Positions 1 to 32,562 of a stretch of DNA of 32,562 nt are shown piece after piece. Source of the stretch: Ascoidea asiatica JCM 7603 (taxonomy: Eukaryota > Fungi > Ascomycota). The translations under genes were made by a program, and so were the position numbers. The notes beneath the pieces were generated by a model. It made no database searches. It saw only the letters and a list, made by a program, of their open reading frames with translations, and was not told where the DNA came from. Position 1 is the first letter of the stretch. Every line of letters starts with the position of its first letter. The DNA lies in the NCBI GenBank assembly GCA_001600695.1, contig BCKQ01000006.1, positions 376,327 through 408,888 on the forward strand. The letters run 5' to 3'.

Positions 1-69
1 TCCAACCAGTGAGGGATTAAAGGCAAATTCAACATTTGTTGCTTGAAAATAAGTAGGTGGAGGATCCAT
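1..69 (-). CDS. 5' end of an unknown protein running off the left edge (MDPPPTYFQATNVEFAFNPSLVG...)
   Basis: ATG at 69-67 in an A-rich context (AAAAATG), 23 open codons to the window edge, higher GC than the flank, contains PPTY. Too short to identify. Confidence 0.5.
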   Translation of the reverse strand, partial: MDPPPTYFQATNVEFAFNPSLVG

Positions 70-146
70 TTTTAATTGAAGTAATTTTAGTAATATTAGT
101 GACTGAAGGAAAAGAAAATAAAATAAGAAAAAAGTTAACTCGAGTA

Positions 147-541
147 TTTTTGACAACGAGCAACAACAACTGACATCAACTGACAACACATACATTGAAC
201 ATCCAACATTCAATATAAAAAAAATAAGTCACGTGTCATAGTTGAAACATATTTGAATTAAACTTAAAAGAAACTAAAATAAAGAAATAATAATTGCCTG
301 TAAAAGCATAAAGAGAAAAACTGAAATATATGAAAACCATTTTAACCAAAAAGAAACAAAACCCATTTTAAAAGTAAAAATAAATTTTAGTAACGGCAAA
401 ATATTCGCCAAAAAAATCCACTATAAATAGTATAGCAGTAATTTGAAAAAGTTAATTTTGAAAAATGTTTTGACAACGAGTAACAATAACTGACAACAAT
501 TGACAACGCATAGTAAAACTATTTTGTAGAATCCAACATCC
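147..541. repeat. Degenerate direct repeat, two copies 320 bp apart (about 147-210 and 467-541), built from 10-bp TGACAAC-like units
   Basis: TTTTGACAACGAGCAACAACAACTGACATCAACTGACAACACATA vs TTTTGACAACGAGTAACAATAACTGACAACAATTGACAACGCATA; both are followed by ATCCAACAT. Confidence 0.85.
228..235. promoter_or_regulatory. Cbf1-type E-box (RTCACGTG)
   Basis: GTCACGTG about 160 bp upstream of the left-edge ORF; motif match only. Confidence 0.4.
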
Positions 542-778
542 ATAATTATGTTTTTGAATAAAGAAAAAATTGAATTTGTGATAAAAATAAAAAGTAAAAA
601 AAAACAGAGCCCTAACATGTTTGCACATGCATGGTGGCTGCATGGATAAAAGAAAAGAAATAATAGGAAAATTTTAACAAAAAGGATATGCAAAATTACA
701 AGTCTACAAAATAGAACAAGTAGTTTTTTAAAATTACATTTCGAAGTTCTCAAATTGCTAGCTTCAGTATTGAAGATT

Positions 779-2909
779 CTTATCTTGGGAACTTGAGTTT
801 AGCAAGTATTGTTCTCAAAATTATTTTTCATCGCTTCAGTAAAGGGAGATAAGGTTAATAAATTTGTCCTTCAACCTTCTTACCGATTGAATACGATATT
901 TCATTTCTAAAATGTTAGTTGGAAATACGAAATATAGCAATTGTAATATTTCTAAATATCAGTTTATTTAATTTCAATTTCAATGAATCTTCAATAATTC
1001 AAAATAAATTTTGAAAATGATCGATCCGATGACTATCAAAGAAATTGATCTTCTGAATTTTTTTTATTTTCGCCAAGATAAGTGCCATTAATCAGAAAAA
1101 CTTCTTTTTAAATGGCCATGATTTTTACCATTAGAACAAAAACATCAAACAGTTTTAGACTTGATGAGAAGTTTTCCTTTTTTTAATAACAAGTTCGAAA
1201 AAATAAGTATTTTTAAATTGGGAAGTTTCATATAGTTTCTATTTTGTTCTCACAAAACTCTCATCTGACATTCGATAATCTGAACAGACTTGACATTAGT
1301 TTTTAAAGAAGTTCCATATTTTTTAAAATAGAAAATATATATTTTCTAATTTATGTTTCCTATTGTAAGGTAAAAAAGATTATATTTGATATTTCTATAA
1401 GAAATTGAGCTATAAAAGTGATTATTTCTCCCAGCTATGTTTTTATCAGCTGAAAATCAGAAGGAAATTGCCAAGTCTTATCCGACAGGGTCCTGTTTTG
1501 TTATACTGTCAAATGCATTGTAAGCGCTTAAATGCCGTGTACTTGATTTAAGACGCGTCCCGTTAACGAACAGTCGAACAAGCGAATAGTTATAAAGACA
1601 GAATGACGAGATTCTAGATCACAGCAGCGAAAAAAACCATCCAAGCGCGGCCGGTGTGGAAAACCCGACGGATTTTTTGCGGCTCATAAGTAGATGAATT
1701 TCAGCCTTCTTGAAGCTCCCAAACTTTATTTTGTGCTGAAACATCCAGTTTCCAGCGCAGTGGTAAACTCACACACCGCTAAACTCACACACCTGAGACG
1801 AGGATATTAAGAAAATGACAAATAAACCAGTATGGGTGAAAAAATAAAAAAAAAATAGATGGTAAAATGATAAAATAAATAAAAGAAATATAATAATAAA
1901 GTAATAAAGTAATAGAGTTAATGAAAAAGTAATCAATATAATTAATATGGCTGACATGATGAAAATAAATTGATTAATAGGTTCTGGGCAATTTATCGAG
2001 AAATGATGACCAGAATGTACAATAGATACCTTATTGATAACAAATTATTGGAACTTGCTTTATCGCGTTCTCTAAAATTAACGATTGCTGCTTTTTTGAG
2101 AGCTACAAAAAGGAATTCACTCATTTATCCACCTTTCATTTGTTATCAACCATAACTTCTATTTCCCAAAAAAGCATTTCAGGTATCACCAATAACCGTA
2201 ATTATAATAGTATTGAGTAATAATAGTGACTAACAATTAAAAAAAATACAAACTCTTAGTTAAACATTTAGTTCATTTAATATAAGCATTTTAAGGCTAA
2301 TAATCAAAATTGTTTCTAAATTTCTCTTGGTTCTCTTGGGATAAGTAAGTTTTTTCAAAAAGCTTTTAATTTTACTATTTATTATATAAATATTAATAAG
2401 TCTTAAAAAAAAATTATAAAATTTTCTTGCTTTTTAACCTTTGCTCAAATTTTTATGGTCTCATACTTTAAAATTTTATTAAGGTTTTACTTTTACTCTC
2501 AATCCAAAATTTGAGTCAATTTTTAAATTTTTGAGAGCCTGATTTATTTCTGTGATTGATAGCCTTAATCTTATACTCTCATAACATTCACTATACATTA
2601 ATGTACCACAATCGACACAGTTTTCAGCAAAAGCTAAGTTAATTGCTTCAGTTAATTACTTTAAAATACTTGAAACTGTTATCAACAATTTTTTTTTTTT
2701 TTATTTTGCTTTCATTTATTTGTATTGGCATATTTTTTTCATCAAATTTACACAAGATAACATCATATCACAATTTACATTTCTATTCTTTTAAAGTTCC
2801 TTTTGAAGTATGGGTTACACCTAATACATATCTAAGTTTTATTAATTTCAATACAATTCAATAATTCATCTTATGCTTTGTTCATCCGGTTTCAATTCCA
2901 ACTCTTATC
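779..2909. promoter_or_regulatory. GATA (Gln3/Gat1-type) site cluster upstream of the OPT gene
   Basis: GATAAG/CTTATC at 779, 848, 1077, 1477, 2340 and 2904, consistent with nitrogen-catabolite control of a peptide transporter. Confidence 0.55.
1764..1793. repeat. 14-bp perfect direct repeat TAAACTCACACACC x2
   Basis: Copies at 1764-1777 and 1780-1793, separated by GC. Confidence 0.85.
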
Positions 2910-3199
2910 ATGATTGCCAATATTTGTGATTCATTCGATAAACTGATTCCAATTACTACAATAAAGCTAGTATAAAAATTAAAATCATTTAAGTATGAAT
3001 AAAGTTAAAATCCGAATATATTTAGCTTCTTCATTATTTTTCTTTATTTCAAATACAAAATAAATATCCTTAAATTTCCTTGAATTTTTTTTTATGATTT
3101 TAGAACTTTTTTCTTTTTCTAATTCTTTTCATTAATTCATCAGCTCATTAATTCATTTCCTCTTTTTTTTTTTTTCATTCTTTATTTCAATCAATCAAA

Positions 3200-5782
3200 A
3201 TGAGTTCAGAAGATAAGATTATTGATAGTAATGTCGAAGTATCCTCTGAGGATGCAAAAAATTTATCTGAAAAATATTCTCCAAAAGTGGATTATATAGG
3301 TATTTTTGAAGATAAACATATCCAAGATTTATTAACTAAAACTGGTCACAGTAAAGATTATGAAAGTATTAAAAGTTTACCAACAGATGTAGAATATATG
3401 TTAAGCAAAATCAATGAAATGACCATTGAAGAAGCTATACAAATTTTAACTGATGCTATTGATTATCATGATGATGATCCAAATATTCCAAAAGAAGATT
3501 ATAATCAAATGGTAACTTCAGTTGAAAATCAAAAACCAAATGATGAAGATTGGGTTTTTTATACAAAAGAACTTGCAACTTTAATTCATTATCATTCTCC
3601 ATATCCAGAAGTTCGTGCTGTCACTGATGCAACAAATGATTATTCTATTCCAATTGAAACAATTAGATCTTATACTTTGGCAATAATTTGGACAATTATT
3701 GGTAGTGGTGTTAATGAATTTTTTACTCATCGTCAACCTTCAATTACTTTATCTTCTTCAGTTATTCAAATGTTATTATATCCTTGTGGTAAATTTTGGG
3801 AATGGGTAGTACCTGATTGGGGTTTTAATTTTAGAGGTAAAAGAATTTCTTTAAATCCTGGCCCTTGGACATATAAAGAACAAATGTTCTCAACTTTACT
3901 TTATGCAATCACATCTGCTGGTGTTTATATTGATTCAAATATCATTGTACAAAAATTGGAAATATTTTATGATAACAAATGGGCAGATTTTGGTTTTCAA
4001 GTTTTATTAGCCTTATCAACACAATTCTTAGGTTTTGGTATTGCTGGATTACTAAGAAAATTTGTTGTTTACCCTGTTAGAGCTGTCTGGCCAACAATTT
4101 TACCAACATTAGCTTTAAATCGTGCTTTATTAAAACCTGAAAAAAAAGAAAATATATTTGGTTGGACTATAACTAAATATCAATTCTTTTTTGTTGGTTT
4201 TATTGTAATGTTTGTTTATTTTTGGATTCCTGATTATTTATTTCAAGCTTTTTCTACTTTCAATTGGATTAATTGGATTGCTCCAAACAATTTCAATTTG
4301 GCTATTATATGTGGTCAAGATCTTGGCTTAGGTTTTAATCCTATTCCAACTTTTGATTGGAATGTCGCAAGTTATTTATACCCATTAACTGTTCCTTTTT
4401 TTTCAACAATGAATCAAATTGTAGGTATTTTCTTAGCTTTTTTCACAATTCTTGGTGTTTATTATTCAAATAATTATTGGACTGGTTATTTACCAATCAA
4501 TTCAAACTCTATTTTTACAAATACTGGAGAGGCTTATGAAGTTACAAAAGTTTTAACAGATGGTCTTCTTGATGAAGCCAAATATAAAGCTTATTCTCCT
4601 CCTTACTATTCAGCTGCTAATTTAGTTGTTTATGGTGCTTTTTTTGCCATATATCCTTTTTCTTTTCTTTATACTCTTTATATTGAAAGAAAATCTGTCT
4701 GGCAATCAATCAAACAAATGAAAGCAACTATAACATCTTTTGGAAGATCTAATTTTGAAGGTTTCAATGATCCTCATTCAAGAATGATGTCAAAATATAA
4801 GGAAGTTCCTGATTGGTGGTTCGGATGTATTGTTGTTGTATCTTTAGTTTTAGCTATTTTAGCTGTTGAACTTTATCCAACGAATACTCCAGTTTGGGCT
4901 ATTTTTATGGCTTTTGCTTTTAACATAGTATTTTTAATTCCATTTGCCTTAATTTATTCTACTACTGGTTTTGCCTTAGGATTAAACGTTTTAGTTGAAT
5001 TAATTATTGGTTATGCTTTGCCAGGTAATGGGGTTGCTTTAATGACTATTAAAGCTTTAGGTTACAATATCGGTGGTCAAGCTGATAATTATATTTCAAA
5101 TCAAAAGATGGCACATTATTCTAAAATTCCACCATTAGCTCTTTTTAGAGGTCAAATTCTCACTACATTCATTCAAGTCTTTGTAGTTCTTGGTGTTGTT
5201 AATTGGGAAATGAGTAATGTTGAAGACTTTTGTCAAACTGGCCAAAGCCAAAAATTTACTTGTCCTGGGGAAAAGACTTATTATTCTGCTTCTGTATTTT
5301 GGGGTGTTATCGGCCCTAAGAGGGTCTTTGGTCATATTTATCCTGTTTTGAAATATTGCTTCTTGATTGGATTTTTATTAGCTCTATTTTTCATTGCATT
5401 AAAAATGTATGCTCCAAAACTTATGCCTAATACAATTCAACCAACTGTTATAATAGGTGGATTTTTGAATGTATTTGCACCATATTCTCTTGCCTATGTT
5501 ATTCCAGCAATTTATTTATCTTATGCTTTTATGTACCATATCAAAAGAAGATATTTGGCTTGGTTTGAGAAATATAACTATGTTTTGGTTAGTTCTTTAG
5601 ATGCTGCAGTCGCTTTCAGTGCAGTTATTATTTTCTTTGCTGTTCAATATCATGATAAAAGTATCAGCTGGTGGGGAAATAATATCATGTATGAAGGTAT
5701 TGATGGTGGTGTTGGAAGACAAGCTTTGAAGGATGTCACTGAACTTGAAAAAGGCTATTTTGGTTATGACACTTGGGCTTAG
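3200..5782 (+). CDS. OPT-family oligopeptide transporter (Opt2-like), 860 aa
   Basis: OPT signatures HSPYPEVRAV, LNPGPWTYKEQ and YSKIPP; many transmembrane segments; C-terminal SWWGN. The paralog cannot be resolved. Confidence 0.96.
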   Translation: MSSEDKIIDSNVEVSSEDAKNLSEKYSPKVDYIGIFEDKHIQDLLTKTGHSKDYESIKSLPTDVEYMLSKINEMTIEEAIQILTDAIDYHDDDPNIPKEDYNQMVTSVENQKPNDEDWVFYTKELATLIHYHSPYPEVRAVTDATNDYSIPIETIRSYTLAIIWTIIGSGVNEFFTHRQPSITLSSSVIQMLLYPCGKFWEWVVPDWGFNFRGKRISLNPGPWTYKEQMFSTLLYAITSAGVYIDSNIIVQKLEIFYDNKWADFGFQVLLALSTQFLGFGIAGLLRKFVVYPVRAVWPTILPTLALNRALLKPEKKENIFGWTITKYQFFFVGFIVMFVYFWIPDYLFQAFSTFNWINWIAPNNFNLAIICGQDLGLGFNPIPTFDWNVASYLYPLTVPFFSTMNQIVGIFLAFFTILGVYYSNNYWTGYLPINSNSIFTNTGEAYEVTKVLTDGLLDEAKYKAYSPPYYSAANLVVYGAFFAIYPFSFLYTLYIERKSVWQSIKQMKATITSFGRSNFEGFNDPHSRMMSKYKEVPDWWFGCIVVVSLVLAILAVELYPTNTPVWAIFMAFAFNIVFLIPFALIYSTTGFALGLNVLVELIIGYALPGNGVALMTIKALGYNIGGQADNYISNQKMAHYSKIPPLALFRGQILTTFIQVFVVLGVVNWEMSNVEDFCQTGQSQKFTCPGEKTYYSASVFWGVIGPKRVFGHIYPVLKYCFLIGFLLALFFIALKMYAPKLMPNTIQPTVIIGGFLNVFAPYSLAYVIPAIYLSYAFMYHIKRRYLAWFEKYNYVLVSSLDAAVAFSAVIIFFAVQYHDKSISWWGNNIMYEGIDGGVGRQALKDVTELEKGYFGYDTWA

Positions 5783-6407
5783 TTACTTTATGATTTGAAT
5801 AAATTTTTTATCGCTTATTTTCTTCTTGTTCTTTTTATTTATTAATATTTTATAAAATTTTACTTAATGTTTAATAAAAATTTTTCTATAAATTTGGTCT
5901 ATATGCAAATTTCATCTAATTAACATTTTTTTATACAGTATGTTAAAATAAAGAAACTTCAAATTTGTAATATAAAATTCATATTTCTAATAATCTGAAA
6001 TACGATATATACCGTCAACCACAAATTTACTATTATCGTTGAAGCTAAGTTGATGAATTACAAGTTTACAGGAATAAGCAAAAGATTAATTAATATTTAT
6101 TACTTTCAAAATAAGCCAGCAAGAAAAAGGTTAAAACAAAAACAAATACCAAGGTAACCACATTTATAACACCACAATATAGTATTAGAAAACTATACTT
6201 CTTTATAGAGAACGATGCTAACATAAATAATGATAACTAAAATATAAAACAATTAAGTACAAAAAGCAAGGAGAAATAAAATAAACAAAAAAAATATTCA
6301 AAGAAGCCTCAAAGAAAACTATTATCTACAATTAATACCACCAACAAAAAAAAATCAAAAAGCAAACTGAAAACTTGAACGTTAGAAAATAAAGTATAAA
6401 AGCAAGA

Positions 6408-9400
6408 TCAATAACCTTTTTCCTTATCTAACCATCCTTCTTTTTTATACAACCAAAAATTCCATTTTCCAATCATTCTAAATAAAAGATACAAAACACA
6501 TCCAACAAATCGAAAGGCAGCCATGAATGCAACTATCCATAGGATAACAGTTAAAAATATTTCTTGCCTTTTTCTTTTAACATTATCCAAATTAGCACCA
6601 CTTGTGAATCCATCTTGCGCTAAAACAACTACAACAATAATAATATTTGTAACTCCCCAAAACAATATAACTAAAGTTCTAACTAAAGCATAATAATCCT
6701 TATCTCTCAAATCTTTATCTGCCTTACTGTCTTCCTTTTGCTCTTCTGGCATATTCAAAATTACATGACTTTTGAAGTATTCTTTTCGAATTTGTTCCAT
6801 TGATGTTGGAACTTCCAATGACACAATATATTCATCCCCCAGATTCTCATCATTTAATGTATCTCCATCTCCATCAGTTTTTTTCTCTCCTTTTTTAACA
6901 CCAACGACTCTTGCTTTTCCTAAATCATTTTTATCAGAAGAATCTTCTCTTGTACCCCAACTTAAATCATGCAAGTTTGAAAATGAGTAGATATTCATAA
7001 TATTTATATATGTAGGAGAGACCAACATATATTGTAAAAAGCATGTAAACATATGCCATGGCTCAAAATATAAAAATGACCCTGCATAATATAGTGCATA
7101 AGTTGAAGATACTGAAACAACTAAATCTCTAAATCGAGAATTTTCAAAAACTAATGTGTGAAAACTTTTAACTAAAACAAAGTCTTGAACTGATTTGACT
7201 GACAAAAATATCGCAGCAAACATGGTATATGCCATCAAGATTGCATAAAATACACACATTCCTGTATAGACTGGTCGAGCCCCATCTGGCCTATTTCCAA
7301 AACTTAAGATTACTGTTGCTACAATACAAAAACAGTAAAACCATAAAAATATCCCTGCCAAAACATCAGCTCCAGAAAAATACCCTTCCAAACTTGTTGT
7401 TAAAATTCTGAAAACCAAAAAGAAAGATGATATTGAAAACCACGAGACAATTAAACTAATTAATTGATAAATCATTTCAATCTGAATCATTATTTTCCTC
7501 ATCATTGAATGACTACTAGTCCAAATTTTATAGAAATGGAAGACAGCGTAAACGGAAGCAAAAAATGATCCATTTAACCACCTTCTTCTTTGTTTAATCA
7601 AATCTGCTGCATTTGTAGGAGTATCTGTTTCAGCGGTAGCTGACTTGACATATCTTGAAACCCATCCTTTCTTTTTCTGATTACCTATAACACCTTCATT
7701 TTTAAAAACTAATTCAAAACCTAAGATTCTATCTTCAGCAAGATACATATTTTTGGTAAAAACGCCTGCTTTAACGTCACCTGTTTCAACCTTTTCTCCT
7801 TTGAAATATGAATTTAATGGGCCTAGGCCTGTATTAGGATCATTTAATAATGCACGAGCTCTATAAGCCGAAAATGCCCCAGGTAAAACACTAATATATC
7901 CAAATACACTTTCCATAGGTTTATCTAAAATATTAGAAATTTTGTATTCAAAGTTTTGTGCAGCGACAAATGGATTCAATAAATATTTCCATTTGGGTCC
8001 TAAAGATGCTTTGATTTCGCCACATGCACCACCAACATTTTCATCCATATAAAAAGTTTTCCATAAATGGAATATTGAAGTTGGAGAAGGCTGAGTTCCT
8101 GCATCTATTAAGACAACAACTTCTGGATTTAATAATGGACAAAATGCTTCAAAACACCAACGATGTGAATTAATTTTTTTTTGATTTTTTTCTTTCAAAC
8201 AAAACATTATTTGAACTGGAACTCCAGAACGAACAAATGAAATTTTATTTTCCTCAGTGGTTCTTATACCCAACATTGTTGTATGTTCATATAAATGTGC
8301 AGAAACTTTTTTATCACCAATTTCATTTTTAGCTAAACCATGTTGAAAGCATCCTAAACTTGCTAGCAAAGCTAAAGTTTTTTTATTGATTTTACTTCTA
8401 CCATCACTTATAATGCAAACAACTATTTTTTTCCAAGAATCTTTACCTTTCCATGTTTCAAAATCTTCTATATTTTGAAAATGAATAATATTTTGAAATA
8501 CACCTTTCAATGTTCTAGCTAAGAGATATTCTTCTTCATTATACATTGTTATAACAATTAATAGTTCAGTTTTCCTTGGAGTTTCAAAAATATTTTGTCT
8601 TAAATTAAATTTTTCATTTGCAAATTTATCAGGTTCGCAAGTAACGGCTTGATATCTCATATAATTGAATTCTCTTGAAGCTACATTTGTACCATCAGTA
8701 TGAGAATATTTAGCTAATAAATCAGTAGAAATTGGACAGTCTAAAACTAGATTACCTTCATGAGTTTGTAATTTTGTTATTCTTGTTGGACTTCTTTTCA
8801 AATTTGATTTTCTATTATTTAAATGATAATCATTATTATCATTATTATTTTTAATTTCTCTTTGAATTTCAATTGCACTTGTAATTGCTTCAGGTATATT
8901 AAATTTGGTTGCTGTAGTTGGATATCTACTTGGACTTCTATCATTTACATGAAAGTAAGAATCATATGGTATTGGGGAATCTAAAGCTAAATCTAAGTTT
9001 TTATTTTGATTATCTTTAAATTCATTTTCTTGCATAATTGAAGGAGATTTATAATTTAAAGGGACCTTCTGTTCTGGAGTTAAAGGATCCTCATAAAAGG
9101 CTTGATCTATGATACGTTGCTGAAGTTCCTTACCATTAAGATAATCATTATTGATGTTCTCAATATCATTATTATCAACATCCTTGCTTTCATCGGACAT
9201 TAAAGAGTTGTCATCATCATGATTTTCTGGAAGAACTGGCACAGATGGAATTATTGGAATTTGATTATTTAAATTATCATTAATATTGTTTTTCTTTTCA
9301 TCAATTAAGTCATCACTAAATAACGAGCTTGAAGAACTATTATTATCAATATAGTTTTTATTAATGTTGGTAATATTGCTCTGTTTTTGATCATTACGAT

Positions 9401-10310
9401 TGTCATTACGATTATTATTAGTATCATTGGCATTAGTTAGATTATGAAGGGTTTTTGAATTTGCATAAGAAAAAGTTGAAGCATTTGAGCTTTCGTTAAC
9501 TTCATCATCATCATCTTCTTCAGACTCACTGGAGCTACTTTTAACAGGAATATTGATATTTTTATCAATTGGAAAAGGTTGAAACCCGATATCAGCATCT
9601 TCAATAGCTTCATCAGAAGAAGAAGAATGAGTATGCAAAGAAACATTAGAAAGTTTAGATTTAATATCTTTTCCGCTTTTATTAGAAGGAGCTTGATTCA
9701 TTTTTTTTGGAGTAATTGATTCAAAAGAAGAAACAGTACTAAAGGGTACTGAAAAATTATTATCAATGATATTTTTATTTTTAATATTACTATTGTTGCT
9801 ATTGAATGAATCCTTCAGAGAAATTACAGAAGGTTGAGGTAAAACTGGTCTAGTAAAAGAAAATTCAGAAGAATCACTTGACAGATGGAGATCTTGGTTA
9901 ATATATCTTATTGAATGTCTATTTTGATTTGTATTAGTATTTGTGTTTATATTTGCATTTGAAGTTTGAGTAGGAATTGGAATTGGATTTGAAATTGGAA
10001 TTGGATTTGAAATTGGATTTGGATTTTGGATTGGAATTTTATTTGGAGAATTATCTTCTCTGATATTAGTTAACAAACTGTCATCATCAGAATTTTGATT
10101 ATGTTCATCAGTTTGTTTTTGGTGAGAATCACTATTCAGTGCAGAATGTGTAAAAGTGGAAGAAAATCCTTCAAAGTTGCCATTATGATTATTTTTCTGA
10201 GAATTTGATGTATCATTGATTTCTTGAACACTAGCTAAAGGAGATTTATCATGAGGAAAATAACCAGGAATATATCTATTTGGAGAGTTTGTTAAATTTA
10301 TTTTACTCAT
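6408..10310 (-). CDS. CHS1: Class I chitin synthase (S. cerevisiae Chs1-like), 1300 aa
   Basis: MRYQAVTCEP, ITMYNE, KEKNQKKINSHRW, QNFEYK, VLPGAFSAYR, LAEDRIL, QRRRWLNG and HDLSWGT; C-terminal TM helices; long low-complexity N-terminus. Confidence 0.93.
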   Translation of the reverse strand: MSKINLTNSPNRYIPGYFPHDKSPLASVQEINDTSNSQKNNHNGNFEGFSSTFTHSALNSDSHQKQTDEHNQNSDDDSLLTNIREDNSPNKIPIQNPNPISNPIPISNPIPIPTQTSNANINTNTNTNQNRHSIRYINQDLHLSSDSSEFSFTRPVLPQPSVISLKDSFNSNNSNIKNKNIIDNNFSVPFSTVSSFESITPKKMNQAPSNKSGKDIKSKLSNVSLHTHSSSSDEAIEDADIGFQPFPIDKNINIPVKSSSSESEEDDDDEVNESSNASTFSYANSKTLHNLTNANDTNNNRNDNRNDQKQSNITNINKNYIDNNSSSSSLFSDDLIDEKKNNINDNLNNQIPIIPSVPVLPENHDDDNSLMSDESKDVDNNDIENINNDYLNGKELQQRIIDQAFYEDPLTPEQKVPLNYKSPSIMQENEFKDNQNKNLDLALDSPIPYDSYFHVNDRSPSRYPTTATKFNIPEAITSAIEIQREIKNNNDNNDYHLNNRKSNLKRSPTRITKLQTHEGNLVLDCPISTDLLAKYSHTDGTNVASREFNYMRYQAVTCEPDKFANEKFNLRQNIFETPRKTELLIVITMYNEEEYLLARTLKGVFQNIIHFQNIEDFETWKGKDSWKKIVVCIISDGRSKINKKTLALLASLGCFQHGLAKNEIGDKKVSAHLYEHTTMLGIRTTEENKISFVRSGVPVQIMFCLKEKNQKKINSHRWCFEAFCPLLNPEVVVLIDAGTQPSPTSIFHLWKTFYMDENVGGACGEIKASLGPKWKYLLNPFVAAQNFEYKISNILDKPMESVFGYISVLPGAFSAYRARALLNDPNTGLGPLNSYFKGEKVETGDVKAGVFTKNMYLAEDRILGFELVFKNEGVIGNQKKKGWVSRYVKSATAETDTPTNAADLIKQRRRWLNGSFFASVYAVFHFYKIWTSSHSMMRKIMIQIEMIYQLISLIVSWFSISSFFLVFRILTTSLEGYFSGADVLAGIFLWFYCFCIVATVILSFGNRPDGARPVYTGMCVFYAILMAYTMFAAIFLSVKSVQDFVLVKSFHTLVFENSRFRDLVVSVSSTYALYYAGSFLYFEPWHMFTCFLQYMLVSPTYINIMNIYSFSNLHDLSWGTREDSSDKNDLGKARVVGVKKGEKKTDGDGDTLNDENLGDEYIVSLEVPTSMEQIRKEYFKSHVILNMPEEQKEDSKADKDLRDKDYYALVRTLVILFWGVTNIIIVVVVLAQDGFTSGANLDNVKRKRQEIFLTVILWIVAFMAAFRFVGCVLYLLFRMIGKWNFWLYKKEGWLDKEKGY

Positions 10311-11178
10311 TGATCATATATTATATTTGATTTGAATGTTTTTTTGTGATTAATTTCTATCGAACATTGATAGCTCAAAATCAATTAAAAAGATGTAGTG
10401 AGTATATTGTATATAGAAATATTTGAATAATTTTCAAAAAGAAAAAGAAGAAAAGCACTATAAGGAAAAAAAAAGATTGAAATCTACAATTCTTTTTTCT
10501 TTTAAAAATGAAAGTAATTCAAAAAGAGGGACAATTGAAATTAAAAATATTGTATTAGATATATATCATATCATATATCATCTATCATTCGTTTTCAATA
10601 CAAGATAAAATCTTAGATTTATAAAAATAAAGGTCTAAGGAGATCTACCATTGATTAATGGAATCACTAAACTACAAGAGTATCACTGGTAAACAAAGGC
10701 AATCATCACACTTAAACTGGAAAACAAAAACTGCCTGATATTCTGATTTCATTTGGTGAATGATTGCTGTGGGAATAACAATTTTCTATCATTTTTATTT
10801 ATACTTATTAATAAAATAAGCAGCACTACTATCGATTGAGGTGGTTTAGATCTGATTACTTGCCTTTTGATGAATTAATATAAACAAATTAGACGAGGAT
10901 GCAAAACCACTGGAAAATACAGCGCCTAATAATATATCCTAGTAAGTCCGGATATAAGCTCGGAAATCAAAAAATCCTTATACGGAAAAAAATTTATACG
11001 GTCTGCATAAGTATGTATAAAATGCAGGTAGCTGCTATAATACATATAAGGGAGTTTAAACGAGAGAACCCGCATAACCGGCCTCTATTTAATTTAAACT
11101 GAAAATAAATTTATTCTATTCTGGCAACTTAAAAAGTTTATATGTTTCTATTGGAAATATTTATTGAAATATATCAAT

Positions 11179-13488
11179 CTATTTATTTACCTTACTGACT
11201 ATATACTCACCACTATCATCTATACATGCAACTTTCACATCATAAGCCAACCCCTTGTTTAACAAAATTTGACACAATGCTTTCAATTCATTCTCAATTT
11301 GAAGATTCTTAATTTTATTAAAATTATCATGAGTTAAAATATATTCATCTTGATTGAACCATTTGATTTGAGCATTCTTAATATGTTTCAAAGAGGGATA
11401 AAACAATTTAATAGCATTTTCAATATCAATCATTGTTAATCCAAATGAAATATCCTTGATGTGAATTATATTATTATATTCTTTATTCTCGTCTTCTTTT
11501 TCACTTGAATTCCCAACATTCAAATCTCTTAAATCTTTAGTAACTTGCTTCACTCCATTTTCTTTGACATCTTTACTTTCTTCGTTATCTTTATTTTCAT
11601 TAAAACTTAGAAGCAACTTATTCAATGAAACAGCTTTTATATCTGATAGTAATATTGAAGGAATTGTATTTTTTTCAGTTTTGAAAATTGCAACACATCT
11701 ATGAGGTTCAACATCATATGATGCAGATTTTAATTTATAAACTTCTGATAATAAATGAATGAATTTTCTCTTTTGTCCATTCATTGGTAAAAAAAATTTA
11801 TTTTTTGATCTACTAATTTCAATAAATTCTTTCAATTCTTTTTCAATTTTAAAGCACCATAATTTATTTTTCAGAAAAAAATTTAAAATATTTTCATTAT
11901 AAATATTATTGATCTGTTCAATGGAAGCCTTAGAACCATTTTGTTCATTTGTAACTATACCTAATGCATCTTTTAGAATTTTATCTCTTTTAACTTGTTC
12001 ACAAGTTGAATCACAAGATATTGGAGTTTTATCAAAACTATAACATTTTCCTCTTCTTTTAATTCTACCACATAGGCATGAAATTGATAATACTTTATTA
12101 CATTTAACATCTTTATGATTAAAATCTTTATCACAACAAACTTTATTACATTTATGGTTACAATTATCTAAAATTTTATCACATTTTGTATTACAATTAA
12201 CATCATTAACACAACAACAAACTTCAATTAAATTTTTACCACATTTACAATTTTTTAAAACTAATTCTGTACATTTGGGACAATTATATTCTTTTGAATG
12301 ACATAAATGTGGAATAATATGACCACAATCTTGAACTATTGAACATTGTTTTCTACAATAATTTCTTTTTAATGGTTTACTACCACATAAATATGGACCA
12401 TAAATTAATATTGTTTTTCCACATTCACAATATAAATTATCACTTAAAATTTCTTCACATGAATAACATTTACCTTTATGACAAGTTCTATTACAATAAT
12501 GATTACCACAATTTAATAATTTATTACATTTTTCTTGACAAATATGATCTTGACATAATTGAATCCCTCCATTAATTTGTTTATTTGAATTAAATCTTGA
12601 TTTTTTTCTAATTGAATCATTTTTATATTCTAATTTTTCAAAAGGACAACAAATTTTATTACATTTATGTTTTCTACAATTTCTTAAAGCTTTACATTTT
12701 CTTTCACATTTTGGTAAATTTGGTTTAAATGAACAAGGTATAAGAAATTTATTATAACCACAATTACAATAACTTTCAATAATATTTAAACATTTTTCAT
12801 TTTTATTTTCTAATTCATCTTTTTCATGATCATGACAAATCTTATTACATTTACAACCACATTTTTTAAATTTATCACAAATTTTATCACAATGTGGTAT
12901 TGGATCAGTACATTTTGATCTTTTTGGTAAATTTTTTTCAATTATTAAAGAATCTATAGTTCTTTTACCACATAAACAATTTTTTAAAAATTTTGGATCT
13001 TTTTCACATTTATGATAATTTGATATTGTATCTGGTGATAAAGGATGACATTTCTTTTGACATTTATGAATACCACAATCTAATAATTCATTACAAACTT
13101 TATTACAATTATAAGAACCAATCCAAGATTGTAAAGAATCTTTATCTTCCTCTATATTGGCATCTATTTCAGAATCTATATTAGTAATATTTGATTTTTT
13201 TTCTAATTTTTGACATTTTATTTTAATTAAATCATTTGAAACTTTATCTCTAGGTAATTGAAAACATTTTTTATTATATTTAATTTCATTACCACAATAA
13301 CAATTTTGATTTTTATAAATATATTTACAATTACCACAAGAACCAATAGAATGACATTTTTTGAAACATTTATGTATTTTACAAGGTAATAATTTATTAC
13401 ATTTTGAATTACATTTAAATTCAAAAGTGGAATGTAAACTTATTGGAATTAATCTCTCTTCTTTACCACATTGACAAAATTTTAACAT
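11179..13488 (-). CDS. FAP1: NFX1-type zinc-finger / R3H protein (Fap1 homolog), apparently without the N-terminal RING, 769 aa
   Basis: Repeated C-x2-H-x-C-x3-CH NF-X1 fingers (e.g. CGIHKCQKKCH, CGNHYCNRTCH) and an R3H domain (PMNGQKRKFIHLLSEVYKLKSASYDVEPHRCV). The start site is uncertain. Confidence 0.85.
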   Translation of the reverse strand: MLKFCQCGKEERLIPISLHSTFEFKCNSKCNKLLPCKIHKCFKKCHSIGSCGNCKYIYKNQNCYCGNEIKYNKKCFQLPRDKVSNDLIKIKCQKLEKKSNITNIDSEIDANIEEDKDSLQSWIGSYNCNKVCNELLDCGIHKCQKKCHPLSPDTISNYHKCEKDPKFLKNCLCGKRTIDSLIIEKNLPKRSKCTDPIPHCDKICDKFKKCGCKCNKICHDHEKDELENKNEKCLNIIESYCNCGYNKFLIPCSFKPNLPKCERKCKALRNCRKHKCNKICCPFEKLEYKNDSIRKKSRFNSNKQINGGIQLCQDHICQEKCNKLLNCGNHYCNRTCHKGKCYSCEEILSDNLYCECGKTILIYGPYLCGSKPLKRNYCRKQCSIVQDCGHIIPHLCHSKEYNCPKCTELVLKNCKCGKNLIEVCCCVNDVNCNTKCDKILDNCNHKCNKVCCDKDFNHKDVKCNKVLSISCLCGRIKRRGKCYSFDKTPISCDSTCEQVKRDKILKDALGIVTNEQNGSKASIEQINNIYNENILNFFLKNKLWCFKIEKELKEFIEISRSKNKFFLPMNGQKRKFIHLLSEVYKLKSASYDVEPHRCVAIFKTEKNTIPSILLSDIKAVSLNKLLLSFNENKDNEESKDVKENGVKQVTKDLRDLNVGNSSEKEDENKEYNNIIHIKDISFGLTMIDIENAIKLFYPSLKHIKNAQIKWFNQDEYILTHDNFNKIKNLQIENELKALCQILLNKGLAYDVKVACIDDSGEYIVSKVNK

Positions 13489-13893
13489 TATTATAACTTA
13501 AATGAAAAGGATCCAAAGAAATATAAATAAAAAAGTACTACTTGTATTTATTTTTGAGAAAATTTTAGAATTAGGAAATTGTTCAAGATTTAGAACAACT
13601 TACCGATTATTTTGATAAATTCAATGATCAATATAACGAATGAATGAATTAATATGTAAATTGAATTGTAATATTTGCAAGAATCTGAATAATTTATATA
13701 TAAAATATTTTTCTTCAATATTTCATTAAGTAGTATTCTTTTTCATGATTAAATTCTGGTATTGATTAACAAAACAATTTCCAAAATAAAAATACAAAAC
13801 TGCAAAAAAAAAAAATATTTTACGTTTACGTAACAGTCTGTAACTTGATGATGGCAAAAAAGGAGATAAAATGAGAGGAGAATCGATGATTTG

Positions 13894-13901
13894 CCGGGTA
13901 A
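13894..13901. promoter_or_regulatory. Reb1-type site CCGGGTAA (a second site, TTACCCG, at 14520-14526) in the FAP1/AVL9 divergent promoter
   Basis: Exact consensus matches, one nearer each start codon. Confidence 0.5.
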
Positions 13902-14348
13902 TTCTGTACGAATTAATTATAAATCAAAACTTCAATAAAACAAAATAAATAAAAAGATTATTTCACTGAAAATTCGAATTTATTTGACTCAAATAAACGA
14001 AGATTAACAATAAAGCCTTTTAGTTCCTGATTGTTAAAAAAAATAATGATACCAATCCTTTATTGAAAATTATACCGAGGGAAAACTGTGGAACTATCTA
14101 GAACCTGATATAAATCAAACAAAACAATTCTAATTCAACTCAGTAATTCAATAAACGAATACCAAAACTTCAACAGAAGATATTCATGATTTGATAGTGA
14201 ATTGAAGAATGATTGTAATGACCCCATTAAAACACAAACTTCATTATTCATAAGTCGAATTTTTATTATTTTACAAATGATTAAATTAAAGCATCGGCAT
14301 TTAAGATGTAGGATATGCAGAAACGTAAACAAATATACAGCGCAAGGA

Positions 14349-14631
14349 AGCCACTCACATATGGCGTAGGGATGCGCTCATGCCAAGCTAGGCATGTAAC
14401 ACAATTAACGTTGAGGCTTACATTTTCACTCGCCACGATGATTTTTGGCTTTTGAAATATTTAGGGCAAGCTCCGCCCTAGGCAGTGGTACATTTTTTTT
14501 CCCGCAGAATTATTCAAAATTACCCGCAAAAGTTTTCTGTGGCTTATTACATTTGGCAAGGCTGTTTGGGGCTGGATGAGGCTACTTCAGTGGCTCATGA
14601 GTTGTGCTCTTGCTCGTGAGTGAGCGAGGCT
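14349..14631. promoter_or_regulatory. Cluster of seven GNGGCT (Crz1/CDRE-like) motifs
   Basis: Hits at 14349 (minus), 14413, 14539, 14568, 14578, 14590 (GTGGCTCA) and 14626. Confidence 0.55.
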
Positions 14632-14844
14632 CCCATCGGTAATAGTGCTGAGATAATGTTAACAATAAACACAATTTAGTAATTTGATAGTTTCATAATA
14701 ATAATAAATTTTGAATTCAATGCAATTTAAAATAAAATACTGAAGAAGAACTGCAAACTAATCAGAATATAATCAAATATCTGATTCATTCAGCATTTTA
14801 TTTTATCTTCTGTTGTAATTTATTTCTTCCACTTTTCTTTAAAG

Positions 14845-15750
14845 ATGGATCAATATAGGAATATAAACAACTCTAAAGATGATATCTTAGATGATTATCT
14901 CGAGGTTAATCCATGGTCAAATGATTATTTTGATACAAATGATATATCTGAAAACGATTCTAATTCCAATTATAACATCAATACAAATACAATTACAAAT
15001 ACAAATACAAATGCTGTTCCAATTATAAAGAAAAGTAATAATCTAAAAGAGAATATTCTACCTTTAAATAAACCTCCTTTTCTGAATGCAAATTCTTTTT
15101 CTTCAAATCATATCTCTGTAAATAATAATAACAATAATAATAATAATAATTATCTTGATCATTTAAATTTAAATACAAATTCACTTTCACATTCAAGATT
15201 AAAATCTAAATCTGCAAGAAATTCAATAAATCCAATAACAAATCCTTTAAATATTCAATCTTTAAAATTACCTTCAAATGATTTAGAAAAATTAAAATTA
15301 AAACGAAATTCATTACCTTCAAATCCATCAAATATTCAAAATTCAAAAAATATACAAAATAATAAAATTATAATAAATAAATTTAATAAAAATCCAATTC
15401 ATCAAAAAATTAATTTAAATTCAGATTTAAAATTAAATAATATTCAAAATAATTTAATATTTTCTGTATCTTTAGTAGATTTTAATCATACAAGAGGTCC
15501 TGAAATTGAATATTGGATTGATAAAAATGGTTCAATAGATATTAATGATAATAATAATAATTTAAATACAAATAATCTTAAAATTTTATCTAAATTTTGG
15601 CCAATTTTACCTTTTCAAGCTTTACCTGATGGTTCTCATGATTTTGAAGAAACTTTTTCATATTTTACTTTATTATATGATGAAAATTTTAAAATTACTT
15701 TAAATTCAATATCTTCAATAAATGATAATAATTATCCAATACAATCTGCA

Positions 15751-15794
<44 letters not shown>

Positions 15795-17340
15795 TAATAT
15801 CAATAATTCAATAGATACTAATTTATCATCAAATTTACCTTTGAAATCTTTTAATGAAAATATTAATACATTCTTTGCAATTTCTTGTGTAAGACAAATA
15901 AATTCTGATGAATTATTATTTAAAAATTCAAGTATAAAAAGATCAACTGTACAAAAAGCTGTAGTAATAATTTTAAGAAAACCAATTTTTAATCAAATTA
16001 AAGAAAAATTAAGTATGATAACAAAATCTTTATTTCTACAAAGAAATTTTACTGATAAAAGAATTTTAGATTCTTTATATACAAATTTAATTAATTTATA
16101 TAATAAATTACCTCCTGAACCTTTAGAATTAAATTCAATTAAACCTTCAAAAAAAATAATTTATGATGATAATGATGATGAATTTAATTATTATTATGGT
16201 TTATCTTTAAAAGAATTAATTTATAAATTTAAAAGAAATTCATTAGTTATTTTTAAAGCTTTATTATTAGAAAAAAAAATTTTATTTTTTGGTAAAAATA
16301 TTGAAAAATTATGTAATTTACAATTATGTTTTTTATCTTTAATTCCAAATTTATTATTAAATTTAAATGATTCTGGTTCTCCATATTTATTTTTTAATGA
16401 ATTTTTTTTAAAAAAATCAAATGATTTAAAATCTTCAAATCATAAATCTCTTTTAAATTTTTTAGGTTTACCTTTACAATTATTTGAATTTGGTGGAATT
16501 TTTAATCCATATGTACCTTTACAACAATTAGTTGATTTAAATAATAAAAATTTGAAATTTTATATAATTGGTAGTTCAAATTCTTTATTATTGGATCCTT
16601 CTACAAAAAAAAAATATTGTGATATTTTAATTAATATTGATAATGATTCAATAGAAATTTTAGATGATAGTTTAAATAATCCTTTAAGTTTATCTTCCGC
16701 AGATAAAAATTTCATTGATTTAATTCATTCAAATGTTTCAAAAGTTTATAATCCAAAATTAGATATTAATGATTCTTTAAGTATTCCAATTCCTTCTATT
16801 AATTCTAAAAAATCACAAGATAATAATAATAATAATAATAACGCAAATGCCAATACCAATGGAAATTCTAGTAATTCTGATGATAGTGAAAATGAAAGTT
16901 TGGTTTCAAATTCTCAATATATTGGTAGTGAAGATTATATAAGATCAGCATTTGAAGAATATTTAACTGGTTTAATAGCTTCAATAAAATATGATTCTTA
17001 TCTTAAATTAAATAATATAAAAAGTTCAAAACATATTGATAAAGGTTTAATAATTTTACGAAATATTGAAATTAATAATATTTCAAATTTTAATTCAAAT
17101 TGGATTAAAGAATGGAATAAAACAAACAATTATAAAATTTTAAATAAAATTACTGATGATGAAATTTTCTCAGTTTTTGATCCTTTACATATTTCAATGA
17201 CAAAAGCTTATCAAGAAGAATTAAGTAATTCAAATTTAACTAATGTATCATTAATTTCAAACTTTTTTCAATCTAAATTTACAAAAAATTTTAAAAGACA
17301 ACTGCATTTACCTTCAAGTCAAGCGAATAACACTAATTAA
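14845..17340 (+). CDS. AVL9: Avl9 DENN-domain late secretory pathway protein, 831 aa
   Basis: LVDFNHTRGPEIEY, LPFQALPDGSH, FAISCVRQI, RSTVQKAVV, FKALLLEKKILF, FNPYVPLQQL and GSEDYIR..FEEYL, with poly-Asn inserts. Confidence 0.95.
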
Positions 17341-17609
17341 GAACGTAAACTAAAAGCATATTTTTAAAACTAAAATATTATAACTCTTTCATTATTCTTA
17401 TTCTTTATTCCATATTAATTTTTCTTTTTTTGCTTTTAATACTTTGTTTCTTTTCATTTTTTAGTTTTAATTCTTTTCTCTTTCATTTTTTTTTTATTTA
17501 GTCTTTTTTTCTTAATCATCAAATATTTGCATATTAATGAACAATGTAGAATAATGATTTTCTTTTTCAAAAACAATTTGAAACAATAAAATAATAAATC
17601 AATTTATCA

Positions 17610-17658
17610 TTTTAATAATTTTAATCATTTTAATCATTTTAATCATTTTAATCATTTT

Positions 17659-17692
<34 letters not shown>
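17610..17692. repeat. (TTTTAATCA)n tandem repeat followed by a T28 run, in the convergent 3' region of AVL9 and the LRR gene
   Basis: About five 9-bp units at 17610-17655; poly-T at 17665-17692. Confidence 0.85.
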
Positions 17693-17697
<5 letters not shown>

Positions 17698-17790
17698 GAA
17701 CCTTCATTTACTGTTAATTTGCTCTAAATTTTATTTCTTGTCCATTTATTTGATAGAAATTATATAGAAATTAAATTATATTTCCTAATC

Positions 17791-20064
17791 TCAATTTTCA
17801 GATTCACCATCAGCATCTGAACTAGAATCAGGCTCACTTAATCCTTCATAATCAGAACTTTGAACATCCTCACCAGGAGGTATATTATAATCACTATCAT
17901 TATCAGATAATGCAACTTCATCAATCAAGTCTGAATCAAAACTTATTTCAAAGCTTTCACTATCTTCATCATCAACACTAAACCAACCATCATCAAATTC
18001 ACTTGAAGTAAAATCATTTTGTTCACTATCATTTTGTAAATCTGCTGATGAAGATTCAGAATTATAAGATTCTTCAGAATCACTTGAATCTGAAGATTCA
18101 TCTGAGCTTTCAATTGACATTATAAATCTATTTTCATTTGAAAGAACAACCATATTAAAAGGACAATAATCATTTGAAAATGATACAGTATCTCTATCAC
18201 CAATTAAAATTTCAATTTTATTACTAAATTTCATATCAAAATATATTGAATTAAAACCAACTAAAGGATTATTAGAAATATAAATTTGTTTTAAAGAATT
18301 TAAATTTTCTATATTTGAAATCCATTTAATTTTATTATCATCAAATTTTAAAATTTCTAAATTTTTTAATGAATCTAAATTTTCTATAATTGAAATATTA
18401 TTATCTGATAAATTTAAAATTTCAAGATTTAATAAATTATTTAAATTTTCAATATATGAAATTTCATTATCTTGTAAATTTAAATTTTTTAAAAATTTAA
18501 GAGATTTAAAAGAATCTTTATTAATTTCAGAAATTGCATTTATTGAAAGATTTAAATATTCTAAATTTTGAAAATTATTATTAAAAAAGGGTAATTTTTT
18601 TAAATTATTTCTTGATAAATTTAATGATTTTAAATTTTTTAATGAATTTTTAATTAAATTATTTATATTAAATTTTGTAATCATATTTGAACTTAAATCT
18701 AAATGATTTAATGAAATCATATTATTAAATGAATTATTATTAATTTCAACTAAATCATTTTTAGATAAATTTAAAACTTGAAGTTTTTTTAATTTTAAAT
18801 TTTCAATTTTAAAAATTGTATTACCTTTTAAATTTAAAATTTTTAAATTTTTTAAATTTGATAAATTATTTATGAATTTAATTTTATTAAAAGAAAGATT
18901 TAAGAATTTTAAATTATTATTTAAAATTGGAATTGATTTAATTTTATTAAAAGCTAAAGATAAATGTTTTAAATTATTATTAATATTATTAATATTATTA
19001 ATATTTTGAATATTTGAATGATTTAATTTTAAAATTTTTAAATTTTTAAAATTTTCTAAATTTTCAATTTTTTTAATATTTGAATTTATAGAAATATTTA
19101 AAATTGAAATATTTTTAAATTGATTTAAATTTTCAATTTTTTGAATATAATTTGATTTTAAAGATAATTCTTTTAAAGAAGGTAATAAATAATTTTGATA
19201 ATTTAATTCATTTATACAATTTTTTGATAATAATAAATCTTTTAAATTATTTAAACCTGAGAAATTTGGAATTGAGATTAATTTATTTTTTGATAAATTT
19301 AAATATTTTAAATTTTTAAGATTATTTAAATTTTCAGGAAATTTTATTAAATTATTTTTTAAATTTAAATGATTTAAAGAAATTGGTAATGAAATTGGAA
19401 TAAAATTAATTAAATTATATGAATAATCTAAAGTTTTTAATAAATTTGATAATGGAATTAAATTATTTGGAAATTGGAAAATTTCATTAACATTTGAATT
19501 TCTAATAATTAATTGAAATTTTATAGAATTATGAATTGAATTAAAATTTAAAATTAAACAATTTATAGTTATTAAAATATTATTAAAATTTGAATAATTA
19601 TTTTTAAAATTTTTATAATCAATTTCTAAGAATAAATTTAATTTAATTTTAATTTTATTATTTAAATAATTTTTAAATTTATAATAATTTTTTAAAAAAA
19701 AATTTATATCATTAAAATCTATAATTAAAATATTAATAATTTTTGAAAATTTTAAAATTTGATTAAAATAAGTATCAGTATTAAATATTTTATTTAAAAG
19801 AAATTCATTAATTTCAAAACAATAATTTCCATAATTAAAAAGTTCTAAAGCATTTGTTTTATTTGGAGATAATTCATCATCTTTATCTTGTTGATTGAAT
19901 ATAACTAATCTTTTAAATAATCTTTTTCTTGAAAGATCAACTAAAATAGATGAATTTGATAAAGATAATCTCCATAAAGTTAATCGATTATAAGATAATA
20001 AAAGGAAAATTTGATCTAAAATATGATTTGGTAAAAGTTCTAAGAATTTAAGATCAATTGTCAT
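17791..20064 (-). CDS. Leucine-rich-repeat protein (SDS22-like repeats) with an F-box-like N-terminus and acidic tail, 757 aa
   Basis: Roughly 17-18 LxxLxLxxNxIxxIxNL repeats; N-terminal LELLPNHILDQIFLLLS; Asp/Glu/Ser-rich last ~105 aa. Confidence 0.85.
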   Translation of the reverse strand: MTIDLKFLELLPNHILDQIFLLLSYNRLTLWRLSLSNSSILVDLSRKRLFKRLVIFNQQDKDDELSPNKTNALELFNYGNYCFEINEFLLNKIFNTDTYFNQILKFSKIINILIIDFNDINFFLKNYYKFKNYLNNKIKIKLNLFLEIDYKNFKNNYSNFNNILITINCLILNFNSIHNSIKFQLIIRNSNVNEIFQFPNNLIPLSNLLKTLDYSYNLINFIPISLPISLNHLNLKNNLIKFPENLNNLKNLKYLNLSKNKLISIPNFSGLNNLKDLLLSKNCINELNYQNYLLPSLKELSLKSNYIQKIENLNQFKNISILNISINSNIKKIENLENFKNLKILKLNHSNIQNINNINNINNNLKHLSLAFNKIKSIPILNNNLKFLNLSFNKIKFINNLSNLKNLKILNLKGNTIFKIENLKLKKLQVLNLSKNDLVEINNNSFNNMISLNHLDLSSNMITKFNINNLIKNSLKNLKSLNLSRNNLKKLPFFNNNFQNLEYLNLSINAISEINKDSFKSLKFLKNLNLQDNEISYIENLNNLLNLEILNLSDNNISIIENLDSLKNLEILKFDDNKIKWISNIENLNSLKQIYISNNPLVGFNSIYFDMKFSNKIEILIGDRDTVSFSNDYCPFNMVVLSNENRFIMSIESSDESSDSSDSEESYNSESSSADLQNDSEQNDFTSSEFDDGWFSVDDEDSESFEISFDSDLIDEVALSDNDSDYNIPPGEDVQSSDYEGLSEPDSSSDADGESEN

Positions 20065-20219
20065 TTTAAAGATTAAAATTGGAAATATAATGACTTAATG
20101 ATTTAATGACTTAATGATTATGATTATGAATATGAATGAATTGTAATTGATGTTTATAATATATTATATTGTAATATATTCAGTTATTTCAATGAAATAT
20201 TCGAGTATTTTGACTGAAG

Positions 20220-20254
20220 TGAATTGAATTGAATTGAATTGAATTGAATTGAAT
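20220..20254. repeat. (GAATT)n microsatellite
   Basis: Six perfect units at 20221-20250 with degenerate flanks. Confidence 0.9.
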
Positions 20255-20662
20255 AGATTGAAATGAATAGATTGAAATTGAAATTGAATGCAATTAGATA
20301 GCAATTTGAATGAAAAGCAAGAGATATTAAAATAGATCTAGATATGAAAGTATTCAAAGTCAATAAAGATCATTTCCTAAATATAAAGAATGTGATTTGA
20401 TTGATTGTTATTTATTTCATTATTTCATTATTTCATTATTTCATTATTTCATTGTTGTTTGTTGTTTGTTGTTTGTTTATTGTTTTTTTCATTGTTAGCA
20501 AAATAAATTTAGGTGTGGAAAAAGGAAAAAGGAAAAAGGAAAAAGAAAGAAAAAAAAGTGCAGCGCGCGTTGTTAGCAGAGCAGTGCTTAAGTAAGGCAT
20601 TGGTAATAAGAGTTGAAATAGTGGTACTTTGATAGCATTTGGTGAAATATTTCATTTGATAA

Positions 20663-20695
20663 AAGAAGAAGAAGAAGAAGAAGAAGCAGAAGAAG
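20663..20695. repeat. (AAG)n microsatellite downstream of PRI2
   Basis: (AAG)8-CAG-(AAG)2. Confidence 0.9.
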
Positions 20696-20799
20696 ATGTT
20701 ATTTGTTCTAGTTGGGGGCATTTACAGTGAGTTTGAAAGAAGAATATGCTAAGAATGGTATATTATTGACTATTTAAGAGGATTTTGAATTGGACAGTG

Positions 20800-22476
20800 T
20801 CAATTATTTTCAACTACAGACTGAGATTGATTTTGATTTATATCTTTATTGGAGTTAAGTTCAATTTGAGAATTGGTTTGAGATTGAGAATTGGATTGAG
20901 AATTGGATTGAGAATCAGAATCACTTTTTGATTGAGATTGTTTTAGAGTTGCACGTTCTAATTGTCTTGATCTATCAAAATATAAATTTGGATGACTTAT
21001 AATACTTTCTTCAAAAGTTTTTGAAATTAAATTTAATTGATCTTTATGAGTAATTTCAAAAATTTTGGTAATAGCTAAGATAAATTCATTTTTTGAACAA
21101 TGATCTAAAATTGAATTTAAATCATTTTTATCAATAATATTATATTCTTTTTTTAAAAATTCAATAATTGAATCATTTGATAAATCTCTTAAAATCATTC
21201 CATGATATTCACCTTTTTGTGGTCTTGGTTTTGATAAAATAATTTTATAATCCCATGGTTTATAATTAATTCTACTACCTTCTAAACCATAAGTATGTCT
21301 AATATTATATTTATAATTTTTATTAAAAGTTTCTATAGTCATTGAATTATTTGAAGTAAATGAATTTTGAAAAAATTTTATAGATTCTTCACATGATAAT
21401 CCAATACCTTTTAAAAATAAAAATAATTGTTGTCTTCCAGTATATTTTAAATGATGATTTTTAATTAAATTTATCATTAAATATTTCATTTCTGGTGGAA
21501 AATGTTTAATAATTTCATTTGAACAAACATTTTTACAATTTATTTCATTTTTATTATTATTATTTTTTAAATTATTTGAATCAAATTGATAATTTGATTC
21601 ATATTCATTTGATGAATAATTACTTGATAAATGATTTAAAATTAATAAAATTCTATCATCTTCATCTAATCTTGGTAAAATATGTAAAGTTTTAATTAAA
21701 TTTAAATTTAATTTTTTTTTAAATTCATTTGATAATATTGATAATTGTAATAATTGTGGTATATAAGCTTGACCATTTTTAATTAATATTGATCTTGTTG
21801 GTAATAAATCAATAATTTCTTCAAATGGTAATTTTATAAAATTTTCATTTTTAAAATAATTTTCAACTTGAATTGAATTAATTATTAAATCTTTATTTCT
21901 TTTAAGATAAAAATAAATTTCAGAATATGATGAATTAAATAAATCATTATATAATAAATTTTTTTCATTAATATTAACAAATTTTAAATTAAAATTTGAT
22001 AATTTAACAAAATTTAATTTTTCTTGTTTTGTTAACATATTATATCTAATTTTAAATAAAATTAATTCAGATTTTAAAAATCTTTCTCTTAATTCATTTG
22101 ATCTTGAAAATGCTAATCTTAAAATAAAATGAGAATATAAATCTTTTTTTTTATTAATATAAGAAATATTTGAAATTGAATCATTTAATGGTAATAATTT
22201 ATTTAATAAATTTTTTATAGAAATTTGAATTTGATTAATTGATTGATTTTTACTTAATAATAATTCAATCTCAATTAATAATTTTAATCTATCTAATGAC
22301 CATTGTTCAAATTCTTCTAATTTAATTTCATCTAATGGTGGATAATCATAAAATGTTAATTTTGGAAATTTATAATTTAATTCAACACTTTTATCTTTAT
22401 TTTTTAAATTTATTAATCCTAAAGTATTATCAAAATTTCTTCTACCAATTACTGTTCTTCTTGATTTTCTAAACAT
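20800..22476 (-). CDS. PRI2: DNA primase large subunit, 558 aa, with the Fe-S ligand cysteines absent
   Basis: FYDYPP..EIKLEEFE, KKDLYSHFILRLAF, DEDDR, HHLKYTGRQQL.LFLKGIGL, YNIRHTYGLEG.R.NYKPWD and ISHPNLYFDRS. Confidence 0.97.
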   Translation of the reverse strand: MFRKSRRTVIGRRNFDNTLGLINLKNKDKSVELNYKFPKLTFYDYPPLDEIKLEEFEQWSLDRLKLLIEIELLLSKNQSINQIQISIKNLLNKLLPLNDSISNISYINKKKDLYSHFILRLAFSRSNELRERFLKSELILFKIRYNMLTKQEKLNFVKLSNFNLKFVNINEKNLLYNDLFNSSYSEIYFYLKRNKDLIINSIQVENYFKNENFIKLPFEEIIDLLPTRSILIKNGQAYIPQLLQLSILSNEFKKKLNLNLIKTLHILPRLDEDDRILLILNHLSSNYSSNEYESNYQFDSNNLKNNNNKNEINCKNVCSNEIIKHFPPEMKYLMINLIKNHHLKYTGRQQLFLFLKGIGLSCEESIKFFQNSFTSNNSMTIETFNKNYKYNIRHTYGLEGSRINYKPWDYKIILSKPRPQKGEYHGMILRDLSNDSIIEFLKKEYNIIDKNDLNSILDHCSKNEFILAITKIFEITHKDQLNLISKTFEESIISHPNLYFDRSRQLERATLKQSQSKSDSDSQSNSQSNSQSQTNSQIELNSNKDINQNQSQSVVENN

Positions 22477-22628
22477 TTTTAAATTATTTATTTATTTATT
22501 ATTGACTAATGATGATTTATAATATTAGAATATTATAAAAACTAATAAAATGAATTGAATTATTAATGATAAATAGATTTTATAAATAAAAGATACAAAA
22601 TATCATAATTTATTTAATATATTCAATA

Positions 22629-22672
22629 TTTCGCGTTTTTGAAAAATAATAAAAAACTTAATTTTTACGCGT
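22629..22672. promoter_or_regulatory. MCB/SCB-type G1/S elements upstream of PRI2
   Basis: TTTCGCGT at 22629-22636 and ACGCGT at 22667-22672, 150-200 bp upstream of the ATG in otherwise very AT-rich DNA; typical of replication genes. Confidence 0.75.
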
Positions 22673-22898
22673 CTGAATCAAAAAAGAAACCAAGACTGTG
22701 GATCAGGTAAGTAGCTGTACTAGTAGGTATCTTCACATCAAATAGCGTTAGACTACATGTAATTGCATCAAAAATAATTTCCAGAGTGACGGGTCTGATA
22801 TGTCACCTGATCACACTTACACCAGGTTTTTGTAACTCCTAGTCACGTCTATCTATGAGACCATTTCCACGGATTTTCTTCCTTTCGTCGTTTAGCTC

Positions 22899-22932
22899 TG
22901 TTTACGTTTCCCGATTGGGGCAAATGTCAACA
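22899..22932. promoter_or_regulatory. Forkhead-Mcm1-forkhead composite element
   Basis: TGTTTAC-gttt-CCCGATTGGG-gcaaat-GTCAACA. Confidence 0.55.
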
Positions 22933-23536
22933 GTTCTGTCTCGAACAGCCCAGGATTTCTCAAGAGATTTGATCTGAAACCAGAAAATGAATTGAGCTGC
23001 ACTGAAATCGAAGGAAACAAAATCTGTAAATGCATAGAAAATAAATAATAAATAATAAATAATAAATAAATAATAAATAATAAGTGAAAAGAATAACGAT
23101 AATGAACGAAATAAATAAATCTTTTCACTTTTGAATTGCCCAATATAATAAAATTTCTCGATACAGAATATTCATTTTACATACTCAGAATCTGAATGAG
23201 GATAGAAATAAAGTAAATATACTACTGTATTTATTTATATCTGCTATGGCTAAATCATTTCTACAATTTATATCATCATTTATCATTTATCACTTATCAC
23301 TTAGATTTATTTCCTGTTGAATTTAAACCCTGAAAGGATTTCATTTTCTTTTCTTCTCCTCTTTTAAATTTTACTTCTTTCTTTTCATTCATTTTATCAA
23401 TTGATACTTTTGTGGATTACATTTTTGAGATTGAATAATTGAATAATTGAATCATATATTTATCACACAACAATCACAAATAATCAATCAGTCAATTCTT
23501 TATACTATAAATTACAACCATTTCCTCAATCACCAC

Positions 23537-23567
<31 letters not shown>
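23537..23567. repeat. (TCAA)7 microsatellite just upstream of the 23609 ATG
   Basis: Perfect tetranucleotide run. Confidence 0.9.
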
Positions 23568-23608
23568 CTCACCTAGTTATTGATCAATAGATTAATAACT
23601 TATAAAAA

Positions 23609-24972
23609 ATGTCATTTTCTTCAAAAATAGATCAATTTCAAAATCCAAAGAAATTATCTTGGCTTTCAGAAAGAGATAATTTAAATAAAAATAATAATAG
23701 TATTTATTCTTCAGATACAATATCAAATTTAGATTTAAATAAAGATGAATTATTACCATGTGCAGCTCAATTATCTTTTACAAAATTAAAATCAAAATCA
23801 AATTCTAATCCATTATCATCATCATCATCATCATCACCATCATCATCAATTAAAAGAAATTCAAATTATTCAATATCTTCATCTTCTGAAACTATTTCTT
23901 CAAATTCTTTAAATTCAAGACCAAATTCATTAACTTCTTCTTTTTCTTCTGTTGAATTTAATAACAGCGCTAAATATTCAAAATCTTCTCAATCTTCTCA
24001 ATCTTCTCAATCTTCTTCAAAATATCCCCCTCCAACTTTAATTGATATAAATGATAGTGATAGTGATAGTGATATTGATAATGATAATGATAATGAGGTA
24101 TTTAAAATATCTCCAAATAATATAATTCAAAGAAAAAATAATTCAAATAATATTATTAACTCAAATATAAATGAAAATAATTCATTTGATTTAAATTCAG
24201 AATTAAATTTAAATTCAAATTCCATATATTTAATATCAACAAATTCAATTAAAAATTTTTTAAATTTTTTAAATTTTAAAAAATTTTTTTCAATATTATC
24301 TTTTTTAAATATATTATTAATAAATTTTTTTAAAAAAAATAAAAATTCAAATTTTATTTCAACTAATAATAATAATAAATTACATTTACAAAGTTTCTTA
24401 ATTGGAATTTTTATTTCTTCATTAGCTTCATTTTTAAAACCATTAATTTTATATTATTTAAAATTATGGTTAAATTTATTTTTCAAAATTCTTTTTCATA
24501 TCTCAACAGTTTCTTTAATAATTTTCTTAATTTATTTATTTTTTAAATTTTATTTAATTCCTTCAAATAATAATAATAATAATAATAATAATAATCATAA
24601 TTCAAATAATAAAAATATTAATTTAAATAAAAAAATTACTTATTATGATAGTTTAATTCATTCAAAATCTGATTCAAATAATAATTTAAATATAAATTCA
24701 AATCAATTTCAAAAATTTTCTTCAATGAAAATTGATTCAATTAAAGATAATAAAACTAATAAAATTAAAAATATTTTAAAATCAAATTCATCCTCATCCA
24801 CATCCACATCCACATCTTCAAATTCAAATTCAACAAAAATCTCAAATTTAGATTATACAAAATCTGGATTTTTTGATGATAATTTAAAATCAAAATTTAT
24901 TCAACAAGTTAGAAAAAATGAACAACTTAAAAAATTAGATCAAATTAAAAATTATAAAAGTAATAATAAAAG

Positions 24973-25003
<31 letters not shown>

Positions 25004-25855
25004 ATACAAAATATAAAAGAAAAATATAATTATAAAGATAAATTAAATGATATTGATAAAGAAAAAGATAATTATAAAGATAAAGATAGAAATGAAAGAT
25101 TAACTCATCAACAAAAAGAATATTTAAAATATCAATCTATTAATCCATTAATTCAAAGATCTAATGAAATTGAAAATGAATATAATTATGAAAAAAAATC
25201 TCCAAAGTTATCTCCTAAATTATCTCCAAAAATTTCTTCAAATTCTTCATCTTCAAGACATCAATCATTAACAAATTTTAATCCAATTTCAAAAAGTAGA
25301 AGTCCATCTCCTGAATTAAGAAAAGTTAGAATTAGTTCAAAACCAACTAGGAAACAGATACCACAATCTCCTGCAAATTCTTTAGTATCAACTTCTTCTT
25401 TTAATCCCTATGAGAATAATAAAATAGTAATACAACAACAACAGCAGCATATGAGAATGCCTATACCTATAGGAAATGAATATAATAATTTCAATCAATA
25501 TAAGCAACCAAATCCAATTAATCAAATAAATCAAATAAATCAAATGACTTCAAGAAGAGAAAGATCTCCATCTCCAGTAAATGGGTATAAAAATCAACAT
25601 AATTCACCACATTCTAGTCATTCAAATCTTTCCACTCATTCAAATAATTCTCCAAAACATAAAACAATATCAAGAGATCATTATAATAGCCCGATTTTAG
25701 GTCCAAGACCATTATCATCTTTAAATAATAGAAATGACCCTTCTTTTACAACAAAAACAAGACAGATTGGCATAATGGATATAGATGCATTTAATTCAGA
25801 TGATATATTAAATCAAAGAATTAAAAATATAAATAAAAATACTTTCAATGAATTC

Positions 25856-25899
<44 letters not shown>

Positions 25900-26008
25900 T
25901 GATACTGATCAAATTTCAATTGCTCCAACAATGATGAGCCAGGAAACAAAGTTCTCAGTCCTCAATACTCGACAGAATTATAAAAACTTTGTAAGAAGAA
26001 GTAAATAA
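23609..26008 (+). CDS. Unknown Ser/Asn-rich protein with a central hydrophobic (probable membrane) region, 799 aa
   Basis: Long ORF, AAAAATGTC start context, host-like codon use; hydrophobic segments at about aa 225-315; many SP motifs in the C-terminal half. Confidence 0.8.
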
Positions 26009-26218
26009 ATTTAAACTTCTTTTATCAAATAATCACTTATAGAATTTTATATATCTAATAAATGTCATGATGTAATGCTAGTTTTTTTTATCAAAATTAA
26101 CTTTTATTCTACTCGTAAGCTCTTTTTAACTTGAACATATTAAATTTGAGAAATTATTTAGTAATATAAAATTTACAACTTTTAATTCACTTTATATACG
26201 AAAATTGTGATAGTTAGT

Positions 26219-29200
26219 CTATAAATCTGAGTGTTCCATAGCCTCTTTCATCATAAGTTCTTTTTCGTCAACTGCAACTTTCTCAAGCGTAATAGCATCG
26301 TTATAAACAGCTGATCCTTCTTGATTATAAGTTTTAGCATTAGAACACATTAGCTTTATATCCACTATGATATCAGATAATCGGTAGTATTGAAAACCAG
26401 AAATTCTAATTTTGATTTCTTTCAATGATATTGGATTTTTGATAACAAGGTAATAATTAGGATAAATTCGTTTGGCAGGCTTTTCTTTGAATAACTCAGT
26501 TAAATCTCTTCCATCAGCATCTCGTAAATTTTCAACCTTAGAATATATCCTTCTCAACTGTTTCTGTAATTTAACTCTTTCCTCAGGAATCAAATCAATT
26601 ACTTCAGGCATTGGTATTTTACCCGAAACACTTGAACTTCCACGACCTCTTCCTCGCCCACGACCTCTACCACGACCTCTACCAACTCCTCTTCCAGAGC
26701 CTCTTCCACGACCTCTACCTCTACCTCTTCCTCTGGTTGGTTGCACTGGAATTTCCATCTTTAGACGTTTTTCATCTTGCTCAATTTCGCTATCAACACT
26801 GTTTTGTATTTTTCGTTTCCTTAAACCGTCCAAAAAGGTTTCATCTTTTTCAGTTGATAATTCACCGTTTGCACTTAATTTTGCAGCTTCTGCTGCCTTT
26901 GCGGCAGCAATTGCTTCGAGAAGTTTTTTAGGTTTTCTTCCTCTTTTCTTGGGAATTTTGATTGCAACAGCAGGAGTCTCAATTTTCGTAAAAGCAGTAG
27001 GTTCAGAAGCAGTTACAGTATTAACAATTGGGGTAGAAACTATATCAAGTGGTTCTTTTTGTTCAACAACTTCTTCCAATTTGGGAATTGGAACAACTTC
27101 ATTAATTGGTGGTTCAAGGTCAAGATCTGGTTCAGAAACATCTTCATCTATCTCATCAGGTTCAAAAACTTCATCTGGAACAACTTCTTCTGGTAAATCT
27201 TTAAGTGTTGGATCCTCATTAAGTAAGTCATTTGCTTTCATCCATTCAATTTCAGATTCATCTTTATAAGATATTTTATTTTTTATTCTTTTTCCTTCCA
27301 CAACTTCAACTTTCTTCTTTGCAGGAATTTCTTCCGAATAAAAAGCAGGAAGTTCTTTTTCTTCGTATAATCTTGGAAGATTTCCATTTTTTTCTGCCCA
27401 TAGTTTTTTCCTTTCTTTATCCATTTCGGCAAACATAATTTTTTCATCTTCTGATCTTGCTAATATAGTATTTAATTCCTCTTCAGTTAATTCTTCATTT
27501 TCTTCGGAGCCTTTCTTTCCTTCTTCAGATTCCAATAACTGTCTTAATAATGCTTCTTGTTCTTCAGCAGTTGATTTGTTATCAAATTTACCTGCTTGAA
27601 TAACTTTTCCATCAATATCAAGTTTTTGATGTGCTCTTTCCAAAATAGCTTCTTCTACAGAATCTTCTGTTATTAATCTTAGAATTCTAACTTCATTTTT
27701 CTGACCAATTCTATGAGCTCTATCTTGTGCTTGTAAATCTTGATGAGGATTCCAATCAGTATCAAAAATAATAACAGTATCTGCAGTTTGTAAATTTAAA
27801 CCAAGACCACCAGCTCTTGTAGACAATAAAAAGCAAAAAATATCTGAGTTAGGTGCATTAAATTCTTTTAACATATCTTGTCTTTCATCAGATTTCGTTG
27901 AACCATCTAATCTTAAATGTTTAATTCCACGATAATCTAAATAATCAACCATAATATCAATAACTTGTGTCATTTGAAAAAACATTAAAACACGATGATT
28001 TGATTTATGAAATTTAGGTAATACTCTATCTAATAATTCAAATTTTCCAGATACTCTCCAAATATAATCATCTAAATTTCTAACTGGATTTATTATATCT
28101 TCAATATCAGAATAAACAAAAGGATGATTACAAATTTTTCTTAATTGCATAATTGGATTATTTAAACCTCTTAAAGGTACAATTTCTTGAATTTTTTCAT
28201 CATAAACAAATAAAGAATGATGTTTTAACATTTGATGATAAAGTTTACTTTGAATTGCACTCATTTTACATTTTACAACTTTTTCAATTTTATTTGGTAA
28301 ATCTTTTTCAACATCTTTTTTTAATCTTCTTAATAAAAATGGTCTTAAAACTTTATGTAATCTTCTAATAATTAATAAAGTTTCTTCTTCAGATAATTCT
28401 AATTTATCATTACCACCAGCATTTGCAAAAGGAGTATTAAACCATTCATCAAAAGATTTTTCAGAATTAAAAACTTTTGGTAAAACAAAATTTAATAAAG
28501 CCCATAATTCAGGTAAATTATTTTGTAAAGGAGTACCAGTTAAAATTAATCTATATTCAGTTCTATAATAATTAGCTAAAGTAAAAGATAATTTACTTTG
28601 AGAATTTTTTAATCTATGACCTTCATCAATAATCATATGAACCCAATTAATTTTACCTAATAAATGTCTATCTTTAATAATATATTCAAAAGTTGTTAAT
28701 AAAACTTGAAAATCTCTTCTTTTTATCATATCATGCATTTTTTTTCTTTGTGGTGGAGTACCTTTATAAGTAATTTTTTTTAAACTTGGAGCCCATTTAT
28801 CAAATTCTAAATTCCAATTTGTTAAAGTTGATAATGGTACAATAATTAAAAATGGACCAGGCAGTCTTTTAACTTCAACTAAATGTGTAACTAAAGAAAT
28901 TGTTTGAATAGTTTTACCTAAACCCATTTCATCAGCAAGAATACCATTTAAATGATTATTAAATAAAGATACCATCCATTGTAAACCTTTAATTTGATAT
29001 TCTTTTAAAGTACCACCAACTAAAATTGAAGGTTGTTTTTTAACAACTTCTTTAATTCTATGAGCAACATTAAAATAATCTAATTCACCAGGATCTAAAT
29101 CATTATTAGAACTATTTGAACCCATTGAAGAAGAAATACTATCATTATCATTAGTTGAATGACCAGCTTTTATTGATCTTTCTTGAGTTTCTTGTTGTTG

Positions 29201-31021
29201 AGATTTAACAGCATTTGTTAAAGAAGCTAAAAAAGAATTAGTTTGTCTTAATAAATGAGTAATTCTTGTATCTTTAGTTTGAGCTAATAATTTTATATAA
29301 GCTTCTTCATCATTTCTTTGTAAAGCATCAAGTCTTTGTTTTGCATTTTTTTCAATTCTTTTTATAGTTTCTTTTTCATACCAATTATGAAAATTATTAA
29401 ATTTTAATTTTAATTTTTTTATTGAATTTTTTTTTTTAATAAATTTTTTTTCAATTAAATTATTAATTTTATTCATTTTTAAATTAATTTTAATTAAATT
29501 AAATGAATTTAATTGATTTTTAAAATTTTTTTGATTAATTTTATATAAATTTTGAGTTTTTAAAGAATCATTAATTAAAATTTTTTTTGATTTTGCTAAA
29601 AAATTTGGATGAGTATTTGTTAATAATGAATTTTTATACCAATTAAAAGATAAGATTTTACCTCTTAAATTTTTTTGAAAATTTAATAAATTTAAAGATA
29701 ATAAATCAATTTCATTATCAATATTATTATCAATATTATTATCAAAAATTTCATCATTTTTTTTTTTTAAATAATCAATTGAATTATTAATATTAAAATA
29801 AATTAAAGATTGATAAATTGAATTTGAATCTTTAATATTTAAGAAATTATAAGAATCTGGATTTATTGAAGGTATAAATAATTTTAAATTTTGATCATGT
29901 AAAATTGAATTATATGGAACTTTATTATTATTATTATTATTATTATAGATTAAAGAATTTGGTAAATTAAAAGAATCTACAATATAATTTGGATTATTTG
30001 TTGATTTTAATTTTGAAGAATTATATTTTAATTTTAATTTATTTAAATTTATTGGAGGTTGTGGTGGATCTAAAACTAAAGGTGGATTTCTAATTATATT
30101 TTTTGGAGTTAATTGTTGTGATTGATTAATTATTGGTTTTTGAATTTGGTTAGGTATGTTATTTGGAATATTATTTTGTATGTTATTTTGTAATTGATTA
30201 GTTATTTGATTTGATCTATTAACAGATTTTATTGGAGGAATTAAAGGAATATTTGATTGTCTATTTATTAAAGGTTTATTATTAGGGTTATTGTTATTAT
30301 TGATGTTATTATTATTATTAATTGGTAAATTATTATTAATTGAAGAAAGATTAATATTTTGAGATTTTATAAAAGAATAATGAGAATTTATAATTTTTTG
30401 AATTTCTTGATATGGTAATTGATTTTTAGATAAAGATTTAAAAGCAGATAATTGAGCATTTAATATATACATTTGAGATTGAGAAAAGATTGAATTTGAA
30501 TTTGAATTGTTATTATTATTATTATTATTGTTGTTGGCGGTTAAATTATTAATATTATTAATATTTAAAATATTTGGAGAATTTGAAGATCTTGGAGAAA
30601 TTATTGGAATTGGAGAATTATTTAAATGATTTATTTGATTATTCAATGATATATTATTATTATTAGCATTATTAGCATTATTAGCATTATTAGCATTATT
30701 AGCATTGTTATTGTTGTTATTATTAGTTATAGCGCTATTAGAATTATTATTATTATTATTATTATTAATATTAATATTATTTGAATTAATCTTTTTAATA
30801 TCATTATTATTTGATATATTATTATTGGATATATTATTAATATTATTAATATTATTTATATTATTATTAGGATTTTGAAATTGACGTTGTTGTAATAATT
30901 GTAATTGTAATTGTCTTTCTTTTTTTTTATTTGTTACAATTCTTAAATAATTTGATAATTGTATATATTCAGGATTTGAATCTGAATTTATACCATTTTC
31001 AGTTTTTAATTGTTTCCATCT
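26219..31021 (-). CDS. SNF2: SWI/SNF ATPase Snf2, exon 2 (spliced protein about 1615 aa)
   Basis: The frame is open 125 codons upstream of the track's TTG start ([17 protein letters not shown]). [16 protein letters not shown]/post-[29 protein letters not shown] repeat and bromodomain. The N-terminus, THPNFL block and RG tract favour Snf2 over Sth1. Confidence 0.93.
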
Positions 31022-31347
31022 CTAATGAATTAAGTTGTAAATAGTATATAAAATAATATAATAAATTTAATAATTTATAATAATTTATAATATAATATAA
31101 TATAATATAATAGAGTAAAGTATAATATAGTATATAATAATATAATTAAATAAAGTATAAGATATTGATATTATATTATATTATGTTATATTATAAGTTT
31201 ATTATGAATATATTATAATTATTATATTAAATTATAATTTTATAATTTGAATAATAAAAAATAGTTAGTAAAAACGCGTATAAGAAAGATAATAAATATA
31301 CAAATAAATAAATAAATAAAAATAAAAAGAAGTTGATGCATACATAC
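31022..31347 (-). other. SNF2: Spliceosomal intron of SNF2 (326 nt, phase 0)
   Basis: GTATGT donor at 31347-31342, TACTAAC at 31270-31264, TAG acceptor at 31024-31022; splicing joins the exons in frame. Confidence 0.9.
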
Positions 31348-31392
31348 CCTAAAATTATTCTGAATTTCTTCTTCTGAGTAAGTATAACTCAT
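31348..31392 (-). CDS. SNF2: SNF2 exon 1 (MSYTYSEEEIQNNFR)
   Basis: 45 nt from ATG to donor; the joined sequence YSEEEIQNNFRRWKQL resembles the recalled S. cerevisiae Snf2 N-terminus (FSNEEVNRCYLRWQHL). Confidence 0.88.
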
Positions 31393-31772
31393 TATTAATC
31401 TTTGAATTTAAAAAGAATGAAAGTGAAAGTGAATATGAATGAAGAGAGATAGATATGAATATATGATTGAAATTAAGTGAAATAAAATGAGGAATAAAAA
31501 AAGGATAATAAAATAGGAATGAAAATAGAAATGGAAATAGAAATAGAAATAGAATTAGATTTAGAATGGAATAGAATAGAATGGATTTAGATTATTTTAG
31601 ATTTAGAATGAGAATATGAAGAATAAAAGAGTATAAGCAGTATTAATATTGTTAATATTGTTAATATTGTTATTAATGATAATATTAATATATCAAACCA
31701 AGCGATGGTTTTTCTTGTTCCAAACTGTTGTATTTTTGTTTTTCGTTCGGGATTCCGGTCAGAGAAAACAAA

Positions 31773-31784
31773 TGTCACATGACA
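31773..31784. promoter_or_regulatory. Near-palindromic TGTCACATGACA containing RTCACATG (Cbf1-like), upstream of SNF2
   Basis: Motif match in the locally GC-richer promoter patch. Confidence 0.3.
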
Positions 31785-32562
31785 ACACAAACTCAGTTGA
31801 TATTGAAATATTGAAATATTTTTATTTTTGAAAGAGAATATCCACAGAATTGGTCTCTATTCATTACATATAATTAAATTTTATATACCTTTAAAATATA
31901 CATACCTATTTAGTATATTGAGTATATTTACTTATTGAATTATTAATTATTAATTATTAAACAATATTTATTTTAATTTCACTATTAATATTTAAAAATA
32001 TTGAATATAACTAATTAACTATTAACAATTGGATAGATAGATATATTTTGAAAAGAAAAAAAAGAAAAAAGAAAAAAAAAAGGAAAAAAAAAAAGTTCAT
32101 TTTACTATATTTTATAATTTATAATTTATAATTTTTTTTTTTTTTATCATTTTATGTAATATAATTAAGTATTGAATATGGCAACATTTTTAAAGAAAAA
32201 AGAATAAAAGAATAAAAGAATAAAAGAATAAAAGAAAAAAGGAATAAAAAAAAATAATAATTTAAAGATAAAAATTTTTTAGTTTTAAGATAAATAGGAG
32301 TTAATTATAAAAAAAAGAGAAAGAATTTGAAATAAATTTTGAAATAAAATTAAAATTGAGATTAAAATTAAATAAAAAGAGAGGAGTGATAAATAAATAA
32401 TTAAATAAGTAAATAAATAAATAAATAAATAAACTAAATTGACTTTTTTTGACTTTTCTTTTTCAACGATATACGTACGTAAGTAAAATAATAAAAATAA
32501 TAATAATAATCTAAATATAAAAAAAAAACTTAATTGAATATTCAAGTTGAAAAAAAAAAAAA

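What the first reader, a model, noticed from the sequence alone, without database searches (positions are those of the whole stretch)
21070..21492. Primase large subunit (Pri2) has lost all four [4Fe-4S] cysteine ligands: candidate Fe-S-free eukaryotic primase
Established: the eukaryotic Pri2/p58 C-terminal domain binds a [4Fe-4S] cluster through four conserved Cys (S. cerevisiae C336, C417, C434, C474; motifs PxC, KPWDC, HGCPF, ACTK). Seen: the same motifs here read FPP-E329 (GAA, 21492-21490), KPWD-Y410 (TAT, 21249-21247), YHG-M427-IL (ATG, 21198-21196; the following PF has also changed) and LA-I469-TK (ATT, 21072-21070). Spacing is 81/17/42 against 81/17/40 in S. cerevisiae, so the alignment is not ambiguous. 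Three of the four changes need 2-3 substitutions, which argues against sequencing error. The ORF is intact and R348, K356, Y388, Y390, H394 and HPNLYF are kept. Inference: bulky residues (Y, M, I) fill the cluster cavity and give a cofactor-independent fold, reminiscent of cluster-less archaeal PriX. If this is the only PRI2, a redox-active cluster would not be universally required for eukaryotic priming. Caveat: the protein's only Cys (C314, C318, C362, C460) lie in or near this domain at non-canonical positions. I cannot tell whether this case is already published.
Basis: partly seen in the sequence, partly recalled or inferred. Interest (0 to 1): 0.95.

Follow-up and report, generated by a model that had tools for sequence, protein, structure and literature searches.

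The report
Yeast primase lacking iron-sulfur cluster ligands
In this yeast, in every sampled relative of its order and independently in Nakaseomyces bracarensis, the essential DNA primase subunit Pri2 has replaced the cysteines that hold its supposedly universal iron-sulfur cluster with bulky residues, which offers a natural test of whether that cluster is a redox switch or only a scaffold.

Summary
Confirmed and extended. Window 20800-22476(-) is the only PRI2 in this genome, an Ascoidea yeast (closest homologue A. rubescens, 62%). The four [4Fe-4S] ligand positions read E329/Y410/M427/I469. Read-derived contigs show no differences. The loss is not private: seven distinct Ascoideales Pri2 proteins read E/Y/(M,L,S,C)/(I,L,V), and the cluster-shell residues P435 and T471 (S. 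cerevisiae numbering) also became larger. N. bracarensis lost all four independently (D/Y/L/L; shared origin rejected, p-AU 2e-75). Partial losses occur in N. glabratus, Kazachstania s.l. and H. blattae. In a broad sample of more distant proteins, 138/139 and 104/104 complete sequences keep all four. The domain remains under purifying selection, keeps the DNA/NTP-binding residues and models onto yeast p58C (Z 24). Ligand motifs of Pol2, Pol3, Rev3, Rad3, Chl1 and Dna2 are intact, and MMS19 and NAR1 are present, so the loss is Pri2-specific. The protein's own Cys are unconserved or match a non-ligand. Best reading: a functional cluster-free primase with side chains filling the cavity (0.82); absence of metal is inferred, not measured. 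No paper or earlier scan note on this was found (library incomplete).

The parts
20800..22476 (-). PRI2, DNA primase large subunit, 558 aa, single copy in the genome
20947..21549 (-). C-terminal domain (aa 310-510), p58C fold
   Evidence: model pLDDT 85.9, pTM 0.84; Z 24.3, rmsd 2.3 A over 182 aa to yeast p58C 6di2
21490..21492 (-). E329 at ligand 1 (S. cerevisiae C336); E in 7/7 Ascoideales, D in N. bracarensis
21247..21249 (-). Y410 at ligand 2 (C417); Y in 7/7 Ascoideales and in several independent Saccharomycetaceae lineages
21196..21198 (-). M427 at ligand 3 (C434); L, S or C in other Ascoideales
21070..21072 (-). I469 at ligand 4 (C474); I, L or V in Ascoideales
21193..21195 (-). I428, replaces cluster-shell P435 (P in 123/123 four-Cys yeast Pri2; I, L or V in 7/7 Ascoideales)
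21079..21081 (-). I466, replaces cluster-shell T471 (T in 121/123; I, M, V or L in 7/7 Ascoideales)
21370..21372 (-). F369, replaces W376 (W in 123/123; F in 7/7 Ascoideales)
21295..21435 (-). Conserved residues R348, K356, Y388, Y390, H394 (S. cerevisiae R355, K363, Y395, Y397, H401)
21097..21099 (-). C460 (S. cerevisiae C465, not one of the four ligands); the only CTD Cys shared by all Ascoideales sampled

Best explanation
This is the working, sole primase large subunit of an Ascoidea yeast, and its C-terminal domain no longer binds a [4Fe-4S] cluster. In yeast p58C the cluster sits at the seam of two helical subdomains and fixes their orientation. In the Ascoideales ancestor the ligands were replaced by Glu, Tyr and aliphatic residues, and the neighbouring shell residues grew. 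These side chains fill the cavity and pin the subdomains together, probably with the invariant acidic residue and Tyr forming a buried polar contact. The conserved template/NTP-binding face then does the normal job of holding the template and the primer 5' end. Primer release and hand-off to Pol alpha would therefore not need cluster redox chemistry. N. bracarensis reached the same solution separately (D/Y/L/L). SHOWN: sequence states, single copy, clade distribution, independent origin, conservation, predicted fold, other Fe-S motifs intact. INFERRED: absence of metal, cavity filling, the Glu-Tyr contact, enzyme activity and essentiality.
For: Single copy; PRI1 present with its Cys knuckle. 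Ascoideales form one clade with ligand columns removed (SH-aLRT 95; 97). Ascoideales plus N. bracarensis as one clade is rejected (delta lnL 186, p-AU 2e-75). Minimum changes per ligand site are 7/6/4/6. CTD identity to S. cerevisiae is 51-56%, against 54-59% for four-Cys yeasts at similar distance. Synonymous sites are saturated while pN is 0.08-0.19. Side-chain volume at the 4 ligand and 9 shell positions rises by 194-344 A^3 in Ascoideales and 201 in N. bracarensis, against an SD of 7 among four-Cys proteins (shell list from PMC2852410, residue volumes from my own knowledge). Site 3 varies among M, L, S and C and site 4 is always aliphatic, so they are not ligands. N. bracarensis has one Cys in the whole CTD. 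Precedent in S. cerevisiae: single C336A, C417A and C474A mutants show no growth defect, and the triple mutant is temperature-sensitive through protein instability (PMC4348247).
Against: There is no biochemical or expression evidence; no RNA run holds the gene. PMC6310810 reports that redox switching via Y397 is needed for viability in S. cerevisiae, and Klinge 2007 (cited in PMC11494364) finds the Fe-S domain essential. E329, Y410, H425 and C460 are invariant in the Ascoideales sampled and can in principle bind a metal.
Confidence: 0.82

Rival explanations
1. Rewired metal site: the cubane is gone but a different cofactor (mononuclear Fe, Mn or Zn, or a cluster with non-Cys ligands) is held by E329, Y410, H425 and possibly C460. 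This could keep a structural or even a redox role.
For: E329 and Y410 are invariant in 7/7 Ascoideales, and D plus Y recur independently in N. bracarensis and P0023. H425 and C460 are kept. Asp, Ser and Tyr ligation of iron is known (own knowledge).
Against: H425 is equally conserved in four-Cys proteins (142/147) and C460 is a non-ligand in S. cerevisiae. The added volume leaves little room for a cubane. C314 and C318 are private to this protein and C362 is absent from Saccharomycopsis. Sites 3 and 4 are Leu in N. bracarensis.
Confidence: 0.14
2. The CTD has become dispensable or is replaced in trans by an unrelated subunit (PriX-like), so the Cys loss reflects relaxed selection.
For: [quoted passage not shown]
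Against: The CTD is more conserved than the NTD within Ascoideales (52-72% vs 46-60% identity to this protein). All substrate-binding residues are invariant. No other match to the family or the alignment profile exists in the genome at E up to 1.
Confidence: 0.03
3. Assembly error, pseudogene, or a paralogue beside a canonical PRI2.
For: The gene is only 17% GC; the laid contigs may be the source of the assembly.
Against: The same states occur in six other Ascoideales proteins from separate samples, with different codons. The frame is intact, no second copy was found, and Cys motifs survive in other AT-rich genes of this genome.
Confidence: 0.01

Closest known systems
Eukaryotic primase large subunit Pri2/p58 (PF04104), S. 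cerevisiae p58C (PDB 3lgb, 6di6)
   Same: Orthologue: about 52% identity, same predicted fold (Z 24.3), same substrate-binding and Y395/Y397 residues, partner Pri1 present.
   Different: None of the four cluster cysteines; shell residues P435, T471 and W376 changed. The literature treats the Fe-S domain as present in all eukaryotic Pri2 (PMC4348247).
Clusterless MutY / MutYX (PMC12631127)
   Same: A DNA enzyme whose [4Fe-4S] cofactor was thought indispensable, lost more than once independently and compensated structurally.
   Different: Unrelated fold, a repair enzyme rather than the replicative primase. MutYX remodels helices, whereas here point substitutions occur in an unchanged frame (spacing 81/17/40-42).
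Archaeal PriX (PriSLX, PDB 5of3; PMC5700102)
   Same: Cluster-free, PriL-CTD-related module that supports priming.
   Different: A separate small subunit beside a PriL that keeps its cluster; only Z 2.5 over 71 aa to this model.
Photolyase/cryptochrome C-terminal domain
   Same: Related fold (Z 5-6; PMC2852410); most members lost the Fe-S cluster kept by FeS-BCPs (PMC8476157).
   Different: Different function; ancient loss.

Membership tests
Eukaryotic Pri2/p58 orthologue | PF04104 above cut-off, full length | tested here: met
   222 bits vs 22.4, model positions 2-266
Eukaryotic Pri2/p58 orthologue | Single-copy orthologue with Pri1 and Pol1 in the genome | tested here: met
   tree places it beside A. 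rubescens PRI2
Eukaryotic Pri2/p58 orthologue | p58C two-subdomain helical fold | tested here: met
   predicted model only: Z 24.3 to 6di2, TM 0.83 to 6di6
Eukaryotic Pri2/p58 orthologue | Conserved DNA/NTP-binding residues (R355, K363, Y395, Y397, H401, HPN) | tested here: met
Eukaryotic Pri2/p58 orthologue | Supports primer synthesis and viability | not testable with these tools
   needs assay or complementation; only purifying selection is shown
[4Fe-4S] p58C domain | Four Cys ligands C336/C417/C434/C474 | tested here: not met
   E/Y/M/I
[4Fe-4S] p58C domain | A conserved alternative set of four Cys | tested here: not met
   only C460 is shared across Ascoideales; distances could not be measured
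[4Fe-4S] p58C domain | Bound iron and sulfide | not testable with these tools
   needs ICP-MS, UV-vis, EPR
PriX | Separate small subunit alongside PriS and PriL | tested here: not met
   the domain is part of full-length Pri2; Z 2.5 to 5of3_C

The most novel reading that the evidence does not exclude
A whole yeast order (Ascoideales) and, independently, N. bracarensis replicate their genomes with a metal-free primase large subunit, reached by convergent acidic/Tyr/aliphatic substitutions. The cluster of eukaryotic primase would then be a replaceable scaffold, the redox-switch model could not be universal, and four substitutions might make S. cerevisiae primase independent of Fe-S.
Probability: 0.75. 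Interest if true: 0.92.

Novelty: new variant of a known kind. Interest (0 to 1): 0.86.

Why it matters
Whether the primase [4Fe-4S] cluster is a DNA charge-transport redox switch (PMC6310810) or only structural (argued from archaea in PMC5700102) has been disputed since 2017. Earlier Cys-to-Ala and Tyr mutants confound loss of redox chemistry with loss of stability. A naturally stable, cluster-free eukaryotic Pri2 removes that confound. N. bracarensis Pri2 is 67% identical to the S. cerevisiae protein and differs at the site mainly by the four ligands, so the test in baker's yeast is simple. It also allows a test of the proposal that Pri2's cluster underlies the peroxide/hydroxyurea sensitivity of Pol alpha (PMC11494364), and it gives a graded natural series (4, 3, 2, 1, 0 Cys) for how an essential cofactor is lost.

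Tried and rejected
Second PRI2: none by protein, Pfam or profile search. Sequencing error: rejected. CUG-code artefact: no CTG in this gene; the Saccharomycopsis Leu at site 3 is TTG or CTT, except S. crataegensis CTG, annotated Ser. General loss of nuclear Fe-S proteins or of CIA: rejected for the proteins examined; MMS19 and NAR1 present; CIA1, CIA2, NBP35 and CFD1 were not searched. AT-pressure: relatives with 32-45% GC genes show the same states. Sulfur sparing as the sole cause: this genome lacks ATP-sulfurylase and sulfite-reductase family matches, as reported for Saccharomycopsis (PMC6508603), but all other clusters are kept and one low-abundance protein would save little; left open. 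dN/dS could not be computed because dS is saturated. No RNA run was available. Six of the ten paper searches looked directly for a prior report (empty; 12, 92 none relevant by title or abstract); PMC5338353 was not held.

Full report
1. Observation. The ORF at 20800-22476 (minus strand) encodes 558 aa and matches PF04104. Aligned to S. cerevisiae Pri2 from the PDB, the motifs read FPP-E329, KPWD-Y410, YHG-M427 and LA-I469-TK, on C336, C417, C434 and C474. The gene has no CTG codon. Logan contigs from two studies span the gene with no differing letter; they may be the source of the assembly, so the independent check is the relatives below. No RNA run holds the gene.

2. Identity and copy number. 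The closest homologue is A. rubescens PRI2 (62%), followed by Saccharomycopsis-type proteins. The genome (20.3 Mb, 71 contigs) is therefore an Ascoidea; A. asiatica is my guess from memory of its assembly size. Three searches of the whole genome found only this locus. PRI1 and the four B-family polymerases are present.

3. Distribution. All seven distinct Ascoideales proteins have E at site 1, Y at site 2 and I, L or V at site 4. Site 3 is M here, C in A. rubescens, S (CTG) in S. crataegensis and L in four others; those four carry no species name and are assigned by the tree. With ligand and co-varying columns removed, they form one clade. A second complete loss is N. bracarensis (D/Y/L/L; two NCBI assemblies and a Logan contig). 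It lies beside the same GH76 gene as PRI2 of N. glabratus, which reads S/C/C/C. A common origin with Ascoideales is rejected (p-AU 2e-75). Partial states occur in Kazachstania s.l. (S/C/C/N in Maudiozyma, Huiozyma and Monosporozyma; C/C/C/N in Arxiozyma; D/Y/C/N and C/Y/C/N in unnamed proteins), N. dairenensis and K. africana (C/C/C/L) and H. blattae (S/F/C/S, one Cys in the CTD). The other 123 yeast proteins are C/C/C/C. Further out, 138 of 139 complete representatives and 104 of 104 complete CTDs are C/C/C/C. This covers only the best 150 of 1496 representatives, so losses in divergent protists are not excluded, and single copy was tested only in this genome.

4. Is the domain still working? 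CTD identity to S. cerevisiae is 51-56%, close to the 54-59% of four-Cys yeasts at similar distance, and within Ascoideales the CTD is better conserved than the NTD. Synonymous sites are saturated while pN is 0.08-0.19. R355, K363, Y395, Y397 and H401 equivalents are invariant. A model built only from Cys-poor sequences has pLDDT 85.9 and matches yeast p58C at Z 24.3, rmsd 2.3 A. This shows compatibility with the fold, not the cofactor state.

5. What replaces the cluster? The crystal structure places the cluster at the seam of two subdomains, in a shell of P334, L335, I420, L421, P435, F436, T471, P500 and Y503 (PMC2852410). P435 (123/123 in four-Cys yeasts) and T471 (121/123) become larger hydrophobic residues in 7/7 Ascoideales; Y503 becomes W in four; W376 becomes F in all. 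Summed side-chain volume rises by 194-344 A^3 (252 here) and by 201 in N. bracarensis. By my rough estimate this is the order of an Fe4S4 core. The repeated acidic-plus-Tyr pair suggests a specific buried contact, or else a single-metal site, which is the main rival. Relocated Cys ligands are unlikely: C314 and C318 are private, C362 is not in Saccharomycopsis, and C460 is S. cerevisiae C465, a non-ligand. I could not measure distances because model coordinates are not returned.

6. Specific to Pri2. The cluster Cys of Pol3 CysB, Pol2 CysX and Rad3 are intact by alignment to PDB chains. For Dna2 the first Cys aligns; the other three Dna2 Cys, and those of Rev3, Chl1 and Pol1, were recognised by motif. 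MMS19 and NAR1 are present. The organism therefore still makes nuclear Fe-S proteins.

7. Why it was lost is open. Options: relief from oxidative damage (pri2-C434A is synthetic lethal with sod1-delta at 30 C, PMC4348247; Pol alpha is peroxide-sensitive, PMC11494364), sulfur or iron economy (this genome lacks MET3- and MET5-family matches), or drift. Drift is plausible because three single Cys mutants are silent in S. cerevisiae and the natural series shows the ligands eroding one at a time. C434, the most sensitive ligand in mutants, is also the least often lost (4 changes against 6-7).

8. Comparison and novelty. It is a true Pri2 orthologue but fails the defining test of a [4Fe-4S] p58C domain. 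It works most like clusterless MutY (PMC12631127); PriX is a looser analogy. PMC4348247 states that all eukaryotic Pri2 proteins have the Fe-S-binding domain, and PMC6310810 concludes that yeast require redox switching. The sequences of A. rubescens, S. crataegensis and N. bracarensis are public, so a mention in an unsearched paper or supplement is possible.

9. Verdict. Real, clade-wide and convergent; new variant of a known kind; cluster-free functional primase 0.82, rewired metal site 0.14; interest 0.86. One bench step involving a pathogenic yeast was referred; it is not the decisive step.

Noticed in passing
P0150 (N. glabratus), P0011, P0075, P0176, P0164, P0129, P0033, P0098: Graded erosion of Pri2 ligands in Saccharomycetaceae: S/C/C/C, S/C/C/N, C/C/C/N, C/C/C/L, S/F/C/S. 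Two-Cys forms cannot hold a canonical cubane; H. blattae may be a third cluster-free case.
   Followed up: partly
G000 whole genome; L021:1288-2466: No ATP-sulfurylase (PF01747) or sulfite-reductase (PF01077) match; the only PAPS_reduct match looks like FAD1 by its SYNGGKDC motif (own knowledge). Sulfate assimilation appears lost in this Ascoidea, as published for Saccharomycopsis.
   Followed up: partly
L023:10001-11692: The A. rubescens PRI2 model (517 aa) omits an in-frame, stop-free Asn-rich stretch; the genomic span is 1692 bases (563 codons plus stop), so the annotated intron may be false.
   Followed up: no
L032:3001-4569: In S. crataegensis ligand site 3 is a CTG codon (annotated Ser) where relatives have TTG or CTT Leu.
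   Followed up: no
window 23609-26008 +: 799-aa low-complexity ORF with a hydrophobic segment near aa 260-315 and no Pfam match at E 0.1.
   Followed up: no
window 17791-20064 -: 757-aa leucine-rich-repeat ORF at 15% GC directly downstream of PRI2; not the neighbour in A. rubescens, where a kinase follows.
   Followed up: no
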